Below, in pieces: positions 1 to 64,000 of a DNA stretch of 64,000 nt. Both the position numbers and the translations under genes were made by a program. The notes beneath the pieces are model-generated. The model was given only the letters and a program-made list of their open reading frames with translations. It was not told where the DNA came from and searched no databases. Positions within the stretch are counted from its first letter, which is position 1. Each line of letters starts with the position of its first letter. Source of the DNA: a virus; the IMG/VR virus record IMGVR_UViG_3300031954_000001, positions 44,795 through 108,794 of that record; one strand, 5' to 3'.

Positions 1-1261
1 CGGTGTCCGGGTCGATTTCCTCGGTGACCGTGACGTCGGCCGCGCTGGACGCGAGCTGGGACAGCCGGGTGAGTTGCGCAAGCGTGGACATGACCGGGAG
101 CTCGCCGCCGTCCGGGAGCTCGGCGAGCATTTCCCGTTCCATGCCGTCGTACGCGCGCCGCCACTCATCCGGCATCTCCGGGCGGCGCACCGAGTAGATC
201 TTCGGCGGCAGCTGATCCAGCACGTCGGCCTTGGCCCGGCGCAGGATCTGGCCGTCCAGGCAGGCGAAGAACTCGGCCTCCATCTCCGGGCGCAGGCCCA
301 GGATGACGTCCTCGCCCTGGCCGGACGGATCTTTCCGGATAGCGATGTAACGACCTTTGGCCCGGTCCCAAGACGGCCAGCTCGCGTGGTCCAGGCAGGC
401 CAGCGCCGGGTAGACGTTCTTCATGGAGTGCGTGACCAGGGTGCCGGACGCGGCGATGAAGGCATCCGCATGGCGCGCGATCCGCTGCACCGCCTGGGAC
501 TGCTGTGACCGGTCATTGCCGCACATGTGTGCCTCGTCAGCGATCACGGTGGTCGGCTTCAGCCCCGGCAGCAGGTCGCGGGCGTCCTTCGCGTCTCGTC
601 TTGCGGTCGCGTAGGTAGTGATCAGGATCCAGTTCCGGTCCCGCCAGCCCCTGACGCGGGCGCGGCTGGCGCCCTGGTGCATGACCGGTTCCGGCCAGCG
701 GGGCATCCACTCGCGGATATGGCTATCCCAGACATCACCGACATCCCAGCCTGGGACCACGATGATCATGGGGAAGATCTCGTGCCCGGCCTGGCGCCGG
801 GCTTCCAGGCCCAGCAGCGAGATGACCGTTTTACCGGTCCCTACTTCGTGCAGCAGCAGCACCTTGCCGGCCGCGGCCAGCGCGGCGGCGTCTTGCGCCT
901 GGAAGTCGTACGGCTTGAGCCAGGGCGGGCAGACGTCGGGGGGCAGCGGCGGCGGCGGCGTCATCCGGCGGATCGCCTCGGCCATGATCCACTCAGCCAG
1001 CTTCGGCTGCGGATTCCACGTCGCGCGTGACCCGTTGCCGCTGAACATGCGGCCGATCTGCGTGACGGTAGCCCAGGTGGCCGGGACGAGCAGCACGTCC
1101 ATGTTCCGGCTGCCGTCGTCGTTGCGGGGGTGCTCGCCGAGCGCAGTCAGGTACTGCAGCCGGGTTGCGGCCAGCTTCAGGCCGAAGTCGTCAGCCGCCG
1201 CTGCGACCAGGGCGATCTGATCTCCGGCTACGTTAAGTTCGCCAAAAAGTGCTGCGGTCAT
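1..1261 (-). CDS. SNF2/SF2-family helicase (runs off the window edge)
   Basis: Not in the ORF track. Hand translation from the ATG at 1261 (ATGA overlap with the upstream ORF) gives PYDFQ, Walker A EVGTGKT, motif Ia IIVVP, ITTYAT, Walker B VIADEAH, motif III ASGT and ILRRAKADVLDQLPPK. Confidence 0.9.
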   Translation of the reverse strand, partial: MTAALFGELNVAGDQIALVAAAADDFGLKLAATRLQYLTALGEHPRNDDGSRNMDVLLVPATWATVTQIGRMFSGNGSRATWNPQPKLAEWIMAEAIRRMTPPPPLPPDVCPPWLKPYDFQAQDAAALAAAGKVLLLHEVGTGKTVISLLGLEARRQAGHEIFPMIIVVPGWDVGDVWDSHIREWMPRWPEPVMHQGASRARVRGWRDRNWILITTYATARRDAKDARDLLPGLKPTTVIADEAHMCGNDRSQQSQAVQRIARHADAFIAASGTLVTHSMKNVYPALACLDHASWPSWDRAKGRYIAIRKDPSGQGEDVILGLRPEMEAEFFACLDGQILRRAKADVLDQLPPKIYSVRRPEMPDEWRRAYDGMEREMLAELPDGGELPVMSTLAQLTRLSQLASSAADVTVTEEIDPDT

Positions 1262-1488
1262 CTTGTTCCCGCGTCCCCGGGCAGCCCGCACATGGGCACA
1301 AGCATCAGCTCCGGAAGCGGGATGCCGATGGTCTCGTCCAGGACGCAACAGCACTCCGGGCAGCGGCAGTGGGCCTGCCACGAGTGGCCGCCCTCGGCGC
1401 TGGAGCGGATCCCGCAGTGATGACCACGCTCGCCGTGGCTGGCCACGGCAGCGCACTCGGCGGGGAGGCCGGTGGTGACGTCGCTCAT
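1258..1488 (-). CDS. small Cys/His-rich hypothetical protein
   Basis: 76 aa ORF with a GGAGGG RBS; its stop overlaps the helicase ATG. Confidence 0.6.
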   Translation of the reverse strand: MSDVTTGLPAECAAVASHGERGHHCGIRSSAEGGHSWQAHCRCPECCCVLDETIGIPLPELMLVPMCGLPGDAGTR

Positions 1489-1517
1489 GAAGCCCTCCGG
1501 GCAGTGGAGGGGCCGCA

Positions 1518-1551
1518 GCCGGGCCGCTCGCGCGAGCGCGGGCGGCCCGGC
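1518..1551. terminator. GC-rich intergenic hairpin
   Basis: GCCGGGCCGCTCGCG...CGCGGGCGGCCCGGC inverted repeat downstream of the 1568-2761 gene. Confidence 0.5.
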
Positions 1552-1567
1552 CGGACCGTTCGGGTGG

Positions 1568-2761
1568 TTACTGCGTGATCGTGCCGTCAGGCAGCACGAT
1601 GCGGCCGTCGCCCAGGGCGATGGGCTGGCCGCTGACCTTCGCCAGGTTGGCCGCGCCGGCTTCGTCCATGCCCTGCGGAGCGGCGAGCGCCTGGACCGGG
1701 GCGGGCTGCACCGGGGCGGGCTGGGCGTACTGTGCCATGACGGGCTGCACCGGGGCGGGCTGCGCGTACTGCTGCGCCGGCTGGGCGTACTGCTGCTGGT
1801 CGGCTGGCTGGACGGCCGGCTGGCCGGGAGCGACCGCGCCGTAGACGGGCTGCGGCGGCGGGGCCGGGGCCTGGTACGCGGCGGGCTGGACCGGGGCAGG
1901 CTGAGCGTACTGCTGCGCCGGCTGGCCGGGCAGCTGCTGCGTGGCCGGCTGCGCGTACTGCGTGACCGGTGCCTGCTGCGGGAGCTGGGTGACCGTGGCC
2001 ATGGCGGGCTGCGGGGCCGCAGCGGGGACGGCCTGCTGGGTGACGGGGACCTGGCCGTTCTGGCCGGGGCGCCGGTAGACGACCGAGTGCACGCACTGGT
2101 CGTTCAGCCCGGGCACCGGCCGCCGACTCTCGAACCGGATGGTGACCTGGGCGCCGCCCTCGGGGATGCGGGCCTGCTGCAGCGGCTGACCCGGCGCGCT
2201 GATGGTGGTGAGCGGCACGCCGGCCATTTCCATCGCCCGGTTCAGCTCGTCCCGGTCCGCGCCCATGACGTGCCAGACTGCCATGCCGTCGCCGAACTCC
2301 AGGCTCTGCTGGACCGCGAGCGGCAGGATCATCTTCATCATCGGCGTGTGGCCGTCGCCGAAGAACTTCGGCTGCTTGGTCCGCATGTCCGTCTGCTGTT
2401 CCAGGTCGTTGGACGTGATCGTCCACCGGATCGTGCCGGTGAGCGCCTGACCGGGCGGCTTGGGCATCTGGTAGGTGCCGTGCAGGAAGGTGTTGATCGA
2501 CTTGCCCTTGCCGCCGCCGGGCTGGCTGTAGTAGCCGCCGAGGGTGCCGGTTACCCGCTGCACCGGCTGCTGGGCCTGCTGCGGGTAGCCGCCCTGCGGC
2601 TGCTGCGGGTACGGCTGCTGCGGGTAGCCCTGGCCGGGCTGCTGCGGGTACGGCTGGGCGGGCTGCGGCTGGGCGGGCTGCTGCGGGTACGGCTGCTGCG
2701 GGTACGGCTGCTGCGGGTACGGCTGCTGCTGGTCGGGGTACGGCTGGTTCGGGTAGCCCAT
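1568..2761 (-). CDS. putative single-stranded DNA-binding protein with Pro/Gln-rich disordered termini
   Basis: GAAAGGA RBS. The central globular region ([28 protein letters not shown]) resembles actinophage SSB-like proteins, and the gene sits between an exonuclease and a helicase. Confidence 0.55.
2570..2750. repeat. 15-nt coding tandem repeats (PYPQQ units)
   Basis: Repeated CTGCTGCGGGTACGG units. Confidence 0.85.
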
Positions 2762-2901
2762 GACGGGTCCTTTCGGTGGTCGCAGCGGCTGCGGTGTGCA
2801 GGCTGGCAGGGTGTTCCGGTGGCGTTTCCGTTACCGTGGTGAGAATACTGTATCGCATACCGCGTCGGGTGCGCGAGATACCGGGTAAGCCAGATATTCA
2901 G

Positions 2902-3750
2902 TTATGCGGCCGGCGGGTACGGGACACCCGCAGGCCAGTCAGCGGGGGCGCTGTGCCCCGGGCAGCCGTGCTCGTGGTCGCCGTCCCTGGCCGCCTCGGC
3001 TCTGAAATAGCCGCAAAAGTAACACTCGTCGCCCCCGGGTGTGCGGGGCACCATGCCGATGGTCATCGTCCGGTTGAGGATCTGCTGGGCGACCCAGCGG
3101 CGGGCCTCGGTCTGCTGCAGGATCTCGATGACCTTCGCGTCGTCTTCCGGGGTAATCCAGTGATCCCACAGGTACATCTCGGACAGCCGCGAGGCGGTCC
3201 GCGGCATCGACGCCAGCGCCACCCGCTCCACCTCGAACCCGGCGTTGCGCCAGCCCCAGGCGTACAGCAGGAGCTGGATCACGTAGCGCTGCGGCGGGCC
3301 TTCCGGGCGGCGCGTCTTGGCCTGGCTCGTCGGTCCCTGCAGCTTCCAGTCCACGACGGTTTTCTCGGCCACGTCATACACGTCCGAGGTGCCCGGGTAA
3401 TCCGGGTGCGGGCTGACCCGCTTCTCAGTCAGCCACCGCAGCTCCCCGTTCAGCGCGTTCTCGTTCTCGAAAAACTGGGCGAGGATCGCGTGCACCCCGG
3501 TCCCGACCACCGAGGCCCACGGGTCGGCGGTGTGGTTGGTGACCGGCTCCTCGATCAGCTTGGACACCACCTGCCTATCGCACACCGCGCCCAGCTCGGA
3601 CGGCCCGAGCCGGCGCTGCACGGTGCGCGGCATCCGGTGCGCTTGCCGGACGATCACCTCGCGCAGGTCCATGGCGTAGCGGGCGCCCCAGTCGGTGGCC
3701 GCTCCGGGCGGCGTCGGGCTGCGGCCGAAGTAGTCCGTCATCTGCGTCAT
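2902..3750 (-). CDS. Cas4-like / RecB-family PD-(D/E)xK exonuclease
   Basis: Motifs GPSELGAVCDR, GTGVHA, GTSD..D, VVDWK and QLLLY, plus C-terminal CYFC...C (Fe-S-type Cys pattern). Confidence 0.85.
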   Translation of the reverse strand: MTQMTDYFGRSPTPPGAATDWGARYAMDLREVIVRQAHRMPRTVQRRLGPSELGAVCDRQVVSKLIEEPVTNHTADPWASVVGTGVHAILAQFFENENALNGELRWLTEKRVSPHPDYPGTSDVYDVAEKTVVDWKLQGPTSQAKTRRPEGPPQRYVIQLLLYAWGWRNAGFEVERVALASMPRTASRLSEMYLWDHWITPEDDAKVIEILQQTEARRWVAQQILNRTMTIGMVPRTPGGDECYFCGYFRAEAARDGDHEHGCPGHSAPADWPAGVPYPPAA

Positions 3751-3762
3751 GAGCCCACCTTG

Positions 3763-3984
3763 TCACCCGGTACTGTCATTCCGGTGCCGGGCGCGCCGGC
3801 GGATCCCGGTGAGGGCCAGCGCGCGCTCGTACGCTCGCCTGCTCATGTGCCGGGCCGGGTTCGGGTGATCCTTCGGCCGCCAGCACACCGGGAACGGGTC
3901 CAGCTCGGCCGGGTCCAGCGCGTCGCGCGGCCGGGCCAGCTCGTAGTACTCCACGGGCTCCAGGCAGCGAGGCGTGCTGATCAT
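3763..3984 (-). CDS. hypothetical protein
   Basis: ATG at 3984 overlaps the upstream stop (ATGA). Confidence 0.55.
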   Translation of the reverse strand: MISTPRCLEPVEYYELARPRDALDPAELDPFPVCWRPKDHPNPARHMSRRAYERALALTGIRRRARHRNDSTG

Positions 3985-4403
3985 CGTGGCGGTCCCAGCA
4001 CCCAGCCGCCCTTTGCGTCGCGGTAGGACTCGTAGACGCCCGGGTGGTCGGCGTCGAACCGGTCCCGGTTGAACCGGCGCTCGATCTTCCAGTCCAGGTT
4101 CCACGGCGGCCGGGCCGACGTGCCGGCGAACCGGATGTGCGCGGGGATCGTGCCGCCGTTGATCGCGGTGGCGGCGGCGACGCCCTGCGCCTTGATGTCG
4201 GCGATCAGCTGATCGCGTGCCTTCTCGGCGTCGGTGACGGCGGCCTTGGCCAGCTCCAGCTCGTCCAGCATCCGCGCGAGCTCGGTGCCCGGCTGCGGGT
4301 TCAGCGTGACCGGCGGCGGGGCCGGCGGGCGGGCGTAGGTGGTGGCGGCCTGCGGCTGCGCAGGGTCGTACGGCAGCGCAGGACTGTATTGCGGGACTCC
4401 CAT
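3981..4403 (-). CDS. hypothetical phage protein (coiled coil; C-terminal RRFNRDRFDADHPGVYESY)
   Basis: Purine-rich RBS, GC3-biased codons and coupling to the next gene. Confidence 0.75.
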   Translation of the reverse strand: MGVPQYSPALPYDPAQPQAATTYARPPAPPPVTLNPQPGTELARMLDELELAKAAVTDAEKARDQLIADIKAQGVAAATAINGGTIPAHIRFAGTSARPPWNLDWKIERRFNRDRFDADHPGVYESYRDAKGGWVLGPPR

Positions 4404-4544
4404 CACGGCTCTCCCTGGTCTCCTGATCGTCTTCGTCCGTCTACCGTACCTCCGCCCGCTGACATTTTCACGGGCTCCGGCGTGTCCGGGCATATGCTCG
4501 CCTCAGAGCACGCGCACGATCAGGAGAGCGACGAGGAGACCGGC

Positions 4545-5099
4545 ATGGCCGTGGTCAGGATCGAGGACGAGCACGCGGTTTACGAGTTCGAGGGCGAGGT
4601 GATCGCGGGCGGCCCGGACAGCCCGGTGAGCACCGCCCTGGACGCCCGGCAGCGGCACCGGGCACGGTGGATGGAAGCCGTCCTCTATATCAAGCCGGAC
4701 AAGATGTACGTGCTGTGGGAAGCGAACTACAGCCTCGTCTGGCATCAGATCGACGGCGGCGGCCACGTCCGCAAACCGCAGGAGGTGCCGTGGAGCCAGC
4801 TGGACCGCAACGCCGTCTACTGCGGCGCGCTGCCAGCCCGGGAAGGCCGCGAATCCTGCCCGCCGGGTCCGCGCCGCGGCCCGAAGGGCATCGGCCGGAT
4901 CGTGCTGGCCGAGCTGCCCCAGCACCGGGTGTCCTCCTACCCGGACCACCACGCGGTGATCCGGCGGATGACCCTGGCCCAGCGCGGTGACGGGTCCATG
5001 TCCGCCGCGCTGAGCGAGCCGATGAGCGAGCTGCTGCGCCAGGCCCGGCTGAACGACCCGGCGTTCCGCGGCGGCGCCAAGCCGGTGGTGCGTATGTAG
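4545..5099 (+). CDS. hypothetical protein
   Basis: GAGGAG RBS before the ATG at 4545; coding-like codon bias. Confidence 0.75.
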   Translation: MAVVRIEDEHAVYEFEGEVIAGGPDSPVSTALDARQRHRARWMEAVLYIKPDKMYVLWEANYSLVWHQIDGGGHVRKPQEVPWSQLDRNAVYCGALPAREGRESCPPGPRRGPKGIGRIVLAELPQHRVSSYPDHHAVIRRMTLAQRGDGSMSAALSEPMSELLRQARLNDPAFRGGAKPVVRM

Positions 5100-5197
5100 A
5101 TGCCCGCGAGGGTGACGAGGAGTTGCACGACAACAGAAGACAGGACATGATCAGCCTGTACGCACACAGGGGAATTAACAGAGCATCAGACTTGTCA

Positions 5198-5205
5198 TGT
5201 ATACT
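5198..5205 (+). promoter_or_regulatory. putative sigA -10 element (TATACT)
   Basis: Lies in an AT-richer intergenic stretch upstream of 5246. Confidence 0.45.
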
Positions 5206-5245
5206 GAGTGCAGACCCCTAGAGCTAGGAAGGGGAGGTCGATCAC

Positions 5246-6415
5246 ATGGCGCAGAAGAAATACGCCAGGGTGGTCAAGGCAGCAACTGCCGAGACCGCCA
5301 GCAAGTTCAGGCTAGCCGAGGCGCTGGCCCTGGACATCCCGCCGCGCAACCCCGGGCCGTCAGGCGACGAGGAGCCGGTGGACGTTTACCTGAACCAGGC
5401 CCGCGAGGCCATCGTCGCCGCCGGCGGCGAGGAGCGGACCATCGAGACCCTGAAGCGCTACCGGTGCACGGCGCTGTGGGTCAGCGGCGGAGTCCGTGTG
5501 GAAACCCACACCAACTTCGCCTGGGTGGCCGGGGCATCGTTCAGTTCCCACGACGAGGCGAGGGCGAACGGCCTGACCCTGGAGAAGTTCACCGCGCTGG
5601 ATGACAAGCGCGTGGACGCCGTCCGGGCTGCCGCCGGGAACCAGCCGAAGTCCGGTTCGGTGTCCCGCATCGCCGGGTGGACCGGCACCCAGCGGGTAGA
5701 CATCGCCCGCGAGCTGCTAGCCGACCCGGATGTCACGACGGCGCTTGCCCTGGACGGGCTGGAGACCCCGGAGCTGTACTGCAAGTCCTGCCGCACGGTC
5801 CGGCCGGTTCGCCCGGGTGGCGAGGACTGGGAGTGCATGGTCTGCGGCAGCGGGCTCGTCCCGCTGGAGTCCGAGTCGATCCCGTCCTCCGTGCGGCACG
5901 CGCTCGGCATCCCGGTTAGCGAGGGACCGCTCGCCCCGCCCGTCTTCCCGGCCGGCCTGACCGAGGAGGACGCCCGCGAGGCGGTGGAGAAGATGTCTGC
6001 CGAGGACCGGGCGCTGCTCGCCAGGCAGGCACTCGCCGACGAGGGCGCGGCCGAGCTGGCCATGGCCGACCCGGACACCCGCGAGGACACGCTCCGCGCA
6101 GCCATGCGGGTGTCGGAGCAGGCTAACGCCGGGCGTACCCGGCCGCAGCCGTCCGGCCCGACTCCCGCCGAGCGCTCCGAGGACGAGCACTGGGCGTCCC
6201 TGGGCAACTGGCAGCAGGTCAGCGACGCTCTCAAGGCCGAGGCTGTGCACCTGCAGTCCTCCGAGCTGCTGGCCGCGGACAACGGGCAGTTCCGCAACGT
6301 CATCCTCGGGTACATCGCCCGGACTCGTTCCCAGCTGGACCTGATCGAGTCGATCACCTCCGGCGGCGGCGTGTCCGACGAAGCCCTGGCGAAGCTGCTG
6401 GAGGGCGACGAGTGA
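5246..6415 (+). CDS. hypothetical protein with internal zinc ribbon
   Basis: GGGGAGG RBS; CKSC-x13-CMVC. Confidence 0.8.
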   Translation: MAQKKYARVVKAATAETASKFRLAEALALDIPPRNPGPSGDEEPVDVYLNQAREAIVAAGGEERTIETLKRYRCTALWVSGGVRVETHTNFAWVAGASFSSHDEARANGLTLEKFTALDDKRVDAVRAAAGNQPKSGSVSRIAGWTGTQRVDIARELLADPDVTTALALDGLETPELYCKSCRTVRPVRPGGEDWECMVCGSGLVPLESESIPSSVRHALGIPVSEGPLAPPVFPAGLTEEDAREAVEKMSAEDRALLARQALADEGAAELAMADPDTREDTLRAAMRVSEQANAGRTRPQPSGPTPAERSEDEHWASLGNWQQVSDALKAEAVHLQSSELLAADNGQFRNVILGYIARTRSQLDLIESITSGGGVSDEALAKLLEGDE

Positions 6416-6879
6416 GCAAGGTAGACGACAGGGCGCAGGTGATCCTGGACTACCTGAGCACGCACCTCGGGCAGCGGGTCACCCGCCCGCAGCTGCTGGC
6501 CGCCACCGGGCTGTCGAACAGCGCCGGGACCGACGCCGCCATCCGGCGCGCCCGGGACATGGCGTCCGCGCAGGGCCTGCATTTCCCGCCCGCCATCCGG
6601 CGCAGGGGCGATCTGATGCCGCTGTACCTGGTCACCGACCAGGCTGCCGACGCGATCCTGCCCACGCGCAGGATGCACGCCATCGCCAACGGCGTGCGGC
6701 GGCGGGAGGAGGTCGGGCTGGACTTCATGGCTGCTCATGCGGACCAGCTCGATGACACCGCCCGCGGTCAGCTGGAGATGCTGGCGCAGGCCCGGACGGC
6801 CCGTGCCGCCGTGCAGGTGCTGGAGGACATGGCGATGACCCGCCTGGCCGCCACGGTGAACGGTCAGCCGGCGGCCTGA
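6412..6879 (+). CDS. putative winged-HTH DNA-binding protein
   Basis: GTGA overlap; ILDYL..HLGQRVTRPQLLAATGLS is wHTH-like. Confidence 0.55.
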   Translation: MSKVDDRAQVILDYLSTHLGQRVTRPQLLAATGLSNSAGTDAAIRRARDMASAQGLHFPPAIRRRGDLMPLYLVTDQAADAILPTRRMHAIANGVRRREEVGLDFMAAHADQLDDTARGQLEMLAQARTARAAVQVLEDMAMTRLAATVNGQPAA

Positions 6880-6881
6880 TC

Positions 6882-6897
6882 CTCCCATCAGTGGGAA
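6882..6897. promoter_or_regulatory. palindromic motif CTCCCA-N4-TGGGAR, copy 1
   Basis: CTCCCATCAGTGGGAA, intergenic; recurs at 13753, 43732 and 45447. Confidence 0.6.
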
Positions 6898-6901
6898 CAA
6901 C

Positions 6902-6939
6902 CCCTGCCGGGCACCGGGCCAACTCGGTGCCCGGCAGGG
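6902..6939. terminator. long GC hairpin
   Basis: CCCTGCCGGGCACCG...CGGTGCCCGGCAGGG. Confidence 0.55.
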
Positions 6940-6980
6940 TGACCATAGAACAAGGCCGCGAACACGATCAGGAGATCGAG

Positions 6981-7619
6981 ATGGCGAAACCTGCCGCGAC
7001 GGCGCAACTGGTGACCGAGGTTACTGAGTACGTGCCCGCCCCCGGCCCGCAAGACGACTACGAGGAGTACCGCCGGGACCTGCTGCGTGCCCGGCTGATC
7101 GCGGTCGGCGAACCGCTGTTCGAGAGCCCGGGCTTCGGGCCGGACGGCGTCAAGCTGCCCGAGCGCGACATCCTGTCCGATCTCGCGTATGAGATCGAGT
7201 GGTACCTGCGCAGCCTGTCCATCCCCCAGCTGGTCTGCCTGACTTACGGGCACCGCTGGCCGGAACTGATCCCGGTCCCGGGCATGAAGCTGCCGCGCGG
7301 CTTCCGGGCCGTCCGCGACCCGCAGGTGAGGACCGTGTTCCTGGTCACCGAAGACTGCACCCGCAAGATCGTCATCGGGAAGGGCGAGCGCAGGCGGGCC
7401 GACGCCCAGTACTGCGGCACCACGCGCAGCAGCCGGACGCTGCCTGGCCAGATCTCCGGATTGTTCGACCGCGCCCACATGCGGCAGTACACCTACGACA
7501 AGGACGCCTGGGCCAAGCGCCCGCCGGCGTCCCGGCTGACCAGGATCGACTTCCTGGACGAGATCTACCGCCGGATGGGCCGCGACCTGTTCCCCGCCGA
7601 GATGGAGGAGGGCCAGTGA
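6981..7619 (+). CDS. hypothetical protein
   Basis: AGGAG RBS before the ATG at 6981. Confidence 0.75.
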   Translation: MAKPAATAQLVTEVTEYVPAPGPQDDYEEYRRDLLRARLIAVGEPLFESPGFGPDGVKLPERDILSDLAYEIEWYLRSLSIPQLVCLTYGHRWPELIPVPGMKLPRGFRAVRDPQVRTVFLVTEDCTRKIVIGKGERRRADAQYCGTTRSSRTLPGQISGLFDRAHMRQYTYDKDAWAKRPPASRLTRIDFLDEIYRRMGRDLFPAEMEEGQ

Positions 7620-7822
7620 ACGCGAACGTGAGCCTGGCTGACGGCGGCACTTTCCTGGTCGACAGGATCACCGACGCCGCGGTCGTGCTGGTCTTCGGCA
7701 CCAAGGTCGTCATCGTGCGGGAGAACGGCGCCGTGCTGGAAGTCCCCCGGCACCCGGTGACCGCCGCCCAGAGTGACCGCGACCACCTCGCCGCCCGGGT
7801 CACCGCGGAGGGCAAGTCATGA
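7616..7822 (+). CDS. hypothetical protein
   Basis: GTGA overlap and GGAGGAGG RBS. Confidence 0.65.
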   Translation: MNANVSLADGGTFLVDRITDAAVVLVFGTKVVIVRENGAVLEVPRHPVTAAQSDRDHLAARVTAEGKS

Positions 7823-8046
7823 GCGCCCGCGTCCTGAAACTGTTCCGCGACGTGCCCGGCCCGGATGAGCTGACCGCCAAGCGCGGCATCGTCGCCGAGG
7901 CGGTCGTGTTCAGCGACGGCAAGGCCGTACTGCACTGGCTGACCGGGATCGACGTCACCGAGACCTACCCGTCCGAAGACGACATGCGCCTGGTCCGCGA
8001 GCGCAGCGGCCGGTCCCGCTTTATCGAGGCAGGCGGGTCAGCGTGA
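7819..8046 (+). CDS. hypothetical phage protein (GIVAEAVVFSDGKAVLHWL motif)
   Basis: Coupled start; motif typical of small actinophage proteins. Confidence 0.7.
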   Translation: MSARVLKLFRDVPGPDELTAKRGIVAEAVVFSDGKAVLHWLTGIDVTETYPSEDDMRLVRERSGRSRFIEAGGSA

Positions 8047-8462
8047 GCGGCGGGAAACTGGGCGAGCTGCAGACCCGTGCCGCCCGGCTGGTCGCCGCTC
8101 CCGGCATCGACCGGGGAACGCTGGCCGTCAAGATCCGCGAGCTGATCACCGCCGCGCACGAGCTCGGCCGCGAAGAACGCGAGCGCGAGCTGGCCGTCAT
8201 GAGCAGTGACAAGCGGGCCGGGGTCCTCAGCAGGACCCGGCACCCGTCCGCGCTGGCGCTGTCCGACGACGACTCCGAGCCCGAGGCGGATGCCGCGGAG
8301 CAGCGGGCGCAGTTCACAGGCGGCCCGGACATCGGCCCGGAAGTCCTGGCCGACTACCTGAGCGGGCGGGCGTCACAGCCGGGCTGGCCGGTGGAGACCG
8401 GCGAGCCGTTCCGCGGTGCCGCCGAGCGCGAGTGGGACGACTCAAGAGGCGGCGAGCCGTGA
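8043..8462 (+). CDS. hypothetical protein
   Basis: Coupled GTGA start. Confidence 0.65.
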   Translation: MSGGKLGELQTRAARLVAAPGIDRGTLAVKIRELITAAHELGREERERELAVMSSDKRAGVLSRTRHPSALALSDDDSEPEADAAEQRAQFTGGPDIGPEVLADYLSGRASQPGWPVETGEPFRGAAEREWDDSRGGEP

Positions 8463-8776
8463 GCGGCCCGGGCAACGGCGGCGCAGGGCGCACCGTGCAC
8501 TGCCGGCACTGCCTCGGCACCGCGCCGCGCCCGGACACGAGTATCCCGGTCGGCTGGCTGGCGCTGACCGTGTCCGTTCCGCCGGAGTACTGCGCGGACG
8601 GCAGCGGCCGGACGCACATCTGGCTGGGCTTGTTCTGCTGCGCCGCCTGCCTGGTCGCGCACGGCCCGGAGATCGAGCGGCAGCAGGACCTGGCCCGCCA
8701 GGCGTACCAGGCCGTGGTACCGGACCCGCCGGTTATCAGCAGTCAGACGAGGATAGGAAGGCCGGTGCCGCGATGA
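8459..8776 (+). CDS. Cys-rich (zinc-binding) hypothetical protein
   Basis: CRHC ... FCCAAC; coupled start. Confidence 0.65.
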   Translation: MSGPGNGGAGRTVHCRHCLGTAPRPDTSIPVGWLALTVSVPPEYCADGSGRTHIWLGLFCCAACLVAHGPEIERQQDLARQAYQAVVPDPPVISSQTRIGRPVPR

Positions 8777-9027
8777 GGTTCTGGCGCGAGAACAAGACCG
8801 ACCAGGAGTTCGACTGGCCGGTGGACGCCGTCGCTGACGCGTTCATGGTCCATTACTGGCGGGAGAGGCTGCAGTACGCGCCGTTCCCGCTGGAGCGGAT
8901 GCTGCGCAGCTGGCTGACCGCCGCTGACGGCTTCAACAGCGTCTGGGAGGCCGAGACCGGTCCGGACAGTTTCGAGGAGCTGTTCGACCAGGTGCGGGAG
9001 CGCACCAGGACCGAGGCGCCGGCATGA
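8773..9027 (+). CDS. hypothetical protein
   Basis: ATGA overlap. Confidence 0.65.
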   Translation: MRFWRENKTDQEFDWPVDAVADAFMVHYWRERLQYAPFPLERMLRSWLTAADGFNSVWEAETGPDSFEELFDQVRERTRTEAPA

Positions 9028-9629
9028 CCACCCGGATGCAGTTCGTCGTCACCGACGACCTGGACGAGTTCGAGAAGCGCGAGTTCAACGACACCGGCCC
9101 GGACGGCGTCAAGGACATCGTCTCCCTCAACGGCGTGGCCGTGGAGCTGGACCTGACCGCTGCGCATTCCGCTGAGCTGCACGCGCTGCTGAAGCGGTAC
9201 CTGGAGGCCGGGCACCGGCCCGGTGAGGAGCCGCAGCCGCCGGTCCCGCGTATCCCGGACAAGCGGCCCGGCCAGGGCGTCCGCCGTGAGATTCCCGGGA
9301 CGCGTGACTTCTACCGGGAACTTCGCGAGTGGGCTACCGCGAACGACCTGGAGGTCCCGACCGCCGGCCGCGAAGACAGCAAGAGAAACTACGTGTACGA
9401 CAAGCTGCTCCCGTCGTACATCGCGTACCTGCAGGAGCAGGCGCGCAGCGGGAAGGACGGCGGGGTGGCCGTGGCCAGGCTCGCAATGGCTGCACTGCTG
9501 CGCCTGCCTGGAACAGAAGGGGGGCAGCCGGCTGTTAACTTAGCTAACGATTTCGGTATCATGCGAGCAGGACGCGGTATACCGATACACAGACAACGGA
9601 GATACCATGACGACCATGACGAAGGATAG
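9024..9629 (+). CDS. lsr2: Lsr2-like nucleoid-associated protein
   Basis: N-terminal VVTDDLD...LNGVAVELDLT..H.AEL...LKRYLEAG (dimerisation domain) and C-terminal LREWATANDLEVPTAGR (DNA-binding domain). Confidence 0.8.
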   Translation: MTTRMQFVVTDDLDEFEKREFNDTGPDGVKDIVSLNGVAVELDLTAAHSAELHALLKRYLEAGHRPGEEPQPPVPRIPDKRPGQGVRREIPGTRDFYRELREWATANDLEVPTAGREDSKRNYVYDKLLPSYIAYLQEQARSGKDGGVAVARLAMAALLRLPGTEGGQPAVNLANDFGIMRAGRGIPIHRQRRYHDDHDEG

Positions 9630-10266
9630 ACCCGTCGCGCGGCCCGGACGGCGTGCACGGACATCCATCAGGCGCCCGGCCGCGGGTATCGCCATCGAGC
9701 CCGCCCGTCTCACCTGGTGGCGGGACTTTCGGGCGATGTCGCGGCAGGACCTGTCAAGGAAGCTAGCCGCTCTCTGGCTGGCCGAAGACCCGGACGCGAT
9801 CCCGTTCATTCACCTTACGACGATCCCGGAAGACGGGCACCGGGCCTCGCCGTCGCTGCTAGACCTTCGCCACTGCACTGTGTGCGGGGGAAAGATCCGC
9901 GGCGGGCTGACCCGTGACGCGATCGCCAAGTTCGAGAATCCCGACCCGGAACAGCGGCGCCGGCCCAAGGCGAGCACCGTGCGCGCGCTGTGCGCCGCGC
10001 TATCCAGCCCGGACCGGGTAGTGCGACCCGGCGACCTGCTGCCTGGCGGGCCGCCGCTCGTGCTGTCCGCCGAGGCCCGAGACCGGCAGTCCCGGCTGGA
10101 TTACAACGACGGGATGCGCGAGTTCGCCGACGCGCTCGGCCGGCCGGAACTGTACCGGAACCCGGCCGGGCGTATCTTCTACACCAGGGAACTGAAGGAC
10201 ATGTACGACCGCTGGCTGACCGAGTCCGGGACCGGGACCGGTGAGCCAGCCGCGATGGCTAGCTAG
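9607..10266 (+). CDS. XRE-family HTH regulator with a His/Cys-containing insertion
   Basis: RLTWWR...MSRQDLSRKL [insert] GLTRDAIAKFEN...RRPKASTVRALCAAL...PGDLL. Confidence 0.7.
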   Translation: MTTMTKDRPVARPGRRARTSIRRPAAGIAIEPARLTWWRDFRAMSRQDLSRKLAALWLAEDPDAIPFIHLTTIPEDGHRASPSLLDLRHCTVCGGKIRGGLTRDAIAKFENPDPEQRRRPKASTVRALCAALSSPDRVVRPGDLLPGGPPLVLSAEARDRQSRLDYNDGMREFADALGRPELYRNPAGRIFYTRELKDMYDRWLTESGTGTGEPAAMAS

Positions 10267-10284
10267 CCTGCTCGGGGAGGCTTC

Positions 10285-10398
10285 GTGGGTAACATCGAGG
10301 AGACCGGCGAGGAGATCATCCTGGAGCCGCTGGACGAGCCCGCGGAGATCCCGGTCACCCCGGTCCTGGTGCCGGAACGCCAGCCCGTGCCCGTATAG
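10285..10398 (+). CDS. 37-aa acidic, Pro-rich peptide (MGNIEETGEEIILEPLDEPAEIPVTPVLVPERQPVPV)
   Basis: Not in the ORF track. GGGGAGG RBS and GTG start; fills the gap between two genes. Confidence 0.7.
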   Translation: MGNIEETGEEIILEPLDEPAEIPVTPVLVPERQPVPV

Positions 10399-10407
10399 AG
10401 CTTCATT

Positions 10408-11496
10408 ATGGATAAAGACGACGCGGACCGGGAGCTGAGCGACGCCCAGCGTCAGATCGAGACGATGGGCCAGTACATCCAGGACACCTACGCCCGCGGC
10501 AGCCTGGTCCACCCGCCCGGCGGCTCCGGGTCCGCGTACAGCATCCATTACAGCGGCGGGGGCGGTGCCGGCGGCGGCGGGTACGCGCCTGGCGGCCTGA
10601 ACCTGGGCGGCGGGGGCGGAGGATCCAGCTCGGGCATCCCGCAGTTCCTGCCCGGCGGAGGCGCGGGCGGGGGAGGCTTCTATGGCGGGCGAGCCGGGAG
10701 CATCAGCACCGTTATCCGGAACACGGGCGAGACCGGGTTCGGTGAGACCGGCTCGGATGACGTACCCACCGCGGCCGGGTCTGTCACCGGGTACCGGTGG
10801 TGGAAACTGCCTGTCCCGGATTTCCGGCACTCCCCGGTGCACGCCGAGCAGCACTGGCCGCACAACCCGCTGGCTGGCATGCGGGCGCCATGGGAAATCA
10901 AGGGCGGCGTCTACACCGCGGCCTGCCTGGCTCCGGGCGGAGGTCAGCACGATCCGGACCGCATCCCGAATGCGAGCTGTGGTTGCGGGTTCTGGGCCTA
11001 CTGGCACCCCGAGGACCGCAAGTTCCACGACGCCGGGACCGTTCCGGTGTTCGGCGTGATCAAAGGCTTCGGCCGGTTCCGCAACGGCCGCAAGGGCTTC
11101 CGGGTGCACAAGGCCCGCATCCTGGCCCTGCACCTGGCGTTCACCCTCATGCCGTACATCGACACGCTCGGCAGGCCGTTTGATCCGCGCCTGACCACCC
11201 GCACCATGGACGACGGCCGCCAGGTCCTGCTGCCCTCCTCGGTCAGCTACGCCGAGGCCGCGGCGGCGATGGCGCACGCCGACGCCTGGGTCGCGGTCAT
11301 GGGCGACCGGCTGGAGCAGGACTACCCCGGCGTGACCATCTGCGAGACTCGCGACCGGCTGCTGGCCAGCTTCCCGCCGGACCCCAGCGGGAGCCTGCCG
11401 GAGCCGAGGGGCTGCGTGTGGTGCGGTGACGTGACCCCGTCCTACGGCCACGAGCTGTACTGCCCTGGCCGGCACTGGTTCCGGGTCGATGGCTAG
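10408..11496 (+). CDS. hypothetical protein: Gly-rich linker plus metal-binding domain
   Basis: GYRWW ... AAC...H...P...CGCGFWAY ... GFRVHKARILAL. Confidence 0.75.
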   Translation: MDKDDADRELSDAQRQIETMGQYIQDTYARGSLVHPPGGSGSAYSIHYSGGGGAGGGGYAPGGLNLGGGGGGSSSGIPQFLPGGGAGGGGFYGGRAGSISTVIRNTGETGFGETGSDDVPTAAGSVTGYRWWKLPVPDFRHSPVHAEQHWPHNPLAGMRAPWEIKGGVYTAACLAPGGGQHDPDRIPNASCGCGFWAYWHPEDRKFHDAGTVPVFGVIKGFGRFRNGRKGFRVHKARILALHLAFTLMPYIDTLGRPFDPRLTTRTMDDGRQVLLPSSVSYAEAAAAMAHADAWVAVMGDRLEQDYPGVTICETRDRLLASFPPDPSGSLPEPRGCVWCGDVTPSYGHELYCPGRHWFRVDG

Positions 11497-11714
11497 CTGG
11501 GATGCCTGGGCCTTTACTCTTACCGCGCGCTCGGTCGCGCTTGTTGCGGACATGTTCTGGACATGGCTGATCGCATTCAGCATCTGGTGCTCTCGCGACC
11601 AGGGCCGCCACCGCAAGCGTTAACCCCCATAATCTCCTGACCTGGGTTATCTCTGCCCAGGACCAGGTGAAACCAGCTGCAGGAGCCGGATTTGGCCTGT
11701 GCAGCTGTCTGCGC

Positions 11715-11720
11715 TATACT
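11715..11720 (+). promoter_or_regulatory. putative -10 element (TATACT)
   Basis: Intergenic, about 75 nt upstream of 11794. Confidence 0.4.
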
Positions 11721-11793
11721 AGCTGTATACGCAGAACAGACCAAGAGATCCGATCAAGGTCACCGAATCCCCGAAAGGAAGGGCATCGGAAAC

Positions 11794-13098
11794 ATGCACC
11801 AGCAAACCATCGAGGCCAGGAACGCGGAACTGGAAGACGTTCTGGTGATCCTGCAGGAGCAGCGGGCGCGACGGCTTGACGTCGTGGTCCGCCACCACAT
11901 GATCGACGCCCACGGCGGTCAGATCCTCGTCCGCGCCGGAGACTCCACCCAGTGGGTCAGCGCCGAGGGAGTCACCTCCGCGGCCGGCGTCTACCGGCCC
12001 ACCGCGGTCGCCGACGAGGGCCTGGCCGGCCTGCTCGGCGTGGACGGCGGGTTCCTGAAGAAACTGCGCCGGCTCGACCCTGGCCGCACCGACCTGTGGG
12101 ACGCCATCGTCGGCGGCTTCCTGCACGGCGGTCACGAGGTCATCGACGGCGAAGACCGCAACTACCCGCCCTACGACGGCGCGATCCTGCTCCGCCTGCT
12201 CAAGGGCGACGAGGAGACGGACGGCGTGCTGCGCGCCGCGCTGTCTCCCCGGTACAAGATCATCGACAACCTGGACGTCCTGCTCGCCGTGATGGCCGGG
12301 CTCCGCGACGCCGGGGTGGACGCCTACCCGGACGTCTCCGACCTGACCGAGCGCCGGATGCACGTCCGGTTCGCGGTCCCCGGGATCGCCGCGCTCGCGC
12401 CGCTCCTGCTGGAAGGCTACCGGTCTCCGTTCGACGGACCCGGCGGCATCAAGCGGGCCGGGAACATGCGGCTGGACGTCGGCCGCTTCGGCCGCGACTC
12501 CGAGGGCCTGCAGCGGGTCCTGGCCGCCGCTCGCCATGAGGGCAAGGAATACCCGCCCGGCCAGGAGCCCATCGTGTTCGCCGGGATCAAGGTCACCAAC
12601 TCCGACGTGGGCGAGGGTGCCCGGTCGATCGCGCCGGAGATCATCATCCAGATCTGCGGCAACCGGTTCACCCTGGCCGCCTCGGCCGACCGCGCGGTGC
12701 ACCTGGGCTCGTCCAAGGACGAGGGCGTCATCCAGTGGTCCGCCGAGACCATGGAGCGCGAGCTGCAGCTGATCACCAGCCAGGCCAGCGACGCGGTCAG
12801 GACCTTCCTGACTCCCGAGTGGTTCGCCGGCAAGGTCGCCGAGATCGAGGCTGAGGCCGGCGCTCCGGTGGACAAGGCCGAGGAGGTCATCCGGGACGTC
12901 TCCCGGCAGGCCGGCTTCACCCAGGGCGAGGAGGCCGACATCCTGGCGCACTTCCTGCGCGGCGGCAAGTACACCTCCGGTGGCGTGGCCAACGCGATCA
13001 CCTCGGTGAGCCAGACGCTGGAGTCCGCGGACCGAGCGGCCGAGCTGGACGCCAAGGCCATCCCGGCCATGGCCCACGCGGCACGGCTGGCCGGCTAA
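11794..13098 (+). CDS. DUF932-like phage protein
   Basis: RAALSPRYKIIDNLDVL and VTNSDVGEGA...ICGN motifs; GAAAGGAAGG RBS. Confidence 0.75.
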   Translation: MHQQTIEARNAELEDVLVILQEQRARRLDVVVRHHMIDAHGGQILVRAGDSTQWVSAEGVTSAAGVYRPTAVADEGLAGLLGVDGGFLKKLRRLDPGRTDLWDAIVGGFLHGGHEVIDGEDRNYPPYDGAILLRLLKGDEETDGVLRAALSPRYKIIDNLDVLLAVMAGLRDAGVDAYPDVSDLTERRMHVRFAVPGIAALAPLLLEGYRSPFDGPGGIKRAGNMRLDVGRFGRDSEGLQRVLAAARHEGKEYPPGQEPIVFAGIKVTNSDVGEGARSIAPEIIIQICGNRFTLAASADRAVHLGSSKDEGVIQWSAETMERELQLITSQASDAVRTFLTPEWFAGKVAEIEAEAGAPVDKAEEVIRDVSRQAGFTQGEEADILAHFLRGGKYTSGGVANAITSVSQTLESADRAAELDAKAIPAMAHAARLAG

Positions 13099-13102
13099 GC
13101 CC

Positions 13103-13696
13103 ATGCAGGACATCCGGATCGGCGAGCTGATGAACGGCCCGCAGGTGCTGTACGACCTGCTGGCCGCCATCCAGCTCGCCGGGCCGGAGCCGGACCCCGG
13201 CCTGGCCGCCGGACCGGACCCGGTCAGCGAGCAGGTCACCTTCGTCACCGACGAGCGGGACGAGAAGCGGGTCGCCGCCATCGTCCCGGTCTGGGTCGGC
13301 GAGGCACACCTGGAAGACACCGTAGGCGCCATCCTCGGCGCCGTTGGGAGCGATATGCCCGAAACCGGCCAGCCCGAGTCCGGAGAGCACGGGCACGAGC
13401 TGCATGCGCGGAACATCGGCCGCGTCTTCACCGCCGACGATGACGAGATCGCCGTCGATCACCTGTACGACCACGACTCCGAGCCGTGCCCCAACTGCGG
13501 CGGCAAGTGCATCACCGCCGGGCTCGTCGGCCTGGTGCTCAACACCGAGTCGGCGATGCTGACCCCGGACGAGGCGCTGCTGCTGGCCGACCGGCTCAAG
13601 CGCGCCGCCGACCTCGTCCTGGAGACCCTGGAAGACCCGCCCGACCTGGAGCGCGAAGCCGCCCGGTTCGGGATGGGAGAAGGCTCGCCCGGATAA
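13103..13696 (+). CDS. hypothetical acidic protein with a CxxC motif
   Basis: ORF directly downstream of 13098; CPNCGGKC. Confidence 0.7.
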   Translation: MQDIRIGELMNGPQVLYDLLAAIQLAGPEPDPGLAAGPDPVSEQVTFVTDERDEKRVAAIVPVWVGEAHLEDTVGAILGAVGSDMPETGQPESGEHGHELHARNIGRVFTADDDEIAVDHLYDHDSEPCPNCGGKCITAGLVGLVLNTESAMLTPDEALLLADRLKRAADLVLETLEDPPDLEREAARFGMGEGSPG

Positions 13697-13752
13697 CACG
13701 ACGTGCGCCCGCGCCGGGCAGAGCTAGGCTCCCCGGCGCGGGTGCCACCACC

Positions 13753-13768
13753 CTCCCACCGATGGGAA
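13753..13768. promoter_or_regulatory. palindromic motif, copy 2
   Basis: CTCCCACCGATGGGAA, following a hairpin at about 13706-13746. Confidence 0.6.
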
Positions 13769-13803
13769 GGTTCGCAGAAGAACAGGAACAGGAGACAGTA
13801 CCT

Positions 13804-14979
13804 ATGCAAGACATCACCACCGCCGGCTTCGACGGCAACCCCGCCGCGGAGACCGGCACCGAACACCTCACCGGCCCGGAGACCCCGGTTTCGGCAGAGG
13901 CAGTCCCCGAGGGCCTGCGCCCGCCCGGCACCGGCCCCGACTACGTACCGGACTCGATCCCCGTCCTCGTGACGGCCAAGCCCTGGTACCTGCGCCGCCT
14001 TCCGTGGCCGTGGCGCATCGTCACCGCCCTGGCGAGCGTCGCCGCTGGCTGGCTCATCGCCGCAGCCATCATGAGCGCTTTCCCGTTCGCCAGCCATCCG
14101 GCCAGCGGCGCGGACGCCATCCTGGCGCACGACGGCTACTCCGGCTCCATCACGATCTCCGGGTCGCTGTGGCAGCAGGCCCTCGGCGCCCAGGGCGGCA
14201 ACGCCGGCGACATCGCCGCGGCCCGCGCCATGCTCAGCTCGGGCACGATCGGCTTCAAGGGCGCCAACGCCGAGATCGTCTTCGGCCTCACCCAGGCCGG
14301 CCAGGCGCTGATCCCGGCTGAGCTGCCGACCGCCAAGCCCGGCGACTTCGGTCCGGGCGTCACCGCGCACATGGACCACGGCTACTTCGTGATGGACGGC
14401 CCGACGTCCACGCTGGGCAGCCCGTCCCAGTACCGGACCCAGTCGTCGGTCAGCCTTACCGCGGCGGTTACCCCGGCCCAGGTCACCTGGCACGTGCACG
14501 AGCACAACGTGCCCGACACGACCGACGTCACCGGCCCCGCCACCGTCGCTACCCCGGACGGTCCCGTGTGGGCGCAGGACAACCTGGAGCGCACTGTCAC
14601 CGCGGTCCAGGACCAGGGCAACCCGCAGCTGTGGCACGTCACCGTGGCCAGCACCGGGTCGTTCTCCGCGTTCGCCAACCCCATCGACGGCAACGCATGG
14701 GCCGGCAGCGGATCGGTCAAGGGCTCCATCGAGTTCGACGTGACCTCACCGGTCGCGCCGACCGCGGCGGGTCTGCCCGCGCAGCTGAACGACGGCGAGC
14801 ACAGCACCGCGCTGGCGCTGGACCTGTTCGGCGGCCAGGGCTCGGTGACCGGCGGCGGCCACTACCAGTTCGACTACAACCCGGTCCCCGTGCCCGGTGA
14901 CGCCGTGTACCCCTCGGGTACTTTCGGCATCTTCTACGGCCAGGGTCCGGACGGCCTGCACTACACCCAGGCCGGCTAG
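13804..14979 (+). CDS. single-pass membrane protein with a large extracytoplasmic beta-rich domain
   Basis: AACAGGAG RBS; hydrophobic segment IVTALASVAAGWLIAAAIMSAF. Confidence 0.75.
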   Translation: MQDITTAGFDGNPAAETGTEHLTGPETPVSAEAVPEGLRPPGTGPDYVPDSIPVLVTAKPWYLRRLPWPWRIVTALASVAAGWLIAAAIMSAFPFASHPASGADAILAHDGYSGSITISGSLWQQALGAQGGNAGDIAAARAMLSSGTIGFKGANAEIVFGLTQAGQALIPAELPTAKPGDFGPGVTAHMDHGYFVMDGPTSTLGSPSQYRTQSSVSLTAAVTPAQVTWHVHEHNVPDTTDVTGPATVATPDGPVWAQDNLERTVTAVQDQGNPQLWHVTVASTGSFSAFANPIDGNAWAGSGSVKGSIEFDVTSPVAPTAAGLPAQLNDGEHSTALALDLFGGQGSVTGGGHYQFDYNPVPVPGDAVYPSGTFGIFYGQGPDGLHYTQAG

Positions 14980-14986
14980 CCCCGGC

Positions 14987-15021
14987 GGCCCGCGCCTGCA
15001 GGCGGAACGCAGGCGCGGGCC
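14987..15021 (+). terminator. 13-bp hairpin
   Basis: GGCCCGCGCCTGC...GCAGGCGCGGGCC directly after the stop codon. Confidence 0.55.
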
Positions 15022-15056
15022 TTCCGGCCCAACATCCCAGAACAGGAGACTAGACC

Positions 15057-15605
15057 ATGACCAAGACACTCGACGGCATCGCGATCGCCATCCTCGCCAC
15101 GTGCCTGCTACTCGCCGGCTGCGGGCACAGCAAGTCCTCGTCGGCGAACCCGACCACGCTCGTCCCGACCGGCGCGGCCAGCTCGGCACATAGCGCGATC
15201 AGCTCGATAGAGGCGAACCCAACCACGTCCGCTGAGGCCGCCCAGGCCAAGGCCCTGGTGAAGTCCTGCTTCGCCGGCACGCCGCTGCAGCAGATCCACC
15301 AGATCCACCTGGTGTTCCTGTCCAGCGCCAGCGGCAAGAACGGCGCCGCGGTCACTCAGGCCCGGGACACGACGTTCACCTGCCTCGGCATCCCGGCTGA
15401 CAAGCGGCAGGCGTTCATCAACGACGCGCTCACCGCGGCCGAGCACGCGAACCCGAAGCTGACCACGCACGCCGGCCGGGTGAACTACCTGGAGGTCACG
15501 CTGCCGCAGCTGGTTCTCAAGTACAAGGGCCAGGCCGGCTACACCCCGCCTGCCAGCCCCGGCGCGGGCACCGTTCCCGGCACCGCACCGAGCCCGAGCG
15601 CATAG
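15057..15605 (+). CDS. lipoprotein
   Basis: Signal peptide with lipobox LLLAG-C followed by a Ser/Thr/Ala linker. Confidence 0.8.
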   Translation: MTKTLDGIAIAILATCLLLAGCGHSKSSSANPTTLVPTGAASSAHSAISSIEANPTTSAEAAQAKALVKSCFAGTPLQQIHQIHLVFLSSASGKNGAAVTQARDTTFTCLGIPADKRQAFINDALTAAEHANPKLTTHAGRVNYLEVTLPQLVLKYKGQAGYTPPASPGAGTVPGTAPSPSA

Positions 15606-15614
15606 GAGCACCCT

Positions 15615-16514
15615 ATGACCGCAGAAACCGTACCCGCCCACCGCAAGCCGCAGCCGGTGCTGTGGAACGGCGAGCACGTCAAAGGCCGCTGGCTCCAGAC
15701 CCGCGTCTGGGGCGCGATCCTCGGCGTGCTCGTCGTCGGCCTGATCGCCGGGATCTACTTCGCCCTGTGGCAGGTCAACTGGTACGTCCACGTCGGGCCG
15801 GTGCACTTCGGGCTGTTCAACCTCAAGCGGAGCTGGGACGGCGGGACCTGGTGGCCGAGCTGGCTCGGGCACTGGGCGGACTACCGGCACTACGCGTTCC
15901 GCGACGAGCTGGAACCCGCGGTCGCCACCTTGATCGTGCTGTCCCTGCTCGCCGGCGAGAAGTACTGGAAGTACCGGCTGCCCGCCTGGCAGGTCGCCGT
16001 GCGCGTCGTCGCGGTGCTCGTCCTGGCGATCGGCCTGGGCGTCCTCGGCGTGTACCTGCGGGACTTCGGCCTGCCGGGCGCCTGGGCGCACTCCGCCACG
16101 GCTGCCGGCCACCCCGGGTACAACCTGCGCAGCGGATTCGGCTGGGCCGGCAAGATCAGCCTGTTCACCCTGGCGTGGGGCGCCCTGATGGGCTTCGTCC
16201 TGCACCGGCTGTGGGCACCCGCCGGAGCGACTATCCAGGGCTACTGGACGGACCGGCTGGCCGACCGCGGCCGGGGCCGCAAGCACCCCGCCTGGTACAT
16301 CCGCTGGCCGTTCTCCCCGCCGGTCGTCCGCGAGCGGTACTCCGAGCTGTACCTGCACCCGGAGATCACCATCGCCAAGCCCGGCAAGGCCAGCCGCTGG
16401 CTGATCGGCATCATCACGTTCGTCGTGGTGCTGCTCGTCCCGCTGGGGCTGCTGGCCAAGTGGGGCATCGGCGCGCATCACGTCCACGTCCCGTACCTGG
16501 CCCCGAAGGGCTGA
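15615..16514 (+). CDS. multi-pass membrane protein
   Basis: About 5 hydrophobic segments; AGGAG RBS. Confidence 0.8.
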   Translation: MTAETVPAHRKPQPVLWNGEHVKGRWLQTRVWGAILGVLVVGLIAGIYFALWQVNWYVHVGPVHFGLFNLKRSWDGGTWWPSWLGHWADYRHYAFRDELEPAVATLIVLSLLAGEKYWKYRLPAWQVAVRVVAVLVLAIGLGVLGVYLRDFGLPGAWAHSATAAGHPGYNLRSGFGWAGKISLFTLAWGALMGFVLHRLWAPAGATIQGYWTDRLADRGRGRKHPAWYIRWPFSPPVVRERYSELYLHPEITIAKPGKASRWLIGIITFVVVLLVPLGLLAKWGIGAHHVHVPYLAPKG

Positions 16515-16527
16515 GAGGAGCCACATC

Positions 16528-17406
16528 ATGTGCGTAACCCTGTACGACGCCAAGCTGGGGCAGACCCGCATCGCGGGCTGGCGGATCCCCGGCGACCAGG
16601 AGCACGCGATCATGTACGGAAACCAGCCGCAGAACCTGGTCTCCGTGCCGAACGCGATGATCCTGCACATCCCGCTCGCGCCCGGCGCGGTCCTGACCAT
16701 GGCCAACTTCCTGCCCACTGAAGGGCTGCGGCACGTCCTCGCGGACATGTGGGCCGCCGCGCCGAAGTGGCAGGAGGAGGGCATGAGCCGCAGCTTCGGC
16801 GGGCGGCTCACCCGCGGCACCGTGGTCACATTCGACATGGGCAGCTACACCTGGGTCGCAGCCACCAACGCCGACGCGGACGAGATCATCACCGCGCTAG
16901 AGCAGGTGCACCCTGACCGCCGACCGCACCTCAGTGCAGGACTGATCCGTTTCTACCAGCAGACCTGGCCGGACGACGCGCTGGCCATCGGCTGCTTCGC
17001 CCGGGCGGACGGCGACGACACCGAGCCGGTCTGCGTGAAGTATCCGCCGCGCAGCTACCGCGTCCTGCGCTACCCGGCGACCGACGCGCACGGCCACATC
17101 CCCGCCTGGGGCGAGCCGGTGTTCGTCAACCACCAGATCATCGCCGGCACCGACGAGTTCGGGATCGGCGGCCGGGTCACCTACCAGGAGGAGGCCCGGA
17201 TGGGTGACCGCCTGGCCGGTATCATCCCGCGGCTGGTCATCGGCGCGGAACTGCTCCGCATCCCGATGATCCAGGGCGATTTCTACATCGACTTCGGCCA
17301 GGACTTCACCCTGCCTGCCGGGTCGGTCGATCTGCAGCGCGCGAACGGACCCGAGCTGGACAGCCGCGCGAAGGCGGTCCCGATGCTGCTGTCCAGCCGC
17401 AGCTGA
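16528..17406 (+). CDS. conserved hypothetical protein (MC start; PNAMILHIP; DAH...NH motifs)
   Basis: GAGGAG RBS; motifs recall an uncharacterised actinobacterial family. Confidence 0.75.
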   Translation: MCVTLYDAKLGQTRIAGWRIPGDQEHAIMYGNQPQNLVSVPNAMILHIPLAPGAVLTMANFLPTEGLRHVLADMWAAAPKWQEEGMSRSFGGRLTRGTVVTFDMGSYTWVAATNADADEIITALEQVHPDRRPHLSAGLIRFYQQTWPDDALAIGCFARADGDDTEPVCVKYPPRSYRVLRYPATDAHGHIPAWGEPVFVNHQIIAGTDEFGIGGRVTYQEEARMGDRLAGIIPRLVIGAELLRIPMIQGDFYIDFGQDFTLPAGSVDLQRANGPELDSRAKAVPMLLSSRS

Positions 17407-17418
17407 GAGGAGGCAGTC

Positions 17419-17751
17419 ATGGCTAACCAGGGCAACCTGCCGGGTGAGGACTACCAGTCGCAGCCCGGCTACCTGCGCCGCGACGACGGTACCCTCATGC
17501 CGGTCGGGGAGCACCTGCCGCCCGTGCGCGACTCGTGGACTGGCGTCCCGCACCGCTACCTGGTGACCTACCCAGGCCAGCCCGAGACCGAGGTAGACGT
17601 ACGCACCTGGCAGGCCGCCGAGCGCGCGGCCGGGTTCAGCGCCCCGGAAGGGCACAACGCCACCGCCGGGTTCACCGGACGCGGCATCGAGGGACGGATC
17701 GAGTTCGGCCCGCTGGACGGCATGCTGAGCGACCCGGAGGAGGACGCATGA
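17419..17751 (+). CDS. hypothetical protein
   Basis: GAGGAGG RBS. Confidence 0.7.
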   Translation: MANQGNLPGEDYQSQPGYLRRDDGTLMPVGEHLPPVRDSWTGVPHRYLVTYPGQPETEVDVRTWQAAERAAGFSAPEGHNATAGFTGRGIEGRIEFGPLDGMLSDPEEDA

Positions 17752-18023
17752 GCCACAGTAAGCGGCCGGGTCTGGCGGTCCCGACCCCGGACCGTCCGGT
17801 GTTCGCCGACGACGGCGGGTTCGCTGACCCGGAGATGGCCGCGTTCCATGCCACCTACATCCAGGGCGGGTACTCCTGCCCGGAGCGCGAGTGCGCCCGG
17901 ATGCTGCTAGACGGCGGCGCAGGCGAACGGCGCGCGGCGGCGTGGATGATCGAGCGGGGCCTGGGCCTGGAGGACCTGCAGTGGGACTCCGGGATGCTGG
18001 AGCATTACCGGTCCCGGGCATGA
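17748..18023 (+). CDS. hypothetical protein
   Basis: ATGA overlap with RBS. Confidence 0.65.
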   Translation: MSHSKRPGLAVPTPDRPVFADDGGFADPEMAAFHATYIQGGYSCPERECARMLLDGGAGERRAAAWMIERGLGLEDLQWDSGMLEHYRSRA

Positions 18024-18085
18024 GAACGACCCGGTGTCGGTCCCGCTGCGGCCGGCGTCGGGCGCTAAAGGAACAGGAGACAGAC

Positions 18086-18370
18086 ATGGAACTGGCAGAA
18101 GTGATCGAGGGGATGCACGTCCGGCTGCTCGGCCCGGAAGACCACCCGCTGCACGGCGTGACCGGCGTTGTCGGCCGGGTCATGGGCGCGGCGTGGATGT
18201 GGCGCAATCGCCCGTCCGACATGATGGACGCTCCGTTCGCCTGGACGGATGGGCAGGTGCTGGTCAGCCTGGACAACAGGCCCCGGCTGCCGGACCGCGG
18301 AGACGGGCGTCACTGCCCGCCGTGGTGCCCGCTGGTCATCGTGCGCCCGGAGGAGATCGAGGCGATATGA
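18086..18370 (+). CDS. hypothetical protein
   Basis: AACAGGAG RBS. Confidence 0.65.
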   Translation: MELAEVIEGMHVRLLGPEDHPLHGVTGVVGRVMGAAWMWRNRPSDMMDAPFAWTDGQVLVSLDNRPRLPDRGDGRHCPPWCPLVIVRPEEIEAI

Positions 18371-20556
18371 GCAAGGCGAACAGGCGTAAGCGAGCCAGGA
18401 AACGCAATCCGGCGCAGCGCTCCGGCCGCCGGGTAGCCGATCCGCGCCCGGCCCGCCGCGACGGCGGGTACGGGCTGACCGTCCACGGTACCGCCGAACC
18501 GTACGACACGGGGAACCTGCACCCGTCGCTGCGCGGGCTGGGACCGGACGACGAGATCGACGTGATCATCACGCCGGACGATGACGCTGCCCCGCCGCCG
18601 GGCGGGGGCGAGCTGCTGGGCACGCTGCGCAGGCCGATGACGGGCGACGACGGCCGGATCCTGTCCGAGGGCGCCCGGGTCTGGCGGGATCTCCGCACGC
18701 CCGCGGAGCGCCGCGCAGCCGGTGCCACGAAGTTCGGCGAGTTCACCGACGACCCCGGCGAGCTCATCAACCCGGCAGGCGTTCAGCTGCAGGCCCCGGA
18801 GGACGTGATCCTGGACATCGGACGGCCCGGACCAGGGTCGCGCACCGCGATCGCCGGCGGCCCGCACGACGAGCCGCGCGTGGTCGCGGACTACCGGCAG
18901 CAGCTGGAGCAGGACGCGGTCCCGGCCGCGTTCCGGGCCAGGCGCAAGGCGGCGGGCGGCTCGGCGGCCGACCTGGTGCAGGCACTGGAGGAGGAGTCCG
19001 AGGGCCTGGCTGCGCGGCTGGCCCGGGGCCTGTCCGCTGAGGAGCTGGCCGAGCTGGCACCGCAGATCGCCCGGGCCGCGTCGATCGGCGGCGTGGCACC
19101 CGGCAAGTACTCGTTCACCACCGGACAGCCTGAGCCCGGCGGCGAGATCGTCGTCTCCGGCCCGCCGCCCGGTCCCGGACTGGCAACCGAGTCCGTCCCG
19201 GCGACCCTCGTAACCGGCGGCGACGCCCCGGCCCTGGAGCATGCCGGCCTGCAGCCCGGTGACATCATCGCGCCCGCCCAGCCGATCGGCTACATGTCCG
19301 CCGGCATCCCCGTGCCCGAGGGCGCCGGCCGGTCCCCGGATGACCAGGTGTGGCGCCCGCGCGTGACTACGCAGCCGCGCGAGGAGATGAGCCTGGGTCC
19401 GGTCACCGCCGCGGTACTGGACCGGGTCCGGCACATCGAGGCCGGCGACCCGGCGATCCTGGACCTGCGCCCGTCCGAGGTGCTGGCCATGCACACCGAC
19501 CTGGCCGACCTGATGGCCAACCCGCACGAGAAGGTCTTGCGGTACTACCACTGGTTCATGGAGCGGACCATCGGCGAGGCGCACACCGCCGGCGGGGCCG
19601 AGCGCGCCCGGGAGTACTGGGAAGGCATGTTCTGGCCGGCGACCACGGCCCGGGAGTGGACCACGATCCTGGCCCGGCTGCTGCGCTCGGCGCGCACCTA
19701 CAAGGTCACCGCCGAGATGGTCGACAAGGTCACCGAGCAGTATGCCGAGGACCTGGCGTCCGGCTGGTACGCGGTCGATGAGGACGACCTGCCCTGGCCG
19801 GCCGGGTTCGCGTGGCTGGACGCGCCGCTCACCTTCACCGACAAGTTCGGCAAGGAAGGCTGGAACCGGGCGGTGTCCTGGGGCCAGGAGTACCTGGCGC
19901 TCGGCAGCATGAACCCGCGTGACTCCCGCCGGGTGCCCGGCGCCCGGATCGTGTCGTGGTCCTGGCACGACGACCGCGACTCCTACTGGACCCCGGATAC
20001 CGGCACGAGCATCCAGGAAATGGGCGGGCTGGCGATGGCGCACGCGATCAGCTTCCCGTACCGCGCCCGGCTGAACGTCAAGCGGGACGCGCAGGGCCGG
20101 GCCACCCAGGACGACACGATCCGCTGGGTCCGCACGCTGTGGAAGGTGCTCAGCTCGGAGATCTCCGCGACCCGGTCAGACGTCCACATCGAGCGGCACG
20201 TCCGCAAGCGCGCGCTCCGCTCGCTGCGCCACGGCGAGGTCCACGTGGTCACGCTACGCCGCAAGCACTACGTCAGCGACGGCGAAGGCGGCCACCAGGC
20301 CAGGATCTACACCTGCCGGTGGCCGGTCAACGGCTTCTGGCGGCATTCCCGCCGCGACGCGGACTGGGAGGACGCTCACCACACCTACGACGAGCACGGC
20401 CGCCGCACCCGGCACCACGCCACCCCGGACGAGACCAGGGAATACTGCGCGATCTGCGGCGCCCCGGTGTCGTGGATCGGAACTTTCGTTAAGGGGCCTC
20501 CGGGCGCACCCTGGAAAGACGACGCCAACCGCACTGTGTTCGTGTTGCGGCGCTAG
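18367..20556 (+). CDS. large hypothetical phage protein (729 aa)
   Basis: ATGA overlap and basic N-terminus. The C-terminal VHVVTLRR...RWPVNGFWR...WIGTFVKGP pattern is common in phage proteins. Confidence 0.8.
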   Translation: MSKANRRKRARKRNPAQRSGRRVADPRPARRDGGYGLTVHGTAEPYDTGNLHPSLRGLGPDDEIDVIITPDDDAAPPPGGGELLGTLRRPMTGDDGRILSEGARVWRDLRTPAERRAAGATKFGEFTDDPGELINPAGVQLQAPEDVILDIGRPGPGSRTAIAGGPHDEPRVVADYRQQLEQDAVPAAFRARRKAAGGSAADLVQALEEESEGLAARLARGLSAEELAELAPQIARAASIGGVAPGKYSFTTGQPEPGGEIVVSGPPPGPGLATESVPATLVTGGDAPALEHAGLQPGDIIAPAQPIGYMSAGIPVPEGAGRSPDDQVWRPRVTTQPREEMSLGPVTAAVLDRVRHIEAGDPAILDLRPSEVLAMHTDLADLMANPHEKVLRYYHWFMERTIGEAHTAGGAERAREYWEGMFWPATTAREWTTILARLLRSARTYKVTAEMVDKVTEQYAEDLASGWYAVDEDDLPWPAGFAWLDAPLTFTDKFGKEGWNRAVSWGQEYLALGSMNPRDSRRVPGARIVSWSWHDDRDSYWTPDTGTSIQEMGGLAMAHAISFPYRARLNVKRDAQGRATQDDTIRWVRTLWKVLSSEISATRSDVHIERHVRKRALRSLRHGEVHVVTLRRKHYVSDGEGGHQARIYTCRWPVNGFWRHSRRDADWEDAHHTYDEHGRRTRHHATPDETREYCAICGAPVSWIGTFVKGPPGAPWKDDANRTVFVLRR

Positions 20557-20583
20557 CAAAAGAAACAGGAGATAGGAGGAGAC

Positions 20584-20808
20584 ATGGGATACCCCGATGA
20601 TCGCGGGAACCAGAGCGGGCACAAGAACGCGCGCAGCGCGCACGGCCAGGAGACTGAACAGGGAGACAGCATCATGAAGTACCTGCAAGCAATCGGCATC
20701 ACCGCCAATGCCCTGGGCCGGTGGGTCTTCGGTTCCTGGACCGAACAGCAGGCCCGCGACGAGGTCAACCGCGCCCGCGCGCTGATCGGCCGTCAGGCGA
20801 TGCCATGA
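20584..20808 (+). CDS. hypothetical protein (alternative start 20674)
   Basis: GGAGGAG RBS. Confidence 0.55.
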   Translation: MGYPDDRGNQSGHKNARSAHGQETEQGDSIMKYLQAIGITANALGRWVFGSWTEQQARDEVNRARALIGRQAMP

Positions 20809-21035
20809 GCCCGCTGGCTAACGAGATCGTCAAAGCGACCGGGTGCCCGGACTGGATCGCCGAAGGTATCGCCCACCTGCCCCCGGGCGGCGCCGGCAAC
20901 TGGTACGAGCCGGACGCCACCTACGAACGCGGCACCGACTGGCGTGCCGAGGCGAGCCACTTCGGCGTGCGGGTCGTGCGGACCACCCGCTGGCACATCG
21001 GCTCGCCGGAGCAGGACCACCAGGAGCAGCCGTGA
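20805..21035 (+). CDS. hypothetical protein
   Basis: ATGA overlap. Confidence 0.55.
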   Translation: MSPLANEIVKATGCPDWIAEGIAHLPPGGAGNWYEPDATYERGTDWRAEASHFGVRVVRTTRWHIGSPEQDHQEQP

Positions 21036-21310
21036 TCCCGCGTTACGATGACCCGGCCGAGACCGCCCGGCAGATCGCCGCGGAGGTCATCACCTGGCGC
21101 AGGCGGCTGGACAAAGAGACCGAAGCTGGCGTCCAGGCGCGTATCGCCGGCGCCAGGCGGGCTCCCGGCCGCGGGGTCAAGCAGCTCATGGACGACCGCC
21201 GCGTGGTCGAGGGCATGGTCCGCGCGCTCGCGTACGTCATCGGCCACCCGGGCGAGTACTGGGCCGCCGAGCAGTTCATCAGGGAACAAGAACAGGAGAA
21301 CGCGACATGA
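21032..21310 (+). CDS. hypothetical protein
   Basis: GTGA overlap with RBS. Confidence 0.6.
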   Translation: MIPRYDDPAETARQIAAEVITWRRRLDKETEAGVQARIAGARRAPGRGVKQLMDDRRVVEGMVRALAYVIGHPGEYWAAEQFIREQEQENAT

Positions 21311-21951
21311 ACACCACCAACACGGCACGCGCCGCACAGCGGAACAAGGCAGCCGCGACCCGCCGCCGGACCGCGGCGATCAAGGAACTCGGGCTGATCA
21401 TCGACGTGGCCACCCAGCACAAGGGCCTGCTGGAAAGCGACCCGCCGCAGGTCCCGGAGTCCACCTTCATCAACCGGGCGGTCAAGTACGAGGGCCTGCT
21501 CGGGGAGATGCAGCTGCTGGCCCTGCTGGCCGAGGGCGCGGAGATGCCCGGAGATGACGCGGACGCCGACGACGGCAAGGTCACCGTGGGCCGGGACGAC
21601 CTGCTGCCGCTGCTGCAGGCGATCCGCTCCATGTTCCCCGCCACGGACGGTAACCAGCCGCTGGACCGGCTGGAGGCCGCGGCCGGCATCGAGACATCCG
21701 GACTGCAGGCCGTGCCCGCGGCACCTGCACCCGCACCCGAGTCCCCGGCTGTGCCCGAGCCCGAGGCGGCACCTGTGCCCGAGCCCCAGGCGGCGGTCAC
21801 CAGCTGCCCGACGTGCGGTTCGCCGGACCCGGACCTGCACCCGTCCACGGGTGAGGGCGGTGAGGTTTCCAGCCTCTGCCCCGACCCGTTCCACAGCCCG
21901 GTCCCGGAGACCGTCCAGGCGGCCTACGCGAAGCCGGTGCAGCCGTCGTGA
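21307..21951 (+). CDS. hypothetical protein with C-terminal zinc finger
   Basis: CPTC...CPDPFH. Confidence 0.7.
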   Translation: MNTTNTARAAQRNKAAATRRRTAAIKELGLIIDVATQHKGLLESDPPQVPESTFINRAVKYEGLLGEMQLLALLAEGAEMPGDDADADDGKVTVGRDDLLPLLQAIRSMFPATDGNQPLDRLEAAAGIETSGLQAVPAAPAPAPESPAVPEPEAAPVPEPQAAVTSCPTCGSPDPDLHPSTGEGGEVSSLCPDPFHSPVPETVQAAYAKPVQPS

Positions 21952-22244
21952 CCGGGGTCAGCCTGCACTACGGGCCGGGCGCCTGGACCGACGAGCACGG
22001 CGTCATGCGGTGGAAGAAACGGTACCGGACCGAGGACGGCCGCGACTGGAACGAGCCGGCGACCGGCCAGGAGATCGCGGACCTGCCAGGCGACGCGCTG
22101 GTCATCGTCGGCCCGAACGGCAGCCCGAAACCCAAGAGGGAGTACGACGGCCTGGTCATCGCCGGGTCGCCGTTCCTGCCGGCGATCGCGCACCTGATCC
22201 CGGTCTACATCGAGGGGGAGGACCCGGCTTATGCCGAGCATTGA
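21948..22244 (+). CDS. hypothetical protein
   Basis: Coupled start. Confidence 0.6.
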   Translation: MTGVSLHYGPGAWTDEHGVMRWKKRYRTEDGRDWNEPATGQEIADLPGDALVIVGPNGSPKPKREYDGLVIAGSPFLPAIAHLIPVYIEGEDPAYAEH

Positions 22245-22518
22245 GGTAATCCCGCACTACGAGGCCGGACACGGCATCCGCCCGCCGAACAGGCGCGGGC
22301 GCTATCGTGCGGTCGCCTGGGAGCTCGTCCCGGGTGGCGGCATGGAGCTGTGGCACTGCGACCACGACCACGCGCCCGGTGTCCGGAAGGTTCAGGACGC
22401 CAGCGAAACCGAACGCGAGGCTGCCGAGCAGTGCGCGAGAGACTGGCTGGCCGGGCGAATCCGCGACGGGCACCTGCACCCGCTGCCGGTGATCCGGGAA
22501 GGGGAGTGGGACCAGTGA
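22231..22518 (+). CDS. hypothetical protein (C.H.H...A..C motif)
   Basis: RBS and overlap with the upstream gene. Confidence 0.6.
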   Translation: MPSIEVIPHYEAGHGIRPPNRRGRYRAVAWELVPGGGMELWHCDHDHAPGVRKVQDASETEREAAEQCARDWLAGRIRDGHLHPLPVIREGEWDQ

Positions 22519-22766
22519 GCTGGACGACGACCGACGTGGAAGCGTGGCCGGACGAATTCCCGCACGACCACCTCTCCGGGCCACTGTGCGCCGGGGCGGC
22601 CGGCTGGGAGAACGCGGACTATTGCGGCCACGACACGTGCGAGGCCATCGACTTCGGCGGCTGCATGGGCTGCCGGGCCGAGGAGGCCAGCTGGCTGGAC
22701 TTCGCAGCCCGCGCCGAGCGCCTGATGGCGGAGCGGAGCGGCGTGATCAAGGTGAGCGTGCCGTGA
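22515..22766 (+). CDS. Cys-rich hypothetical protein
   Basis: GTGA overlap. Confidence 0.55.
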   Translation: MSWTTTDVEAWPDEFPHDHLSGPLCAGAAGWENADYCGHDTCEAIDFGGCMGCRAEEASWLDFAARAERLMAERSGVIKVSVP

Positions 22767-22945
22767 GGGAGACCGAGCATGACGAGCCGCCCCCGCCGGG
22801 CACGATCACGCGGTGGTTCATGCCGATCGGCCGGGAAGGCCGGGCGATTACCGGGCCCGAGGCGGACGACGGCATGACGGCCGGGCAGATTGCCTTGTGC
22901 AATCAGTGTTCGCGGCCGGACCGGCTCGTCTACCATGACTGCTAG
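22763..22945 (+). CDS. small hypothetical protein
   Basis: GTGA overlap. Confidence 0.5.
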   Translation: MRETEHDEPPPPGTITRWFMPIGREGRAITGPEADDGMTAGQIALCNQCSRPDRLVYHDC

Positions 22946-23051
22946 TGCTGGCGGGATCAGCGGCCTGGCGCTGGCCATCCTGGGAGGGATCGCCGTGCTC
23001 GTCATCCTCGCCGGCCTGGCGCTGGCCCTGTGGGACACCCGGCGCCCGTAG
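22935..23051 (+). CDS. 38-aa single-pass membrane peptide
   Basis: MTASAGGISGLALAILGGIAVLVILAGLALALWDTRRP; not in the ORF track. Confidence 0.55.
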   Translation: MTASAGGISGLALAILGGIAVLVILAGLALALWDTRRP

Positions 23052-23055
23052 CAGG

Positions 23056-23477
23056 CACGCCCTGGCCGGCTGACGCGGCCCGCGCGGCATCGTGGTGATG
23101 GGATCACGACTTCCGGCGCGCGGGCCGCCCGCCAGGGGCGTCCGTCCGTCAGGCGCGCTCTCCCTTCAGCTGCCGGCTACGGGCACTGATGCGCGGGCTG
23201 GTCCGAGCCCGGCCCGGGGCCTGCGCCGTCGCAGGACTGATCCCCCGGCAAGATTCGTCAACCGTGAGCGAAGCATACCGCCTGCCCGGTGCATCGCATA
23301 GCGAGAGCACGTGAACGCTGCCTGTCAGTTTCAGCTCGCGCAGGTGGCGCACGGCCGGGCGATCTTACGGGCCGCCCGTACCGTGACCTGCTCGGGCTCG
23401 GACCGCCGGCCCGCGCACCACCGGTTCAGGTGGTAGACGCGGGGACATCCGCGCCGCCGCGGGGACAGCCAGACGGG
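23056..23477 (+). ncRNA. candidate large structured non-coding RNA
   Basis: No convincing ORF. Hairpin 23056-23141, long-range helix 23191-23212 with 23392-23416, closing helix about 23146 with about 23476, and several internal hairpins. G-U pairs favour the plus strand. Confidence 0.5.
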
Positions 23478-23484
23478 CCTCATG

Positions 23485-23961
23485 TCAGCTCCCCTGCTGC
23501 TGAGCCCGCCAGCGTTTCACCCGGCAGGTATTTCCGCAGACTGTGGCGTCGATACGCAACGCAGTGATGTCCGCGCCGCATACCTCGCAGCCGCGCTTGC
23601 CCAGAGCTGCGCGCCGATCGGCGCATTCCTTGTGGTATCCCGTTCCGATTACCCATTCGCCGTGCTGGTTGCGGATCGTCGCACCGGGGACTGCGTGCCT
23701 GAGCTGGTGGTCTCGCGCTGACAGTGCTTCCAGGTTGTCCGCGTTGTTCTGTGTCTTGTCGCCATCGACTTGATGGTGAACATGTTTGGACGGATCGGTA
23801 AGAAGGCCGGCTTCCCAGGCTATGACGCGGTGCTCGAACACGTATCCGTCTTTGCGGGCGAGTGGGTGATCCGGTAGGTACAAGTCCACGTACCCATCTG
23901 AACGAACCCGGCGTTTGGAGCCGTAGCCAGGGCGTTTCCCGCCCTTTCCCCCGATTGCCAT
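23485..23961 (-). CDS. HNH endonuclease
   Basis: GYV...DHP.ARKDGYVFEHR...HVHH.VDGDKTQNNADNLE....H, plus C-terminal CEVC/CGNTC. Confidence 0.85.
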   Translation of the reverse strand: MAIGGKGGKRPGYGSKRRVRSDGYVDLYLPDHPLARKDGYVFEHRVIAWEAGLLTDPSKHVHHQVDGDKTQNNADNLEALSARDHQLRHAVPGATIRNQHGEWVIGTGYHKECADRRAALGKRGCEVCGADITALRIDATVCGNTCRVKRWRAQQQGS

Positions 23962-23978
23962 ACATGCAGTTTACCGTT

Positions 23979-24830
23979 TCAGCAGCCATCGTAGGGCGCC
24001 CAGTCTGAGTACCCGCGAGAAGCGACCGCGTTGGCGAAAACCTGGTTCTGCTCGGCTGCGCTGGCGTGCCCGTAGTCTGCCGGGTTACCGCCGCTCGCGG
24101 CCCAGGTTGAGGCCGAGAACTGGTAGAGCCCGTAATGCCCGTTCGGGTTCCATGCCTGCGCGTTGCCTCCCGATTCGCGAGCGATAATGCACGCCTGCCG
24201 GGAGCCGGACATCCCGCCGCCTCCGCCGCCGGAGCTGGCCGGCGCGGCCTGCTGGACGGGAGCTGAAGCCGGGGCCTGGCTGACCGGGGCTGCGGAAGAC
24301 CGGGTGCCGCAGGCCACGTCCCAGCCGTCGCCGTCACCGTCACCGCAGAAGTTCGGGAATCCGTAGCTGACGCCCCACACCTTCCCGCCGGATCCGCCGC
24401 TGACCCGCACCGCAGACACCGTGCCGGCTGACCGGTAGCAGGAGACGTGCCACAGCGTGGCCCCGGCGAGGATGAGGTCAGGATCGGCGATGCCGTTGGC
24501 GGCGGCCAGCCCGGTGTAGTCGGCGGGGTTCCCGCACAGCCGGGCCGCGATCCCGGACAGGGTGTCGCCGAGCCGGATCCGGTACGCCGACGCGGCCTGG
24601 GCCGCGGATGGCCGGGTGACCGCGGTCAGGACGGCGGCGCCGCGGGGCGTCCCGGCGGGGCGGGGCGGTGCCGTCACCGCGGTCGCCGTGAGGGCGGCGG
24701 GAAGGGCCGCGGCGATCAGGGCCGGGACGGCGGCCAGCCAGGCCAGCCGCAGGTGCCCGCGCCGGGAAAAAAGCCTGCCGGCAGGCAGCGCGCGATGATG
24801 CGCGGAGGCGGTATTCATCTGTATCCTCAT
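23979..24830 (-). CDS. secreted LysM plus Rpf-type lytic transglycosylase
   Basis: N-terminal hydrophobic signal; LysM YRIRLGDTLSGIA...LAAANGIADPDLILAG; catalytic domain CIIARESGGN...HYGLYQF..STW...EQ. Confidence 0.85.
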   Translation of the reverse strand: MRIQMNTASAHHRALPAGRLFSRRGHLRLAWLAAVPALIAAALPAALTATAVTAPPRPAGTPRGAAVLTAVTRPSAAQAASAYRIRLGDTLSGIAARLCGNPADYTGLAAANGIADPDLILAGATLWHVSCYRSAGTVSAVRVSGGSGGKVWGVSYGFPNFCGDGDGDGWDVACGTRSSAAPVSQAPASAPVQQAAPASSGGGGGGMSGSRQACIIARESGGNAQAWNPNGHYGLYQFSASTWAASGGNPADYGHASAAEQNQVFANAVASRGYSDWAPYDGC

Positions 24831-24937
24831 GGCAGAGATGGCCGCCAGGCGGGGTGATTCTCAAGGTCGGCCCCGCGAGGCGCTTGTCCTCACCGACGCT
24901 AGCAGGATGGCTTCGGCTGCTCTAGCTTTCGCGGTGT

Positions 24938-24979
24938 AAAAGAGGGAGCCCTGGGCCTCTGCTGGCCCTGGGCTCTCTC
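24938..24979 (-). terminator. intrinsic terminator-like hairpin upstream of the LysM-Rpf gene
   Basis: Minus strand GAGAGAGCCCAGGGCC-loop-GGCCCAGGGCTCCCTC followed by TTTT. Confidence 0.6.
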
Positions 24980-25075
24980 GCTGCCACAGGCGTTACGGCT
25001 GAGATGGCTCGTATCCGGCCCGGCTGGCTGCCGCGGGCATGGTCTTACGGTACCGCTGGGGCGCAGGAGGCGGCG

Positions 25076-25378
25076 TCAGCGGGACCCGGGCCATGCCCCG
25101 CCGACCGCGCCGGGGATCCGGAACCCGGGCAGGATCACGCAGTCATCCGGCATGTGCCCGTCCGGCGGGTCCCGCACGAACAGCTCGAACCCCTGGCCGC
25201 GGCGCAGCAGGAAGTCCTCGGCGGGCACGGCGAGCCACGCCACGCAGCCGGGCTCGTCCTGGTCCTCGTCGCGCAGCGCGATGCAGCGGATATCCCGGCC
25301 CCCGGTGCGCAGGACGATGCCCGAGGGCGGCTCCGGGTTCTCCGGCACCTGCGGTCGCCTGAACAGCCGCCACCTCAT
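25076..25378 (-). CDS. hypothetical protein
   Basis: ORF starting MRWRLFRR. Confidence 0.55.
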   Translation of the reverse strand: MRWRLFRRPQVPENPEPPSGIVLRTGGRDIRCIALRDEDQDEPGCVAWLAVPAEDFLLRRGQGFELFVRDPPDGHMPDDCVILPGFRIPGAVGGAWPGSR

Positions 25379-25403
25379 ACTGCCGATGGTAGCTCCCGGG
25401 ATG

Positions 25404-26231
25404 TCACCGCGCGTTGACGTCCCCGATCCCGGACCAGGCCCAGCTGCCCTGCAGCCACTTCTTGCGGTACTTGCAGGGCTTCTTGGACCCGTTGGTGTAG
25501 GTAATCTCAACCCACCAGTCGGAGCTGATGGAGATGCCGGCGCCGCTCAGGGCACCGTTCTGGCCCGGGTCTATGGCTCCCCAGTTTGCCCACCCGGGCG
25601 GGAAGTACAGGACCTGCCCGCTCTCGGACAGGCAGGCGTAATGCGTAACGCCATCGGGGTCATTCGCTCCTGATACCACGTTGTCTCCTATCGCTTGCGG
25701 TGCCGGGGCCGAGCCTCCGCCGCCGCCCCAATTCTTGGCCTTGTCGATGACGACATCCATCGGGAACCCGGACCCGCAGTCGCTGTGACCCGACCCCCAG
25801 GAGCCGAAGTTGACGTGCTGGCAGATCCCGCGCACATCGGGGTTCTGTGCCTGGGTGCTGCTCAGCAGGGTCCACGGAACGCTGTACTTGTCCACCATGT
25901 AGCGGCACCACTCCGCCGCGTTGTCCAGCAGGACCGGCTTGGACAGCCAGGTGTCCCGCGACCACGAGGCGTACGCGCACATCTCCAGGGACAGGCAGTA
26001 CGGGTTGGCGTTGCCCTGGGTCCACGCCTTGTAGTTCTCGTAGACGTACGCGCCGAGGGTCCGCTTGTACTGGTCGGCGCCATGATGGCTTGAGCACTGC
26101 GCGGACGGGTTGGCGAACCAGCTGCCCAGCGACTCGATCGTCATCGCGCCTTCGGTGGTGTGGAAGACGATCTTGTTGTACGGCCCGCGCGTGGTGGAGT
26201 AGTGCTGAGACGGGTACCACAGCTCGTCCAT
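25404..26231 (-). CDS. endolysin, N-acetylmuramoyl-L-alanine amidase (Amidase_2 type)
   Basis: IVFHTTEG, SSHH, SLEMC and H...H.DCG..FP zinc-amidase motifs; located after the tail genes and holin. Confidence 0.9.
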   Translation of the reverse strand: MDELWYPSQHYSTTRGPYNKIVFHTTEGAMTIESLGSWFANPSAQCSSHHGADQYKRTLGAYVYENYKAWTQGNANPYCLSLEMCAYASWSRDTWLSKPVLLDNAAEWCRYMVDKYSVPWTLLSSTQAQNPDVRGICQHVNFGSWGSGHSDCGSGFPMDVVIDKAKNWGGGGGSAPAPQAIGDNVVSGANDPDGVTHYACLSESGQVLYFPPGWANWGAIDPGQNGALSGAGISISSDWWVEITYTNGSKKPCKYRKKWLQGSWAWSGIGDVNAR

Positions 26232-26504
26232 CTACCGCTCGCCTCCCGGGTCCTCATCCGGGTGATCCCGCGCCCAGCTTTCCAGGAACGCCCGGTAGGC
26301 CCGGTCCCGCCCGGCGAACCGGTCATCGCCGCGGGCCGTCCCCCACGGCTCGGCCTGCTGGTCCGGCGGCGGTTCCCGGGACGGCCGGGGCAGCTCCAGC
26401 TCCACCTCGCCGGCGTCCAGCTCCTCGCTGGTGAACGTCTCGCCGGACCGGACGATCCTGCGGTCCCGGTGGTGCCGCCGGCGGATCCTGTCTCCTATCG
26501 GCAT
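26232..26504 (-). CDS. hypothetical protein in the lysis cassette
   Basis: RBS; abuts the endolysin start. Confidence 0.6.
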   Translation of the reverse strand: MPIGDRIRRRHHRDRRIVRSGETFTSEELDAGEVELELPRPSREPPPDQQAEPWGTARGDDRFAGRDRAYRAFLESWARDHPDEDPGGER

Positions 26505-26507
26505 CGG

Positions 26508-26774
26508 TCATCTCCCCTCTCCGTGTTTCCCGTTGCCATTATCGCCGTTCCGGTTCTTGACCCGTGCTCCGATGTAGCTGCCCAGCACGCCGATCAGGCC
26601 GCCGATGAGCGCGATGATCACCTGCGTGGCGTTCTCGCCGAGGGTCTGGGTCGGGGTCTGGTGCGAGATGACGTTGACGAGCACGACGACCATGAGCAGA
26701 ACGACCGCGAGTCCCAGCGCGACCGCGAGGATCAGCGCGACCAGGTCGACGGTTACCCGGCGACGCTCGCTCAT
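26508..26774 (-). CDS. putative holin (2 TM helices)
   Basis: Two hydrophobic helices, a charged C-terminus and position beside the endolysin. Confidence 0.7.
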   Translation of the reverse strand: MSERRRVTVDLVALILAVALGLAVVLLMVVVLVNVISHQTPTQTLGENATQVIIALIGGLIGVLGSYIGARVKNRNGDNGNGKHGEGR

Positions 26775-28204
26775 CAGCCGAACCCCGGGTACATCGCGGT
26801 GATCAGCGTGGCCATGTCGAACCGGGCGCCCTGCAGCGGGGTCACCGTGGCCGTGTAGGTGTCGTCATCGAACTCGTACTGCCCGGTCATGAACGTGATC
26901 GGGGCCATCGCCACCTCGCCGCCGTACGGCGCGTCGGTGACCATCAGCTGCATGAGCGTGCCGGCCTTCTCGCAGCCCAGGTCAACCGGCGTGCCCCCGG
27001 CGTTGAGCAGCTGCCCGGGGCCGACCGTGAACGGGCCCGCGAACGAGGCGCGCACGTACTTGGCCAGGATGTTCTGCCCGATCTGGGTCACCTGGGCCTG
27101 GGTCAGCACGCCGGCCGAGCTAGTGTCCAGGTAGTATTCCATGACCCCGTGGGCCGCGACCGACGCCGCCTGCTGCACCGTGACCGTGCCGTAGGTAGCC
27201 GGCTGGGCCTGGGCGGTGGACGTGGACTGCACGTCGGGGCTGGACTGGTAGCGGATGATCAGCGTGTTGATGTCGGCGGCGATGGTCCGCGGCACGGGCG
27301 TGTGGCTAATCAGGATCCGCCCGGGCGGGTACTGCGGCTGGCCGTAGACGTTCTGCGGCAGGCCGAACACCGCCAGCTGCCACGGCCCGGCCGGGACCCC
27401 GGTCACCCCGGGCGGGATCACCATCCAGGTCAGCGCGCCCCCGGTGCAGGCCAGGTGCAGGAACGCGGTGATCGTCTGCGCGCCGGAATCGACGGCCTGG
27501 GAGTAGTAGATGCCGGCCGGGGAGCCCACCCCCGGGTTGGCCCAGCGCAGCCCGCGCCCGATCGCGGCGTTGATCGCGTTGTCCAGGGTGTACGCGGTCC
27601 AGACGGCGGTGAAGTCGGCGCCGTACTGCCCGGCCCCGTGCGCGGTGATCGTCCAGCCGTCCGTGCCGGGCTGCGGCTCGTCCAGCTTGCCCTCCCAGAC
27701 GCAGTTGGCGCCGCGGAACACCTGCACGACGCGGCCGGGGTTGACCGCGTCGGTCCGGAAGTCGGGCGGCAGCCGCAGCAGGCAGCTCATCGTATCCGGG
27801 CCGCCCGGGCAGGTGAAACCGTACTTCAGCGCGCTGACGTGGCCGATCGCGCCGAGCCATTTCGCCGCGTACGGGACCGGGATACTCGTGGCGACGTCCC
27901 CGCTGGCCGGCTGGACCTGCGGCAGCGGCAGGAAGACCACGTTGACGTAGCCCGCGTACGGGGCGGGGACCTGCTGGACGGTGAACAGCGTCGGCTCCTT
28001 CAGCGTGCCCCCGGACCACAGCTGGAAGGTATCGCCCTGCTGCACCGAGGCGGCCTGGGCCGTGGTGAGGACGACGTACGCGGTGTCCGCGTCGGCGTCG
28101 GCATCCGGGTCGGCGAAGCCGCCGCCGGCCGCGCTGAACGACCAGGCGGGCCGCTGCGGTGCGAACGTTACCACCTGGCTGGCAGACGTGCGTTCGAGTG
28201 CCAT
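26774..28204 (-). CDS. minor tail protein (tail tip/hub-like)
   Basis: Position after the tape measure; VQVFRG..CVWEGKL motif. Confidence 0.7.
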   Translation of the reverse strand: MALERTSASQVVTFAPQRPAWSFSAAGGGFADPDADADADTAYVVLTTAQAASVQQGDTFQLWSGGTLKEPTLFTVQQVPAPYAGYVNVVFLPLPQVQPASGDVATSIPVPYAAKWLGAIGHVSALKYGFTCPGGPDTMSCLLRLPPDFRTDAVNPGRVVQVFRGANCVWEGKLDEPQPGTDGWTITAHGAGQYGADFTAVWTAYTLDNAINAAIGRGLRWANPGVGSPAGIYYSQAVDSGAQTITAFLHLACTGGALTWMVIPPGVTGVPAGPWQLAVFGLPQNVYGQPQYPPGRILISHTPVPRTIAADINTLIIRYQSSPDVQSTSTAQAQPATYGTVTVQQAASVAAHGVMEYYLDTSSAGVLTQAQVTQIGQNILAKYVRASFAGPFTVGPGQLLNAGGTPVDLGCEKAGTLMQLMVTDAPYGGEVAMAPITFMTGQYEFDDDTYTATVTPLQGARFDMATLITAMYPGFG

Positions 28205-28219
28205 AAGCTACTTCCCACC

Positions 28220-28519
28220 TCAGCGTCCGCCCCAATAAGCGGCGCCGTTCTGCTCGTAATTGAGCAACGGGGCTGCGGTGACACCCGTGTAGTGCTGGTC
28301 CAGGTCGTGGTGCTGGTCCAGCGTGGCGATCAGCGCGTCGGCGTCGGCCGTGGTCATGCCGAGGCCGTCCGGGGCGGCGGCGGTCAGGAACGTCACGCCG
28401 CCCATCGCGGTGATGTAGTCGCGCTTGTTCTCCAGGGCGCCGAAGCTGTCCCGGACCCCGGTGAGGAACGTGGCGATGTCGCCGAGGAACTGGCCCTGGT
28501 TGGGCACGTTGGTGGCCAT
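28220..28519 (-). CDS. small tail-region protein
   Basis: AGGAGG RBS; position in the tail cluster. Confidence 0.7.
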   Translation of the reverse strand: MATNVPNQGQFLGDIATFLTGVRDSFGALENKRDYITAMGGVTFLTAAAPDGLGMTTADADALIATLDQHHDLDQHYTGVTAAPLLNYEQNGAAYWGGR

Positions 28520-28526
28520 GAGCCTC

Positions 28527-30413
28527 CTAGCTCTGGATGAGTCCGGTACTGTCCAGCGGGAACCGGCCGAAGATGCCGATGACGGTCTGCGCGAGCGAGG
28601 TCGGCAGGAAGTTGAGTGTCAGCGTCCCGTTCGGGTTGATCGTGAGCACGGGGGTGGCCGCGCCGTCCGCCACGGCCGTGAGCACGAGCTGGACGGCGTG
28701 GTTCGGCCGGTAGCCGGCGGGCAGCGTGTAGAAGATCGTGCCGTTGTAGTTGCCGGTCGTCCCGGGGGACTGCACCTTTCCGGCGAACTCGACGCAGCCG
28801 TCCGCGGTGAGCCGGTACTGCGGCGGCAGCTGGCCGCTGATCGTGCCGACGAACGAACCGGACAGCGGGCGCATGTCGTGCCAGGTCTCCACGACAGACG
28901 GGCTTGACCCGGGCTGGATCGCCTGGACGTTGCCGGTGTAGCCGGAGCCGAACGCGTTGCCGGCCGCGTCGGTGCCGGCCGCGGGCTGCAGCGCGGCGGT
29001 GAGCACGCCGGCGACGGTGTAGGTGATGATGACCCGGCCGTCGCAGCCCGCGCCCGCCTGGACCGGCGCGGTCCCGGTGTGCCAGTTGACGGTGATCAGC
29101 GGGTTCTGGGCGTTGTCGCCGCCGGCGCCGTACATGTAGCCGTAGTTGTTCAGGTTGTACGCGCTGCCCGGGCCGAGGCTGATCGACTGGGCCGCCCCGG
29201 AGGCCAGGGCGGTGCCCAGCCCGGCGCCGGTCAGGTCGGTGGTGACCGGGTTGCCGCCCTGCCACCAGGTCTTGACCGCGGTGATGCCGCCGCCGTTCCA
29301 GCTCAGCGGGGTGGACGTGCGGCCGGTGTAGCCGAGGATGACGTAGGCGCCGCTGCCGTACCAGGTGTGCAGCCACTCCAGCCGGATGGTGACCTGGTCG
29401 ATCGTCTTGCCGGACAGGTCGGACTGGGCGTTGCCGCCGATGATGCCGAGAGATTTCATGGTGCCGTTGTAGGAGCCGCCGGAGGCCGTCTCGCCGCCCT
29501 GGTACATGCTCCCGCCGACCCCGGACCGCCAGGCGTTGGCGTTACCGCCCGTGGCGTCGGAACCGTAGTAGGTGGCCGAGTTGTTCAGCCGGTACTGGTT
29601 CTGCCCGGTGGCCGCCGAGGTGGACGCGCCGGCGCCCCCGCCCCCGCCGCCCGACTGCACGGACGCGGAGCCGCTGGCCGCGCTGTTGCCGCCCGCGCCG
29701 CCGGCGCCGCCGGGAGGGTTGCCCGCGCCGCCGGCCGCGCCCGTCGCCGATCCCGAGGTGGACCCGCCGGTCCCGCCCGCGGTCGCGCCGCCCGCGCCGC
29801 CGCCGCCGCAGCCCCCGGTGCCCTGGTTGTTCGCGCCGCCGCCCGGTGCGCCCGGCCGCGCGACGCTGTTGGGGCTGTGCTGGTTGCCCGAGGGGCTGTT
29901 GTTGGCGTTGCCGAACCCGGTGCCGCCGCCCGGCCCCCCGGTGAACCCCGTCCCGGCCAGGCCGCCGTTGGCGAACACCCCGGCGGGCAGGCCCAGGCCA
30001 GCCGTGTCGAAAATGGTGTCAGACCCGTTCTGGCCGCCGTAGCCCGTGGTCCCGCCGTTGCCGCCGTTGCCGACCACGTACGTGTAGACCTGGCCGGGCA
30101 CCACCGGGTAGGCGGGCTCGGCCGCGTACTCACCGCCCCCGCCGCCCTCGCCGCCCTTCGCGGAGCTGCCGCCCCCGCCGCCCGCCCCCGCCCCGACGCA
30201 CTCGACCTTGGCCGTGGTCACGCCGGCCGGGCAGGTCCACGTGTACGTGCCGTTCGCGGCCTGGGAGACCTGCCCGGGGTTCTGGCCGTAGACCAGGGAC
30301 GGCGGGACGGCGGGGTGGGTGGCGATGTGCTGGATCAGCCGGGCCTCAACGTCCTTGCCCTTGGCCGCCGTGGAGTTGGGCAGCAGGTTGGGGTTCTGGC
30401 CCGGGGTGGTCAT
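28527..30413 (-). CDS. Gly-rich minor tail / fibre protein
   Basis: TWTCPAGVTTAKVECVGAGAGGGG glycine-rich domain and a C-terminal receptor-binding-like domain (IFYTLPAGYRP). Confidence 0.8.
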   Translation of the reverse strand: MTTPGQNPNLLPNSTAAKGKDVEARLIQHIATHPAVPPSLVYGQNPGQVSQAANGTYTWTCPAGVTTAKVECVGAGAGGGGGSSAKGGEGGGGGEYAAEPAYPVVPGQVYTYVVGNGGNGGTTGYGGQNGSDTIFDTAGLGLPAGVFANGGLAGTGFTGGPGGGTGFGNANNSPSGNQHSPNSVARPGAPGGGANNQGTGGCGGGGAGGATAGGTGGSTSGSATGAAGGAGNPPGGAGGAGGNSAASGSASVQSGGGGGGAGASTSAATGQNQYRLNNSATYYGSDATGGNANAWRSGVGGSMYQGGETASGGSYNGTMKSLGIIGGNAQSDLSGKTIDQVTIRLEWLHTWYGSGAYVILGYTGRTSTPLSWNGGGITAVKTWWQGGNPVTTDLTGAGLGTALASGAAQSISLGPGSAYNLNNYGYMYGAGGDNAQNPLITVNWHTGTAPVQAGAGCDGRVIITYTVAGVLTAALQPAAGTDAAGNAFGSGYTGNVQAIQPGSSPSVVETWHDMRPLSGSFVGTISGQLPPQYRLTADGCVEFAGKVQSPGTTGNYNGTIFYTLPAGYRPNHAVQLVLTAVADGAATPVLTINPNGTLTLNFLPTSLAQTVIGIFGRFPLDSTGLIQS

Positions 30414-30455
30414 GGCCGCCCGCCCGGGCTCGCGTAAACTGATGTGGTACTCATG

Positions 30456-33400
30456 TTACACAAGGCGATCGGAATACCAGCGCGGCAAATATGAGACTGC
30501 CAAGTTTGGTGCGCCTGACGGTGAATAACACAAGAATGTATTATCACCGGGGTTCAGGTATAGTGGCCCGCCCGAGACGATGCAGGAGTCCAGGCAGCTG
30601 ATCGCCTGGGAACGGTCCAGGTTGGATCCCATGATCCGGCCCAGGTCCCGGTCGGATGTCGGCTCGTCCACGAGGAAGTTGACGTACGCGTTGCCGGGCG
30701 GGATGTTGACGATGACGGTCTGCCCCTGGGTGTCGAGGAACAGGACATCCAGGAACTGGTCGGCCTGGTCGGTGTCGGTGACCGAGACGGCGTAGTACGC
30801 GCTGGTGTTGGAGGGGTCCATGTCCTTGACCGGGAGGGTGACCTCGCCCATCACGATCAGCCCGTTGGTGATGTCGGTGGAGGGCGTGATCGACCGGGTC
30901 AGCTGCGTGGTCCAGACCGGGCCGTTGGCGTACTCGTACTGGTAGACCGACAGGGTGACCTGCCGGACGGCGGAAGGGTTGTCCCAGGTGAAGTTCATCA
31001 GGACGACGCTGTAGGTGCCGCGGTACAGCGAGTTGACCCCGGAGATCACCTGCGGCACGGTGTACTGCCGGCCGTCCGGGTTGTCCGCCGGGTAGACCGG
31101 CACGCACGGGTTCAGGTTCTCCGGGGCGTCCGGGCCGGGCCGGTGGGCGATCAGCGTGCCGAACGGGGCCAGTGGCGGGGTCCAGGTCAGCACGATGCTG
31201 CCGGCCCCGCCTGTCCCGCCGGGCTGCGCGGCCGTGTTCATGTACGCGCCCCCGCCCCCGCCGCCGGGCGGGGAATTGCTCTGGCCCGGCGTATCGGCCG
31301 CCGTGGCGCCGTTAGCGCCCTTGCCGCCGCCGGCCACGGCCGCTGCTCCCGCGCCGCCGGACGCGCCGGCCGCGCCGTTGTTCCCGATGGCGGCCGACCC
31401 GCCCGATCCGGCCCCGCCGCCGCCGGCCGGCGACCCGCCCAGGCCGCCGTTGCCCCCGGTGAAGTGCGCCGAGTTGGTGCTGCCGCCCGCCCCGGTCCCG
31501 TTCGTGGCGGAGTTCAGCGGAGCCGACCCGCCGCCGTGCGCGGTGACCACGGTCCCGGTGGTCCCGGCTGACCCGAACGTGGTGCTCCCGCCGTTCACCG
31601 GGTTCCCGGACGCGACGATGTAGGTGACCCGGACCTGCCCGGTGGCCCCGTTGCCGCCGCCGCCGTTGTAGCTGGTGCTGAAACCTCCGCCGCCGCCTCC
31701 GCCCGGGGCGCTGGCGTACCCGGGCCAGCCATTGGCCGGAGAGCCCGCGCCGCCCGCGCCGCCGCCGGCTACCGCGCTGGCCCCGGTGCCGCCCGTGTTC
31801 CCCGAGGCCGCGCCGCCCGTGTTGCCGGCTGCCGCGGTGCCGCCGGAGCCGCCGCCCCCGCCGCCGCCGGCGTTCGGCGCGGTGCCGCCCGTGCCGCCGT
31901 TGCTGTGGGTGGTGTTCGCGGACCCGGACCCGCCGGCGCCGCCCGTGGTCCCGCCCAGCAGGCCGGTGAGGCCGCCGTGCGCGACGACGGCCACCGTGGT
32001 GGTCAGCGGCGAGCCGAACGTCGTGGTGTTGCCGTTGCGCTGCTGGATCGTGCCGTAGCCGGGCAGGTTCCCGGCCCCGGAACCGGGGCTGCCGATGGTG
32101 AACGGGATCCGGTTACCGGGCACGACGGTCAGCGAGGCCTCGGTGGCGTACTCGCCGCCGCCCCCGCCGCCCCCGCCCGGCGCGCCGCCGGCCCCGGAGC
32201 CCCAGCATTCGGCCTTGACCGTGGTGACGCCCGCGGGCACCAGCCAGGACCCGGCGCCGGGCGAGGTGAACACCACGACGTGCTGGGTGTCGCCGGGCGA
32301 GCCGCCCGCGCCGCAGGAGAACGGGACCGGGGTGCCGGCCGCGACGGCCAGCGAGGGTTCCCGCGCGTACTCCCCGCCGCCGCCGCCGCCGCCCTGGCCC
32401 GCGGTGGTGCGGCTGGATCCGGCGCCGCCGCCGCCGATCGCCTCGGCCTGCACGGTGGTCACTCCGAGCGGCGGCCACCAGGCCCCGGCGCCGGTCAGCT
32501 CGGTCTGCACCGGCCCGGCCTGCGGCAGCTGAAACTGGCAGGAGAACGGGGTCCGGGCGGTGCCGGCCGCGCCCATGATCGTGTAGATGGTGCCGCGCTG
32601 GGAGGCCGGGACGGACAGCGACGGCGGGTTGGCGACGATGTTGTCCAGCCAGGCGTGCAGCCGGATCAGCACCGTGGTGCCCTTGTAGGTGAAGTTGGAG
32701 ATCCGGACCGAGTAGGACGAGATCGCGTTGTAGTTGAAGCCGGGCACGCCCTGCGGGATGTTGGCGGTATGCCGGACCCAGGACGGGTTGGCCGCGTTGT
32801 TCGCCCAGCGCTGCCGGTTGTACGTGCGGGAGAAGTCGATGGTGTGGCCGCCGTTGTCGGTCAGCACCCAGGCCAGGGTCAGGTTGACGGTCATCGCCGG
32901 CCAGGGACCGAAATGGGCCGTGTCGTAGGTCAGCCCGGCCCAGACCGACAGCACCGGCAGGCCGCTGATGTTCAGCGAGCCCAGGCCGCCCCTGGAGTAG
33001 GTGCAGGCCGAGCCCCAGGCCGCGGCCGGCGGGGTCCAGTGCGCGGAGGTGGGGCCGGTGACGTACTTCTGGGTGCTCGCGGTCCAGTTGGCGCCCGATA
33101 CCGTGCCGAAGTTGTCAAGCACGACCGGGGCCGGCGGGGCCGCGATGCCGCCCAGCAGCGGGGAGGCGAACGCGACCTGCTGCAGCCCGTTCGGGTCGGA
33201 CCGGCCGTACGGCAGCGCCTGGAAGTGCAGCGTGATCACCGTGACCGGCTGCTGGTTCATCAGGAAGCCGTAGGTGATGACCGTGGGCAGCGCCCGGAAG
33301 CAGTCGAACACGAGCGGCAGCCCGGTGGTGACCGGGGTCCAGGCCAGCTCCCAGGCCTGCTTGTCCACGGTGGCCATCAGGAACTCGCGGGCCGCGTTCA

Positions 33401-33719
33401 TGGTCGGGATGTCCGGCGCGGTGATCTTGACGGGCAGGTGGATCTCGCGGTTGGACGCGCGGTACCCGAACGGGCGTTCGCCGTCCAGCAGCAGGGACTG
33501 GACGATGTCGGTGGTCGGCTGCGGCGCGCCCAGGTCGTAGCTCATCCCGTAGGACAGCCCGGACCCGCCGCCCTGCGGCGGAGCAAGCAACTGGAAGACG
33601 GCGGCCTGCCCGGCGGCGTTAACCAGCTCGGGGATCATCGACGGGGTGCCGCCGGGCTGGCCCAATAGTTCGATCGCAGTGCCGATCGTCATCGAGTCGT
33701 ACAAGCCGGGAGTCGTCAC
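30456..33719 (-). CDS. distal-tail-like minor tail protein with nested Gly-rich domains
   Basis: First gene after the tape measure; GAAAGGA RBS; two W..P.GVTTV.AE..GGGG units. Confidence 0.8.
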   Translation of the reverse strand: MTTPGLYDSMTIGTAIELLGQPGGTPSMIPELVNAAGQAAVFQLLAPPQGGGSGLSYGMSYDLGAPQPTTDIVQSLLLDGERPFGYRASNREIHLPVKITAPDIPTMNAAREFLMATVDKQAWELAWTPVTTGLPLVFDCFRALPTVITYGFLMNQQPVTVITLHFQALPYGRSDPNGLQQVAFASPLLGGIAAPPAPVVLDNFGTVSGANWTASTQKYVTGPTSAHWTPPAAAWGSACTYSRGGLGSLNISGLPVLSVWAGLTYDTAHFGPWPAMTVNLTLAWVLTDNGGHTIDFSRTYNRQRWANNAANPSWVRHTANIPQGVPGFNYNAISSYSVRISNFTYKGTTVLIRLHAWLDNIVANPPSLSVPASQRGTIYTIMGAAGTARTPFSCQFQLPQAGPVQTELTGAGAWWPPLGVTTVQAEAIGGGGAGSSRTTAGQGGGGGGGEYAREPSLAVAAGTPVPFSCGAGGSPGDTQHVVVFTSPGAGSWLVPAGVTTVKAECWGSGAGGAPGGGGGGGGEYATEASLTVVPGNRIPFTIGSPGSGAGNLPGYGTIQQRNGNTTTFGSPLTTTVAVVAHGGLTGLLGGTTGGAGGSGSANTTHSNGGTGGTAPNAGGGGGGGSGGTAAAGNTGGAASGNTGGTGASAVAGGGAGGAGSPANGWPGYASAPGGGGGGGFSTSYNGGGGNGATGQVRVTYIVASGNPVNGGSTTFGSAGTTGTVVTAHGGGSAPLNSATNGTGAGGSTNSAHFTGGNGGLGGSPAGGGGAGSGGSAAIGNNGAAGASGGAGAAAVAGGGKGANGATAADTPGQSNSPPGGGGGGAYMNTAAQPGGTGGAGSIVLTWTPPLAPFGTLIAHRPGPDAPENLNPCVPVYPADNPDGRQYTVPQVISGVNSLYRGTYSVVLMNFTWDNPSAVRQVTLSVYQYEYANGPVWTTQLTRSITPSTDITNGLIVMGEVTLPVKDMDPSNTSAYYAVSVTDTDQADQFLDVLFLDTQGQTVIVNIPPGNAYVNFLVDEPTSDRDLGRIMGSNLDRSQAISCLDSCIVSGGPLYLNPGDNTFLCYSPSGAPNLAVSYLPRWYSDRLV

Positions 33720-33831
33720 GGGCCGCGGGTTCCTTTCCTGCTAGGACACCCGGCTCCGTGAACCGTCCGACTGGTCAGACGATGGCCGCGGGCTTTACGC
33801 TGCTGGTTAATCGCCGGTTAATCGCGCATAA

Positions 33832-36800
33832 TCACCTCACCGAGCCATAATAGCCCCTGTTAGCAGCGCGCCCGGCGACGTTATTGAGAGCGGCAGAATA
33901 AGCCGCCGGGGCCGCGCCCATTATCGCGATCAATTTATCCATTCTGTTAATAAGCTGCATTTCCCCGGGGGTCATCCCGCCCGGGCCGATGACGCCGCCC
34001 GGCGGGACGGGGGAGATAACTTCATTGCGTCCTGTCCCGTTCCAGGCTGCCGTAAGTCCGGGCGGGAGCACGCCGCCGCGGTCGAAACCGACAATGCCTC
34101 CCCTGGCCATCCAGCCGTAGATGCCGGCCAGCGTGATCCAGGCCGGGGTCCCCCGCTTGGGCAGCGCGGGGGCGGCCAGGTCAGTGCCGAACGGGGTGAC
34201 CGGGTCACCGATCCGGCTGCCGACCAGCTGGTACAGGTTGCCCAGCTCGGCGTACAGGCCCTGCATCAGCGCGGGGTGGCCGCCGGGCACGTGCGACAGG
34301 TCGGCGTCCCGGGTGGTGGCGGCCTCGGATTTCAGCGTGGCGGTGAAGTGGTCCAGGACCGTCTTGACCGGGGGGTAGGGCTTGCGCGTCATCAGCGCCG
34401 TGTAGGCGGCCAGCTCGTTGTTCTGTCCCTTGGCCAGGGTCGCCAGCTCGCTGCGGATGACGGCCCGGTGGGCGTAGTCCCAGGCGCCCGGCTTGGCCTT
34501 GGCCAGGCTGGCCCTGAACCCGTCCGCGACGTGCTTGTAGTACAGCGCCTCGGTCTTCTGCTCGGCGGCGACCTGCGCATAGAAGTTGCCGAGCGCGATG
34601 GTCCCGGAGGGGGTCTTCCAGGCCGGGAACGGGCCGCCGCCCGCGCTGCCCGGCAGGGACGGCTCCTGCGCGGCGGCGGTCGCCATCGCCTCCAGCTTGG
34701 CCCGGAGCAGCCCCAGCGCGGTGCCGGGCACCTTGCCCAGTCCAACGTCCTGGGTGGTCTTGATCTCCTCTTTCATCATCGAGATGAAATGGCTGATCTC
34801 CGCGGCGGTAACGTGCGCGCCCACCACGGGCTTGTACGCGGCGGCCTCGCTGCCCTGCCGGCCGGCCAGGGTGCCCAGCTCGTTGATGATCGAGGTGTGG
34901 TAGCGGGCCACGGCGCTGCCAGCGGCGGCGTGCGCGAGGGCGGACAGCGCCGCGGCGCGGAACGCGTTGTAGTCCAGGATCTCCCGGTACTGGTCGCCGC
35001 CCAGCTTCTGCTGGTACCCGGCCAGCCCGCCGGCGGCGTACCCCATGACCTCGTGCGGGGTGTGCGGGAGGATCGTCTCGTCGTGCCCGGTCCCGTTCAT
35101 GACCAGGGTCAGGCCCGGCTTGAGCACGCCGCCCTGGTCGTACCAGTGGCTGGCCAGCTCATGGGCTTCCGCGCCGGCCGGCGAGCCGTAGACGCTCTTG
35201 ATGTAGTTCAGGCCCCAGTCGATCTGGGCCGACGCGGAGCTGGTCGGCGGGTTGGCGAGCGGCCCCATCTTGGACGCGGGAAGGGCCTGCGGGATGCCAT
35301 ACGCGCCGGAAGACGGGTTGCGCGCCAGCCGGTTCCAGCCGGACTCCTGGGTCCAGAGTGCCTGAAGGGGACCGAACTGATTCGCCTGCCACCCGAACGC
35401 GCCGAGGCGGGATCTGGCATATGCCTGCGCGGCAGCGGCATCTGCCGAGGTCGGCCCCATCCCGGCCGGGACGCCGGATGTCGCGGCAGCCTGCTGCTGG
35501 GCGCTCTGGTCCTTCTGCTTCATGTAGCCGCTGATGCCCTTGTCCAGCAGGCCGGCGAGAGACTGGATGAAGGCCCCGGGCATCGTGCCCTTCGGCAGCC
35601 GGGCGACAGCCGGCGCGATATCTTCCTTCCAGATGGCATCGAAGATCGCCTGCGCGCCCTTGCTGGCCAGGGCCAGCAGGGCCTTGGAGCCGCCCTGGAC
35701 GTACTGGGCCAGTTTCGCGGTCGTGCCGGACAGCGCGGTGCCCGATGACGTGGTCAGTCCTTCCAGGTCCTGCCACATCTGGGTCACGCCGCCCCATCCG
35801 GACGGCCCGGCAGCCGGCAGTATCCCCTTGCCCTGCACCCCGCCCAGCCGGATGCCGACGACGAACCCGCCGGTCCCGATGGGCGAGGTGGTGACGCCGT
35901 ACTGGGTACCGAGCGCGGAGATCAGCGTGCTCGGGCTGGCTGCCATGCCGACGTGCCCGATGCCCCCGTAGCTGGACGGCCCCGGCGCCGCCCCGGAGGA
36001 GAAGACGATGTCGCCGGTCTGGATCTGGCTGAGCTGCTTATAGGCGTAGTCACCTGACCAGGCGCCGAACCAGTCGGCCTCGGATGCGGCGATAGCGGCG
36101 GACTGGGGGATCGGCACGCCGGATGAGGAGGCAGCCGTCCACAGCAGGGACGAGCAGTCCCAGGGCGGCTTGCCCCACCGGTTCGCCTCGGAGTAAGCCT
36201 GCCCCTGCTTGCTCATCATGAAGTTGAGCATGGACTGCTCAACCGCGCCGCCCGCGGCAAAGTGGGGCATCCTCCGGTTGAGGTCGATGGGGGCATCGCC
36301 TCTGCCGGGGTGGTGCACCCACCTGCCGCCGGAAACGTCGCGGGGGTCCACGTACGGGGCTCTGCCGGGAATCACGGGGCTCTGGTTAACTGCACCGCCG
36401 GCCGCGTAGCCGACGTACCCGCCGCCGGCGAACCCGGGCAGCTTGCCCCGCAGGTGATCGACCGCGCCGGCGCTGACCATGGATGTGGGCACGACCACCT
36501 CGCCCTTGCTGAGCAGCGCGTGCACGTCGTCGGCGGCCGGGCCGGATCCCAGGTGCACCATGCCGCCGCCGGCGAACTGCGGGATCGGCTGGATGGACAG
36601 GCTGCCCGGCAGGTTCTTCAGGATGTTGGCGTTGATCCAGCCGACAACGCTGTTGTTGAACGTGCCGGCCGCGGAGTTCCAGCCGTTCTTGAAGGCGGTG
36701 ACGATGTCACCGGACCAGGCGCTGATCGCCGAGCTGACCGGCTTGTCCACGTGCCCGGAGAAGTACTGCGCGACGTCATCGAAAGTCGAGTGGGCCTTGC

Positions 36801-39800
36801 CGGTGAGGCTGGCGAACCCGGCCGGGATCGTGGTGCCGAAGAAGGCCTGGACCGGGCTGACGAAGGTGCCCTGGAAGGTGCCCGCGATGACCTGCCAGGA
36901 CCGCTTGAACCCGTTTTCCAGGCCGGCGAGCCAGCCCGGGACGGTACTGGCGAAGAACGCGGCCAGCGCGGACTGCAGGCCGGAGACGAAGTCGGCGGCG
37001 GCCTTGTTCCACAGCTTGCGGAACCCGCCCTCGGCCGCGATGAGCCAGGCCGGCAGCTTCGCCGTGAACATGGCGGTCAGCACGGTGGCGAATGTCGTCT
37101 GCAGCGAGTTCGCCAGCTTGAGGAACGTGACATTCCCGAGGGAGGCGAACTGCTGCATCCAGGCGGGGATCCGCTGGGCGAACAGCACCTCCAGCGCCCC
37201 GCTCAGGACGTTGATCGCCCCGGCCAGTGACTGAGCCCCGCCCCCGCCGGCCGGGCCGCCCGCCGCCATCCTGGCCGGCCCGCCGGCCGCGTAGCCGATG
37301 ATCCCGCCGGAGGCCCGGAACCCGGCCACGGCGCCGACCGCGCCGGGGTGCACGTCGCCCTTGTTGAGCGCGTTCATGATGCCGAGCCCGTACCGGCTGA
37401 CCGAGGCGGCCCGGATGACGTACTCGCCGCGGGATGCCAGGATGTGCACGTCGTCGGCGGTCGGCCCGGTCCCGGCGGTGATCAGCCCGCCGTGCTGCTT
37501 GTAGGCCGCCGCGGGGGCCACGCCGAGCCGCCCGGTGACCGCCTGGGCGACCTGGCTCAGCCGGGTCTGGACGTTGCTGATGGCGTTGTTGGCGGACGTG
37601 GTGTCCACGTTCAGCTTGATGGTTTTGCCGGCCGGCAGCTGGTCAATGGCGCCTTTCAGGCCGCCCTTGCCGCCGCCGCCCAGCGCCGTGTAGAGCTCGT
37701 CGGCCTGTTTCTTGGTCAGCGACATGCCGCTCTTGCCGCCAGACCCGGCCCACGCCTCGAAGTTCGCCTTGGACTTCAGCGCGTCGGACTGCGGGCCGCC
37801 CAGGCTGCCCAGTTCCTTGCCCAGGTTGCCGTGCAGCGAGTTCCACAGCTTGTCGGCCCGGTCCTTGGTCAGGCCCAGGCCGTGGGTCGGGTCACCGGCC
37901 AGCTTCTCGAACTCCGCCTTGGCACCGGGGGCCTTGGACTTGGCCAGGTCAGACAGGGTAGCGCCGAGGTTTCCATCCAGTTTCTTCCACAGCTCGTCGG
38001 CCTTCTTGGTGGTCAGCCCGAGTCCCTGGTTGCCGCTCTGGCCGGCGAACGCCTCGAAGTCCTTCTTGGCCTGCGCGGCGGTGTCGCCGGACTTCTTGAC
38101 CGCCGGGGTCAGCTTGGGCGAGATCTCGTCCCACAGCTGGGTGGCCTCGTCCTTGGTCAGGTGCAGGGCGCCCAGCGCGAACGACATGAACTGGGTCTTG
38201 GCGTCGTTGACGTTACCGGTGGCCAGCAGCAGCGACTGGGCGAGCTCCAGCGCCGAGGTCTTCTGCTGATCGCTGTTGAACTTGCTGTGCATGACCGCGT
38301 TGGCGAAGTCGTTCATGGCCTTCTGGCCGCCGCTGGCCATGACGACGGCGCTGGCCATGGCCTGGGTCAGGTTCTGGCCGAGGGCGATCGACAGGTTCTT
38401 GACGTCATCGGCCAGGTTGCCGGCCTTAGTCGTCATCGTGGTGACGATGCCCTGCAGGTCGGCCATCCCGGGCTTAGCGTTCTTGACCGACCCGGAGTTC
38501 GTGTCGATCCAGTGGGACAGTTCCTTAAACGAGTCGGCGCCCTTGTACCCGCCGCGCTGGGCCAGGGCGTACAGCACATCGGTCATCTGCTGGCTGCCCT
38601 GAGCGGCCGGCAGCATCTGGCTCAGCATGTCCTTGGTGGCCTGCTGCAGCAGGTCCATGCCGTGCTGCCCGAGCCCGGCCGCGGCCGACAGCGACGTCAG
38701 CGAGTCCATCTGGGTGTTGGCCGCCGAGGCGGTCTGCAGCAAGGTCTGCTGAGCGGCGATCGACGCGTCGTTCAGCCCGGTCATCGTCGCCTTGCCCTGC
38801 TGAGCAGAGCCGGCCGCGTTCCGGATGGACTCGCTGACCTTGCCGTTGGCGATGGTCAGGGCCACGGTTCCCTGGGTCGCCCCGCCGAACGCCTCGTTCA
38901 TCCCGTTGACTTGCTTGGCAAAGCCCAGGAAGTCCGATGACCCGCCGGAGACCAGCTTGAAGAACGCGTCCCAGCCCTGGTTCAGCTCGGAGACCTTGGA
39001 GTCCTGCATCTCGGTGGCGAACGTGACCGCGTTGATCGACGCCTGCAGCTGCGTCCCGCCCGCGCCCATCTCCGCGTAGCCCTTGACCAGGTTGTCGACC
39101 TTCTGGCTCATTACCGCGAGACTGTCGGTGGACCGGACCCCGGCCAGGTTCATCAGCGTGAGAGCCTGGGTGTAGTTCATCGTGCCGAGCTTCAGCTTGT
39201 CCTGGTTGAACATCAGGGCGCCGGTCTCGGCGAACAGGTTCCGGTCCTGGCCTAGCCAGTTGTTGATCTGCTGGTTGAGCAGCGAGATGTTCCGCGCCAT
39301 CTCGGCCGGCGCGCCCGGGTGCCCGAAGAAATCGTGGAAGGCGTGCCCGAAGTCCATGACGGTGTTCTTCAGGTTCGGCCAGGAGGCCAGCGACTGGGGG
39401 ATGTCACCGAGGGCCTTGCCGAACGCGCCGGCGGTGGACATCACTTCCGCTGAAATGTTCTGCCAGGTGCCGCCGAAGGTGTGCCAGTTCTGGTTGAACG
39501 TCGCGACCCCGCCGCCGGAGTTGATCTCGTTGATCTTGGCGTTCGCCTGGCCGATGGCGTCGCTGATGTCCGTCATCGCCTGCGACGCCTGATCCGAGTT
39601 GATCTTCTGGTTCAGGGTGTCGATCAGCTTGGCGACATCCGGGGTTGCCTTGCGGGCCTCGATGGCCATCGCGATGATCGCGGCGGTGGCGAGCAGGAAC
39701 CAGGTCAGCGGGTTGGCCAGCAGCGCCAGCAGCCCGCGCCCGAAGGCGGCCAGCCCGGCGCCGGCGGTCCGCAGCGCGCCACCCAGGGCGACCAGGCCCT

Positions 39801-41802
39801 TCTCCGCGATGTTGGCGACGAGCGTGCCGAAGCCCCGCAGGAACCCGAGCGCCCCGCTGAACGCCCGGCCCAGCAGGCTGGTCTCGTTGGCGGCGTTGGC
39901 CGCGGCGTCGGCCTCGGTGGCCAGCGCGTCGGCGGCCTGCGTGGCGGTATCCGCAACCGCCCCCTCCGCCACCGCCGTCTCGGCGACGGCTTCCCCGGTC
40001 AGCGCGGCGGTCAGCGCGGTGACCGCCCCGGTCTGCTCGGCGATCGCCACGGTCAGCGCTTCGGTGGCCGTGGCATGCGCCTCGGTGGCCGTGGCGGCAG
40101 CCGTGCTGGCCGTGCCCTGCTTGACGATCCAGGTGACCGCGCCCACGATCGGGGCGGTCAGCTTGCCGAACACGCCGCCGAGCACCGAGACCCAGACCCA
40201 CAGCCCGTGGAACATCAGGGTCGCCGTTACGATCGGGCCGGGCAGCTTGGAGAACAGGTTGAGCACTTCGGCGAAGCCCTGGATCATGTCCAGCAGGTAG
40301 TGCGCGACCCCGGGATCCTTGGTCAGCAAGTTGTCGATGGCCTGGGCCAGGATGCCGATCGCCTTGCCCATCTGGGACAGGAACCCGACCCCGGATTGCA
40401 GCAGGCCGCCTACGTTCTTCTGGCTGTTCGCCCAGATGTCCAGCTTGGCGATCCAGGTGTCGAACAGGTCAACTACCTGGTGAGCCGCCCGGTACAGCGC
40501 GTTGGTCTGGCCAGAGGCCAGGTTGAGCGCGCCGCCGAACGCCTCGATCACCTGCGGGGCCAGCGATTTCTGCAGGTTGTCCAGCGCCCCGGCCAGCGTG
40601 CCTGCGTCCACGCCGTACGCGGTCATCACGTTCAGCGACGCCTTGGTGTGGTAAGCCAGCTCGTCCACTGCCCGGTAGACCCCGGCGAACCCGGCGCCGA
40701 GCGCCAGCAGCGACGTGGTCGCGATGATGATGGCCTCGATCGCGGCGTCCAGCACGATGTGCCAGCCGGCGATGCCGCCGATCATCGCGCCCCAGCCGAT
40801 CTTCTGGTTGGCTGCGGCGAACCGGCCCAGCCAGCCGGTAAGGGTCGCCCATATCCCGGTGGAGGCCGCCGTGTCAGTGGTCAGCTTCTGCATCCGGGCG
40901 TCGATGCCCGCGATCTCGGCCGCTGACCTGGCCAGCCCCACCGGGTCGATGCCGCCCATGCGGACATCGGCCGCCTCCTGTCTCAGCTTGGTGATCAGGC
41001 CGATCTCGGCCGCGGTCTGGGCCATCACCTTGTCGATCTGGGCCGAGTTCATCAGCGGGATGTCGCGCGCCTGGGCCTGCAGGCCGGTGAGCTCGGCCTT
41101 GGCCACGGCGACCGCGCGCATGAGCGAGAAGTAGTTGGCAACCAGCTCGATCTTGCGGGCCTCGGAGTTGATGAGCTCGATCTCGGCCAGGACGACGTCC
41201 AGTTTGGCCCGGACCTCGGCCGTGTCGATGTCGGCTTCCTCGTCGTCCAGCTTGGCCTGCAGCCGGTCTGCCTGGTTCTCCAGCTCGATCAGGTGCAGCG
41301 CGGCCCGCTTGGTGTCCAGGTCCACCTGGAACTCCGACGCCTGCCGCTGCAGGGTCTTCAGCTTCGCCTGCGCGTCAAGGACCTTGGCGTCGAATTTCTT
41401 GGAGTCCAGGTTCATCGACAGCTGAGTCAGCTGCTGACTGAACGCGCGCAGCTTGACCATGGAGGACGCGATCTTGAGGTCGATCTTGGTCGTATCGACG
41501 TCCATCGGCAGGTTCTGCAGGTTCTTGGCCGCGACGGCGACCTTGGCCTTCAGATCGAGGAGCTGGGCGTTCAGCTTCTTATCATCGGCGCTGATCGGGA
41601 TGGAGGTCAGCGTCTTGGACAGCGCGGACAGCTTGGCCGCGAGCGCGGTGAACGTCGCCTCGGCCTGCCTGGCGTCGGCGGTGAGCGGGATCGACGCCCG
41701 CATGCCCGCCAGCGCCGCCTTGATCCCGGCGTCGGCTTCGGGCCGGAACCGGGTGGTGTCCGGGTAGACGACAAATGCCACATCTCCGAGGACCTTGGGC
41801 AT
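33832..41802 (-). CDS. tape measure protein with NlpC/P60 and lytic transglycosylase domains
   Basis: 2656 aa, helical and Ala-rich; WDCSSL...GHVGM (NlpC/P60); QESGWN..ARNPSSGAYGIPQ (SLT). Confidence 0.95.
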   Translation of the reverse strand: MPKVLGDVAFVVYPDTTRFRPEADAGIKAALAGMRASIPLTADARQAEATFTALAAKLSALSKTLTSIPISADDKKLNAQLLDLKAKVAVAAKNLQNLPMDVDTTKIDLKIASSMVKLRAFSQQLTQLSMNLDSKKFDAKVLDAQAKLKTLQRQASEFQVDLDTKRAALHLIELENQADRLQAKLDDEEADIDTAEVRAKLDVVLAEIELINSEARKIELVANYFSLMRAVAVAKAELTGLQAQARDIPLMNSAQIDKVMAQTAAEIGLITKLRQEAADVRMGGIDPVGLARSAAEIAGIDARMQKLTTDTAASTGIWATLTGWLGRFAAANQKIGWGAMIGGIAGWHIVLDAAIEAIIIATTSLLALGAGFAGVYRAVDELAYHTKASLNVMTAYGVDAGTLAGALDNLQKSLAPQVIEAFGGALNLASGQTNALYRAAHQVVDLFDTWIAKLDIWANSQKNVGGLLQSGVGFLSQMGKAIGILAQAIDNLLTKDPGVAHYLLDMIQGFAEVLNLFSKLPGPIVTATLMFHGLWVWVSVLGGVFGKLTAPIVGAVTWIVKQGTASTAAATATEAHATATEALTVAIAEQTGAVTALTAALTGEAVAETAVAEGAVADTATQAADALATEADAAANAANETSLLGRAFSGALGFLRGFGTLVANIAEKGLVALGGALRTAGAGLAAFGRGLLALLANPLTWFLLATAAIIAMAIEARKATPDVAKLIDTLNQKINSDQASQAMTDISDAIGQANAKINEINSGGGVATFNQNWHTFGGTWQNISAEVMSTAGAFGKALGDIPQSLASWPNLKNTVMDFGHAFHDFFGHPGAPAEMARNISLLNQQINNWLGQDRNLFAETGALMFNQDKLKLGTMNYTQALTLMNLAGVRSTDSLAVMSQKVDNLVKGYAEMGAGGTQLQASINAVTFATEMQDSKVSELNQGWDAFFKLVSGGSSDFLGFAKQVNGMNEAFGGATQGTVALTIANGKVSESIRNAAGSAQQGKATMTGLNDASIAAQQTLLQTASAANTQMDSLTSLSAAAGLGQHGMDLLQQATKDMLSQMLPAAQGSQQMTDVLYALAQRGGYKGADSFKELSHWIDTNSGSVKNAKPGMADLQGIVTTMTTKAGNLADDVKNLSIALGQNLTQAMASAVVMASGGQKAMNDFANAVMHSKFNSDQQKTSALELAQSLLLATGNVNDAKTQFMSFALGALHLTKDEATQLWDEISPKLTPAVKKSGDTAAQAKKDFEAFAGQSGNQGLGLTTKKADELWKKLDGNLGATLSDLAKSKAPGAKAEFEKLAGDPTHGLGLTKDRADKLWNSLHGNLGKELGSLGGPQSDALKSKANFEAWAGSGGKSGMSLTKKQADELYTALGGGGKGGLKGAIDQLPAGKTIKLNVDTTSANNAISNVQTRLSQVAQAVTGRLGVAPAAAYKQHGGLITAGTGPTADDVHILASRGEYVIRAASVSRYGLGIMNALNKGDVHPGAVGAVAGFRASGGIIGYAAGGPARMAAGGPAGGGGAQSLAGAINVLSGALEVLFAQRIPAWMQQFASLGNVTFLKLANSLQTTFATVLTAMFTAKLPAWLIAAEGGFRKLWNKAAADFVSGLQSALAAFFASTVPGWLAGLENGFKRSWQVIAGTFQGTFVSPVQAFFGTTIPAGFASLTGKAHSTFDDVAQYFSGHVDKPVSSAISAWSGDIVTAFKNGWNSAAGTFNNSVVGWINANILKNLPGSLSIQPIPQFAGGGMVHLGSGPAADDVHALLSKGEVVVPTSMVSAGAVDHLRGKLPGFAGGGYVGYAAGGAVNQSPVIPGRAPYVDPRDVSGGRWVHHPGRGDAPIDLNRRMPHFAAGGAVEQSMLNFMMSKQGQAYSEANRWGKPPWDCSSLLWTAASSSGVPIPQSAAIAASEADWFGAWSGDYAYKQLSQIQTGDIVFSSGAAPGPSSYGGIGHVGMAASPSTLISALGTQYGVTTSPIGTGGFVVGIRLGGVQGKGILPAAGPSGWGGVTQMWQDLEGLTTSSGTALSGTTAKLAQYVQGGSKALLALASKGAQAIFDAIWKEDIAPAVARLPKGTMPGAFIQSLAGLLDKGISGYMKQKDQSAQQQAAATSGVPAGMGPTSADAAAAQAYARSRLGAFGWQANQFGPLQALWTQESGWNRLARNPSSGAYGIPQALPASKMGPLANPPTSSASAQIDWGLNYIKSVYGSPAGAEAHELASHWYDQGGVLKPGLTLVMNGTGHDETILPHTPHEVMGYAAGGLAGYQQKLGGDQYREILDYNAFRAAALSALAHAAAGSAVARYHTSIINELGTLAGRQGSEAAAYKPVVGAHVTAAEISHFISMMKEEIKTTQDVGLGKVPGTALGLLRAKLEAMATAAAQEPSLPGSAGGGPFPAWKTPSGTIALGNFYAQVAAEQKTEALYYKHVADGFRASLAKAKPGAWDYAHRAVIRSELATLAKGQNNELAAYTALMTRKPYPPVKTVLDHFTATLKSEAATTRDADLSHVPGGHPALMQGLYAELGNLYQLVGSRIGDPVTPFGTDLAAPALPKRGTPAWITLAGIYGWMARGGIVGFDRGGVLPPGLTAAWNGTGRNEVISPVPPGGVIGPGGMTPGEMQLINRMDKLIAIMGAAPAAYSAALNNVAGRAANRGYYGSVR

Positions 41803-42194
41803 CAGCCGAACTCGGCTTCCAGGGACTCAAGCCCGGTGGTCATGAACGGGTACCGGTCGTACATCTGCTCGGTGTGCGGCTTGTCGTACTCCAGGAAGAT
41901 GCCGGTATACATCGCGTTGCCGCCGCCGTACAGGCCGCCGCGGCTGCCGATCACCGGGCCGTGGGTCCGGATCGTGCCCCTGGTCGTGCCCGGCGGCCGG
42001 ACGGCGGTGCTGGACGGGAACCAGTAGCCGCTGCGCTTAGTGCCCGGCAGGACGTGCACGACCGATTTGGCGACGGCGACGGCCTTCTCGTCCAGGTACA
42101 TGATGAACACCCCGACCGGCCCGGCCGGGTCGTTCAGCACCTCATAAAGGGCGGCCTCGTCCCACTCGATCTGGCCCGGGATGATTATCGCCAT
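41802..42194 (-). CDS. HK97 gp10-like tail-completion protein (putative)
   Basis: 130 aa; AKSVVHV..G...I...Y..FLEY...PFM pattern; coupled to the tape measure start. Confidence 0.55.
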   Translation of the reverse strand: MAIIIPGQIEWDEAALYEVLNDPAGPVGVFIMYLDEKAVAVAKSVVHVLPGTKRSGYWFPSSTAVRPPGTTRGTIRTHGPVIGSRGGLYGGGNAMYTGIFLEYDKPHTEQMYDRYPFMTTGLESLEAEFG

Positions 42195-42289
42195 GGCAGG
42201 TCGCCCTCCGGGTCGAACTTGCCGTCGCTCGCGACCGGGGCATCCGGGTCCTCGAACGTCATTACCTTCTCACCTGATAGAATCGAGCT

Positions 42290-42832
42290 ATGCCCGCTAG
42301 AACGATTCACGGCCTCACCAGGAAGAATGCGGTTGACAGGCAGCTCTACAGTCTTTGGACAAACATGATGCGGCGGTGTTATAACCCGAGTAGCGGGAAG
42401 TACCGGTATTACGGTGCCAGGGGCGTCACAGTCTGTGATCGCTGGCATGACGTCAGCCTGTTCGCTGAAGACATCAAGCGCCTGCTCGGACCCAGGCCAC
42501 CAGGCGCTTCGCTCGATCGCTGGCCGGATCCTGCTGGCAATTACGATCCGGATAACGTTCGCTGGGCCAGCGACGTTGAACAATCGCATAACTCGCGTCG
42601 GTACCTTGACGGGCGCAGTTCGCATCCGATGTACCGGAGCTGGTCTATGATCATGTGGCGAAATCCAGGCGCAATGTGCGAACAGTGGCACGAGTTCCCT
42701 GCGTTCGCTGGATACGTGGCTGCCGTACTTGGTTTGCGACCGGAAGGTTTGCGTTTCCGCCGGATAGACCCCGCTGGCTTGTTCGAGCCAGGCAACGTTT
42801 GTTGGGGCCGCCCGTACGGACGCCCTCGCTAG
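42290..42832 (+). mobile_element. free-standing HNH homing endonuclease, antisense to the tail operon
   Basis: LYSLWTNMMRRCYN...YGARGVTVCDRW...SLDR...NY.PDNVRWA..EQ..N, followed by a degenerate second copy of the domain; visibly lower GC. Confidence 0.85.
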
Positions 42833-42846
42833 CATCGGTACGCCTG

Positions 42847-43194
42847 TCATCTGAACTCCTCGTCGTGCTGCATCCAGGCAGGTAGCCCGTCATCGCCCGA
42901 CACGGCAACCGGGGCATCCGGATCGTCAAACTTAAGGCCCATCTCCTCCTGGTGGGCGCGCAGCGCCTTCAGGGCCTCCTCGTCCGGGTTGGCCACCATG
43001 CCGATCTGGACGTCTAGCTGCTCCAGCTCCTCCTCGCTCTGGCAGCGGTCGGCGAGCGTTGCGTATGCGACATTGCAGGCTTGCCGCGGCGTCAGCGCTT
43101 GGAGGCCCGGCGACCCCTGGCGGATGAGCGAGCCATCGACGCGTCCCGCGTGGACTGCCGTCCAGCAGAGGAGGGCGATGGCTGCCCGGTAGGG
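42847..43194 (-). CDS. tail assembly chaperone -1 frameshift extension
   Basis: The -1 frame from CGC-CCT-AC (43189-43196) is open: YRAAIALLCWTAVHAGRVDG...EEMGLKFDDPDAPVAVSGDDGLPAWMQHDEEFR*. Confidence 0.75.
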   Translation of the reverse strand, partial: PYRAAIALLCWTAVHAGRVDGSLIRQGSPGLQALTPRQACNVAYATLADRCQSEEELEQLDVQIGMVANPDEEALKALRAHQEEMGLKFDDPDAPVAVSGDDGLPAWMQHDEEFR

Positions 43195-43658
43195 CGGCCG
43201 GCCACGATCTCGATGACCTTGGTTACCACTTCCATGAGCTGGTCCGCGTCCGCCTTGGTCTCGCAGGCGTGGTCCTCGAACGCGCGCCAGTCACCCGGGT
43301 CGTATTCCTTGCAGGACAGCTCGTTGCCTCCTCTGCAGTCCTCGCACTTGCCGCATTCCGGGTGGCCGGGGTGAATGCAATCGCGCAGCATGGCGTACAG
43401 CGCGCCCAGTGCCCTGGGGTCCTGGACCGCCACGTCGGCGAACGCCGAGAACTTGAGCAACGGCATCAGGCCGATCTTGTCCGCGACCCTGAACCGCTTG
43501 CCCATGAACTCGATCGTCCGGTCGGACGTGACCACCTGGCCGGTGACCAGCTCCACCTTGGCGGCGGGCACCGGCTCCATCCCGGACGACGTTGCCTGGA
43601 TGCCGGCGAGCTCGGCGTCGAAGTCGATGTCCAGCCCGGCTTCCTCGATGTCGGACAC
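43092..43658 (-). CDS. tail assembly chaperone (short form)
   Basis: Lies between the tail tube and tape measure genes; GRPT followed by a low-complexity tail. Confidence 0.8.
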   Translation of the reverse strand: MSDIEEAGLDIDFDAELAGIQATSSGMEPVPAAKVELVTGQVVTSDRTIEFMGKRFRVADKIGLMPLLKFSAFADVAVQDPRALGALYAMLRDCIHPGHPECGKCEDCRGGNELSCKEYDPGDWRAFEDHACETKADADQLMEVVTKVIEIVAGRPTGQPSPSSAGRQSTRDASMARSSARGRRASKR

Positions 43659-43731
43659 GGTCTGCTCCTCTCGTGTGCAGGTGAGGGCAGCTCCCCCGCA
43701 GTGGCGCGGGGGCCGTGCGCGACGACGGTTT

Positions 43732-43747
43732 CTCCCACCAGTGGGAG
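43732..43747. promoter_or_regulatory. palindromic motif, copy 3
   Basis: CTCCCACCAGTGGGAG between the tail tube and chaperone genes. Confidence 0.6.
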
Positions 43748-43754
43748 GGTCCGG

Positions 43755-44192
43755 TTAGGTACCCGGGAGTCCGTAGGTGGGGTAGCGCTGGATGCGACTG
43801 GCAGCGTTCCAGGTGCTCTTGAGTGACACAGCTGCCGTGACTCCACCAGTGATGCTGTAGTCAGGTAGAATGAGCCCGAAGAAATACTGGCCCTGGAGTG
43901 CTGCGATGGACGACGGGTACAGGTAGAAGTTGCGTGGTTGGCCGTCTGTGGCTGCGACGTACGTCTGAGCGGTTGCGGTGTCGAAGAATCCCGTGAAGTC
44001 GCCCGAGGCGTCCGGGAGTCCTGCGACCCAGATCAGGTTCTGGTCGCCCATAGCCGTGACGTCTACCTTGGCCACAGTGAAGTTCATAGACCAGGCGGAC
44101 AGGAATGCCATGGGTGCCGCAGTGGGGCTAGCACCGCCTGATGCGTCGATTGAGACGTAAGCGATCCCATTGCGCCCGTGGATGCGCGACAC
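43755..44192 (-). CDS. major tail (tube) protein
   Basis: GAGGAG RBS and GTG start; RIHGRNG..Y...W.MN...VDVTAMGD....VAGLPDASG motif; directly upstream of the chaperone. Confidence 0.85.
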   Translation of the reverse strand: MSRIHGRNGIAYVSIDASGGASPTAAPMAFLSAWSMNFTVAKVDVTAMGDQNLIWVAGLPDASGDFTGFFDTATAQTYVAATDGQPRNFYLYPSSIAALQGQYFFGLILPDYSITGGVTAAVSLKSTWNAASRIQRYPTYGLPGT

Positions 44193-44335
44193 TAGTCGAC
44201 TCCTCACTATGAGTGATTGGGAGCCGGCTCCGCCATCCGTGCAGGACCCTGGACCGGGGGCAGCTACGGGGCCTCGGCGCTATCAGGAGCCACGATACGC
44301 TGGCTGGTTTATGAAGTCCCGTCTACCCTGGTGAC

Positions 44336-44640
44336 ATGGGCCGGTCCAGCCCGAGCGATGGCTGCCAGTTCCCGGGTACGCGGGCTTCTACGAGGTCTCC
44401 GACCATGGGAACGTCTACAGCCTGCCCCGGGCATCGACCGCGGGCGGCCTGCTCAACGTCGGTGTCAATTCCGCTGGATACCGGATGGCCGGGCTGTCTA
44501 AGTACGGCCGGGTCCGGTTCGTCCCGGTCGGCCGCCTGGTGCTGCTCGCCTTCCGCGGGCGCCCCGATCCAGGCCAGCGCGCTAAGCACGGGCCGGGCGG
44601 GAAGACCGACGACAGCCTGGCAAACTTGCACTGGGGCTAG
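44336..44640 (+). pseudogene. frameshifted, truncated NUMOD4-HNH endonuclease
   Basis: The frame from 44341 reads ERWLPVPGYAGFYEVSDHGNVYS...RLVLLAFRG...KHGPGGKTDDSLANLHWG*. The ATG at 44336 is one base out of frame, and there is an in-frame TGA at 44332. Confidence 0.75.
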
Positions 44641-44660
44641 GACTAGATACGGAGCCGCTG

Positions 44661-45167
44661 ATGGACAGCGAGGCCGTCCGGGCATCGGCGCTGGCAGCCG
44701 CCGCCATAGTTTATGAAGGGCAGGCGGTGCTGCCCGGAGTACTGACCAGCTACGCCGATCAGCTGGTCCCGTGGATCACCCAGCTACCAACCGTCCGGCT
44801 GGACTGCACCTTGCAGCTCCTGCCACATATCAGCGTTCACAACCCTAACGGAGGAGCAGTCATGGCCACCGGAACCGCTGGCGTCAGCACCGCTGTCGCG
44901 ATTACCGCGACGCCCAAGGATGCCTCGGATAACACCAACACCGCCGACAGCATCGGCTACACGATCTCCGACCCGTCCGGCGTGCTCGGTACGCCGACGA
45001 TCAGCGCCGACACGTTCGCCTGGAATTGCTCGCTGTCCGGCGTCGTAGGCTCGGCAACCGTCACCGCCAGGTCGAACCTGGTCCCCGCCGTGACCGCCTA
45101 CGTCGCGCAGATCGACATCTCGGCCGGCGCGACCACCCACATCGTCGGCTCGGTAACGATAACCTGA
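44661..45167 (+). CDS. Ig-like beta-sandwich protein (strong internal start at 44862)
   Basis: Thr/Ser/Val-rich ITATPKDAS...G.ATVTA pattern; GGAGGAG RBS before the ATG at 44862. Confidence 0.6.
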   Translation: MDSEAVRASALAAAAIVYEGQAVLPGVLTSYADQLVPWITQLPTVRLDCTLQLLPHISVHNPNGGAVMATGTAGVSTAVAITATPKDASDNTNTADSIGYTISDPSGVLGTPTISADTFAWNCSLSGVVGSATVTARSNLVPAVTAYVAQIDISAGATTHIVGSVTIT

Positions 45168-45446
45168 TACCGCTCCCAGGGCGCGGAAGCGAGTCGGACG
45201 GCCTCACACCCGGCCGGGCGAGCAGGAGGCGCGGCGGAGCCAACGGGGAACCGGGCGGTGACCGCGGGAGAGCGCACCCGCGGGACATCCGCGCAGGCCC
45301 TCAGTAGCCGACCCTGGGAGCGTCGTGAACCTGGGCGAGATGCCTCTGGACAGCAAGGAACACGTCCGGGCGCTGGCCATGATCCGGCTGGCCGCCGAGC
45401 AGCTGGGCATGTCCTTCACCGAGGACGGGCGGCCCGTCGCCTGATC

Positions 45447-45462
45447 CTCCCACCGATGGGAG
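45447..45462. promoter_or_regulatory. palindromic motif, copy 4
   Basis: CTCCCACCGATGGGAG, just downstream of the glycosyltransferase stop. Confidence 0.6.
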
Positions 45463-45464
45463 TA

Positions 45465-46541
45465 TCACAGCTTCTCAGCCAGGGTCAGGAACCGCTTCGC
45501 GTTGGCCTCGAACGTGCGGTCGGCGATGGCAGACCGGGCCTGGCGCGCGGCCTCCTCCCGTTTCGCGTCGTGAGCTAGCATCCAGCGCAGCTTGTCGCTG
45601 GCGTCCTTCGGGTCACCGAAAGTAGGCAGCATCGGGAACACTGCGTCACCTTCGGGTCTCGGGTCGCGGATGAAGGGCAGCTGAACCGCCGCCATCTCCA
45701 CCTCGCGCGGCCCCATGGCGTACGCCTGGCCGTTCCAGTGCTCGTACGGGCTGGTCTCCCGCCGGTAGAAGTTGATTCCCATCTTCGCGTGCTGGTACAG
45801 CCCGATCGCTTGCTCGTTGTCGACGCAGTCGGGCTGCCCGAGCTCGGATCCGACGAACCGGGCCACGGTGGAGGCCGGGTCCAGCTTGCCCCACTCGTTG
45901 CCGCCGAGCAGTACGTCGATGCCGTCCAGGTCCATGAGCTCGAAAAACGAGACCCGGCTGGGGAACGCGGTGCCGATGAAGCACAGGTCGCTGGCCAGTT
46001 CCGGGTTACGCGGGCCTTGCCGGGGCCGGTGCAACGACGGCCGGTAGGCGTGCGGCATGTACTCGGCGCGCACGTGCTCCCGGAACATCTCTATGTTGAC
46101 CGGGTCATTGAGCAGCACCAGGTCGGCCATCTGGGCGCGCGTCATCTGCTCGTCGTCCTGATACGGGCTCTCGGTCGTGAGCATGATGATCTTGAAGTTA
46201 CGCATCCGCATCAGCTGCATGGTCCCGGCGTTCATGTAGAACCCGCTGATGCACAGCACGACGTCCGGCCAGAAGGTCAGCAGCGCGTGGCTGAGCCCTT
46301 CCATGGCGGCGTGGAAGATACCATCCTCGGTGAACATGTTCTTCACGATCGGGTGGCCGCTCTCATCAACCTGGTGCGTATCGACCAGCGCGCTGCCGAA
46401 CGCTACCAACCTGTCATTCATGTTAAAAGGGGCGACGTTGCCCGGGCCGAGCAAGCCGGTCAGCGCCTCCATCCAGCCAGCAAAGACGTCATGCACACTG
46501 AAGTCGGGTAAAGGCCCAGGATGAAGAACTAGAACACGCAT
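45465..46541 (-). CDS. GT-B glycosyltransferase (CgeB-like)
   Basis: PDVVL, TESPY.D, YMPHAY.P.LH.P, SDLCFIGT...SR, Y..AKMGINF and GPREVEMAA. Confidence 0.85.
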   Translation of the reverse strand: MRVLVLHPGPLPDFSVHDVFAGWMEALTGLLGPGNVAPFNMNDRLVAFGSALVDTHQVDESGHPIVKNMFTEDGIFHAAMEGLSHALLTFWPDVVLCISGFYMNAGTMQLMRMRNFKIIMLTTESPYQDDEQMTRAQMADLVLLNDPVNIEMFREHVRAEYMPHAYRPSLHRPRQGPRNPELASDLCFIGTAFPSRVSFFELMDLDGIDVLLGGNEWGKLDPASTVARFVGSELGQPDCVDNEQAIGLYQHAKMGINFYRRETSPYEHWNGQAYAMGPREVEMAAVQLPFIRDPRPEGDAVFPMLPTFGDPKDASDKLRWMLAHDAKREEAARQARSAIADRTFEANAKRFLTLAEKL

Positions 46542-46590
46542 GGGCTCTGACCACCCCCTTTCGCCGGCTTCCTCGTCCAGGTATCCGGCA

Positions 46591-47016
46591 TCAGTGCGCT
46601 CCGCCCTGCAGGTTTAGCCTGGCCCCGAAATAGGTTACGCCAGCATATTCTATTCTGCCGTAGTTCGAGATGGTCATGGGCTCGCACCATTCCGCGGTGC
46701 CCATGAGCGTCGGGTCTTTCAGGACCGCAGCCGGGACCGACTCGGTTTCCCCCGGGCCGATGCCCAGGTAGGCGTCCAGCGCGCGCTGGGTGATCTCTAC
46801 CTGAGCGGAGTCGCTGATGATGAGCAGCACGACCAGAGTGAATCCGGCCGCCTCGTCAATGGTCTGCCCGTAGGTGATGAACGGCGTGCCGGGCACGACC
46901 ACCGCGCACGGCGGGTTAACGTGGTCCCGGGCCTGCCCGTCGCAGCGCAGCCCGGTGTACTGCGTGATCTGGACGGCCAGCTGGTTGCGAATCGCGGTCA
47001 TGTCAACTTTGACCAC
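46591..47016 (-). CDS. tail terminator / head-tail joining protein
   Basis: IRNQLA..I....GLR......VNPPCAVV; size and position fit. Confidence 0.7.
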   Translation of the reverse strand: MVKVDMTAIRNQLAVQITQYTGLRCDGQARDHVNPPCAVVVPGTPFITYGQTIDEAAGFTLVVLLIISDSAQVEITQRALDAYLGIGPGETESVPAAVLKDPTLMGTAEWCEPMTISNYGRIEYAGVTYFGARLNLQGGAH

Positions 47017-47371
47017 CCCCTGGCGGTTGCTCCTGCTCGCCGGGCCGCAGCCAGCCGGGCGGCGGGTCGGTCACCCAGTCAGCCGGGTCCTTGCCGGCGT
47101 TCGGGCAGCCGCCGCCATGCCCGCCGCCGCCGTAGGCGAAGCAGACCGGGCACTCACCGATCTCGGTCATGCTGCCGGACCCGCCCTGGCCGATCTGCCC
47201 GATGTCCGGGTCGGTGTACTCATAGACGGTCACGATGGCTGCGCCGACCCCGATGTCCACCGCGTCATCGGTCTTGGCCACGGACATGGCATCGCCCGCC
47301 ACCGCAGTGTCGGGCAGCGCCTTGCTGCTGCGCCTGCGGGGTGCGGGCAGCTTGTCGCCCGCCGGGCTCAC
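47003..47371 (-). CDS. hypothetical protein
   Basis: Coupled ORF; CPVC...H...C. Confidence 0.6.
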   Translation of the reverse strand: MSPAGDKLPAPRRRSSKALPDTAVAGDAMSVAKTDDAVDIGVGAAIVTVYEYTDPDIGQIGQGGSGSMTEIGECPVCFAYGGGGHGGGCPNAGKDPADWVTDPPPGWLRPGEQEQPPGGGQS

Positions 47372-47607
47372 TTCCCGGCGCCCTTGCCGGCCGGCTTGGC
47401 GGGCGCCTTCGCGGGCGCCTTTGCCTTGCCCTTGCCGCCGAACGGCGGGGCCTGCTTGCCGCCGAACGGCTTGCCGGCGCCCTGGGCGCTCGCGGGTCCT
47501 CCGGTGGTCCCGGTGGTTCCGCTCGCGGCCGGGCCGGTACTGCCGGCGGTCCCGGGCTTGGCGGGCGCCTTCCCCTTGGGCTTGGCTGGTGGCTTGGCTG
47601 GTGGCAT
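47368..47607 (-). CDS. small Lys/Pro/Ala-rich basic protein
   Basis: AGGAGGAG RBS; PAKP repeats. Confidence 0.65.
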   Translation of the reverse strand: MPPAKPPAKPKGKAPAKPGTAGSTGPAASGTTGTTGGPASAQGAGKPFGGKQAPPFGGKGKAKAPAKAPAKPAGKGAGK

Positions 47608-47621
47608 GGCTCCTCCTGTTG

Positions 47622-47729
47622 TTACTGGGGTGCTCCCTCGCAGCAGTTCTCTTTCAGCCCGCAGGCCGGGCAGCGCCACCGGCAGCCCACCGGGTCATAG
47701 CGGTGCCCGCAGCCGTCGCAGATCTTCAC
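47622..47729 (-). CDS. 35-aa zinc-ribbon peptide
   Basis: KICDGCGHRYDPVGCRWRCPACGLKENCC; GTGA overlap. Confidence 0.6.
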   Translation of the reverse strand: MKICDGCGHRYDPVGCRWRCPACGLKENCCEGAPQ

Positions 47730-48370
47730 TCGCCCTCCCACTCCAGCCACCACGCCTCCTCGGGCGTGCCGTCGCGGGGCAGTGCCCGGCACCAGCTGAT
47801 CATCCCGTCGTCGGTGGCCAGCGCCGCGTGGTAGCCGCTGCCGAGCTGTACCCCGTAGATCAGGCCGGGTGAGCCGCAGTCCGGGTCGCACTGCTCGAAG
47901 TAGGCCAGATGCTCGCCGCCCAGGCCGTGCTCGCGGGCGGCCTCGAACAGCTCGCCGAGCGGCACGTTCCCGGCCAGCTGCCAGAACTCGATGATGTCCG
48001 AGGGCTGGACGCAGGCCCCGGTGTGGATCAGCAGATGCTCCGACAGCGCGACCGGCCCGCACACCGGCAGCAGCTGAAGATCCAGCCAGAGCGCTCCCGG
48101 ACTTGGAACCAGGCCCGGGACATCCAGCCGCTGGACCGCCATCACCCAGCCGGGAAGCGCCGCCGCTGGTTTCTTCCGCACCGCCGGGGCCTTGCCGCTG
48201 GCGCGGGCTCGCTGCGCGGCGCGGGCTACGGCCAGGTTCCGGCGCGAGGCCGCCTTCTGCTTGGCGGTCCGCGCCCGGCCTTTCAGCGCGGCCCTGGCCT
48301 TGACCAGGTTGGCCCGGTCCGCGGCGGCCTGCTTTGGGGAGATCGCGCTGACCCGCTTGGCCGCCGTCAT
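47726..48370 (-). CDS. protein with a basic N-terminal repeat and a possible papain/C39-like C-terminal domain
   Basis: Duplicated KQ.AA.R.NL..ARAA; CGPVAL ... YHAAL pattern. Confidence 0.55.
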   Translation of the reverse strand: MTAAKRVSAISPKQAAADRANLVKARAALKGRARTAKQKAASRRNLAVARAAQRARASGKAPAVRKKPAAALPGWVMAVQRLDVPGLVPSPGALWLDLQLLPVCGPVALSEHLLIHTGACVQPSDIIEFWQLAGNVPLGELFEAAREHGLGGEHLAYFEQCDPDCGSPGLIYGVQLGSGYHAALATDDGMISWCRALPRDGTPEEAWWLEWEGE

Positions 48371-48479
48371 AACCGGCCGCGTCCTCCGCAGCCGCCCCGG
48401 CTCCCGGCGCAGGCCGCCGGCATGACGGTCGGCACCAGGGCGGGGCAGTTGACGGTGGTCAGGACGAACACCGGTCTCC

Positions 48480-48650
48480 CTAAACCGGCTGGACTGTCGG
48501 CGGCGGCGGGTGCTCTACCGCATTATGGGCGTCCTGCGCCTCCATCGGGATGATCGCCTGGCAGGTATCGCAGGGCTTGAGGTGAACCGCGTCGGTGACC
48601 GGGCCTTCTGCCGTGTCCGGCACCCACAGCAGGACGGGAACGTACGTCAT
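48480..48650 (-). CDS. 56-aa C2H2-type zinc-binding peptide
   Basis: AGGAGGAG RBS; CDTC...H....H; not in the ORF track. Confidence 0.6.
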   Translation of the reverse strand: MTYVPVLLWVPDTAEGPVTDAVHLKPCDTCQAIIPMEAQDAHNAVEHPPPPTVQPV

Positions 48651-48661
48651 TTCTCCTCCTA

Positions 48662-49621
48662 TCAGATTCCGACTTTATGTCTCGGATTGACGAATGCCTG
48701 CAAATTCTCCACTACAGAAGTATTGCTCTGAATGCGGATCACGCCGATGTCGGAAACGCCGGCCACGCCGAAAGGCGCGTCCTTGGTCTTATAGATGTCA
48801 GACGCGAGAATCCGGTTCGACTCCGAAATCTGCCACGGGACAGATTTCCATCCCCACGGGCCGACGATCTTGACCCGGTCCATGTGGCTGTAGGGCCAGG
48901 TGAACGGCAGCCACTTACCCGACTGGACGACCTGGATCTGGCGGAACGGCCGGGATGCACCGGTCCCGGTGTAGTTCGGGTTGAACCGCCCCGGCCCGTA
49001 GCGCAGCACGAAATCGGTGCCCCGGACCCAGGTCTGCTCGTAAATGCCGTCGCCGTCGTAATCGACTGTCATCACGATGGACGGGTCATCGACCAGGTCG
49101 TCAATATCCAATGTCCACACATTCGTCGGCTGGTATGTGCGGGCTTCTACGATGCGATTGAAATGTCTACCGCACCATTCATTAATCCACCCCGCCGCCG
49201 TGGCGATCGCGTTAAGCAGCAGGGAATCGTCGCTGGTGTCGGTGATCCCGAGCCGGTCGTGCATCTCTTCCAGGCTGGTGTACCACAACTGGCTGACCGC
49301 GGAGGGCATGACGCGCCAGGTGCCGGGCTGGACGTCGCTGACGACCCCGCTGCCGACCCACTCATACCCCCACAGCCCGTCGATCCCGGCGACGGACGGT
49401 GAGCACGGCACGGACAAGGTGTACTTGCCGGTCATCACCTTGACGATGTCGGCGGGCGCGGTGCCGAGGTAGGTGTGGGTGACCGATACCCCGGCCGGCT
49501 CGGTGATCACGCAGTACACCGAGGTCGGGTCGGCGGGGGTGCCGTTGCCGTCCGCGAAGCCGGCTGACAGCACGGCGATCTCGGACTGGTTGTCGTAGAA
49601 GACCTGCGCGGTCACACTCAC
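48662..49621 (-). CDS. head-to-tail adaptor with an extra N-terminal domain
   Basis: YTSLEEMHDRLGI.D..DD.LL..AI..A...I..WCGR.F and WGW..VP motifs. Confidence 0.8.
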   Translation of the reverse strand: MSVTAQVFYDNQSEIAVLSAGFADGNGTPADPTSVYCVITEPAGVSVTHTYLGTAPADIVKVMTGKYTLSVPCSPSVAGIDGLWGYEWVGSGVVSDVQPGTWRVMPSAVSQLWYTSLEEMHDRLGITDTSDDSLLLNAIATAAGWINEWCGRHFNRIVEARTYQPTNVWTLDIDDLVDDPSIVMTVDYDGDGIYEQTWVRGTDFVLRYGPGRFNPNYTGTGASRPFRQIQVVQSGKWLPFTWPYSHMDRVKIVGPWGWKSVPWQISESNRILASDIYKTKDAPFGVAGVSDIGVIRIQSNTSVVENLQAFVNPRHKVGI

Positions 49622-49683
49622 CTCCGGTGGTCCCGCACGAGGTGAGGTGGCTGACCAGCTTCCAGCTTAGGCCCCGGCGGCCC

Positions 49684-49902
49684 TTACGGCCAGGTGCCTG
49701 TCACCCGGCCGTTGACCCGCAGCATCACCATGGCCGGGACCGGGCCGTCCCAGCGGATCTGCGCGACCCGGCCGGCCTCGTCCCAGTCCAGGAACGCGGG
49801 CTGCCACCCGGTGCCGGGGGCTTCCATCTCGATGACAGCCAGCTCGGGTCCGTCGAAGGCGACGCGCAGCCATCCGTCACCGGTAACGTACGGTTTCACC
49901 AC
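49684..49902 (-). CDS. hypothetical protein
   Basis: AGGAG RBS. Confidence 0.55.
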   Translation of the reverse strand: MVKPYVTGDGWLRVAFDGPELAVIEMEAPGTGWQPAFLDWDEAGRVAQIRWDGPVPAMVMLRVNGRVTGTWP

Positions 49903-49912
49903 GGCTCCTAGC

Positions 49913-50269
49913 CTAGGTCACGGTCAGCGTATCCACTTTCCGAATAATGGCTTCCGAGGCGGTGACCACCAGGACCCACACCTGGTAGCTGCCCGGGGTC
50001 AGCGTTGACAGGTCCCCGGCCGGCACGCCCGCGCTGCCCGGGCCGACCTTGGTCACCACGTCCACCTGCCCGGTCACAGCGAGCGGCGGCAGCGGCAGGA
50101 TGGTGCCATCGACCAGGGTGACGGTGGTGAAGTCGGTTACGGCCGGGATCTGGTTGGGGTTGGTGTTGACGTAGATCCCGACCCGGGTGATGTCGCTGAC
50201 GTGCCCGCGGGTGATGGTCAGGGTGTTGGCGATGTACTCGGTGGCGGTGTTGTAGATGGACGTGCTCAT
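49913..50269 (-). CDS. putative structural protein (beta-rich)
   Basis: LTPGSYQVWV motif; coupled start. Confidence 0.65.
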   Translation of the reverse strand: MSTSIYNTATEYIANTLTITRGHVSDITRVGIYVNTNPNQIPAVTDFTTVTLVDGTILPLPPLAVTGQVDVVTKVGPGSAGVPAGDLSTLTPGSYQVWVLVVTASEAIIRKVDTLTVT

Positions 50270-51720
50270 CAGCTGCTCCTGTTCAGGGTGACCGGCCCGG
50301 CGGACTTGCCGTCACCCGCGGTCGGCCCTGCGGCGGCGATCTGCGCCCGGGACGCGGTGGGGCTGACGGCCACGGTGATGTCAATCTGGCCGGTGACCGG
50401 CTCCAGCGAGACCGCCTTCGCGGTCGCGGCCGGCGGCGACGGCGTAACCCTGGGGAACGGCGGCGACGGAGCGCGGGCCGCCGCGACCGCCGCCCCCGCC
50501 ACCACCGGCTGCACTTCCAGGTCCACCCAGTAGCACTGGTAGTAGCCGTCCACGTAGAGGTACGGGTACTGGTTGGGCGGCCCGACCGCGAACGTGGCCT
50601 GGCCCGGCTCGGTCAGCCCGTTGGAGTACGGCGGGGTGGTGGCCGCGGAGTTCAGGAACTCATACGACTGCTGGCCCGCCGTGGTGGGCGGCGCGTACAG
50701 CGGCCCCTCGGTGATCCCGCTGATGCCGCAGGCGTTGGCCGTGTTCCCGGAGTAGACGCCGAAGTAGCCGAACGTCATGGCGCTCCAGCTGTCCGGGGTG
50801 GCGGCGCCGTTGTAGATGCTGACCTTGTACGTGCCAATCGGCAGGGTCAGCGTGACCGGGGCCGAGATCCACCCGGACCCGGCCGCGCCGGACCAGGACG
50901 GGCTGGTGTTCCCGTAGATCCTGGTGCCGGTTGTCCCGGTCCCGGTGGGCACCCAGATATCGACGGACGTGGCCAGCTGCGCGGTGCCGGGCGGGCTGAA
51001 GTACCAGATCTTCTGCACGTAGCAGGCTTGGCTCAGCCGGATCTCGGTGGCGACGACGTAGTTGAGAGGGCTGTCGCCGCCGGTCCCGCTGACCGCGTCG
51101 GCCTTGTTCGGCCACAGCCGGTACGTGCCCGTATAGCTGGCCGGCGTGACGTCGGTGACCTGGACGTCGGCCCAGAAGTTGTCGGCCAGGGACTGGGACT
51201 GCGGCATGACCGCGGCCGGGTCGGAGCTGGCGGTGGAGAACGCCTGGGCGGGCTCGGCGGTGTACGGGCAGGAGACCGGGCTGGCCCCGAAGCCGAACAG
51301 CGGCCCGTTCGTGATCCCGGCGGCGTACGGCTGCCCGGTGCCGAACTGGTTCGGGGTGTCGGGGAAGTTCCCGTTAACGCCGATCGCGGCGGTGTACGGG
51401 GTGGAGGACGTGCTGCCGATGGCCAGCGGGACCGGCACAGGCAGCGGGATCCAGTTCCACTGCCCGGCGGTCAGCGGCCCGGAGGTGACCACCGAGCCGG
51501 GGACGAGGATGCCGCCGCCGGCCGCGCCGGCCTTGTGCGCCCACAGCGCGCACTTGACGGGGGCGGTAGAGGCCCCGGACGGGCACACCCACCACCAGTA
51601 GCCCTCGAAGAACATGCCGGCCCGGGTGACGGTGAAGCACGCCCCGGCGATCCAGTTGCCGGTGTAGGAGGCCGGCGCGGACGGGCCGGGCGTGGACGGG
51701 AACAGCCGGTAGGACGTCAT
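50269..51720 (-). CDS. putative virion protein with two DUF4082-like domains
   Basis: Internal duplication YRLFP...NFWADVQV and YRLWP...YWVDLEV. Confidence 0.7.
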   Translation of the reverse strand: MTSYRLFPSTPGPSAPASYTGNWIAGACFTVTRAGMFFEGYWWWVCPSGASTAPVKCALWAHKAGAAGGGILVPGSVVTSGPLTAGQWNWIPLPVPVPLAIGSTSSTPYTAAIGVNGNFPDTPNQFGTGQPYAAGITNGPLFGFGASPVSCPYTAEPAQAFSTASSDPAAVMPQSQSLADNFWADVQVTDVTPASYTGTYRLWPNKADAVSGTGGDSPLNYVVATEIRLSQACYVQKIWYFSPPGTAQLATSVDIWVPTGTGTTGTRIYGNTSPSWSGAAGSGWISAPVTLTLPIGTYKVSIYNGAATPDSWSAMTFGYFGVYSGNTANACGISGITEGPLYAPPTTAGQQSYEFLNSAATTPPYSNGLTEPGQATFAVGPPNQYPYLYVDGYYQCYWVDLEVQPVVAGAAVAAARAPSPPFPRVTPSPPAATAKAVSLEPVTGQIDITVAVSPTASRAQIAAAGPTAGDGKSAGPVTLNRSS

Positions 51721-51724
51721 CAGC

Positions 51725-52321
51725 TCACACTCCCGCGCCCAGCGGCGCCCGGACGGATACGTTACCCGCGCTGACGGCCGCACGGGATGCCAGCGGGGCG
51801 GCGGCCGTTCCGTCGCTGACCGTCGTCCCGGCCGCGGAGACCTGGGACCGGGACGAGGTCGGGCCGGCGAAGACGGTGACGTCGATGAACAGCCGCCCGC
51901 GCGGCCCGCTGGCGTCCGGGGCGGTGCCCGCCGCGGCCGGGGTGACGCAGACCGGGGCGGCGAACGGGATCCCGGCGCTCAGGTACGTCACCGACAGGGC
52001 GACGTAGTCCACCGACGCGACCGCGCCGGGCGGTGCGGTGCCGCTGCCGGCGGTGATCCGCAGGTGCAGCCAGTGCAGCTGCGCCCAGGCCGGCGGCCCG
52101 AAGATAACCGTGTCAATGTGTGCCGGGCTGGTGCTCGCCGTCCCGGCGGCCGAGCCGAGCAGCGCGCCGGAGATGCCGTCGTGCAGCTCGTACGCCAGCG
52201 GCCCCATGGCCAGGTCCGACACCCATCCGTTCACGGCGGCGGTGACCGAGTCGATCGTGTCGGTCGGCGCGACCATAGGGAAGGTGAACCCGGACAGGTC
52301 CAGCGGCGCGGACGCGGTCAT
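51725..52321 (-). CDS. putative virion protein (paralogous to the N-terminus of 52318-53826)
   Basis: Shared IDSVTA.V...L.YEL.D...ST...H.DTV.F.PPAW.QL..L.LR...ASVDY.ALSV.Y. Confidence 0.7.
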   Translation of the reverse strand: MTASAPLDLSGFTFPMVAPTDTIDSVTAAVNGWVSDLAMGPLAYELHDGISGALLGSAAGTASTSPAHIDTVIFGPPAWAQLHWLHLRITAGSGTAPPGAVASVDYVALSVTYLSAGIPFAAPVCVTPAAAGTAPDASGPRGRLFIDVTVFAGPTSSRSQVSAAGTTVSDGTAAAPLASRAAVSAGNVSVRAPLGAGV

Positions 52322-53826
52322 TCGCCCACCCCCGTGCTGACCGAGGCCCGCTCGCCAACCACGGCGGTGATGCCCGCGTTCCCGCGGACCCCGCCCGTGA
52401 ATGTCCCGGCCGGCAGCACGGCGGCGGATACGGATGCGGCGGCAACCGCGGGCGCGGTGGTGCAGTAGCCCTTGACCACCCGCTGCGGGATGGCGGGCGC
52501 GGTCGCGACAGCCTGCGGCACCCCGGCCGGGACGGCGATGGCGGCAGCCGGCTGACTGGCCAGGGCCAGGCCCGGGGCGGTCCCGGCGAAGACCAGCAGC
52601 CCGTGCGCCATGGTCGCGTCGTACGCGGCGCCGGCCGCGGCGGCCAGCCCGGCCAGGACCATCTTGGCCGTGCCCGCGGACGGTGTCAGCGCGGCGGCGG
52701 ATCCCTGGGCGAGCCCGGCGAACGCGTTCCCGGCCAGGGTCAGCGACGGGCCGGCGGCTGACCCGGCCGCGCCGGCGGGGCCCGCTGTGACGGTGATGCC
52801 CCGCTGCACGGCCGGGTCCGGGGCGTTCGCAGCGGACTGCCCGGCTCCCGCGGGGACCCCCAGCATAACAGCCGGGGACGGGACCTGCGTCCCGGCCGCA
52901 GCCGGCGCCGGGTTCGCGGTGCCCAGCGCGACCGTGGTGACCGCGGGCGCCGGCGCGGACGCGGCGGACTGCGCGAGCCCGGCCGGGCCGGAGACGGCCA
53001 CCTGGACAGACGGCCCGGGCGCGGACGCCTGGGCCTGCGCGGGCGCGGCGGTCCCGGCGATAGCCACCTGGATGGCGGCCGGCGGCGCGGACGCGGCGGA
53101 GGCAGCGAGCCCGGCCGGGCCGGAGACGGCCACCTGGACGGACGGCCCGAGCGCGGCGGCCGGGGCCTGGGCGAGCCCGGCCGGGCCGGCGACGGCCACC
53201 TGGGCGGACGGCGCCGGCGCGGCGGCCTGGGCCTGGGCGGGCGGCGGGCTGGCGGATCCTTGCGCGAACGTGGTGACGGACGGGCCCGGGGCGGCGGCTG
53301 ACGCGGCGGCCGGCCCGGCCGGGACGGTGACTTGCGGGACGCCCTGCACGGCCGGCAACGGCGCGGACGCGGCGGCCGGGGCGGCGGCCGGGGCGGCGGC
53401 TGCGGCCGGGACCGGCGCGGGTGCCGCCGCGGTGGCAGCGGCCATGTCCGGCGGCTGGGCGATGACGTACGGGATGCCCAGCGAGACGTAGCTGACCGAC
53501 AGGGCCGCGTAGTCCACGGAGGCGACCGAGCCGGGCGCGGCCGAGCCCGAGTCGGCGTACACCCGCAGCTGCAGCCCGGCCAGCTGCCCCCAGGCAGGCG
53601 GCGGGAAGGTGACCGTGTCGTAGTGCGTGCTGCTGGTGCTGGCCTGCCCGGTGGCGGTGCCGATCAGGATGCCGAGCGCGTCGCGCAGCTCATAAGACAG
53701 CGGGTTCATCCCGCCGACCGACATCCGGCAGTGGACGGTCGCGGTGACCGAGTCGATCTCATCGGACGGGACCGGCGGCATGGTGATGCCGAAGCCGGAG
53801 ATGACCAGCGCGGGGGAGGTGGTCAT
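52318..53826 (-). CDS. Ala/Pro-repeat fibre-like virion protein
   Basis: About 20-aa repeats AGLAQ.AASAPAPSVQVAV. Confidence 0.75.
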   Translation of the reverse strand: MTTSPALVISGFGITMPPVPSDEIDSVTATVHCRMSVGGMNPLSYELRDALGILIGTATGQASTSSTHYDTVTFPPPAWGQLAGLQLRVYADSGSAAPGSVASVDYAALSVSYVSLGIPYVIAQPPDMAAATAAAPAPVPAAAAAPAAAPAAASAPLPAVQGVPQVTVPAGPAAASAAAPGPSVTTFAQGSASPPPAQAQAAAPAPSAQVAVAGPAGLAQAPAAALGPSVQVAVSGPAGLAASAASAPPAAIQVAIAGTAAPAQAQASAPGPSVQVAVSGPAGLAQSAASAPAPAVTTVALGTANPAPAAAGTQVPSPAVMLGVPAGAGQSAANAPDPAVQRGITVTAGPAGAAGSAAGPSLTLAGNAFAGLAQGSAAALTPSAGTAKMVLAGLAAAAGAAYDATMAHGLLVFAGTAPGLALASQPAAAIAVPAGVPQAVATAPAIPQRVVKGYCTTAPAVAAASVSAAVLPAGTFTGGVRGNAGITAVVGERASVSTGVGE

Positions 53827-56800
53827 GGCACCGTCCAGTACGCGACGCTGCCGTCATCGGCGAATACGTTGCCCGGGTTCACCCACGTGCCGGTGCCGCC
53901 GGGCAGCACGGTCGCGGTCGCGGGCGGGAACGGCCCGGCGGTGACCGCAGCGCGGACGGACGGCGCCGGGGCGCCGGCTGCGGCGGCGGCCAGCCCGGCC
54001 GGGGCGACGGCGGCCCGCTGGACGGACGGCGCCGGGGCCGCGGCGGATGCGGCGGCCAGCCCGGCCGCGACGGCAATCGCCGTGCCCGGGGCGGGCGCTG
54101 CCCCGGCGGCCGTCGCGACGCCGGGCGAGGCGGTCCCGGTCGCGGCGGTGGTGACGGACGGCGCCGGCGCGGACGCTGCCGCGGCGGCCAGCCCGGCGGC
54201 GGCGGAAACGGCCACCTGGACAGACGGCGCCAGCGCGGACGCGGAAACCGTGGCCAGCCCAGCCGTGGCGGAGACGGCCACCTGAGCGGATGGCGCCAGC
54301 GCGGACGCGGCAGCCTGGGCGAGCCCGGCGTTCGCGGTGGCCGCCGTGCCTGTGCCCGGGGCCGTCGCGGCTGCGGTCGCCAGCCCCGCCGCGGCCTGGG
54401 CAGCCAGGGTGAGCGACGGGACCGGTGCCGCGGCAGTCGCCGTGGTGACCGGCGGCGCGACCGTGACGTTCGAGGAGGTGGTGATGACCGGCGCGAGCGC
54501 GGCAGCTGCGGCGGTGGCGAGCCCGGCAGCGGGGCTGACCGTTCCGGTGGGCGAAGGGGCCGGGGCCGTCGCAGCGGCGGCGGCCAGGCCGGCCAGGCCG
54601 GAGACGGCCACCTGGGCGGACGGCGCCGGCGCGGACGCGGCGGAGGCGGCGAGCCCGGCCAGGCCGGAGACCGCGGTACCCGGCACCGGGACGGAGGCCG
54701 CCGCCGCGGCCAGCCCGGCCGGGGGCTGAGCCGCCAGCGTAAGCGACGGGGCGGGGGCCGCCGCGGTCGCCGTGGTGACCGGCGGCGCGGCGGTGATGTT
54801 CGAGGACGTGGAGACGGTGACGGCCGGCGCGGCGGCTGACGCAGCGGCCAGCCCGGCGGTACCGCTGACCGCCGTGCCCGGGACCGGTGCGGCTGCCGTG
54901 ACGGCGGCCAGCCCGGCCGGAGCGTTCGCGGTCGCCGCGGTGGTGACCGAGGGAGCTGGCGCGGCTGCCGTGGCGGCGGCCAGCCCGGCCTGCGACCCGG
55001 CCGCAGCTGCCGGGGCGGGGGCGGCGGCGGCGACCAGGTCGGCGCCGGCGGTGACCGCTACCTGGGCGGACGGGACCGGGGCGGCGGCTGCCGCGGCGGC
55101 CAGGCCGGCCGGGGCGGTGACCTGCGGGATGACGGTGACCGATGGCGCCGGGGCGGCGGCTGCCGCGGCGGCCAGGCCGGCCGGGGCGGTCGTGGTCGCC
55201 GAGGTGGTGACCGAGGGCGCCGGCGCCGTGGCTGCTGACGTGGCCAGGCCGGCGTTGACCGCGACGGTATTCCTGACCGGGACCGGGACGGCGCCCGCCG
55301 CCGTAGCCAGGCCGGCGTTGACCGCGACGGCGGTGCCAGCCGGGACCGGGGAAGCGGCTGCTGTCGTAGCCAGGCCGGCGTTGACCGCGACGGTGACCGA
55401 GGGCGCCGGCGCGGACGCAGCCGTGGTGGCCAGGCCCGCGTTGACCGCGACGGTATTCCCGACCGGGACCGGGACGGCACCCGCCGCCGTGGCCAGGCCG
55501 GCGTTGACCGCGACGGTGACCGATGGCGCCGGGGCGGATGCCGCGGCGGTGGCCAGGCCCGCGTTGACCGCGACGGTATTCCCGACCGGGACCGGGACGG
55601 CGCCCGCCGCCGCGGCCAGGCCGGCGCTGACGCCGATCGCGGTGCCCTGCAAGCCGGTGACGTCCGTGGCGGCGGCTGCCGCGGTGGCCAGGCCGGCCGG
55701 GGCATTCGTCCCGGTGACCGTGGTGACGGACGGGGCCGGCGCCGTGGCAGCTGCCGTGGCCAGCCCGGCCGGGGCGGACGTGGCCGGCGGGGCCTGCAGC
55801 AGCAGCAGCCAGTCGTGGTCGCCGGCGGAGTTGGCGCCGGCCGGCTTGGTGTACGTTGCCCCGGCGGTTCCCGCGCTCGTCGTGGTAGTAGCCGGGTCCA
55901 CCCACGTGGCGGTGTATCCGGCGGCCATCAGCGACTGGTTGACGGTGATCGTGACGACGGCGCCGCGGGAGAAGTAGATCATCGCGATCGAGCCGTCCGC
56001 CGCGATCGACGCGGACACGTACGTGTCGGGGGGCGTCCCGGTGTACTGGTTCTGGACGCCGACCACCTGGTAGGGGGCGCGGGTGCCGCGGGCGGAGGTG
56101 ATGAACGCGGACGGGTAGTCGGCTCTCAGCTTCTGCCAGCCGGGCAGGTTCATCAGCCACGCGGTGACCTTCGGCATGACCTGGTTCTGGAAGTCCCCGG
56201 CGGTGCCGGCCTCCTCGCCGCCCAGCGTCATGCCGGACGCCCAGCCGGCGGCGAACCCCGCGTTGTACCCGCCGTCCGAGACCCCCCAGGAGTAGCCGAT
56301 CGACCCCGAGGACATGGCCCACCAGAACTGCTCGCGGGCCACCTTGTCGTCGGTGCCGCCGATCGTGCCGAAGTAGTAGCCGTCCCCGCGCAGCACCGGG
56401 AGGGGCGAGGGCTCGTTGAAGGCGTACTCCACGACCTGGTAGGTGGGCGCGTAGTTGTAGCCCCACTGGTAGCCGATGTAGCCGCTGGAGTTCCACGGCT
56501 GGGCCGTGCTGGTCTGCAGTGAGTACCGGGAGGTGGTCTCCTGCGGGTTCTCGAACGAGACGGGCCGGGTGTCGCCGGCGGCCCGGATCCCGGACATGAT
56601 GTTCGACGCGGTGGTCGCGTCGGTGCCGCCGTCGTCGCCCATCATCCAGATGATGTTGTTCTTGCCCAGGTACCGGGTTGCGACCGCGTTGCCGTAGGCG
56701 GTCTTCTGCGCCGCGGACCAGGCGCCGACCGGTCCGGTGCTGATGTCCTCGCCCATGCACAGGTTCAGGAAGCAGGTGATGCCGTAGGTAGCCGCCGTGT

Positions 56801-58010
56801 TAACCCAGTAGTCCACCTGGTTCCAGTAGTTCGCGTTCAGCCCGGTGGTCGGGTCGGTGCCGCCCGTGCCGGTGCCGAACGGGTAGTAGCCGCCGATGTT
56901 CTTGCCGGTGTAGGTGGCGTACTCCCCGTTGGGCAGCAGGTTGCATTCCAGGGCCGTGTACCCGCCGCCGGCTCCGGTGCCGCCCCGGGTGCTGAGCACC
57001 TGGTTCATGTCGGCTTGCCAGTTGTTGCCGTTGCTCCGGCCGGCCGAGTAGATGACCGGCCAGACGGCGTCGCAGAACATCAGCCGGGGGTGGCCGTACT
57101 GGTCGATGAAGTAGTCCGCTCCGGTGGACCCGGACAGCCCGGAGATGACCGGCCGGGCCATCGACGGGTTGTACGCGACGGCGACGGCGACCGCGGCCCC
57201 GGCGGGCGCGTTCGTCGGCACGACGACCGAGGGCGCGGGTGCCGTCGCCGCGGCGGTGGCCAGGCCGGCGTTGGCCAGGGTCAGCCCGGGGACGGACGCG
57301 GGGACCTGGACCGCGTACACCGACATCCGGCGGAACGACATCGGGGTGACACCGGGCGGCAGGTCGGGCTCGGGCAGGCTAGGGGGGCCGGCGGCGGGGG
57401 CGGCGGCTCCCTCCGCCATCAGGATCATGATGCCGGCCGAGTTGCCCGCGTCGGCCGCCACCGGCCCGCTGGCGGCGGAGATGTTCAGGTTGTACGCGGC
57501 CAGGCACCCGGCCGCGTCCACGTTCCCGACGTAGCCCGCTGTCGTGGACCCCGCGGTCAGGCCCGCGGAGGAGCCCTCGTCGTTGGAGTAGCCCCAGTAC
57601 AGCTCCCCGGTCCCCGTGGGGGTCAGCGACGGCCACGTGGCGGTCCCGGCATTGTCCAGGGTGGCGGATTTGTCCAGGACCCAGGAGCCGACGCTGGAGT
57701 GGAATTCCTTCGCCTGGGTCTGGTAGCCGGACGGGGCGGCCGTGTTCCACACCAGGGTGGCGGTCTGCGCGCCCGTCGTGGTGACCGTGCCGGCCCACAG
57801 CGACACCGTGTAGGCGTGGACCGACATGACCGCGTGCGCGACGACCTGGGTCCAGGTGCAGCCGCCCCCGGTGACGTTGCTGATCCACGCGGTCGTGTTC
57901 GACCAGTTGACGGTCTCGACCAGGACCAGGTTCCCGATGCCCTGGTTGGTCAGCGCCAGCGACGAGGAGTTGACGGCGGAGGCGAACGAGCCGGGCGCGG
58001 TCCAGGTCAC
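53823..58010 (-). CDS. fibre-like protein: DUF4038-like glycoside hydrolase domain plus long Ala/Pro/Thr repeat stalk
   Basis: YFIDQYGHP....D.VW, W..VD..V..AA.YGI, RY....NIIWMMGDD, REQFWWAMSSG, WVDP.T...DHDWLLLL, then about 30 repeats. Confidence 0.75.
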   Translation of the reverse strand: MTWTAPGSFASAVNSSSLALTNQGIGNLVLVETVNWSNTTAWISNVTGGGCTWTQVVAHAVMSVHAYTVSLWAGTVTTTGAQTATLVWNTAAPSGYQTQAKEFHSSVGSWVLDKSATLDNAGTATWPSLTPTGTGELYWGYSNDEGSSAGLTAGSTTAGYVGNVDAAGCLAAYNLNISAASGPVAADAGNSAGIMILMAEGAAAPAAGPPSLPEPDLPPGVTPMSFRRMSVYAVQVPASVPGLTLANAGLATAAATAPAPSVVVPTNAPAGAAVAVAVAYNPSMARPVISGLSGSTGADYFIDQYGHPRLMFCDAVWPVIYSAGRSNGNNWQADMNQVLSTRGGTGAGGGYTALECNLLPNGEYATYTGKNIGGYYPFGTGTGGTDPTTGLNANYWNQVDYWVNTAATYGITCFLNLCMGEDISTGPVGAWSAAQKTAYGNAVATRYLGKNNIIWMMGDDGGTDATTASNIMSGIRAAGDTRPVSFENPQETTSRYSLQTSTAQPWNSSGYIGYQWGYNYAPTYQVVEYAFNEPSPLPVLRGDGYYFGTIGGTDDKVAREQFWWAMSSGSIGYSWGVSDGGYNAGFAAGWASGMTLGGEEAGTAGDFQNQVMPKVTAWLMNLPGWQKLRADYPSAFITSARGTRAPYQVVGVQNQYTGTPPDTYVSASIAADGSIAMIYFSRGAVVTITVNQSLMAAGYTATWVDPATTTTSAGTAGATYTKPAGANSAGDHDWLLLLQAPPATSAPAGLATAAATAPAPSVTTVTGTNAPAGLATAAAAATDVTGLQGTAIGVSAGLAAAAGAVPVPVGNTVAVNAGLATAAASAPAPSVTVAVNAGLATAAGAVPVPVGNTVAVNAGLATTAASAPAPSVTVAVNAGLATTAAASPVPAGTAVAVNAGLATAAGAVPVPVRNTVAVNAGLATSAATAPAPSVTTSATTTAPAGLAAAAAAAPAPSVTVIPQVTAPAGLAAAAAAAPVPSAQVAVTAGADLVAAAAPAPAAAAGSQAGLAAATAAAPAPSVTTAATANAPAGLAAVTAAAPVPGTAVSGTAGLAAASAAAPAVTVSTSSNITAAPPVTTATAAAPAPSLTLAAQPPAGLAAAAASVPVPGTAVSGLAGLAASAASAPAPSAQVAVSGLAGLAAAAATAPAPSPTGTVSPAAGLATAAAAALAPVITTSSNVTVAPPVTTATAAAPVPSLTLAAQAAAGLATAAATAPGTGTAATANAGLAQAAASALAPSAQVAVSATAGLATVSASALAPSVQVAVSAAAGLAAAAASAPAPSVTTAATGTASPGVATAAGAAPAPGTAIAVAAGLAAASAAAPAPSVQRAAVAPAGLAAAAAGAPAPSVRAAVTAGPFPPATATVLPGGTGTWVNPGNVFADDGSVAYWTVP
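53950..55780. repeat. about 60-nt coding tandem repeats (AGLATAAASAPAPSVTVAVN)
   Basis: Near-identical GCCAGGCCGGCGTTGACCGCGACGGT every 60 nt at 55240-55580. Confidence 0.85.
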
Positions 58011-58041
58011 CGGGGCTCACCCCCTCCGGGGAGGACCCCGC

Positions 58042-58653
58042 CTAGTTCAGGGCCTCCACCAGCCACTGGGTGCACACGACGGTCGCGTTCGCGCCGGCCA
58101 GGGTCCCCCGCAGGCTGATGCCCTGGATCTGCGTGGTGTCCACCGCGGCGTTCGTCTCGCCGGAGGCGCTGGGCAGGTACAGGTTGACCCCGGCCGACCC
58201 GGTGTTCAGCGTCTGCGCGGTGGCCGGGTTCTGGCTGACCCACATCTCGCCCTGGGTGGCGACCGTGTTGCCGGACGTGGCCACGTTGGTGCAGCGGATC
58301 AGCGCCTCCAGCTTCCACGGGTTCCCGGTCTGCGCCGTGGCGGAGGTGGCCAGCCCGGCGCTGGTGGCCAGGGTCACGTACGTGGTCCCGGTGTTACCGA
58401 CCCGGGCCGCCAGCAGGAACGTCACCGTGGTGGAGGTCGTGGTGGACGTGATGTACCCGCGGGCGGTCACCCGGATCAGCATCCCGGCCTGCCAGCCCTG
58501 GAACGCGCCTTCCACGTTGACCTGCGCGACGTCCGCGGTCCCGCCGGTCACCGGGGACAGCGTGGCGGTGGTGGCGGTGTTCAGCGTCGCGCCCGGGCCG
58601 GAGCCCTGGATCGTGGAGGGGGTGATGAGGGATATCCACTCCTGGTAACTCAC
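58042..58653 (-). CDS. Thr-rich putative structural protein
   Basis: Beta-rich composition; position in the virion gene cluster. Confidence 0.7.
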   Translation of the reverse strand: MSYQEWISLITPSTIQGSGPGATLNTATTATLSPVTGGTADVAQVNVEGAFQGWQAGMLIRVTARGYITSTTTSTTVTFLLAARVGNTGTTYVTLATSAGLATSATAQTGNPWKLEALIRCTNVATSGNTVATQGEMWVSQNPATAQTLNTGSAGVNLYLPSASGETNAAVDTTQIQGISLRGTLAGANATVVCTQWLVEALN

Positions 58654-58689
58654 CCTGCGTCACCGCCTCTCCTGCGAATGTGTGCTAAA

Positions 58690-59184
58690 TCAGAACGTGA
58701 CCTGCATGATCCCGCTGGCGTTCCAGACGATCGTGAACGTGCCGGCGGTCACGCTCTGCGCCCCGCCGTAGAAGTGGTACGCTGCGCCCTGCTTGGACAC
58801 GGGCGTGGAGAGGGTGCTGTCGTACAGCAGGTTGCCGTAGGCGTTGGTGATCGTCACGTTGCCCGCGCCCGAGGTGTTCGACCCGGTGAACGTGACCGTG
58901 GCGCCGGTGCTGGAGTACCCGCCGCCGGACCCGGTGCCGGTCACGGCCCGCCCGCCCGCCGTCCAGTTGGTCGCGTCGGTGACCTCGTTGGCGGTCAGCC
59001 ACTGCGACGTGGCGGCGTTGTAGCCCGACAGCGCGGCGGTCACCGTGTTGTCCGGGGTGATGGTGTTGTTGTACAGCGCCGCGTTATACACGTCGGTGCT
59101 GTTCCACTTGCCCACGAACGACGCCGTGGGCGCCAGGCTGTCCGCGATCCACTGCCGGAAAATCTTGCTGTTCGTCCAGGCCAT
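58690..59184 (-). CDS. putative virion structural protein
   Basis: ALY......D....Y...NEV...WTAGG...GTFTIVWNASGI is a motif typical of phage fibre-cluster proteins. Confidence 0.75.
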   Translation of the reverse strand: MAWTNSKIFRQWIADSLAPTASFVGKWNSTDVYNAALYNNTITPDNTVTAALSGYNAATSQWLTANEVTDATNWTAGGRAVTGTGSGGGYSSTGATVTFTGSNTSGAGNVTITNAYGNLLYDSTLSTPVSKQGAAYHFYGGAQSVTAGTFTIVWNASGIMQVTF

Positions 59185-59187
59185 GAC

Positions 59188-59451
59188 TCAGGCTCCCCTC
59201 TCCAGCTCATCGGCGGAGGCGAGGGCGGCGGCCAGGTCGGCCTCGGCCTGCTCATCGATCGCGTCGGCCGACGCCATCAGCGACCTGGCGTGCTCCCGGG
59301 TGGCCGCCGCGGAGGCCAGGCTGGCGTCATGCGCGTCGCGGGCCTCCTCCCGGCGGGCGATCACCGCGGCGGCCAGGTCGGCCAGCGCGTTCCCGTTCAC
59401 GGCCTCCACGCCCGGGTCGGGGGCACCCGCGCCGGCTGCTGATTCGGACAT
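59188..59451 (-). CDS. small coiled-coil protein
   Basis: AACAGGAG RBS. Confidence 0.65.
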   Translation of the reverse strand: MSESAAGAGAPDPGVEAVNGNALADLAAAVIARREEARDAHDASLASAAATREHARSLMASADAIDEQAEADLAAALASADELERGA

Positions 59452-59465
59452 GCGTCAGCTCCTGT

Positions 59466-59780
59466 TCAGTCAAAGCGGATGGAGGCCCGGGCGCACGGCG
59501 CGAACACGGCGACGTCGTTATGGCCGTCCGCGTGCCAGGTCTCGATGTTCATCCAGGGCCTGCCGTCATCGCCCAGGGTCAGCAGCTCGGCGCCGGCGTA
59601 CTCCTCGCGCAGGTTAGCGACCATCTTGCAGTCGGCGCCGGCCAGCGCCATCGGCGCGGTCAGGTCGTGCAGGCGCGGGCAGACGTGGAACCGGTTGGGC
59701 TGCGGCGGGCGGACCCGGTCCTCCAGGCCGCAGGCAGGGCAGTACCAGTCCTGGTACGCGTCAAGCAGGACTGCCGGCAT
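59466..59780 (-). CDS. zinc-binding hypothetical protein
   Basis: WYCPAC...FHVCP. Confidence 0.7.
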   Translation of the reverse strand: MPAVLLDAYQDWYCPACGLEDRVRPPQPNRFHVCPRLHDLTAPMALAGADCKMVANLREEYAGAELLTLGDDGRPWMNIETWHADGHNDVAVFAPCARASIRFD

Positions 59781-60044
59781 CGTCGGGGACTCCGGGGGAT
59801 GCGGTCCACCCGGCTCACCCGCTCGCCGCAAAGCGCCAGGATGCCTCGGCTGCTCTAAGGTTACGCCTGGTACAGGCTGTCCGCCAGCTCTGCCGCCAGG
59901 CGCGGACGGTCCCGCAGGCCAGTGACCCGAGTCTCCCGGGCAGTGGGCGGGGGACCATCCGGCTCCGTCCGCGCCCAGCCCATCACGGCACTACGGCCTC
60001 GATCTGGTTAACCCGACGCTACACCCCGGCGACGCGGCAGTGAA

Positions 60045-60587
60045 TCACCCGGCAGGGGTTGCGCCTGGCTTAGTCGGCTTGGCCCAGGCGCCTCTCCGCA
60101 GGTCATCCCACTGATCCGATATGATCCACCAGGACGACGGCGGCGGCTTCTCCAGGTTGGCGCAGATGAGCACCGCGCCGTCCGCCATCTCGCTCAGGAC
60201 CTTCTGCTCCAGCAGGGTTTCCTTGCGCCGGTCGTCGCGCTCGGCCCGGTTGAACCAGATCGCCCCGTAGGCGTCGTACCCGGTGAACTCGAAAGCGTCC
60301 CGGGTGAGCACGTCCAGCCCGGTCTCGCGGGCCGCCTGCGCCATCGCCTCGTTGATCTCGATGCCGCAGGCGTCCCAGCCCATGGCCCGGGCGAGCATCA
60401 GGTTCGGGCCTGGTCCGCAGCCGATCTCCAGCAGCCGCTTGTTCGGCGCCCAGGTGTAGCACTCCAGCAGCAGCCCGCCGAAGTCGAACAGGTTGAACGG
60501 CATCCAGCCGGTGCCCTTGCCCTGCCACTTCAGGCTGACGCGCTCGGCCTCCCCGATGGTGGCGGCCATCTCATCGAACAGGTGCAT
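60045..60587 (-). CDS. class I SAM-dependent methyltransferase
   Basis: LLEIGCGPG, GIEIN and DAFEF motifs. Confidence 0.85.
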   Translation of the reverse strand: MHLFDEMAATIGEAERVSLKWQGKGTGWMPFNLFDFGGLLLECYTWAPNKRLLEIGCGPGPNLMLARAMGWDACGIEINEAMAQAARETGLDVLTRDAFEFTGYDAYGAIWFNRAERDDRRKETLLEQKVLSEMADGAVLICANLEKPPPSSWWIISDQWDDLRRGAWAKPTKPGATPAG

Positions 60588-61015
60588 AAGTCGCCGCCGC
60601 AGCCGGCCAGGCCGCACCAGGCGTACAGCGGCGCGGCGTCCATCTCCTCCCGGCCGCAGTCATCGTCGTCGGGCGGCGTGGCCTGCAGGGCGCGTTCGCG
60701 CTCGCGGGTCAGTGGCGTGACGCGACCCGGCCGGCGGCCCGGCCCGCAGTGCGGGTCGAACCAGCCGTACTCGTTCGTCTCCTCCGGTTCCGGGTCGTCG
60801 GCGAACCGCGGGTCCTCCGGCGGATCCCAGAGCTCCGGGTCAGGCTTGGACGGCAGCTCCTCACCGGGATGAGCCTGGTCCCAGTCCGGGTGCTCGCCGC
60901 CGCGCTGCTCCTCGGCCGGCTGGATCATCCAGGTGCCTGTCACCGGGTCGTGCCGTTCCCCGGTTACCCGCTCGATCCCGCGGATGACGTCCGGGTCAGT
61001 GTCATAGGTGATCAT
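60530..61015 (-). CDS. acidic hypothetical protein
   Basis: AGGAGA RBS. Confidence 0.55.
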   Translation of the reverse strand: MITYDTDPDVIRGIERVTGERHDPVTGTWMIQPAEEQRGGEHPDWDQAHPGEELPSKPDPELWDPPEDPRFADDPEPEETNEYGWFDPHCGPGRRPGRVTPLTRERERALQATPPDDDDCGREEMDAAPLYAWCGLAGCGGDLCTCSMRWPPPSGRPSASA

Positions 61016-61023
61016 GGCTTCTC

Positions 61024-61362
61024 CTAGTCCGGTACAGGCACCGGAACCCTAGCCACATAGTACGGCCGGCCATCGTTGTGCGCCTGATCCCAGCGCCGGG
61101 CCACGACCATGTAGACGACGCTGTCGGCGTAGTCCCGGTCCAGGACCGGCTGCGGCGGGCGGTTGCCCGGGACCTTGCCGAACCGCAGCAGCTGGCCGAT
61201 CCACGGGCCGCCGCCGTTGCCCGCGAGCACGAACCGGACCAGGGGCGGGTGCATGCCGCCGTAGTTGTCCAGGGCCACGGCGTCGATCCAGATCTCCGGG
61301 TCGCCGATACCGCCCGGTGACTCAGCCGGGATCCACCACGCGCCCCGCCACCCCTCGCTCAC
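61024..61362 (-). CDS. hypothetical protein
   Basis: ORF in operon spacing. Confidence 0.6.
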   Translation of the reverse strand: MSEGWRGAWWIPAESPGGIGDPEIWIDAVALDNYGGMHPPLVRFVLAGNGGGPWIGQLLRFGKVPGNRPPQPVLDRDYADSVVYMVVARRWDQAHNDGRPYYVARVPVPVPD

Positions 61363-61374
61363 CAGGTGACGGTA

Positions 61375-61692
61375 TCAGTCCGGCATCCCGCCGGTCAGCG
61401 TCCGGCGCAGTTTCACGAAATGCTCCGCGAACGCCGCCGGGTCATCGGCCGCCCCGAGCGCGGCGATCAGGTCCTGCGCAAGCTGCGGGTTCACGCCGCC
61501 CCCGGTCAGGATCTCCAGGATCTTCGCGGTCGCGGCGTCCGGGGAGTCCTGGCCGACGATGACCACGATGACCTCGACCCCGGGCAGCGCGCCCGTCAGC
61601 CTGCGCGTGATGCTGCCGGCCTGCTCCGCGGTCAGCGGCCCGTCGTACCGGATGGCCAGGGAGTCACCGGGCCGCACCGTCACCTCGTTCAT
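61375..61692 (-). CDS. hypothetical protein
   Basis: ORF from the ATG at 61692 (MNEVTVRPG). Confidence 0.55.
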   Translation of the reverse strand: MNEVTVRPGDSLAIRYDGPLTAEQAGSITRRLTGALPGVEVIVVIVGQDSPDAATAKILEILTGGGVNPQLAQDLIAALGAADDPAAFAEHFVKLRRTLTGGMPD

Positions 61693-61767
61693 GTCACCGC
61701 CATCCGCCTGCTGCCGCCTGGCGCGGGGGCCGTGCTCAGGACATAAGGCTAGGCGTACCGTGGCCTT

Positions 61768-62544
61768 ATGGCCAGGCCCCGTTCCCTGCTGGCCGCAGCC
61801 GTCATCACGCTGCTCGCGGCCGTCTCCGTGCTCACCGCTCCCTCCGCTCACGCGGCCGGCCCGTGCGTCCTGCACTCGGACGGCAACTGCGGCCCGTACT
61901 ACTACCCGGCGATCAGCGCGTCCAACGGGTACACCACCTACACGCTCACCCGGGCGGGCAACGGATCCGGGCCGCAGGTCCTGACCTCGTTCAGCCCCGG
62001 CCGGTGGCACATCGTCAGCCGGCAGCCCGGCGTCCCCGGCAGCGTCGAAGTCGCCTACGCCCAGGTATCGCAGGATTTCACGAACCGGTCCTGGACGCAC
62101 TTCGCGTACATCCGGTCGGGGTTCGCCCAGTCGCTGCCCCGCGCCGGCACCTGGATCGCCGCCTACGACGTGCTGCTGGACGGGCCCGGCCCGGTCACCG
62201 ACGTGACGACCATCACCGCCGAGCGCGGCCACGGGCAGTTCTACCTGGACCAGGTGATCGGCCACGCGGTGATAGGCGGGCGGGCGTACACCGTGTTCCG
62301 GGGCCAGGGCGGATCGGCTGCCTTCGACGCGGACCAGGGCATGACGGCCGGCACCGTGCACCTGCTGGCGGAGCTGCGCTGGCTCCGGGCCCGCGGCCTG
62401 GTCTCGCCCGCGGCCGGTGTCAGCCAGGTCGATTACGGGTTCGGGATCGCCTCCACCGGGCGCGGGGCGGCCACGTTCGCCGTCACCGGGTTCAGCCTGT
62501 CCACCTCCTGCCTGCCCGGCCACGCCGGCGACTGCGGGCCGTAA
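61768..62544 (+). CDS. secreted GH12-like protein lacking the catalytic glutamates
   Basis: Signal peptide ending AHA; AAYDVLL, GTVHLL..LRWL..RG and QVDYGFGIAST match the GH12 layout (AYDIW / EIMIW / GFEI). Confidence 0.65.
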   Translation: MARPRSLLAAAVITLLAAVSVLTAPSAHAAGPCVLHSDGNCGPYYYPAISASNGYTTYTLTRAGNGSGPQVLTSFSPGRWHIVSRQPGVPGSVEVAYAQVSQDFTNRSWTHFAYIRSGFAQSLPRAGTWIAAYDVLLDGPGPVTDVTTITAERGHGQFYLDQVIGHAVIGGRAYTVFRGQGGSAAFDADQGMTAGTVHLLAELRWLRARGLVSPAAGVSQVDYGFGIASTGRGAATFAVTGFSLSTSCLPGHAGDCGP

Positions 62545-62608
62545 AACCGGTTGCGCCCGCCCGTACCATGGGTACATGACCGGGATCCGCGGAGCCGGAA
62601 AACCTGAC

Positions 62609-62638
62609 TTGCATACTGTGTAAGACCTGTGCTAAGGT
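62609..62638 (+). promoter_or_regulatory. sigA-type promoter of the tRNA operon
   Basis: TTGCAT-N18-TAAGGT with TGn extension; the ATG lies 7 nt downstream, as expected for a leaderless start. Confidence 0.7.
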
Positions 62639-62644
62639 AGTGAT

Positions 62645-62740
62645 ATGACGTTCTGGGCAGAGCTAAGCAAGCGAGACGGGTACCACACCCCGTCAGCGCA
62701 GCCGTGCGCACCCATCAATGGGACGGTGGACCTGGAGTAG
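62645..62740 (+). CDS. leaderless 31-aa leader peptide containing all 20 amino acids (MTFWAELSKRDGYHTPSAQPCAPINGTVDLE)
   Basis: Direct translation; lies between the promoter and terminator; not in the ORF track. Confidence 0.75.
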   Translation: MTFWAELSKRDGYHTPSAQPCAPINGTVDLE

Positions 62741-62773
62741 CCGACAAGGCAGCAGCAGGCCGGCCGCCCCAGG
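62731..62773 (+). promoter_or_regulatory. putative antiterminator hairpin
   Basis: CCTGGAGTAGCCG (62731-62743, includes the leader stop) pairs with CGGCCGCCCCAGG (62761-62773, the terminator 5' arm) at 11 of 13 positions, one of them G-U. Confidence 0.6.
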
Positions 62774-62799
62774 GGAAAGCCCCAGGGAGCGGCCTTTTT
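62762..62799 (+). terminator. intrinsic terminator (attenuator) in front of the tRNA array
   Basis: GGCCGCCCCAGGGG-AAAG-CCCCAGGGAGCGGCC followed by TTTTT. Confidence 0.8.
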
Positions 62800-62813
62800 A
62801 ATTACATACACAC

Positions 62814-62891
62814 GGGAGCGTGGCACAGCGGCGACTGCAGCGGCCTCCAAAACCGCCACTTCACACGAGGGTTCGAGTCCTTCCGCTCCTG
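62814..62891 (+). tRNA. tRNA-Trp(CCA)
   Basis: Acceptor GGGAGCG/CGCTCCT, anticodon loop CTCCAAA, T loop TTCGAGT. Confidence 0.85.
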
Positions 62892-62894
62892 CGA

Positions 62895-63113
62895 CTGCCA
62901 GCCAAGGCGAGAGCCGCGGCAGGTACGTGTCATAGCATCTTGAGAACTCCATAGCGTGAGCACCACGCGGCGGGCGCCATCCCGCCGCATACCCGGCGGC
63001 AGATCTTGCCGCCGATGCCAGCCTGCCTCCGAGCGGAGTGCCAGGCTGAGGACGTGCTGAACCTGCCCGAGCCGGTTGTTGCCAGACGGCTCGGTCAGGA
63101 TCAGCGCGCACCA
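62895..63113 (+). ncRNA. structured non-tRNA element within the array
   Basis: At least 5 hairpins; ends in ACCA immediately before tRNA-Ala. Confidence 0.45.
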
Positions 63114-63114
63114 C

Positions 63115-63188
63115 GGGCTGCTAGCTCCAACTGGTAGAGCAACTGCCTTGCAAGCAGAAGGTTCAGGGTTCGACTCCCTGGCGGTCCA
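63115..63188 (+). tRNA. tRNA-Ala(TGC)
   Basis: Full cloverleaf with G3:U70. Confidence 0.9.
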
Positions 63189-63192
63189 CCCA

Positions 63193-63266
63193 CGGGATGT
63201 AGTGAAGTGGCATCACGCTTGGCCTGGGACCAAGTGACGCGCGTCCGATTCGTGCCATCCCGACCA
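63193..63266 (+). tRNA. tRNA-Pro(TGG)
   Basis: Acceptor CGGGATG/CATCCCG; loop CCTGGGA (C33); T loop TCCGATT; encoded CCA. Confidence 0.8.
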
Positions 63267-63267
63267 T

Positions 63268-63344
63268 GGCTCTCTAAAGCTGAGACGGATTAGCTCCGGA
63301 TTGAAGCCCCGGGCAGGCAGGTTCGATACCTGCGGGAGCCACCA
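63268..63344 (+). tRNA. tRNA-Phe(GAA)
   Basis: Anticodon loop TTGAAGC, T arm and encoded CCA. Confidence 0.8.
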
Positions 63345-63345
63345 T

Positions 63346-63420
63346 GCCTTGGTAACACAACGGCTAGTGTTCCAGACTTCCAATCTGGGAATGCCGGTTC
63401 GATTCCGGTCCAGGGCTCCA
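63346..63420 (+). tRNA. tRNA-Gly(TCC)
   Basis: Full cloverleaf, U73 and CCA. Confidence 0.9.
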
Positions 63421-63421
63421 C

Positions 63422-63498
63422 GCTCCGGTAGCTCAGCGGTATGAGCGGCGGGCTCTTAACCCGCGTCGACGGGAGTTCGATCCTCTCCCGGAGCACCA
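63422..63498 (+). tRNA. tRNA-Lys(CTT)
   Basis: Full cloverleaf and CCA. Confidence 0.9.
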
Positions 63499-63499
63499 T

Positions 63500-63577
63500 G
63501 GGCGGGTAAGGCCAACCGGCAGAGCTGGCTCCCTCAAAATGAGCTGAATGAGGGTTCGACTCCCTCCTCGCCCACCA
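63500..63577 (+). tRNA. tRNA-Leu(CAA) with short variable loop
   Basis: Anticodon loop CTCAAAA, A73 and CCA; only a 5-nt variable region. Confidence 0.75.
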
Positions 63578-63578
63578 A

Positions 63579-63655
63579 TGCCCTCTAGTTCAACTGGCAG
63601 AACACCTGCCTCTGAAGCAGCGAGGTTCCTGGTTCGATCCCAGGGAGGGCAGCCA
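63579..63655 (+). tRNA. tRNA-Gln(CTG)
   Basis: U1:A72, G73, anticodon loop CTCTGAA and CCA. Confidence 0.9.
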
Positions 63656-63656
63656 T

Positions 63657-63725
63657 GCCGTCGCGCGCTGGCCGCGGCCTCGCCCTCGTAAGGCGGGAGG
63701 TCCGGTTCGACACCGGAGGACGGCT
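63657..63725 (+). tRNA. tRNA-Thr(CGT), reduced D arm
   Basis: Acceptor GCCGTC/GACGGC, anticodon loop CTCGTAA and intact T arm. Confidence 0.7.
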
Positions 63726-63824
63726 CTATGGTGCGGTACCGGGCCTGCGCAGCCTACCCGGCTTCGCACGTGCGCGCAGCGCCCGCCGGGACCTGGCCGG
63801 GCCTCCGGCGGACCGCACCGATGT

Positions 63825-63870
63825 CCGGGTTTTGGCCTCCGTGACGTTGGTTCGACCCCAGCATCCCGAG
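63825..63870 (+). pseudogene. 3' half of a tRNA-Gln(TTG)-like sequence
   Basis: TTTTGGC loop, T arm GTTGG-TTCGACC-CCAGC, then ATCCCGA-G; no matching 5' strand visible. Confidence 0.4.
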
Positions 63871-63911
63871 CAAAGGCTGTCCCAGATACTCAGCGGCAGC
63901 CAGCAGCTCAC

Positions 63912-63985
63912 GCCCTCATAGCTCAGTAGGTAAGAGCGTGCCCTTGGTAAGGGTGAGGTCCCGCGTTCGATTCGCGGTGAGGGCT
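63912..63985 (+). tRNA. tRNA-Thr(GGT)
   Basis: Full cloverleaf. Confidence 0.9.
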
Positions 63986-64000
63986 CTGAGCCGGTCGGAC

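What the first reader, a model, noticed from the sequence alone, without database searches (positions are those of the whole stretch)
62609..63985. All-20-amino-acid leader peptide attenuator controlling a phage tRNA array (candidate sensor of host tRNA depletion)
Seen in sequence: promoter (TTGCAT-N18-TAAGGT, TGn-extended), then a leaderless ORF at 62645-62740, then an intrinsic terminator at 62762-62799, then the first tRNA at 62814. The 31-aa peptide MTFWAELSKRDGYHTPSAQPCAPINGTVDLE contains every one of the 20 amino acids, and its first 14 residues are all different. By hand calculation, 14 distinct residues in a row has probability about 0.002 under uniform usage, and lower under GC-biased usage. 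The last codons and stop (62731-62743) pair with the terminator 5' arm (62761-62773), so antiterminator and terminator are mutually exclusive. Established knowledge: classical attenuators (trp, his, leu) use runs of one amino acid's codons; host anticodon nucleases (PrrC, RloC, VapC/MazF toxins, PARIS) destroy tRNAs; phage tRNAs can compensate. Inference: this leader inverts the classical design by using about one codon per tRNA. A ribosome that reaches the stop masks the antiterminator and the array stays off; a stall at almost any codon allows read-through and deploys replacement tRNAs. I know of no description of such a system. Caveat: stalls at the last few codons (Val is codon 28) may still mask the antiterminator.
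Basis: partly seen in the sequence, partly recalled or inferred. Interest (0 to 1): 0.97.

Follow-up and report, generated by a model that had tools for sequence, protein, structure and literature searches.

The report
Conserved mini-gene and terminator before phage tRNAs
A family of large soil actinophages keeps a promoter, a tiny reading frame and a transcription stop signal directly in front of its roughly 38-gene tRNA array, which looks like a translation-sensing gate, but the "one codon for every amino acid" design is not conserved and the proposed RNA switch is no better than chance.

Summary

I found the same module in five further distinct relatives (metagenome and IMG/VR contigs). Conserved features:
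- the promoter;
- the ATG at the predicted start site, or an RBS in two relatives;
- in-frame indels inside the ORF;
- a stop codon 21-31 nt before a terminator whose stem covaries and has a T-rich tail.

No promoter fits between terminator and tRNA-Trp, so array transcription must read through. This supports a real leader ORF/terminator gate.

Not supported:
- Relatives' peptides hold 17-20 amino-acid kinds. One phage's leader lacks His, Val and Tyr although its array encodes those tRNAs.
- The antiterminator pairing exists but is no stronger than in shuffled or random genomic sequence.
- The terminator is predicted to form whatever the ribosome position.
- One relative appears to lack the ORF, terminator and tRNA-Trp altogether.

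A host rrn-leader (NusA boxC-like) motif follows tRNA-Trp.

Earlier notes of this scan describe similar cassettes before tRNA arrays in other phage families. I found nothing in print. No expression data could be obtained.

The parts
62603..62638 (+). Host-type promoter. It comprises the core CCTGACTTGCATAC (-35 TTGCAT at 62609-62614), an 18-nt spacer with TGn, and -10 TAAGGT at 62633-62638.
   Evidence: TTGCATAC-N15/16-TA(A/C)(G/A)GT, i.e. TTGCAT, a 17- or 18-nt spacer, then the -10, is conserved in all 7 related loci. The same 14-nt core recurs once more in this genome, at genome position 901-914.
62645..62740 (+). 31-codon leader ORF with its stop codon. The ATG is the 7th nt after the -10, so the mRNA is predicted to be leaderless.
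   Evidence: Homologous ORFs of 31-36 codons occur in L011, L008/L009, L016, L004 and L010. Indels inside the ORF are multiples of 3, whereas those after the stop are not. GC3 is 0.81.
62671..62699 (+). Hairpin H1 inside the ORF. Its core is GACGGG / CCCGTC at 62675-62680 and 62689-62694.
   Evidence: It appears in the MFE and alifold consensus. The L004/L010 counterpart CACGAGGG..CCCGTG has a G-C to C-G change at the closing pair.
62728..62761 (+). Hairpin H2. It spans the last codons, the stop codon and the spacer, and abuts the terminator.
   Evidence: -14.3 kcal/mol. It is part of the MFE and the alifold consensus of the window group. The CCTGG just before the stop is conserved in all six leaders.
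62762..62799 (+). Intrinsic terminator: a GC-rich bulged stem-loop at 62762-62794 followed by TTTTT.
   Evidence: -26.6 to -28 kcal/mol. Equivalent hairpins of -18 to -27 kcal/mol with T-rich tails occur in four other lineages, and their apical stems differ (GGGG/CCCC, GGAGA/TCTCC, CGGA/TCCG).
62814..62892 (+). tRNA-Trp(cca), the first gene of the array. It starts 14 nt after the T tract.
   Evidence: ARAGORN and Rfam. It occupies the same first position in L004, L006, L008, L010 and L016.
62939..62960 (+). rrn-leader mimic CTTGAGAACTCCATAGCGTGAG (boxA/boxC-like, NusA-site-like).
   Evidence: It is conserved after tRNA-Trp in L004, L006 and L016. The pattern hit at least 120 genome loci, and every one listed is from Actinomycetota. 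In two Streptomyces genomes it lies about 180 nt upstream of the 16S rRNA gene.
63115..63986 (+). The rest of the tRNA array, cut by the contig end. It holds 8 further tRNAs called by ARAGORN.
   Evidence: The contig ends at window position 64000. The near-identical relative L006 shows at least 32 tRNAs, and the 190-kb relative shows 38.

Best explanation
The stretch is the conserved leader of the phage's tRNA operon.

Anatomy:
- A host-sigma-type promoter starts a short translated ORF. It is leaderless here and RBS-led in two relatives.
- The ORF ends 21-31 nt before an intrinsic terminator.
- tRNA-Trp and the whole array can only be transcribed by polymerases that read through that terminator.

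Most likely mechanism:
- The module is a translation-coupled attenuator, that is, a gate.
- A ribosome that keeps pace with RNA polymerase and reaches the stop codon melts the hairpin that spans the stop (H2) and its extension onto the terminator's 5' arm. The terminator then forms.
- A late or stalled ribosome leaves that extended hairpin in place for long enough to let polymerase pass.
- Polymerases that pass then meet an rrn-type boxA/boxC-like site after tRNA-Trp. They probably become termination-resistant for the 7-8 kb of untranslated array.

What the leader would report:
- It would report general decoding speed over a compositionally broad ORF.
- It is not a designed one-codon-per-tRNA sensor.

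What is shown and what is inferred:
- Shown: the anatomy, its conservation, and the need for read-through.
- Inferred: translation of the ORF, the direction of control, and the role of the rrn-like site.
For: - The module is conserved in six distinct leader sequences whose neighbouring genes have drifted far. The 112-aa anchor protein of five of them is 57-69% identical to the window's (the near-identical relative L006, whose leader equals the window's, 99%), and the methyltransferase of the L004 record is 51% identical.
- The -35/-10 promoter is conserved. The ATG sits exactly 7 nt after the -10 in four lineages.
- In L004 and L010 the ORF follows GATCGGAGAC, this phage group's own extended RBS motif.
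- Indels inside the ORF measure 6, 3 and 3 nt. Those after the stop measure 2, 1, 1, 1 and 7 nt. The stop is kept as TAG or TAA.
- The peptide evolves fast: 26% identity between the two groups, and pN/pS of 0.2-0.7 on few sites. This fits a regulatory ORF better than a functional protein.
- The terminator hairpin and its T-rich tail are conserved, and the apical stems differ between lineages.
- Only 14-35 nt separate the terminator from tRNA-Trp in five of the six distinct leaders.
- Transcripts truncated before the terminator's 3' arm fold with the 5' arm paired to the last ORF codons, with a ddG of -12 to -13 kcal/mol in the window group.
- The leader occurs once in a 190-kb, 90%-complete relative.
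- No Rfam family matches the leader, and five actinobacterial genomes hold no homologue.
- Leaderless short-ORF attenuators are established in mycobacteria (bioRxiv 10.1101/834739; PMC4633059).
Against: - There is no expression data of any kind.
- The antiterminator is not above chance. The fraction of shuffles doing as well is 0.03-0.13 in the window group and 0.2-0.5 in L004/L010.
- The duplex with the last ten codons is no better than random genomic windows in the window itself (P 0.30) and in L004 (0.41).
- At equilibrium the terminator forms with probability of about 0.9 or more at nearly every ribosome position in five leaders (one low of 0.85). Its apical GGGG-AAAG-CCCC is mostly left free to nucleate.
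- Frame 3 is also open in most leaders, so openness alone means little in this GC-rich DNA.
- Substitutions show no clear codon-position bias.
- L016 carries an HNH-like ORF between the terminator and tRNA-Trp.
- L015 has the promoter joined directly to the rrn-like motif, with no ORF, terminator or tRNA-Trp, so the gate is dispensable in at least one lineage.
Confidence: 0.35

Rival explanations
1. The terminator is a constitutive leaky gate or insulator. It is a fixed partial stop that sets how much of a strong early promoter's output enters the array, and it insulates the array from the upstream gene. The short ORF is translated or not without any effect on read-through.
For: - The terminator is predicted to form regardless of ribosome position.
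- No antiterminator rises above chance.
- The U-tracts are imperfect in most relatives (TTATTC, TTTCTC, TTCTCG), which suggests partial termination.
- L015 does without the module.
- Small ORFs scattered among tRNA genes are common in cultured Streptomyces phages such as Alone3.
Against: - It does not explain why the start codon at the start site or behind an RBS, the in-frame indels, and a stop at a fixed distance from the terminator are kept across lineages.
- A weaker promoter would achieve the same result more simply.
Confidence: 0.28
2. The leader is built to hold about one codon per tRNA species, covering all 20 amino acids. A stall at almost any codon, for example after host anticodon nucleases act, deploys the replacement tRNA set.
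For: - The window and L011 peptides hold all 20 kinds (P about 6.5e-5 per ORF).
- All relatives sit in the upper tail, with 17-20 kinds.
- The array encodes tRNAs for at least 19 of the 20 amino acids (no tRNA-Met is called there, and one call, His(atg), is odd).
- The direction of control is the same as in my best explanation.
Against: - Completeness is not conserved. A close variant lacks Phe, L008 lacks Val, L016 lacks His, Val and Tyr, L004 lacks Val and Tyr, and L010 lacks Lys and Tyr.
- The L016 phage encodes tRNA-His, Val and Tyr.
- In the only sequence-independent lineage the diversity is barely unusual: P 0.03-0.05 against proteome composition and 0.09-0.13 against equal codon usage.
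- Exact cognate codons for 7 of 10 tRNAs has P 0.06.
- The window was chosen because of this property, so it carries ascertainment bias.
- Nothing links the module to tRNA nucleases.
Confidence: 0.08
3. The stretch is a non-coding 5' leader of the tRNA precursor. The ORF is not translated. The hairpins are folding, processing or stability elements, for example protecting the leader fragment after RNase P cuts at tRNA-Trp, or they make a small RNA.
For: - The first 65 nt are conserved at the nucleotide level, including rare A-ending codons (GCA, CGA, CTA) in a genome whose called genes have GC3 of about 0.85-0.98.
- Hairpin H1 is conserved, with one compensatory change.
- pN/pS is not clearly below 1.
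- Another frame is open too.
- The leader fold has a z-score of -3.9.
Against: - The ATG or ATGATG sits exactly at the predicted start site in four lineages and behind the family's RBS motif in two.
- Indels are in frame only inside the ORF.
- The stop is kept as TAG or TAA.
- T-rich tails after the hairpin point to termination rather than processing alone.
Confidence: 0.15
4. The ORF is an independent early gene for a functional micropeptide of 31-36 aa, with its own promoter and terminator. It merely neighbours the tRNA array.
For: - It has its own promoter, start signal and terminator.
- Some residues recur in both groups: an MM start, FW, R-x-G and PC.
- Gene callers have recorded the ORF in public collections.
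Against: - Identity between the two groups is only 26%.
- The C-terminal third is replaced between close relatives.
- The peptide has no hydrophobic segment, no family match in PHROGs and no relatives beyond this phage group.
- This reading leaves tRNA-Trp without a promoter.
Confidence: 0.1

Closest known systems
Leader-peptide (ribosome-mediated) transcription attenuators of amino-acid operons: trpL, hisL, pheL, and the multivalent thrL and ilvL
   Same: - The order is promoter, ORF of about 30 codons, intrinsic terminator, then the controlled genes with no promoter of their own.
- The stop codon lies a few tens of nt before the terminator.
- There is a hairpin inside the ORF.
- A possible alternative pairing involves the terminator's 5' arm.
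   Different: - It controls tRNA genes, not biosynthetic genes.
- There is no run of codons for one or a few amino acids.
- No statistically supported or covarying antiterminator was found.
- The mRNA is leaderless here.
Leaderless polycysteine short-ORF attenuators of mycobacteria (Canestrari et al., bioRxiv 10.1101/834739; background in PMC4633059)
   Same: - The host phylum is Actinomycetota.
- A leaderless short ORF is the first cistron, and ribosome transit through it is proposed to set downstream expression.
   Different: - Those act on translation. Stalled ribosomes free a sequestered RBS of the next gene, and they use Cys-codon tracts.
- Here the downstream genes are untranslated tRNAs behind a terminator, and the ORF has one codon of most kinds.
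rrn operon leader antitermination sites (boxA/boxC; NusA binding to boxC of M. tuberculosis rrn, as summarised in PMC2724277)
   Same: The motif CTTGAGAACTCCATAGCGTGAG after tRNA-Trp matches the motif found about 180 nt upstream of 16S rRNA in Streptomyces, CCTTGAGAACTCAACAGCGTGCC. It includes an AUA-containing stretch.
   Different: - It lies inside a phage tRNA array, downstream of the leader terminator and the first tRNA.
- Binding of Nus factors was not tested.
- Calling it boxA/boxC rests on my memory of the mycobacterial literature. The original papers were not available.
Stress-induced long tRNA array of Anabaena (PMC8421152) and its repressor TrcR (PMC10272220)
   Same: A long tRNA array whose expression responds to the state of translation.
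   Different: It is a cellular array controlled by a ribbon-helix-helix repressor protein. The 2021 paper makes no mention of a leader, terminator or attenuation.
T-box riboswitches
   Same: They are cis-acting leaders that read tRNA status and gate a terminator.
   Different: - There is no T-box or other Rfam match in 61500-64000 apart from the tRNAs.
- T-boxes bind uncharged tRNA directly, need no ORF, and control synthetase or amino-acid genes.

Membership tests
Leader-peptide transcription attenuator | A short ORF lies between the promoter and a terminator, upstream of genes that have no promoter of their own. | tested here: met
   The spacer between terminator and tRNA-Trp is 14-35 nt in five of six distinct leaders, and no promoter-like site was found there.
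Leader-peptide transcription attenuator | The ORF is translated. | tested here: inconclusive
   - For: the ATG lies 7 nt after the -10 in four lineages, an RBS motif precedes the ORF in two, and indels are in frame.
- Against or neutral: another frame is open, and pN/pS is 0.2-0.7 on few sites.
Leader-peptide transcription attenuator | An intrinsic terminator precedes the controlled genes. | tested here: met
   Hairpins of -18 to -28 kcal/mol with T-rich tails occur in five lineages, and their apical stems differ.
Leader-peptide transcription attenuator | A conserved antiterminator excludes the terminator, and its formation depends on ribosome position. | tested here: inconclusive
   - Candidate pairings exist.
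- They are not stronger than shuffles or random genomic windows.
- The arms are too conserved within the window group to covary, and there is no clear counterpart in L004.
- Equilibrium folding keeps the terminator at nearly every ribosome position in five of six leaders.
- Kinetic folding was not testable.
Leader-peptide transcription attenuator | Regulatory codons are enriched for the amino acid or acids sensed. | tested here: not met
   There are no codon runs. The proposed substitute, all 20 kinds, holds only in the window and L011. The others have 17-19 kinds, with different residues missing.
Leader-peptide transcription attenuator | Read-through responds to the supply of charged tRNA. 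| not testable with these tools
   This needs a reporter or infection experiment.
Leader ORF that mirrors the downstream tRNA repertoire (earlier notes of this scan on other phages) | The amino acids of the leader match the tRNA set of the array. | tested here: not met
   The 190-kb relative encodes tRNA-His(gtg), Val(gac, cac) and Tyr(gta), but its leader has no His, Val or Tyr codon. With an array covering at least 19 amino acids (no tRNA-Met called), any diverse ORF 'matches'.
rrn-type antitermination (nut-like) site | The sequence matches the conserved rrn leader motif of the host phylum. | tested here: met
rrn-type antitermination (nut-like) site | It binds NusA/NusB-NusE and makes polymerase termination-resistant. 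| not testable with these tools
   Inference only.
T-box or other known cis-regulatory RNA | It matches a curated covariance model. | tested here: not met
   An Rfam scan at E up to 1 found only tRNAs and chance hits antisense to tRNAs in 61500-64000.

The most novel reading that the evidence does not exclude
The leader is a decoding-capacity gauge for a phage that carries a nearly complete tRNA set.
- Ribosome transit through a short, compositionally broad, rare-codon-containing leaderless ORF decides whether polymerase stops at the terminator.
- If polymerase passes, it is then locked into a termination-resistant state by a copied host rrn nut-like site and transcribes about 38 tRNAs.
- This would be negative feedback between translation speed and tRNA supply, a control logic not described for tRNA genes.
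Probability: 0.15. Interest if true: 0.85.

Novelty: new variant of a known kind. Interest (0 to 1): 0.55.

Why it matters
- Phage tRNA arrays are usually discussed as codon-usage compensation or as a counter to host tRNA cleavage. How their expression is controlled is essentially unknown.
- A conserved short ORF and terminator that every array transcript must pass would show that some phages regulate tRNA supply by sensing translation itself. The rrn-type antitermination mimic that follows would show that they borrow the host's rRNA transcription machinery for long untranslated operons.
- The module is about 200 nt, small enough to test directly in Streptomyces or Mycolicibacterium smegmatis with a reporter.
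- The result also tempers the claim. The eye-catching all-20 composition is a feature of one subclade, not of the family.

Tried and rejected
Searches that found nothing useful:
- Megablast and blastn of the leader against cultured phages found only tRNA matches.
- The upstream 258-aa gene has no relatives in phage or IMG/VR collections.
- A pattern from the tRNA-Trp D-arm and one from the L004 5' UTR each found only the L004 record.
- The promoter pattern found only the L016 record plus three unrelated or chance hits.
- A scan of IMG/VR for the rrn-like motif gave one further, unrelated phage (L157) and no new array.
- Pfam and PHROGs gave nothing for the neighbouring genes apart from a methyltransferase domain and an apiosidase-like domain. 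PHROGs, the only library to which the peptide was sent, gave nothing for it.
- A profile search of 1.84 billion protein representatives found only two peptides of the same family, plus low-complexity noise.
- Five actinobacterial genomes hold no homologue of the leader.
- L013, L014, L007 and L012 carry the anchor gene but other genes or too little flank, so they say nothing.

- The search for homologous proteins refuses queries under 40 aa.
- The two original M. tuberculosis NusA-nut papers are not held.

Readings rejected:
- T-box or another known RNA family, because there is no Rfam hit.
- A terminator serving the upstream gene, because that gene is absent in relatives that keep the terminator.
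- A promoter between the terminator and tRNA-Trp, because there is no room and no motif.

No complex or structure prediction was run, because nothing in the claim depends on one.
Full report
**Setting**

- The window is the last 64 kb of a 108,794-bp linear IMG/VR virus record estimated to be 52% complete. The record ends inside the tRNA array.
- G+C is about 70%. The genes are those of a large tailed actinophage with few database relatives.
- Genes left of 61375 run on the minus strand. A 258-aa secreted-protein gene (61768-62544) and the finding lie on the plus strand.

**Observation**

- The sequence reads TTGCAT (62609-62614), 18 nt ending in TGc, TAAGGT (62633-62638), 6 nt, then ATG at 62645.
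- The ORF 62645-62740 encodes MTFWAELSKRDGYHTPSAQPCAPINGTVDLE.
- Folding 62645-62815 gives a minimum-free-energy structure with a z-score of -3.9. Its last element is the hairpin 62762-62794, followed by TTTTT. On its own that hairpin is -26.6 to -28 kcal/mol.
- The simple consensus scanner reported neither promoter nor terminator. The stem is bulged and the hexamers are non-canonical.
- tRNA-Trp starts at 62814, and ARAGORN calls nine tRNAs up to the contig end.
- Rfam finds nothing but tRNAs.

**Is the composition unusual?**

- Twenty kinds in 31 residues has P = 0.002 under uniform usage. It is about 6.5e-5 under this phage's amino-acid composition or the local base composition.
- Among 287 ORFs of 25-40 aa in all six frames of the genome, the next most diverse has 17 kinds.
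- None of 18,054 windows of 31 aa in the phage's long proteins reaches 20 kinds.
- The peptide is therefore a genuine outlier in its genome. It was, however, noticed after the fact in a very large scan, so relatives are the fair test.

**Relatives**

- The neighbouring methyltransferase led to L004, at 51% identity.
- The 112-aa protein at 61024-61362 is transcribed divergently next to the array in relatives. It has 31 homologues.
- An alignment of these homologues retrieved ten metagenome loci and a 190-kb IMG/VR contig.
- In every locus with enough flank, a syntenic array begins with tRNA-Trp.
- Six distinct leaders result:
  - the window, which is identical to L006;
  - L011;
  - L008, which is identical to L009;
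  - L016;
  - L004;
  - L010.
- Two peptide variants came from a profile search of 1.84 billion proteins.

**What is conserved**

1. Promoter.
   - TTGCATAC, then 15-16 nt, then TA(A/C)(G/A)GT occurs in all seven loci that reach it.
   - Its 14-nt core CCTGACTTGCATAC occurs once more in this genome, in front of a structured RNA at the left end.
2. Start.
   - In the window, L011, L008 and L016, the ATG (usually ATGATG) begins exactly 7 nt after the -10. This is the geometry of a leaderless mRNA.
   - In L004 and L010 the ORF sits behind a 5' UTR of about 140 nt and follows GATCGGAGAC.
   - That motif is the extended RBS (GAWCAGGAGAC) that precedes many genes of this phage, although here the spacing is shorter than the usual 4-6 nt.
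3. Frame.
   - ORF lengths are 31, 31, 33, 33, 36 and 34 codons.
   - Alignment gaps inside the ORF are 6, 3 and 3 nt. Those after the stop are 2, 1, 1, 1, 7 and 3 nt.
   - The stop is TAG or TAA, and CCTGG always precedes it.
4. Terminator.
   - A hairpin of -18 to -28 kcal/mol with a T-rich tail occurs in all lineages.
   - The apical stems differ (GGGG/CCCC, GGAGA/TCTCC, CGGA/TCCG), which is covariation.
5. Spacing.
   - The stop codon lies 21-31 nt before the stem.
   - tRNA-Trp lies 14-35 nt after the tail in five of the six distinct leaders.
6. Copy number. The leader occurs once in the 190-kb, 90%-complete relative.

Together these points show a functional module. They also show that tRNA-Trp, and with it the array, depends on read-through of the terminator.

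**What is not conserved**

- The peptides hold the following numbers of amino-acid kinds:

| Leader | Kinds | Missing |
|---|---|---|
| window | 20 | none |
| L011 | 20 | none |
| P0034 | 19 | F |
| L008 | 19 | V |
| L016 | 17 | H, V, Y |
| L004 | 18 | V, Y |
| L010 | 18 | K, Y |

- The L004/L010 group is the only lineage whose sequence is nearly independent of the window's, at 26% identity or less. Its diversity has P 0.03-0.05 against proteome composition and 0.09-0.13 against equal codon usage.
- The phage of L016 encodes 38 tRNAs, including His(gtg), Val(gac, cac) and Tyr(gta). Its leader nevertheless has none of those codons.
- The all-20 design is therefore a peculiarity of one subclade, amplified by how the window was chosen. 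A modest family-wide tendency to high diversity remains.

**Coding or RNA?**

- pN/pS is 0.2-0.7 on very few sites, and substitutions show no clear third-position excess.
- Frame 3 is open in most leaders as well.
- The first 65 nt are conserved at the nucleotide level, including rare A-ending codons, and they contain a conserved hairpin (H1) with one compensatory change.
- I read this as an ORF that is translated but whose product is not the point. I put translation at about 70%, resting on the start, RBS, frame and stop evidence above.

**The switch**

Enforcing it costs 11 kcal/mol relative to the minimum-free-energy fold.
- A different hairpin, H2 (62728-62761, -14.3 kcal/mol), spans the stop codon and is compatible with the terminator.
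- In transcripts cut before the terminator's 3' arm, H2 extends. Codons 25-29 pair with the terminator's 5' arm, with a ddG of -12 to -13 kcal/mol in the window group and only -5.5 to -7 in L004/L010.
- Shuffling the upstream sequence gives -8 ± 3 kcal/mol. The observed values are reached by 3-13% of shuffles in the window group and by 21-47% in L004/L010.
- Duplexes between the last ten codons and the 5' arm are no better than random 33-nt genomic windows:

| Leader | P against random genomic windows |
|---|---|
| window | 0.30 |
| L004 | 0.41 |
| L008 | 0.16 |
| L016 | 0.10 |
| L010 | 0.014 |

- I simulated a ribosome at every codon by forcing 27 nt to stay unpaired. In five leaders the terminator kept a probability of about 0.9 or more at nearly every position, with one low of 0.85. 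The L010 run used poor terminator coordinates.
- In a 70% G+C genome, a C-rich arm finds partners anywhere. The antiterminator is therefore possible but not demonstrated. Only kinetics, which I could not model, could make it work.

**Natural variants**

- L016 has a tRNA-like remnant and an HNH-type ORF inserted between the terminator and tRNA-Trp.
- In L015 the promoter runs, after about 25 nt, into the sequence that elsewhere follows tRNA-Trp. There is no ORF, terminator or tRNA-Trp. The contig ends about 125 nt later, so whether an array follows is unknown.
- The gate thus appears dispensable in at least one lineage.

**An unexpected neighbour**

- About 50 nt after tRNA-Trp lies CTTGAGAACTCCATAGCGTGAG (62939-62960). 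It is conserved in L004, L006 and L016.
- The pattern TTGAGAACTCNAYAGYGTG hit at least 120 genome loci. All those listed are from Actinomycetota, and many sit at contig ends.
- In two complete Streptomyces genomes the motif lies about 180 nt upstream of 16S rRNA.
- boxC of the M. tuberculosis rrn leader is a specific NusA site in which AUA is critical (PMC2724277). From memory, this motif spans the end of boxA and boxC of that leader, but the original papers were not available.
- My inference is that polymerases which pass the leader terminator are then made termination-resistant for the long untranslated array. That would make the placement of the gate before this site sensible.

**Known systems and novelty**

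- The anatomy matches leader-peptide attenuators. It also recalls the leaderless short-ORF attenuators of mycobacteria (10.1101/834739; PMC4633059).
- Two defining features are not met: regulatory codon runs and a supported antiterminator.
- The nearest printed case of a translation-responsive tRNA array is Anabaena's, which is controlled by a repressor protein (PMC8421152, PMC10272220).
- My literature searches found no leader ORF/terminator control of phage tRNA arrays.
- Earlier notes of this scan describe similar cassettes in Caulobacter, Bacteroidota and giant phages. They are unchecked AI notes, and I did not count them as evidence.

**Verdict**

- The module is real, conserved and interesting.
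- A translation-coupled gate is the best single reading, at about 0.35.
- A constitutive leaky terminator is nearly as likely.

Noticed in passing
window 62939-62960; also the L004, L006 and L016 arrays: A copy of the actinobacterial rrn-leader motif (CTTGAGAACTCCATAGCGTGAG) sits about 50 nt after tRNA-Trp. In Streptomyces genomes the same motif lies about 180 nt upstream of 16S rRNA. This suggests the phage array recruits host rRNA-type antitermination.
   Followed up: yes
L157 (IMGVR_UViG_2738541308_000001), reverse complement around positions 825-850: An unrelated, lower-GC phage contig carries TCTTTGAGAACTCAATAGCGTGAGAC about 70 nt upstream of a protein-coding gene, with no tRNAs nearby. 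The rrn-like motif may therefore be used more widely by actinophages.
   Followed up: partly
window 62603-62616 and genome position 901-914 (outside the window): The 14-nt promoter core CCTGACTTGCATAC occurs exactly twice in the 108.8-kb record. One copy precedes the tRNA leader, and the other precedes a structured RNA of about 430 nt at the left end. Both drive non-coding or barely coding transcripts.
   Followed up: partly
L015:1-215 (minus strand): A relative in which the same promoter is joined, after about 25 nt, to the rrn-like motif region. It has no leader ORF, terminator or tRNA-Trp. The contig ends soon after.
   Followed up: partly
L016 (reverse complement about 7940-8400), equal to L148:200-960: An HNH-type endonuclease ORF and a tRNA-like remnant that repeats the start of tRNA-Trp are inserted between the leader terminator and tRNA-Trp. 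This is probably a homing-endonuclease insertion.
   Followed up: no
window 62893-63114 and 63115-63266, compared with L006: The window's array differs from that of a relative whose anchor protein is 99% identical. L006 has Ala(ggc), Ala(cgc), Pro(cgg) and Pro(ggg) after tRNA-Trp. The window instead has a 220-nt hairpin-rich spacer followed by Ala(tgc) and Pro(tgg).
   Followed up: no
window 63267-63345: This 79-nt gap between tRNA-Pro(tgg) and tRNA-Gly(tcc) is where relatives have tRNA-Phe(gaa). The sequence ends in CCA and looks like a divergent tRNA-Phe that ARAGORN and Rfam did not call.
   Followed up: no
L004 (minus strand) about 2410-2550; L010 equivalent: The L004-type leaders have a 5' UTR of about 140 nt. 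It contains a partial second copy of the start of the leader (CTGGCGAGAGCTAAGCA) and an 11-codon ORF that ends in the conserved GCTAAGC. This suggests a tandem duplication of the leader's 5' part.
   Followed up: no
Leader ORFs of the window, L008, L016, L004 and L010: Every leader contains one CTA (Leu) codon, at different positions. CTA is A-ending in a genome whose called genes have GC3 of about 0.85-0.98, and from general knowledge (not measured here) it is among the rarest codons of high-GC actinobacteria. No tRNA-Leu(tag) is among the 38 tRNAs of the 190-kb relative. By my rough estimate the chance of this is about 0.03 for three lineages, and I noticed it after the fact.
   Followed up: no
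L020:1436-1900 (IMGVR_UViG_3300036766_000363): A similar promoter (TTGCATAC-N11-GTGCTAAGGT) in another viral contig is followed by about 300 nt with no obvious ORF, and then a small Cys-rich ORF.
   Followed up: no

Follow-up and report, generated by a model that had tools for sequence, protein, structure and literature searches.

The 31-codon open reading frame (ORF) that stands ahead of the tRNA array in this virus is probably (roughly 0.6) the translated leader of a ribosome-mediated attenuator, through which the phage would gate the array by the general speed of translation. The observations behind this reading are the conservation of the leader-array unit among relatives, a reading frame that has been maintained, the lack of protein-level constraint on the encoded peptide, an intrinsic terminator between the ORF and the array and, in the commoner of two versions of the leader, a conserved antiterminator. 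From these observations, we infer that the ORF is translated, that the array is read when translation slows, and that the signal sensed is the overall rate of decoding. If this is correct, the phage takes a direct measure of decoding capacity and provides tRNAs as they are needed.

The stretch of DNA analyzed, hereafter the window, comprises the terminal 64 kb of the record of an uncultured virus; the record is 108,794 bp in length, has a G+C content of 69.7% and is estimated to be 52% complete. The GC3 of the phage genes is 90%. The tRNA array leaves the contig at its end, such that the window shows its first part only. The features of the locus are as follows, where G001 is a related contig described below.

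62609-62614, plus strand: -35 hexamer, TTGCAT, with an 18-nt spacer to the -10; the same in G001, while the flanking bases differ
62630-62638, plus strand: extended -10, TGnTAAGGT; invariant between the window and G001
62645-62740, plus strand: leader ORF of 31 codons, encoding all 20 amino acids
62675-62694, plus strand: hairpin within the ORF, GACGGG-N8-CCCGUC, in the minimum-energy fold; stem invariant and three of eight loop bases changed in G001; energy within chance
62696-62709, plus strand: hairpin within the ORF, GCGCA-GCCG-UGCGC, in the minimum-energy fold; kept only in part in G001
62711-62775, plus strand: candidate antiterminator, in which the last ORF codons (62711-62735) would pair with 62753-62775, including 11 bases of the terminator 5' arm
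62762-62799, plus strand: intrinsic terminator, a 13-bp G+C stem (62762-62794) followed by UUUUU (62795-62799)
62814-62892, plus strand: tRNA-Trp(CCA), the first gene of the array, 14 nt past the U-run
62893-63114, plus strand: conserved structured spacer from tRNA-Trp to the next tRNA; no Rfam match
63115-63986, plus strand: visible remainder of the array, i.e., Ala(tgc), Pro(tgg), a Phe-like gene, Gly(tcc), Lys(ctt), Leu(caa), Gln(ctg), Thr(cgt) and Thr(ggt)

In the proposed mechanism, transcription from the conserved promoter would begin at the ATG and give a leaderless RNA. A ribosome that arrives at the stop codon would cover the last codons of the ORF, the terminator would form, and transcription would end ahead of tRNA-Trp. 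If the ribosome were delayed earlier in the ORF, these last codons would pair with the 5' arm of the terminator and the polymerase would read into the array. Because the leader has no run of one codon and is a varied, non-optimized stretch with recurrent rare codons (CTA, CGA), it would report the general speed of decoding and not the supply of one amino acid.

The same order of elements, namely promoter, short ORF, U-tailed hairpin, tRNA-Trp, conserved spacer and array, occurs in 25 related contigs, nearly all from soil. These comprise G001, which was reached via the head-tail adaptor, and 24 contigs that were reached via a 23-nt spacer block after tRNA-Trp: 22 soil metagenome contigs and two actinobacterial MAG contigs, one of them labeled Trebonia sp. 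In all 25, tRNA-Trp heads the conserved leader-array unit; two contigs carry a stray Thr(tgt) further upstream. The spacer of ~220 nt (L044 4034-4257 in G001) is the most conserved part of the locus. Specifically, the window and G001 share two blocks, of 25 and 28 nt, without a difference, and a 23-nt core is the same in the 22 metagenome contigs, the two MAG contigs and G001.

The leader itself exists in two versions that have no sequence likeness. Type A is carried by the window, L047-L049, L055 and G001, and type B by 19 contigs (17 metagenome contigs and both MAG contigs). The leaders of L047, L049 and L055 are 100% identical to that of the window; that of L048 is 96.7% identical, and the peptide is the same in all five. 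In G001, a contig of 190 kb with a 38-tRNA array, the -35, the extended -10, the stop context and the terminator are as in the window, and the ATG lies 6 nt past the -10. Its ORF has 33 codons with an in-frame 6-nt indel and differs from that of the window by about six non-synonymous and three synonymous changes in 22 codons. G001 also carries an HNH-endonuclease-like ORF of about 400 nt, inserted between the leader terminator and tRNA-Trp (L044 3565-3960).

The -10 is separated from the ATG by 6 nt that are different in each of the three type-A versions (AGTGAT, AGTTAC and GGGACC) and contain no Shine-Dalgarno sequence. The transcript should therefore start at or beside the ATG, i.e., it should be leaderless. 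A simple scan for promoters and terminators made no call at the leader because the terminator stem is bulged and the -35 matches at only three of six positions.

Type-B leaders have a promoter that consists of an invariant ATAAAT followed by TTGC, 17-18 nt, TANNNT and 6-7 nt to the ATG. Downstream lie ATGAGGACG and the ORF, which is 43-90 codons long with ..VPV ahead of its stop, then a small hairpin and a U-tailed terminator, the latter about 25 nt ahead of tRNA-Trp. In the 17 distinct type-B leaders, the reading frame contains no stop in 1077 codons, as compared to 51 and 20 stops in the other frames, and ORFs of 11 different lengths are all in frame. In L054 and L056, in-frame 18-nt tandem repeats (unit WRSASS) extend the ORF to 83-90 codons. 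In L069, from an uncultured Actinomycetota MAG, loss of 1 nt (CCTAGG to CCTGG) breaks the frame, such that the leader ORF stops about 40 nt too soon; this copy has either truly decayed or been misassembled.

The peptide evolves differently from the frame. In the conserved C-terminal block of type B, pairwise differences at the first, second and third codon positions are 0.25, 0.33 and 0.26, respectively, such that the second position varies most, and non-synonymous differences number 1326 versus 231 synonymous ones. Invariance is seen at the nucleotide level, e.g., in GTT CCT where the ORF ends. These data support an ORF that is kept open by selection and a peptide that is unconstrained as a protein, the latter because of the substitution pattern and because two unrelated peptides occupy the same place. 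We rejected a chance origin for the leader ORF because its frame is maintained, and a functional micro-protein because of how the substitutions are distributed.

The RNA structures of type B were evaluated in the alignment. The terminator is 99.6% paired and contains three pairs with compensatory changes, a number matched by 8 of 500 shuffles; the number of cells with changes on both sides and the covariation score were matched by none of 500. When the alignment was folded only to the terminator loop, an antiterminator formed between GGGC-N-GGUUCC and GGAGCC-GCYC that is 97% paired. This helix uses the last five codons of the ORF, ends 5 nt ahead of the stop and has 6-10 bases in common with the 5' arm of the terminator. 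Its energy gain is -13 to -17.5 kcal/mol, versus about -6 kcal/mol in shuffles (P ≤ 0.013 in five of six). Judged by its sequence, the type-B layout is the apparent anatomy of a ribosome-mediated attenuator.

In the window, the terminator begins 21 nt past the ORF stop, has an energy of -28 kcal/mol (z -3.27; none of 200 shuffles as good) and is kept in G001. The two hairpins within the ORF that had been described in the earlier note are indeed both present in the minimum-energy fold; the fold of the ORF alone is no more stable than that of shuffled sequences (z -0.88; 37 of 200 as good). The terminator always formed in full-length folds, at every position of the ribosome mask, so only co-transcriptional folds are informative. 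In RNA folded only to 62776-62780, the candidate antiterminator is predicted at any ribosome position, and an equivalent was seen in G001. Its energy gain of -9.3 kcal/mol is at the level of random segments of the genome, and we treat it as an unproven candidate pairing. The attenuator proposed for type A is therefore less secure than that of type B; four points speak for it, namely the identical position and layout of the elements, the conservation of its promoter and ATG, the indel that keeps the frame, and its analogy to type B.

These properties of type A bear on a second reading, in which the ORF and hairpin form a small self-contained transcription unit, either a micro-protein or a small RNA with its own terminator, the array owes its expression to constitutive leak-through or to another source, and translating the ORF has no regulatory effect. 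A terminator that persists in every full-length fold, a type-A antiterminator no better than chance and the tolerance in G001 of an ORF between the terminator and the array are all in keeping with such a unit. Against it, the peptide shows no protein-level constraint, has lengths of 31-90 residues and exists as two unrelated versions. Moreover, no promoter other than the strongly conserved one precedes the array, and the distance from the U-run to tRNA-Trp is only 14-25 nt, with neither space nor a conserved motif for a second promoter. Finally, the antiterminator of type B is conserved, stronger than in shuffles and located exactly at the end of the ORF. We consider the self-contained unit unlikely.

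The leader might also be a non-translated regulatory RNA, whether riboswitch-like, T-box-like or protein-bound, whose open frame is incidental. This would account for conservation that follows nucleotides and not amino acids, and for the rare T-ending codons (GTT CCT, TAT) that lie in conserved stems. It would leave unexplained a frame free of stops, length variants that are in frame down to the 18-nt repeats, and an ATG fixed at 6-7 nt past the -10 in both leader types. In addition, an Rfam scan of 61500-64000 at E ≤ 1 returned only tRNA and weak chance matches, and no T-box. There is little chance that this explanation is the correct one.

The earlier note had proposed a different reading of the leader, namely that its codons sample isoacceptors and match the anticodons of the array; on such a reading, the leader would be built codon by codon and each tRNA would be tested by its own codon. 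The codons of the ORF are ATG ACG TTC TGG GCA GAG CTA AGC AAG CGA GAC GGG TAC CAC ACC CCG TCA GCG CAG CCG TGC GCA CCC ATC AAT GGG ACG GTG GAC CTG GAG TAG. As had been noted, repeated residues often use different codons: Thr, Ser, Leu, Ala and Pro have two codons each, versus a single codon each for Glu, Asp and Gly. The A/T-ending codons that had been called rare (CTA, CGA, TCA and AAT) are present and, like GCA, each account for 2-7% of their own codon family in phage genes; CTA is codon 7 (62663-62665) and CGA is at 62672-62674. There is no codon run for any amino acid, the first 14 residues are all different, and 20 kinds occur in 31 residues. The count of seven exact cognate codons for the 10 visible tRNAs is likewise correct.

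We compared these counts to two null models: random 31-codon windows of the phage's own genes, and the same peptide with synonymous codons redrawn according to phage usage. Relative to random gene windows, as the earlier note had suggested for comparison, the ORF is above chance (P = 0.007 for at least seven cognates; P = 0.009 for at least 25 distinct codons). With the peptide fixed, by contrast, its values are ordinary: seven exact cognates versus 5.9 expected (P = 0.23), 25 distinct codons versus 24.8 (P = 0.58), and five repeated residues with more than one codon versus 4.5 (P = 0.50). The number of A/T-ending codons is mildly high (6 versus 2.9 expected, P = 0.06), and codon diversity is below that of uniform synonymous use (25 versus 27.4). 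The excess of cognates over gene windows arises because the peptide holds all 20 amino acids. More generally, the apparent match in the window results from this all-20 peptide together with array tRNAs that read the commonest codons of the phage; six of the 10 visible tRNAs read common codons (TGG, TTC, AAG, CAG, ACC and ACG).

The number of leader codons that can be read with wobble was also calculated. For the partial array visible in the window, it is 14 of 31 versus 10.8 expected (P = 0.026), which favors matching. The complete arrays of relatives match worse than expected: 26 of 31 leader codons are readable in L049 versus 29.2 expected (37 tRNAs; P ≤ 0.003 for a value as low or lower), 25 of 31 in L048 versus 27.8 (34 tRNAs; P ≤ 0.014, likewise), and 28 of 33 in G001 versus 30.6 (38 tRNAs; P ≤ 0.007, likewise). 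In L049, no tRNA reads the leader codons GCA (present twice), CTA, TCA and TAC; similarly, GCA, CTA and TCA have no reader in L048. A composite array, consisting of the window's ten tRNAs and those of L049 after Thr(ggt) and assumed from the 98% identity that resumes there, reads 27 leader codons versus 26.1 expected, which is not significant. In the opposite direction, 18 of 36 array tRNAs have their exact codon in the leader for L049 (20.9 expected), and 16 of 30 for the composite (17.4 expected). Exact matches in type-B leaders number 30 versus 43.9 expected for L054 and 25 versus 28.4 for L064.

A replacement within the array bears on the same point. L049 is identical to the window up to 63105, different throughout 63106-63824, and 98% identical from 63825. 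The differing block contains Ala(ggc), Ala(cgc), Pro(cgg), Pro(ggg) and Pro(tgg) in L049 versus Ala(tgc) and Pro(tgg) in the window, and L049 totals 37 tRNAs. The same leader before two array cassettes is a natural experiment against co-adaptation. The swapped block of L049 (reverse strand; oriented 2855-4219) has seven more tRNAs than the window, all canonical.

Codon-anticodon tuning and isoacceptor sampling are thus not supported, since the leader is ordinary once the peptide is fixed, complete arrays match worse and one leader precedes different cassettes; even with rare codons over-represented in leaders across the family, a leader built to match its array is highly unlikely. The underlying observation was accurate. 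The broader proposal that selection acts on tRNA coverage and not on peptide function holds in its second part, in that the ORF has been kept without protein-level constraint; the part that invoked tuning of codons to anticodons does not. Similar claims on other phages need the same fixed-peptide control, which the codon-per-tRNA idea fails here together with the comparison to complete arrays.

The amino-acid content of the leader is unusual in itself. All 20 amino acids within 31 residues occur in 1 of 18,936 gene windows (P about 5 × 10−5) and at one other place in the six frames of the contig. The leaders of relatives contain 15-20 kinds of residue, mostly above expectation. Among 15 distinct type-B peptides, eight have all 20 (lengths of 55-90); L051 has them in 55 residues, or in 43 if an internal GTG is the start. 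At the other end, the L062 leader has 15 kinds in 47 residues, and that of G001 has 17 in 33 (P = 0.07), lacking His, Tyr and Val, for each of which the array does carry tRNAs. Combining P values by Fisher's method for one leader per lineage, with the window omitted, gives about 7 × 10−4, a value that ignores the core and ancestry that type-B leaders share. High coverage therefore appears to be a real tendency, not a rule, and the evidence for it is suggestive only.

Leaders of both unrelated types are enriched in rare codons. In ten representative leaders, CTA occurs 10 times versus 0.7 expected (14-fold; in 9 of 10) and CGA 18 times versus 3.0 (6-fold; in 10 of 10); AGT, AAT, ACA and GTT are also high. 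Part of this excess arises because several of the rare codons lie in conserved stems (GTT CCT, TAT). CTA is found at three non-homologous positions: codon 7 in the window, codon 27 in G001 and the core of type B. Only two of the eight arrays checked contain tRNA-Leu(tag), and CTA has no reader in the other six. The recurrence of CTA fits slow codons that set the transit time of the ribosome, not codons matched to the array.

Within the attenuator reading, the leader could act as a broad decoding gauge, in which a delay at any of ~20 kinds of codon, above all at the recurrent rare CUA and CGA that are incompletely served by most arrays, opens a nearly complete set of tRNAs. We advance this tentatively, as a possibility that is open to considerable doubt. 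If true, the phage's tRNA supply would be turned on only when the host pool fails, as in starvation, host shut-off or attack by a tRNA-cutting defence. The leader would then be both a homeostat and a counter-defence sensor of a kind not described for tRNA genes. Regulation of phage tRNA genes is barely known, at a time when phage tRNAs attract much interest as a means to counter tRNA-cutting defences (PMC10264068, PMC11464382, PMC11555353). The family of 25 contigs, with its two leader designs and natural length variants, is a ready set of constructs.

Our literature search returned no published leader-peptide attenuator ahead of tRNA genes. The systems nearest in mechanism are classical attenuators, the leaderless Cys ORFs of mycobacteria and leaders that respond to global slowdown. 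As in classical attenuators (trpL, hisL, leuL and pheL; the multivalent thr and ilvGMEDA), a short ORF is followed by a terminator whose 5' arm can alternatively pair with the end of the ORF, and in the proposed scheme a ribosome at the stop would favor termination and a stalled ribosome read-through. Those leaders control biosynthetic enzymes, whereas the phage leader would control tRNAs from a leaderless mRNA, and it shows no clear 1:2 pause helix or anti-antiterminator helix. The main departure from the classical family is the lack of its hallmark, tandem regulatory codons: no stretch of the phage leader is devoted to one or a few amino acids, and 15-20 kinds are present.

In mycobacteria, a leaderless polycysteine short ORF is the first cistron of operons in which its translation sets downstream expression (bioRxiv 10.1101/834739). 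The actinobacterial setting, the leaderless short ORF and the control of downstream genes by translation are similar; the mycobacterial ORFs, however, are Cys-rich, specific to cysteine and control protein-coding operons. The leaders of ermC (PMC2965389) and of mef/mel(msrD), the latter acting by transcription attenuation (PMC4335068), sense global slowdown of translation. Like the attenuator proposed here, they have no amino-acid specificity, and downstream genes are turned on by whatever slows the ribosome on the leader. They differ in responding to antibiotics, often through a specific arrest peptide, and in controlling resistance genes; the peptide of the phage leader is not conserved and its target is a tRNA array.

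The nearest system in function is the trn operon of Anabaena, a long tRNA array that is silent and is induced under translational stress (PMC8421152). In both cases, an extra array of tRNAs would be turned on when translation is impaired. The Anabaena operon, however, is on a bacterial megaplasmid, not in a phage, and is controlled by a repressor, TrcR, whose targets are direct repeats that span the -10 and start site (PMC10272220); the text of the 2021 paper on the operon does not contain 'attenuat', 'leader' or 'terminator'. T-box riboswitches also couple tRNA status to read-through at a terminator/antiterminator pair, but they act through direct binding of uncharged tRNA, without any need for an ORF, and their targets are genes for aminoacyl-tRNA synthetases and amino acids. 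The array of the isolated Streptomyces phage Alone3 (L070 540-600) is headed by a perfect TTGACA-17-TATAAT promoter with no leader ORF or terminator. Because this array has a plain promoter without a leader, the attenuator design is specific to the present lineage and does not extend to actinophage arrays in general.

The phage is very divergent, since PHROGs and Pfam recognize almost nothing among the 18 proteins searched: a head-tail adaptor, two actinobacterial domains of unknown function and one match under the Pfam cut-off. Among isolated phages, blastn with the leader region matched tRNA genes only, and tblastn with a structural protein gave no match. A neighboring GH12-like protein had no relatives among viral contigs. 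The degenerate leader-peptide pattern was absent from the viral contigs searched; with the leader pattern and spacer key, G001 was the sole relative among them. A 17-mer of the type-B antiterminator had one match in viral contigs, in a place without tRNAs, and this was rejected as chance. The stretch is present in 23 soil DNA sequencing runs and in no RNA run among those listed. Two contigs of the family, L068 (the Trebonia sp. MAG contig) and L069, were binned with actinobacterial soil MAGs. This is a hint to the host group, binning of phage contigs being weak evidence.

As for the array, ARAGORN called nine tRNAs from 62814 to 63986. For the tenth, the Phe-like gene at 63268-63345, neither ARAGORN nor Rfam made a call; its homologue is a relative's tRNA-Phe(GAA) (57 of 75 bases), which occupies the equivalent position in its array. 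In relatives with the same leader, the arrays have 34-38 tRNAs, and arrays serve 18-19 amino acids. The array of the window probably has about 31-37 genes and would cover nearly all amino acids. Between Thr(cgt) and Thr(ggt), 185 nt (63727-63911) have no tRNA call; relatives have Leu(gag), Thr(tgt) and Gln(ttg) there, and the stretch may contain decayed or non-canonical tRNAs.
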